Shown one piece after another: positions 1-15,021 of a DNA stretch of 15,021 bases. The stretch spans positions 1-15,021 of the forward strand of contig NW_021825593.1 in NCBI RefSeq assembly GCF_006345805.1, in the 5' to 3' direction. A program made the position numbers and the translations under genes. How positions within the stretch are numbered: position 1 is the stretch's first letter; every line of letters begins with the position of its first letter. This DNA comes from Octopus sinensis. Lineage: Eukaryota. The notes beneath the pieces were generated by a model. That model was not told the DNA's origin. It did not search any database and saw nothing but the letters and a program-made list of their open reading frames with translations.

Positions 1-111
1 CCATCCATCCATACATACATACATACATACATACACGTATACATACACAGACACATACATACATAGAAAAACAGGGAGATAGATAGAACGATAGATAGAA
101 CGATAGCTAGT

Positions 112-174
<63 letters not shown>

Positions 175-334
175 AGTGAGAGAGAGAGATAGATAGATAG
201 ATAGAGAGAGAGAGGGAGAGAGAGAGAGAGAGATAGGGAGATAGAGAGATATAGATAGAAAGAGAGAGAGAGACAGGCAGGCAGACAGACAGGTTGACAT
301 GGGCAGATAAATAGATAGATAGGTAGAAAGGTAA

Positions 335-385
<51 letters not shown>

Positions 386-390
386 TATAG

Positions 391-429
<39 letters not shown>

Positions 430-460
430 TAGAGAGAGATTGACGGACAGACAGATAGAC
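1..460. repeat. Compound microsatellite (CATA)n/(GATA)n/(GA)n/(GACA)n
   Basis: Tandem tetra- and dinucleotide runs read directly from the sequence. Confidence 0.95.
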
Positions 461-744
461 ATATCTTTGTAACAGCTAAAAATACGTCCGTTTGGCTGAT
501 TTTCTCAGTTTCTCACACCCGGATGCGATCACGTATCCTATAAAATTCATTGTGCGTATATACATATAAGGGTCACACACACTAAGGGCCACGTGTACAG
601 CATGTATATTGCCACGTATACATCATATTTACAGCCACGTAACCATAATTAAATCCATATAAACTTTATATGACTAGGGTCAGCTGAAAAGTTCATATGT
701 TCATCAGGACACTCTTATGGATTGTGATCAAATGAGATTTGGTT

Positions 745-2118
745 ATCAACATAGACCCTTTGCGTTCTACATACTTCTTCCCTCGATGTTGCAGCGATTC
801 GAACCTATTGGTAACGATGCTTTCTTCCGGATGGTAGATCGAAGCCATCAACAACAACAGATATGACGCCATTATCACTACGGTACTGTTTCCCAGCCAA
901 ATCTCTGTTCAGATTGGGGAAAAGATGATAGTTAAATGGGGGCCAAACCAGGAGAAAAGGGATGCTGTTCAGCCGGTTCAAAGTCACAGCCACACACAGC
1001 AGCCATTAAACTTGTAAGTAGGAGTATTATCCTGATGAAACAGGATACTTTACTTGAGTTTTCCTGGGCGTTCCTAGCCTTTCGTAACTATCTTAATGAG
1101 TAGCCATAGTACTCTCCATTGATGGTGTGGCTCTCTTCAAGATAGTCTATAAATACACTGCCTTATTCATCTCCCTAAATTGAGGCCATCATCTTCCCTA
1201 CAGTTGAAAAGCCCTTGGTGTTGTTTCTACTGCATGGATTGTCTTTTTGTCTCTGGCTCAAAGTACTGAAACCAACACTCATCCTGAGTTAAGAAATGTT
1301 CAAGGAAACCAGCTGGGTCTGCCTTAGAGTCAGATTTTGCCGTAGTGTGATCAACCTGGTACTCTTTTGATCAGGAGTTAGAAGACGTAATACACACCGA
1401 GTAGAAACCTTCGTCATAAGGCGGTGAGCTGGCAGAAACGTTAGGGCGAAATGCTTAGCGGTATTTCGTCTGCCGCTACGTTCTGAGTTCAAATTCAGCC
1501 GAGGTCGACTTTGCCTTTCATCCTTTCGGGGTCGATTAAATAAGTACCAGTTACGCACTGGGGTCGATATCATCGACTTAATCCGTTTGTCTGTCCTTGT
1601 TTGTCTCTTCTGTGTTTAGCCCCTTGTGGGTAGTAAAGAAATAGGTATTTCATCTGCGCTACGTACTGAGTTAAAATTCCGCCGAGGTCGACTTTGCCTT
1701 TCATCCTTTCGGAGTCGATAAATTAAGTACCAATTATGCACTGGGGTCGATATAATCGACTTAATCCGTTTGTCTGTCCTTGTTTGTCTCCTCTGTGTTT
1801 AGTCCTTTGTGGGTAGTAAAGAAATAGGTATTTCATCTGCGCTACGTTCTGAGATCAAATTCCGCCGAGGTCGACTTTGCCTTTCATCCTTTCGGGGTCG
1901 ATTAAATAAGTACCAGTTACGTACTAGGGTCGATATAATCGACTTAATCCGTTTGTTTGTCCTTGTTTGTCTCCTCTGCGTGTAGCACCTTGTGCGCAAT
2001 AAAGAAATAAGAAACCTTCGTTATGTCAAGTTCATTGAGTGTTATATTCTCAACTCCATCACGAGGTATGCTAATATCATTGACTATTTCATTTACTGTC
2101 ATTCACCTGTCATCCACC
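745..2118 (-). pseudogene. Mariner transposase pseudogene (multiple stops and frameshifts, SINE-interrupted)
   Basis: Pieces appear in the ORF-track entries 693..878, 805..993 and the C-terminal half of 1289..1573; motifs as listed for the element. Confidence 0.85.
1418..2009 (+). mobile_element. tRNA-derived SINE family A, head-to-tail trimer (one full unit plus two units lacking the first ~40 nt)
   Basis: Head GGCGGTGAGCTGGCAGAAACG (A-box-like), B box GAGTTCAAATTC at 1485-1496. Units restart at GGTATTT (1460, 1644, 1827; period 184/183). 15-bp TSD AGAAACCTTCGT(C/T)AT at 1403-1417 and 2010-2024. Confidence 0.92.
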
Positions 2119-3958
<1,840 letters not shown>

Positions 3959-4061
3959 TATTTACTAGTATTCATTTTGAATATTTATTCATATATCCGT
4001 GTGAATATGTGTGCGTGAGCATGTTATGCGTAGGTATAAATAAATATGCATATGTATTTGC

Positions 4062-4343
4062 GTGTGTCTTTGTGTCTGTGTTTGTCACACACACAAACAT
4101 ACACACACACAGAGCTTTAGACAACCGTTGTTGGTTCATTTACGTCCCTGCAAAGTAGTTGTTCGGCAATGGAGACCGATAGAACTATATAGAATAAGCA
4201 GAAGAATTTAACAAAAAAAAAAAAAACTAAAAAGAAAAAAAAAAGAAACAAAACCAAGGTTTGATGTGTTCAACTGAACCCTTCAAAGTAGTGCTCCATC
4301 TTGGCCGCAATCCAGGTACGGAAACTAGAATAAGACAATAAAA
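4062..4343 (+). mobile_element. Old, diverged 3' portion of SINE family C
   Basis: GACAACCG..TTTACGTCCC..GTTCGGCAA..GAGACCGATAGAA..GTGCTCCATCTTGGCCGCA..GAAAC matches the reverse complement of the copies at 12527-12717 and 14867-15021. It carries an internal A-rich expansion at ~4210-4250. Confidence 0.75.
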
Positions 4344-4740
4344 TGTAAGACATGACACTAACCAGGATTGATGTGTAGGCGACATGGCAAGAAAATAATA
4401 ATGAAATGCCCAAAGCGTTTCTCAATGTCGTCTTTGTCACAAATTCTTTCTTTGAAACTTCAGGAATTGGTTCTTTTCTATGATTTACCATTAAATTTGA
4501 GACCGATTTTCTTCAAACTTTCAATCATTGGTCGTCATTATGTTTTATTGTCAGTCAATTCTGAACTATTGAAATGAAGTATAATAAACAGACAGAGAGA
4601 CATCTAGTAGAAAGACAAGTTTATTTAGCTAGTTATTTGCGCACACTGTCAAATCATGTATAGATGTATGTGTGAGTGTGTTTGTGTGCGTGCGTATGTG
4701 AGTGTGCGTCTGTGTATTTACATACACGTGTGTATGGATA

Positions 4741-4764
4741 TGTATCTCTATCTGTCTGTCTGTG

Positions 4765-4819
<55 letters not shown>

Positions 4820-4886
4820 ATGTCTGTCTGTCTGTCTGTCTGTTGTCTGTCTGTCTGTCTGTCTATCTATCTACCTATCTATTTTC

Positions 4887-4956
<70 letters not shown>
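4741..4956. repeat. (TCTA)n/(TCTG)n microsatellite, preceded by a (TG)-rich tract from ~4665
   Basis: Direct reading. Confidence 0.95.
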
Positions 4957-4957
<1 letters not shown>

Positions 4958-5585
4958 GCTGTCACGTGTGGGACGAATCCGCCTATCGGCCGAGTCTATC
5001 GTGAGAATTGCTCCGCACCCTTCCCTCAACCGGGAAGGCAAGGCAGTTTTCATCGTACTGGTGGCCATGGTGAAAGAATGTGTGTGGTGGACTCGAGCGA
5101 AAGGATTAGAGACAAACACTTACCTCTCTGGCCAATCGCTCATCAACTTTTCAAGTACCACTTGAAAAGGAAGGTGAGAATGGAGAGGGAAGTTTTGTCT
5201 CGCGAAAGATTCAAAAAAAGATGGGTGAATGTTGCAAAGATGGTGCGTGCTAGTAACGAAACCATTTTGAGCATGATCCTGTAGATCGTAAAAAAGAAAG
5301 AAAGAGAGCATTTTTGACCTCATGTGTTTATTTCCTCCCTGACTGGGGTTCCCGTGGTCTTTTCTGTACGCTTTTCTTCCCACGGATGAACCCAATCTTG
5401 TTATATCAATGTTTACACCATTATTTCTGTGATACACGATTTTCTTTTTTTTCCTTTTTTCCTCCTCTCGATCCCTTTTGATCGCAATCTTACATTTTTT
5501 ATTTTTTTCCACCCTCGAAAAGAAAAGCTCTGCATTTGTATTTGTCCCCTCTGTATTCAGCCCTGTGTGGCTAATAAAAGAAAGT
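4957..5585 (+). mobile_element. 5'-truncated Tx1/L1-clade LINE: ORF2 C-terminus plus 3'UTR
   Basis: [33 protein letters not shown].. then a frameshift at the T-run ~5147-5151 to [31 protein letters not shown] (stop 5282-5284). This resembles the K..IW..R / F...W C-terminal signature of Tx1-type ORF2. A T-rich UTR follows, with AATAAA at 5573-5578 and then (TCTA)n. Confidence 0.75.
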
Positions 5586-5622
5586 TATCTATCTGTCAAT
5601 CTATCTATCTACCTATCTATCT
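5586..5622. repeat. Short imperfect (TCTA)n tract between the two LINE pieces
   Basis: TATCTATCTGTCAATCTATCTATCTACCTATCTATCT. Confidence 0.9.
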
Positions 5623-6493
5623 CACCCCCACCCCCCAAACTCAAACACCACACCCCAACTGTCACCAAACAGCACCAACACCACCAACAACAAAAGTCAG
5701 CACACTCAGAAATAGATCCCAATACCCTTTCCCTCCCTCCCACCCTCTGATTCCTCCGACATGTCGTCAGATGAAGACGACACAGAGGATTGGCAAGTGG
5801 CCACAAGGACAAGGTAAAAAAAAAGGTAGTGTTGGTGGTGGTGGTGGTAAGGGGGAGAATAGAGAAGCAAACAAACAAAGCAGGGAGGTTTACTACTCCC
5901 GAAACTAAAAGACCCGCAGAAAAACAAAAGCATCAACACAAACACGCCAACATCAAACCCCCACAACAAAGCTGACAGCTACAAACACCAACAATCCAGA
6001 CCTAATGGAATACCTATTTCTATTTCTTTATTACCCACAAGGGGCTAAACACAGAGGGGACAAACAAGGACAGACATAGGTATTAAGTCGATTACACCGA
6101 CCCTAGTGCGTAACTGGTACTTAATTTATCGACCCCGAAAGGATGAAAGGCAAAGTCGACCTCGGCAGAATTTGAACTCACAACGTAACGCAGACGAAAT
6201 ACGGCTACGCATTTCGCCCGGCGTGCTAACGTTTCTGCCAGCTCGCCGCCTTTTGGAATACCTAATGGAATACCTTAGGTCAAACAGCAACATAACAAAA
6301 AAATGGTATCAAAACAAAGAATCACCCACGCACAACACCACCACAACACTTTAAAATCATACACAGCACACTGATATCTCTCTACCCGGATGCAGTAGGG
6401 AGATTCCAAAAATACCTCTCTAAAAAACTATACAAAAACTTTCTGGAAGAAGACTGTGGGGTGAAGGACAAAGAACTTTCGGACTGTAAGTAA
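5623..6493 (+). pseudogene. Putative LINE ORF1 C-terminal remnant (frameshifted, SINE-interrupted)
   Basis: Low-complexity P/T/Q stretch, then SDSSDMSSDEDDTEDWQVATRTR (5746-5814). The frame KLTATNTNNPDLMEYL|RSNSNITK is continuous once the SINE and one TSD are removed. It ends ..PQHFKIIHSTLISLYPDAVGRFQKYLSKKLYKNFLEEDCGVKDKELSDCK* just before ORF2. The assignment is positional; no domain was recognised. Confidence 0.55.
6016..6252 (-). mobile_element. Full-length SINE family A monomer
   Basis: The reverse complement starts GGCGGCGAGCTGGCAGAAACGTTAGCACGCCGG, has B box GAGTTCAAATTC and ends AATAAAGAAATAGAAAT. 16-bp TSD ACCTAATGGAATACCT at 6000-6015 and 6260-6275. Confidence 0.93.
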
Positions 6494-6566
6494 CTCTCTC
6501 TCTCTCTCTCTCTCTCTTTCACTCTCGTTTCCCTTTCGTGTGTAAAACACAACCTTTGACAGGAAC

Positions 6567-7667
6567 ATGCTCAAAATAGACAGTATAAATGTACGTGGTT
6601 TGCGGTCGCCTTGGAAACAAGGCTACCTGTCAAACGACATCGAGTCACAAAATCTACATATCATAACCATCAGTGAGACCAGACTCCACGGCCCGCGGGC
6701 CCTCCAGCACATGTTCGGACATTTCGACATTTAGTTTTCTCCGTGTCTGCCGAGAATGGGCGGAGGAGTTACTTCGGTGCTTCTTCAGAAGAGGCTGGGC
6801 CTCGATGTAAGATCGATTTTCCTTGACTCGAAGGGTAGGTAGTTCGTCTTGGATGTCGATGGCAGCAATAAGTGTACTTTTCCACTGATAACAGTTTATG
6901 CACCATCCTTAAAAGGCCGGCCAGATTTCTTTCGACGTCTAGAGGTTTTCCTGGGAACGTGTCGACCTTTACTTTTAGTGGGGGATTGGAATGCTACCCT
7001 AGACATGCATCTAGACTACGTGGGAAGAGACAATAATAGGAGGGGATGTAAATGCCTGAAGGACCTGCTCAGACGTTTCCAACTGTCTGATAGGTATCTA
7101 CTGGACCACCCGAATGTGCCAATGTGGACATGGACCAACCGCATCGGGTCGTCCAGATCGTATTTAGATAGAGTATTTTGTAGGACAGTGGATAATGATA
7201 GTCTAGTTTGTCCACATTTCCACACAGTTAGCTACACAGACCACAAATTTGTGACTTGTACACTTGACTTAGACAAGAGACATAGGCAGGATCCCGGTTA
7301 CTGGAAACTGAACGCGTCGTTCACGGAACGCCAGGCTTACAGGGACAGGATTAGCACATTAGTTAAGAGAACACTGACGGGTGCCATCGTCAACAACAGA
7401 TGGTGGTATGCCCTAAAGATATCAATTAAAGCAGAATCGGTTAGGTACAGTAAGACCCTAGCATTAGACCGAAACAGAATAGAGGGAGACCTAGTTAAGA
7501 AATTAGAAGAGGCACTTAGAACTGACATCGCGTCCAACGTACTGGCGGCAAAGTTAGCCCTCGACTAACACTTCAGCGCCAAACACGAAGGATGCATTAT
7601 CAGAGCTAGGATTCTTGCTCTGAGGAACGAAGGAGTTGGAGTCGCCCGAGAGGCGGAGGCGCAATAA
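6567..7667 (+). pseudogene. LINE ORF2 N-terminal apurinic/apyrimidinic-type (APE/EEP) endonuclease, Tx1-like
   Basis: Single frame from ATG 6567 with in-frame stops at 6732, 6840 and 7566. Motifs SINVRGL, ISETR, VYAP, GDWN, SYLDRVF, TDH, then the Tx1/L1-typical PGYWKLN and GCIIRAR. Confidence 0.92.
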
Positions 7668-8004
7668 AAATCTATAAACAAGTAACTTTTTATGCATCAT
7701 ATATCATTTGGAAAAGCATGAAGATCACCACGACTCACTTCCCCGTTCATTAAATCGTTATATATACAGGTGTTTCGGACCAAACAACGACATTGCTGCA
7801 ACGTACAGGCTTAACTTGAAAGCCTTTAAACAAAGGCAAAATACGTTGTATAATACACACAAGGGCAGGTAATCGTTGAAACAAACAAGTTAACAGGGTG
7901 GTCAACAGCTGCAATGAATGTGATCTGAATTTACTGAATCAGAGCTGAATCAGGGCTGAATTTACTGAATCAGACCTGACAAAGGGTTAAAAAAGAAGAA
8001 CTAC

Positions 8005-8049
8005 GACAACAACAACAACAACAACAGCAGCAGCAGCAGCAGCTGCAGT
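8005..8049. repeat. (CAA)n(CAG)n trinucleotide repeat
   Basis: Direct reading. Confidence 0.9.
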
Positions 8050-8262
8050 AGTGGCTGGGCTTTTGTGCACGAGAAATAAAGAGACCTGTACCATCTCTGT
8101 ATTGTAACAGTACAAGCCAATCTAATATGTATGAATTCAATAATAAAATATTCTCAACATATGACAAATATATTGTTACCGATGACATTTCCAGTTGGGG
8201 TATAAACAAAGGAGTGATTCAGGTTTTTATTTTGTTTACCTGGATAGAAAAAGAGAGTGGAA

Positions 8263-8458
8263 TGGTGGTGGTGGTGGTGGTGCCGGTGGTGGTGGTGGTG
8301 GTGATAAGGGTTTGATAATATATCACTTCTACGTGGGTAGAATATTTGAGCGATACCGTTGTCGTAATCTTTAAATGACGACGATGAAGATAAGGATGAT
8401 GATGATGACGACAACGACAACGATGACGATGACGACAATGATGATATTGATGATGATG
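8263..8458. repeat. (GGT)n at ~8263-8303 and (GAT/GAC)n at ~8376-8458
   Basis: Direct reading. Confidence 0.9.
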
Positions 8459-8571
8459 TATTTTTAATTTCGCGTATGCGCATTGTTTGTTTTTGATGTT
8501 GTCGACTACACAGTAAGTGCAAGATGTCTGGTACTATCTTGTTTGGCACCGGCTGTGAGAAAAACAGCACC

Positions 8572-9354
8572 ATGACGCAATTCACTCCGCCAGAAATTTG
8601 GGAACTATATGCTGTACTGCTTGGCATTAGCGCCGGAAGCTCCAATACAAACGTTTCAGAGGGTTTGAGTGTCAATCTGAGGACAGCGCACGTACAGAAA
8701 GTGATAAATATCAAACATCCAGTCAACATCATGGTGTTTGGAGTGATCGGCCTACATCAAGTACCTGGAGGAAGTAGTGATGCCCTGGGTCAAGAGGGTG
8801 GCTGCTGGAAGACCTTATGTTTTGCAACAGGAGTCTGCACCATACCTATTTCTTTATTGCCCACAAGGGGCTAAACATAGAGGAGACAAACATGGACAGA
8901 CATAGGTATTAAGTCGATTATATCGACCCCAGTGCTTAACTGGTACTTAATTTATCGACCCCGAAAGGATGAAAGGCAAAGTCGACCTCGGCGGAATTTG
9001 AACTCACAACGTAACGGCAGCCGAAATACCGCTAAACATTTCGCCCGACGTGCTAACGATTCTGCTAGCTCACACAAACAGAACACGGTCATGGCTGTGA
9101 GACAATTTCTATGACCACACCACTCCTAAAATGTGGCCACCTTACTCCCCAATCTGTGACCCCTAGATTATTATGTGTGAAGCGCAGTTGAGCGAGCGAC
9201 CACCAAAACTCCTTGTAACATAAAAAATGAACTGAAGACAAGTATTATGGCAGCATTCACCAACTTAAACAAGGAGACCGTCCAGAAGAGTTGCAGGAGA
9301 TTCCGAAGATGTCTGGAGACTGTGGTTAGAGCCAATGGCGATTTTATTGAATAA
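8572..9354 (+). pseudogene. maT/DD37D-like transposase pseudogene
   Basis: MTQFTPPEIW..VNLRTA (HTH start) / deletion / KHPVNIMVFGVI / deletion / AYIKYLEEVVMPWVKRVAAGRPYVLQQESAP [SINE] HTNRTRSWL*DNFYDHTTPKMWPPYSPICDP-DYYV*SAVE..SCRRFRRCLETVVRANGDFIE*. Spacing between the second (D to E) and third catalytic positions is about 36-37 residues. Confidence 0.85.
8844..9071 (-). mobile_element. SINE family A monomer, slightly 5'-truncated, no TSD
   Basis: The reverse complement runs GAGCTAGCAGAATCGTTAGCACGTCGGGCG..GAGTTCAAATTCC..GGGCAATAAAGAAATAGGT. It sits between the SAP and HT codons of the transposase. Confidence 0.92.
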
Positions 9355-9469
9355 ATTTACTCTTTAGTATTTCAAGATATTGTTATGTAATTTTGGTAAA
9401 GATATCTGTTAAAATGAAGTTTTAACAGATATTTTTGCGTAACTTAGACGACAATATATTCATTGCACG

Positions 9470-9716
9470 GTGTGTGTGTGTGTGTGTGTGGTTGTGTGTT
9501 TGTCTGCGCCCGTGTGTATATATATACACATCTATACATACATATAATAGTATGCTGGTGAGCATATATATACATATCCGTTTAGCTAGCTTCCCTCTCT
9601 CCTCACTTCTCCCTCTCTCTCTCTCTCTCTCTTTAAATATATATATATATATATATATATACATGGAAATGTACATTCCTACATGCATATAAACACGCAC
9701 ACATACACATACACAC
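9470..9716. repeat. Mixed (TG)n, (CT)n, (TA)n, (CA)n microsatellites
   Basis: Direct reading. Confidence 0.85.
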
Positions 9717-9849
9717 TTGCGTATATGATGATTACTTTATCTTGTCAGATGGAAGCCATCTCACGTTCAACCTGATTGTTTACTTTCATCCTTTCATGTG
9801 TAAAGATATCCACCGCCATAGGACTTTATAAAATACAAAATGGATCAAC

Positions 9850-9992
9850 AAATGAAATTATAGTGAGACATCTGTGCTTCATGTCACTACATTTAAGTAA
9901 CAAAAACTTGTACAACCTATTTGACACTCTTTTAATCGCCATGGTACGTTCGAGTGACAATAATTTCAAGATGTCTGGTACTACCTTGACTG
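9850..9992 (+). mobile_element. Probable 5' non-coding fragment of a second copy of the maT-like transposon
   Basis: CAAGATGTCTGGTACTA(C/T)CTTG at 9967-9988 matches 8520-8541 (21/22), which lies just upstream of the transposase ATG. The left boundary is uncertain. Confidence 0.5.
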
Positions 9993-10086
9993 CAAGTTTT
10001 ATGTCAGAGTATCTTTATCCTAGAAGAACTGCCCTCCCCACGGCTTTGTCAAAATTATCAGGAGCCTCCTCTACCCGTGGGGAATC

Positions 10087-10248
10087 TATTTAACCCATAG
10101 ATGGGGTCCCCGCGGATACTACCGTTCCGAGTCAAAACGAACCTGGGAATAATGGAAATTAAGGAATGACTCCACGCTCCCCACAACTCCAGAACTCCCA
10201 AACTGGAGCTACAACACTGAATGCCGTTTAATGTCGTAGTCATGATAT
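10087..10248. mobile_element. Diverged interspersed repeat (retroposon-like), family unassigned
   Basis: ACCCATAGATGGG..TACTACC..ACCTGGGAATAATGG..ACTCCAC..CTCCAGAACT..GGAGC resembles an abundant octopus repeat as recalled from memory. There is no second copy in the window to confirm it. Confidence 0.4.
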
Positions 10249-10694
10249 TACATATAAGACAGCAGGCAGGCGAAGCAATGTTATGGAACAAATAAACGTT
10301 TGGATCAGTTCAGATATGATTGTGACATATTTCATGGGTAAAAAGAGTATTTTGAAGACAGTTTGCTGTAGAAAAACTTCTCTCGTTAGGAAACAGGTAT
10401 TTAAACACTAAGAGACATTTCAGAGTGACCCTTGTGAGACAACGATTTAATTTCAAGCTCCTTTACTATCGCCAGAACCGAATACCAAACGGGACAAATT
10501 TGACTACAGAGTCCACTTTGAAATTGCTGTTGGAATTTTAAGGTCAGTTGCCTGAAGCAAAAATTTTCCCCATGACAAACCACAATGAAAAGGGCATTTT
10601 ATGGATCAAATGAAGTTTCGCACTTCAGTCTTTTCTACTATATCTATGTATGATTTTATACCTATTTCTATCACTATCTTTTCGTCAGTGGAAA

Positions 10695-11107
10695 AAGCTA
10701 GAATAGCGTTGACCCTTAAGGGTTAGCTACATTTAGGTGGCGATTATACTTCACGATGTTGTGTTGCTACTGTTTATATCTCGCCCAGAGATTTATTATT
10801 ACTTGTTTCCACTTTTTCGAGATGAGTGACTTTTCGGCACTGGAAAAAGTATATATTTGCATTGAGAATCACTTCCCATCGACAACAGGTGGTTGTCACA
10901 CACTGGTGATGGGCCAGTCCCCAGAAACTCGAGTCCATGTGTATCACGTCAGGCTGGAGATAGGAAGGATGATTTCCCTTTGCAAATACTGAAAGGGCAC
11001 AGATAGTGTGTCAATAGCCAGATGGAGGAGAAGTCTTCCTGGGGCTACAAGCTACAGTAGCATCGAACCTTAAGGGTTAGTCACAGTTAGGTAGCAAATA
11101 TACTTCA

Positions 11108-11111
<4 letters not shown>
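10695..11111 (+). repeat. 63-bp imperfect direct repeats (10695-10757, 11049-11111) bounding a 354-bp unit; possible Penelope pLTR or retrozyme-like remnant
   Basis: Ungapped alignment 52/63 with core CCTTAAGGGTTAG..TTAGGT..TATACTTCACGAT. A hammerhead-like motif lies inside at 10898-10942. Confidence 0.7.

Positions 11112-11158
<47 letters not shown>
11110..11158. repeat. (TA)n microsatellite
   Basis: Direct reading. Confidence 0.95.
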
Positions 11159-11954
11159 GAATTAAAGAACACAAATGAGGAGCTTAAAATTTACGACACC
11201 TGTTTCGGTAGAACGTTATTGGCTAAAATTTTATCTGAAGATGATTGATTATATGCTATGATATAATCTAGGTAGTGGGTAGCGATTTTCTTCACTACTT
11301 CAGGGAGTGACGACCCTGCTTGACACGAGTCCCGGGCTCAGCTGGCTCCGGATGACAGTACCCGGTATGGGTCCCTATCCAGAGTTACAGAAAGAGACAA
11401 CCTTCAAAGAAATACGGAGAGGCGGTTTAGTGTTCGACTCGACACTCTTCCGGCAGCTCCTGCAACCAAGCTGGTGACAAATGTAATGCTCTGCAATCCT
11501 TTGAACTACGTCAGCAAGGTCGAGAGAGGAATCCTGACGATTGGGCTACCCAGGATTTTCTTACATCTAGCCCAGTCCTGCGCAAAACTAGAGAGGAAAT
11601 TGGAGGGGACATGAAATGTAAAAACCTGACTGGATTAGTTTATGCGCAACTCCATTGTCTCCCCAGACAAAAGGATGCCAACAACAATATATGAATACAA
11701 TAATAAAGTTTTGCCAAAACATATAAATTTGAAACCCCACTTATGTTCTCTTTGTACCTACGCCGCACCTGCAACCAGCCCTGACTCGAATCTACGGTTT
11801 AAATTTGATTTGGTACTTACATATCTACTGTATCCTCCCAATACCTGATATATTCATAGTTGTTTTACTTCATGTGAACTTTATGTTATAGTACCTAGCT
11901 ATTTCTGGCGTCCTGCGTGATGATATGCCTAGATTCTATGGAATCCTATAACTT

Positions 11955-12188
<234 letters not shown>

Positions 12189-12516
12189 AAAGGAGCACTC
12201 CCTCGGTTCCGACGCGGAGGGTCCCAGCTGATACGCTCAGCGGAACAGTTTGCTCGTGAAATTTACGTTCAAGTGACTTAGCATTCCACAGACACGTGTA
12301 CCCTTAACGTAGTTCTCAGGGTGATTCAGGGTGATACACAGTGTGACAAGGCTGGCCCTTTGAAATACAGGCACTACTCATTTTTGCCAGCTGAGTAGAC
12401 TGGAGCAACGTGAAATAAAGTGTTTTGCTCAGGGACACAACGCATCGTCGGGAATTGAACTCATGACCTTACGATTGTGAGCCGAATGCCCTAACCACTA
12501 AGCCACGAGCCCTCAC
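12189..12516 (-). mobile_element. tRNA-derived SINE family B, near full length
   Basis: Reverse complement: GTGAGGGCTCGTGGCTTAGTGGTTAGGG (A box TGGCTTAGTGG), B box GAGTTCAATTCC, then TGTGTCCCTGAGCAAAACACTT..CAGCTGGCAAAAATGAGT (CORE/V-domain-like segment), about 330 nt in total. Confidence 0.85.
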
Positions 12517-12526
12517 ATATAATATA

Positions 12527-12771
12527 TTACTCTCTTTTACTTTTACTGGTTTCAGTCATTTGACTGCGGCCATTCTGGAGCACCACCTTTAGTCGAGAAA
12601 ATCGACCCCAGGACTTATTCTTTGTAAGCCTAGTACTTATTCTATCGTACTCTTTTGCTGAACCGCTATGTTACGGGGACGTAAACACACCAGCATCGGT
12701 TGTCAAGAGATGTTGGGATGGGGTCATGTGGTTGGCAAGCAAGCTATTTACCACACAGCCACTCCTGCGCC
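12527..12771 (-). mobile_element. SINE family C with internal deletion (tRNA head fused to 3' body)
   Basis: Head GGCGCAGGAGTGGCTGTGTGGTAA (A box) at ~12725-12771 joins directly to a body at 12527-12717 that is nearly identical to 14867-15021. No B box is present. Tail is (GTAAAAGA)-like. Confidence 0.85.
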
Positions 12772-12888
12772 TATGGATGTAATAGGTAAGATGTCAAAAT
12801 ATTGCGTATAAAATATACCCACACATACATCTATATATACACGGGTGTGTGTCTGTATGTATGCGTGTATGTATGTACATGATATATA

Positions 12889-12950
12889 TTCTTTATTTAT
12901 TTCTTTATCTAGTTTCAGCACACGAGCTGTGGCCATGCTGGGGCACCGCC
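12889..12950 (-). mobile_element. Isolated retroposon 3' tail related to the SINE C tail
   Basis: Reverse complement GGCGGTGCCCCAGCATGGCCACAGCTCGTGTGCTGAAACTAGATAAAGAA versus SINE C GGCGGTGCTCCAGCATGGCCGCAGTCAAATGACTGAAACAAGTAAAAGA. Confidence 0.75.
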
Positions 12951-12976
12951 ATATATATATATAATATATATATATT

Positions 12977-13008
<32 letters not shown>

Positions 13009-13280
13009 ACATATATATATATACATATTTATACATACAATACATACATATATATATATATATACATATATATACATACATATATATACATATATATATA
13101 CTATATACATACATATATATATACATATATATACATATATATATAATTATATATAATATATATATATACTATATATACATATACATATATATATACATAC
13201 TCATATATATATATACATATATATACATATACATATATATATACATACTCATATATACCGACACACACGCACACACACAA
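12951..13280. repeat. Degenerate (TA)n/(TACA)n tract ending in (CA)n
   Basis: Direct reading. Confidence 0.95.
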
Positions 13281-13555
13281 ATGTTCGTTCATATACACAC
13301 TCGTATCTCTTTACACTTGTATCTATATCTATCCACACACAAACTAACCACAAACCAACACAAATCTGTAGAGCGCGGCCATTCGAAAAAGAGGCCACGT
13401 GACTGCCGTCTTTTTGATTTATAACTTCCGTTATGATGCTTCTTAAGTCTTACAGAAGACTTCCATTGATTAGCAGACGATCGTGTTTCTACAACATTTT
13501 CATTACAGTTCAATTTCCTCATAATCTATTTTCTCATCATGTGATATTCAACCGA

Positions 13556-13823
13556 TGTTGTTATTGTCATTGTTGCCTCTCTTTCTCTCTTTCTGTCGTT
13601 TTTGTTGTTGTTGTTTGACATTGTCTTCTTCTCTGACTTGTCTTGTCCTCCATTTGTGCTGTTTGTTTTTCTGTTTACTTTTTGGTTGTTTTTGGTTGTT
13701 CTCGTGGCTTATTATATATCTTGTTTCTGTGGCTGTTGTTGTGGTTGTTGGTGTTCTTGTTCTTGGTGTTGTTGTCGTCGTAGTCGTCGTTGGTAGTGTC
13801 GTCGCTGTCATTATAGTCGTTGA

Positions 13824-13903
<80 letters not shown>

Positions 13904-14241
13904 CACTACTACTACAACAACAACTACTACTACTACTACGACCACTACCATCACCGCCGCCGCCGCCACCACCATCGCCACCACCACCACCACTACCACC
14001 ACCTCTACTACTACTACTACAACTGCTACTACCACCACCACCACTACTACTACTACTAAGATGACGACGACGACGACGATGGCGACTATCACCTCTACCA
14101 CCAACATCACGACTATTACTAAAACGACTACCACCATCACCACCACCAAGAACAACAACAACAACAACAGCAACGACAACAAAACCACCACCACCGCTAC
14201 TACAATCCCCACCACTACCATCGCCACCAGTATCACCATCA
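13556..14241. repeat. Compound trinucleotide low-complexity region: (GTT)/(GTC), then (CTA)n, (CCA), (CCG), (GAC), (CAA)
   Basis: Direct reading. It explains the overlapping poly-S/L/V/Y/T ORFs on both strands. Confidence 0.92.
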
Positions 14242-14866
14242 GGTGAACCGACATTGTGCGCTGTGTTTTTCCTAAGGCTTAGGGGCGAAACGCTTCTGAC
14301 CCTAAGATACTTGCTGATGATATGAAAGAGTTTCCTGCATTGCAATGAATTTAGAAGAGCTTGCAAAACCCTTGAATAGCCCCTGAAGTTTCTGCATGTA
14401 GTAAAACATCTCTGATGTTTATTTAAACTGGCTTGAAATTTGTAGGTTATCTGGCTACTATTTCTAGCAAGTTACACGAACACGTCAAAGGTTCCTCATT
14501 GAAATCCTCATTGTAAATTCGTTTGTTGATCTTATCTTGATTTCTTCCCGTTGTTGTTCATTAATGATCGCAGTCACTATTGATTTCTCTCGTAGTGATA
14601 GGAAAAGATGCAAGCAAGTTTGGAGCGTGAGAGACGCGGGATCACTGCCTTCTCATCACGTGCAAGTACGACTGTGCTCAAAATTTCCTCTGCCTTGTGA
14701 TGTATGATTAATTGACATGGAGCTGAAAAGTGTCTCAATTGCCCTTGGATTCTGGAAACTGCTGTTACATGACCACGCTGAGGCGGGACAACCGTTGGAG
14801 ACATCACTCTCCTTTTACAAAACAGGGGCCTATAAGACCTACTTCGGAACTCAGCATCAAGAGGTG

Positions 14867-15021
14867 TACTCTTTTACTCTTTTACTTGTTTCAGTCATTT
14901 GACTGCGGCCATGCTGGAGCACCGCCTTTAGTCGAGCAAATCGACCCCGGGACTTATTCTTTGTAAGCCCAGTACTTATTCTATCGGTCTCTTTTGCCGA
15001 ACCGCTAAGTGACGGGGACGT
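14867..15021 (-). mobile_element. SINE family C 3' part (runs off the window end)
   Basis: Near-identical to 12527-12682, with a (TACTCTTT)n tail on the + strand. Confidence 0.9.

What the first reader, a model, noticed from the sequence alone, without database searches (positions are those of the whole stretch)
5541..6064. SINE family A shares its 3' tail with the Tx1-like LINE: candidate SINE/LINE partner pair
Seen: the LINE end at 5541-5583 (TTTGTCCCCTCTGTATTCAGCCCTGTGTGGCTAATAAAAGAAA) and the SINE end, reverse complement of 6023-6064 (TTTGTCCCCTCTGTGTTTAGCCCCTTGTGGGTAATAAA-GAAA), are 37/43 identical. Both keep a small stem-loop immediately before AATAAA (AGCC/GGCT in the LINE; GCCC/GGG(C/T) in the SINE copies). 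SINE TSDs are 15-16 bp. Known: many SINEs borrow the 3' end of the LINE that mobilises them, mostly documented for L2, CR1, RTE and I/Nimb clades; mammalian L1 relies on poly(A) instead. Inference: a Tx1/L1-clade element with stringent tail recognition mobilises this abundant SINE. I cannot tell whether this pair is already catalogued.
Basis: partly seen in the sequence, partly recalled or inferred. Interest (0 to 1): 0.8.

Follow-up and report, generated by a model that had tools for sequence, protein, structure and literature searches.

The report
Retrotransposon targets the SINE it mobilises
A very abundant short repeat (SINE) in this likely octopus genome carries the tail of an L1/Tx1-like retrotransposon group; its likely carrier is not the element beside it in the window but sister elements that insert at two exact positions inside the SINE itself, so the parasite would also serve as its carrier's landing site.

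Summary
The tail match is real: 37/43, above all 2,000 shuffles, and present in 30 of 30 LINE copies. The proposed pairing is probably wrong. The window's LINE (family A, L1/Tx1-like) always sits in (TATC)n, while the SINE does not favour that target: 123 tails there against 109 on the opposite strand, among at least 88,778. The genome holds a radiation of related families with a conserved terminal hairpin. The SINE's exact hairpin (GCCC-N5-GGGY) belongs to a separate clade. In that clade, family D inserts at nucleotide 50 of this same SINE (29 of 29 copies; 16-bp duplication, 20 of 20). Lineage J inserts at nucleotide 17 (4 of 4). These are the two positions at which SINE copies join head to tail; 28% of SINE tails genome-wide run into the nt-50 site. 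A sister SINE with another tail never does (0 of 60). Best reading: the SINE took its tail from a D-clade element and is mobilised by D-clade proteins that also target the SINE. This is inferred, not assayed. Formal Tx1 placement and Repbase/Dfam status are untested. New variant of a known kind.

The parts
4957..5585 (+). 5'-truncated copy of family A, an L1/Tx1-like LINE (end of ORF2 with one frameshift, stop at 5282-5284, then 3' UTR). Full-length element about 6.2 kb, ORF1 715 aa, ORF2 1145 aa.
   Evidence: 98-99% identical to the other 39 of 40 scored copies; ORFs from natural copy L035; Pfam APE, RT, zf-RVT; ORF1 zinc knuckle below Pfam cut-off
5541..5583 (+). LINE terminal segment homologous to the SINE tail
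   Evidence: 37/43; present in 30 of 30 copies
5559..5572 (+). Family A hairpin, AGCC/GGCT with 6-nt loop, directly before AATAAA (5573-5578)
4892..4956 (+). (TATC)n array, 5' flank of family A copy (its target)
   Evidence: same flank at 8 of 8 truncated 5' ends among L001-L030
5586..5622 (+). (TATC)n array, 3' flank of family A copy
   Evidence: 30 of 30 copies are followed by TATC repeats
5626..7654 (+). Older, broken fragment of a related LINE (end of ORF1 and endonuclease part of ORF2) that hosts the SINE at 6020-6252
   Evidence: 71% and 83% identity to family A; Pfam Exo_endo_phos
6020..6252 (-). SINE A, full-length solo copy of 233 nt: A/B-box head, central body, LINE-derived tail
   Evidence: A-box and B-box words in heads; no tRNA call by ARAGORN or Rfam
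6023..6064 (-). SINE tail with GCCC-N5-GGGY hairpin, the form found in the D/F/I clade
6188..6203 (-). SINE nt 50-65: the sequence that family D duplicates on insertion, and the main junction of SINE multimers
6220..6236 (-). SINE from nt 17: insertion site of lineage J and second multimer junction
6189..6220 (-). Predicted long hairpin in the SINE head (nt 33-64); the D site lies on the 3' side of its loop
   Evidence: z -2.73 for the 93-nt head; closing pair T-G in 23 and G-C in 17 of 50 heads
6000..6015 (+). 16-bp target-site duplication, left copy
6260..6275 (+). 16-bp target-site duplication, right copy
1418..2009 (+). SINE A trimer; the second and third units start at SINE nt 50 (window 1644 and 1827); one 15-bp TSD (1403-1417, 2010-2024) flanks the whole
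8847..9075 (-). Further solo SINE A copy, no TSD found

Best explanation
SINE A carries a 3' tail homologous to an L1/Tx1-like LINE clade and is likely copied by the proteins of that clade's D-type lineages, which insert inside the SINE itself, rather than by the (TATC)n-targeting LINE in the window. Shown: family D elements (5.35 kb, two ORFs) sit at SINE nt 50 with a 15-16 bp duplication. Lineage J sits at nt 17. SINE copies join each other at the same two positions. Only elements with this clade's tail stand upstream of the nt-50 junction. Inferred steps: (1) an older A/B-box SINE gained the last 45-50 nt of a D-clade element, replacing another tail. (2) ORF2 protein recognises the terminal hairpin (stringent recognition). 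(3) Its endonuclease nicks the SINE head and primes reverse transcription there. (4) An incoming SINE is homologous to the target upstream of the nick, so its 5' end joins by annealing and replaces the target's head, which gives one head followed by repeated nt-50-to-end units. (5) Other members of the clade probably supplied part of the looser, non-SINE insertions.
For: Target: 29 of 29 D elements among the first 30 exact-tail loci lie in a SINE head, 27 at exactly the same base by script. All 20 copies fetched with their 5' ends have SINE nt 1-65 upstream, and a C/G polymorphism at nt 50 agrees on both sides in 20 of 20 (12 C, 8 G), so these are true duplications. Genome-wide, 150 D-type tails have the junction against 168 D-type tails in all (the patterns differ by three 5' letters). 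24,626 of 88,778 SINE tails (28%) run into the same site. Second coincidence: the 4 closest lineage-J copies are all at nt 17, where 15 of 256 SINE tails join. Tail specificity: 0 of 60 tails of the sister SINE A' run into the nt-50 site, against 109 of 301 A tails. 23 of 24 A' bodies starting at nt 46-54 are preceded by an A- or D-type tail. 16 of 109 junctions are A-over-A', which duplication of one copy cannot give. Phylogeny: D, F and I form one clade (support 100) apart from the (TATC)n families, and all 11 representatives carry GCCC-N5-GGGY. An old D copy is the closest tail (85% mean identity to 152 SINE tails, against 78% for family A and 89% SINE to SINE). Twelve older D copies are 89% alike, as are SINE copies from different loci (89.6%). 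TSD lengths agree.
Against: No assay was run. The young D tail is no closer to the SINE than family A in raw identity (77.6% against 78.3%); F and I tails reach 77-81%. D is rare (about 170 tails) against at least 88,778 SINE tails. About two thirds of SINE tails are not at a SINE site, and their targets are loose (GGTA, TATA, AGAA starts), whereas D is almost strictly specific. In SINE dimers the expected target duplication was not detected: nt 50-64 of first and second units are no more alike than random pairs (P 0.17, 46 pairs). None of 33 dimers has a doubled head, and 3 first units with C at nt 50 have G at the junction. Step 4 is needed to explain these results and is untested. Adjacent units are somewhat more alike than unlinked copies (92.6% against 89.6%, P 2e-4; 5 of 47 at least 98%), so some arrays grew in place or moved as units. 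The age comparison uses hand-picked copies. The SINE-tail pattern itself contains the hairpin, so its frequency among SINE copies (224 of 304) is partly circular.
Confidence: 0.7

Rival explanations
1. The tail comes from the D/F/I/J clade, but most SINE copies were made by other or extinct members with loose targets. Multimers arose mainly by read-through transcripts, template jumps or recombination, and D and J adopted the abundant SINE as a target afterwards.
For: Many further old families of the clade carry nearly the same tail at varied targets. Unique-site targets are loose. No target duplication in dimers. Excess similarity of adjacent units. D is rare.
Against: It must explain two independent base-exact coincidences (nt 50 and nt 17) and why A' tails never stand upstream of the nt-50 junction (0 of 60). 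Most adjacent units are as diverged as unlinked copies.
Confidence: 0.2
2. One reading: the window's family A (or its close relatives B and G) recognises the tail and mobilises the SINE.
For: 37/43 identity. Family A is abundant and young. Several of 10 inspected SINE copies in (TATC)n have the array on both sides.
Against: 30 of 30 family A copies are in (TATC)n, but only 123 SINE tails are, against 109 on the opposite strand and about 209 expected from the 0.24% background of 20 arbitrarily placed 10-kb stretches. The hairpin differs (AGCC-N6-GGCY in 1 of 304 SINE tails). No element joins the family A upstream motif to the SINE tail (0 hits).
Confidence: 0.05
3. The similarity runs the other way or is convergent: LINEs picked up a SINE end, or short T/G-rich tails before AATAAA resemble each other by chance.
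For: The shared stretch is short, and single hairpin folds are weak. A 4-bp stem appears in 8-42% of shuffles. A few SINE bodies carry D-type tail letters (L166, L310, L321), which shows some exchange.
Against: The same tail layout and a hairpin with different stem letters end 21 of 23 family representatives across the whole radiation, including families whose C-terminal ORF2 is only about 45% identical to family A. The SINE head and body also exist with an unrelated tail (A').
Confidence: 0.04

Closest known systems
Stringent SINE/LINE pairs with shared 3' tails (Ohshima 2012, PMC3472496, passages; Ohshima 2013, PMC3747384, passages)
   Same: SINE and LINE share the last 40-50 nt, with a stem-loop near the end.
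   Different: Of 58 pairs listed only three had L1-clade tails, and those named are from maize and Chlamydomonas. The word 'octopus' does not occur in the 2013 review's main text. Here the donor is an animal L1/Tx1-like, target-specific group without a poly(A) tail.
SINEU and Tx1-Mar of crocodilians (Kojima 2015, PMC4494074; abstract and sections 3, 16, 18 read)
   Same: A SINE assigned to Tx1 elements through a shared insertion site; different Tx1 families use different positions in one target.
   Different: The target there is a Mariner DNA transposon, the heads are U1/U2, and no LINE sharing the SINEU-1 3' terminus was found. Here the tail is shared and the target is the SINE itself.
Target-specific Tx1-clade families: Tx1 (Tx1D), Keno (U2), Kibi (TC)n, Koshi (TTC)n (as summarised in PMC4494074 and PMC3812793, passages)
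   Same: APE-type elements specific for multicopy repeats. Family A uses a microsatellite, and one related copy lies at a U2 gene.
   Different: (TATC)n and SINE-head targets are not among those listed in the passages read. Formal clade placement was not tested.
Octopus tRNA-derived SINEs OR1, OR2 (CORE) and OK (Ohshima and Okada 1994; seen only as citations in PMC4824008 and PMC4758252; the name OK is recalled)
   Same: Abundant octopus SINEs with Pol III-type heads; SINE A may be one of them.
   Different: No sequence was available, so identity is untested. No partner LINE is given in the passages read.
Tandem SINE arrays in bivalves (Martelossi 2024, PMC11481361, passages)
   Same: Head-to-tail SINE arrays in molluscs; tail swapping on a shared body.
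   Different: About 3% of copies at most, attributed to recombination between TSDs; 'Tx1' does not occur in the main text. Here 28% of tails join at one base that is a LINE's insertion site.

Membership tests
L1-group (L1/Tx1) non-LTR retrotransposon | ORF2 with APE endonuclease, RT and C-terminal zinc motif, preceded by ORF1 | tested here: met
   Family A ORF2: PF03372, PF00078, PF13966; ORF1 zinc knuckle E 0.0027, below cut-off. Family D has two ORFs, ORF2 1134 aa; it was placed by homology and tree, not scanned against Pfam itself.
L1-group (L1/Tx1) non-LTR retrotransposon | ORF2 closer to L1 than to other clades | tested here: met
   Best solved-structure match is human LINE-1 ORF2p, E 5e-61, against R2 at 3e-20. 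Only L1 and R2 appear among the retrotransposon hits, so this is a coarse test.
Tx1 clade | RT phylogeny groups with named Tx1, Keno, Kibi or Koshi elements | tested here: inconclusive
   No named Tx1 reference came back from two homologue searches, a cluster look-up or the Atlas. The trees hold unnamed homologues only.
Tx1 clade | Target-specific insertion into multicopy repeats | tested here: met
   (TATC)n 30 of 30; SINE nt 50, 29 of 29; another SINE's head 3 of 3; one copy at U2.
SINE (Pol III retroposon) | Short, non-coding, dispersed at high copy number, with TSDs | tested here: met
   233 nt; 88,778 tail hits; TSDs.
SINE (Pol III retroposon) | tRNA-derived head with A and B boxes | tested here: inconclusive
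   A B-box-like word in 99 of 140 heads and A-box-like words (box definitions recalled). ARAGORN and Rfam give no tRNA match for this SINE.
SINE (Pol III retroposon) | Transcription by Pol III | not testable with these tools
   No RNA run on record held the query.
Stringent SINE/LINE pair | Shared 3' sequence at the terminus of both elements | tested here: met
Stringent SINE/LINE pair | Conserved stem-loop with compensatory changes | tested here: met
   Stem of 4 bp or more before the signal in 21 of 23 representatives (not independent), with stems AGCC/GGCT, GCCC/GGGY, GATC/GATC, GATT/AATC, TGCC/GGCA. No formal covariation statistic was computed.
Stringent SINE/LINE pair | Shared target signature, tested for window family A | tested here: not met
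Stringent SINE/LINE pair | Shared target signature, tested for lineages D and J | tested here: met
   the duplication in SINE dimers was not detected
Stringent SINE/LINE pair | Trans-mobilisation that depends on the tail | not testable with these tools
   needs an assay
CORE-SINE / octopus OR1, OR2 | Central CORE domain; identity to the published consensus | not testable with these tools
   The resemblance is recalled only. SINEBase supplements were not readable; the motifs were not found in the supplements searched (one file of PMC4824008 not searched).

The most novel reading that the evidence does not exclude
A self-feeding LINE-SINE loop. Tx1-like lineages mobilise a SINE through a shared tail. 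The SINE's tens of thousands of copies are those LINEs' specific, harmless landing sites and perhaps their promoter. The same targeting builds about a quarter of SINE tails into head-to-tail arrays. It would be the first animal L1/Tx1 shared-tail pair in the papers searched, and a LINE that lives inside its own parasite.
Probability: 0.5. Interest if true: 0.8.

Novelty: new variant of a known kind. Interest (0 to 1): 0.65.

Why it matters
Shared-tail partners in the L1 group are rare (three of 58 pairs in the 2012 survey, those named all from plants or algae), so whether ancestral L1/Tx1 proteins read a specific RNA tail is open. Here a radiation of intact, recently active families keeps one hairpin layout while changing stem letters and targets, which makes tail recognition and target choice testable by swapping parts between close relatives. 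It also names a likely engine for a large part of the SINE content of octopus genomes (SINEs are 11.6% of O. vulgaris, which has 80 L1-Tx1 families; PMC13282606). And it offers a cause for SINE tandem arrays other than recombination.

Tried and rejected
Old SINE fragment inserted in this LINE copy: rejected, since the segment is in 30 of 30 copies. A family A subfamily with the SINE's exact tail: 0 hits and 1 hit (L073), which is a SINE copy. tRNA or other Rfam origin of the SINE head: none. NCBIfam gave only a weak RT hit below cut-off. Naming the clade: no named Tx1 reference. The IQ-TREE run did not finish; FastTree was used, with SH-like support only. Broken copies cover 42-100% of columns, and the 'C' representative turned out to carry the B tail. 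Target duplication in SINE dimers: not detected. Doubled heads: 0 of 33. The mismatch column for D duplications was out of register and was ignored; the printed sequences were read instead. The position matrix of SINE targets failed at the end, so target classes were read from the listed rows. L298-L307 (chosen for TATC) were left out. Expression: no RNA holder listed. Contigs of four runs cover family D in coded organisms A, B and C, but none bridges the SINE-D junction by the tool's 31-letter rule. Earlier notes of this scan: nothing. The CORE-SINE paper of 1999 was not held.

Full report
Observation. Window 5541-5583 and the reverse complement of 6023-6064 align at 37 of 43 columns. None of 2,000 shuffles reached the score (54 against a maximum of 34). 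All five SINE units in the window match the same LINE end. The segment is the true end of the LINE: all 30 fetched copies carry it, 27 of them unchanged. The TSDs in the window are 16 and 15 bp. The genome is 2.72 Gb and the nearest named ORF2 homologue is from Argonauta hians at 65%. I therefore infer an octopus; this is not stated by any tool.

The window's LINE (family A). Longer copies show an element of about 6.2 kb with ORF1 (715 aa, weak zinc knuckle) and ORF2 (1145 aa; endonuclease, RT, zf-RVT). Human L1 ORF2p is the best solved match. All 30 copies end directly in TATC repeats without poly(A). The 5' junctions of truncated copies are in (TATC)n too (8 of 8 among L001-L030; the other three breaks listed are internal deletions). 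It is a microsatellite-targeting element of the Tx1 type, but no named Tx1 reference was available for a formal placement.

The SINE does not share that target. Among at least 88,778 SINE tails, 123 are followed by TATC repeats and 109 by the opposite strand. The background in 20 arbitrarily placed 10-kb stretches is 0.24%, or about 209 expected. The hairpins also differ: a 6-nt loop with AGCC/GGCT in family A, a 5-nt loop with GCCC/GGGY in the SINE.

A radiation of related LINEs. Searching the genome with distant homologues gave many families, often with intact ORF2, each with its own target. They include (TATC)n, (ATT)n, the head of another SINE, a tandem repeat and one copy at a U2 gene. 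A FastTree tree of 23 representatives and 10 outside homologues separates the (TATC)n families from a clade D/F/I (support 100). A stem of 4 bp or more lies just before the AATAAA-like signal in 21 of 23 representatives, with different stem letters; shuffles give such a stem in 8-42% of cases. All 11 D/F/I representatives have the SINE's form. Mean tail identity to 152 SINE tails is 85% for one old D copy, 81-82% for two others, 77-81% for F and I, 78% for young D and 78% for family A; SINE to SINE it is 89%. Raw identity alone thus favours old D but does not separate young D from A.

Family D inserts into this SINE. Its exact 34-nt tail occurs 132 times. Of the first 30 loci, 29 are D elements and all lie in a SINE head, 27 at the same base by script; one locus is a SINE body with D's tail. 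Twenty copies were fetched whole (19 of those 30 plus one). All have SINE nt 1-65 on the 5' side and nt 50 onward on the 3' side. A C/G polymorphism at nt 50 agrees on both sides in 20 of 20, which marks a real 15-16 bp duplication. Four of the 20 have an intact 1134-aa ORF2 and pairwise identity is about 99%, so D is recently active. Older D copies use the same site. Genome-wide, 150 D-type tails have the junction against 168 tails, a few of them on SINE bodies. The site lies on the 3' side of the loop of a predicted hairpin in the SINE head, whose closing pair is T-G or G-C in 40 of 50 heads. Three of 20 D copies share a 5'-side variant that is absent on their 3' side (read by eye). This hints that upstream SINE sequence can travel with D, but it is only a lead.

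The SINE joins itself at the same base. 24,626 of 88,778 tails (28%) run straight into SINE nt 50; in samples it is 89 of 256. The window's trimer is an example. A second junction at nt 17 (15 of 256) matches a further lineage, J: its four closest copies with a tail all lie at nt 17, while the other old relatives inspected lie elsewhere. A sister SINE, A', has the same head and body with an unrelated tail. None of 60 A' tails runs into nt 50, against 109 of 301 A tails. 23 of 24 A' bodies cut at nt 46-54 are preceded by an A- or D-type tail. Sixteen of 109 junctions are A over A', which in-place duplication cannot make.

Results against. In 46 SINE dimers the expected duplicated 15 nt are no more alike than random pairs (P 0.17). 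No dimer has a doubled head (0 of 33), and first units above A' have A-type letters at nt 62-64 (6 of 6 scored). So the incoming SINE's head must replace the target's, or dimers move as units. Adjacent units are a little more alike than unlinked ones (92.6% against 89.6%). Insertions outside SINEs have 14-18 bp TSDs (30 of 40) but loose targets, and many old families of the clade carry almost the same tail. D is rare compared with the SINE.

Mechanism. Shown: shared tail, clade-specific hairpin, D and J sites, multimer junctions, tail asymmetry. Inferred: tail capture from a D-clade element, hairpin recognition by ORF2, nicking of the SINE head, homologous 5' joining, and a share of the insertions made by other clade members. 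I put this at 0.70, the looser version with unknown donors at 0.20, family A as mobiliser at 0.05, and reversed or convergent origin at 0.04.

Literature. Ten searches of the held library found no report of an octopus SINE-Tx1 pair or of a Tx1 family inserting into a SINE; I judged this from the listings and from the papers read. Ohshima 2012 and 2013 (passages) count three L1-tailed SINEs among 58 pairs. Kojima 2015 (abstract and three sections) links SINEU to Tx1-Mar by target only. The O. vulgaris annotation (main text up to the reference list and its supplement by term search) lists 80 L1-Tx1 families and no pairing. Passages only: PMC4758252, PMC3531059, PMC3812793, PMC4824008, PMC11481361, PMC5786205, PMC8967140. 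Not seen: Repbase, Dfam, SINEBase files, the Zenodo library, and the 1994 and 1999 octopus SINE papers. Any of these could already name the families or the pairing.

Verdict. New variant of a known kind; interest 0.65.

Noticed in passing
L090, L104, L105 (family E): A related LINE inserts into the head of a different SINE (3 of 3). Its 3' UTR shares about 26 nt with SINE A just upstream of the hairpin but has a different hairpin.
   Followed up: partly
L113:4090-4283; L103, L110, L111, L078: One copy of a related family lies directly before a U2 snRNA gene (Rfam); others lie before a repeat whose start resembles it.
   Followed up: partly
L082, L132: Related family followed by (ATT)n repeats.
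   Followed up: no
L289-L297 (family F): Many intact copies, often in tandem about 5.2 kb apart and upstream of what look like other LINE 5' ends; the target is undefined.
   Followed up: no
L440, L441, L446, L447: Old family with the same type of tail, repeatedly followed by one shared flank, which suggests another specific target.
   Followed up: no
L032, L037, L040, L041: Families A and B (about 80-84% identical) nest inside the same (TATC)n arrays.
   Followed up: partly
L166, L310, L321: SINE A bodies carrying D-type tail letters: possible recent tail exchange.
   Followed up: no
SINE copies: The tail variant tracks the next bases: GTAG and GTAA variants are mostly followed by AGGTA (57 of 77, 20 of 25), the GCAA variant mostly by AAGAA (19 of 34). 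This suggests subfamilies with different partners.
   Followed up: partly
window 12230-12520 (-): Another SINE-like element with a tRNA head (Rfam tRNA 12445-12508, 31 bits).
   Followed up: no
window 12528-12682 and 14867-15021: Two 90%-identical copies of a third repeat, with no match to the LINE tail.
   Followed up: no
window 2119-3950: About 1.8 kb (AAT)n array.
   Followed up: no
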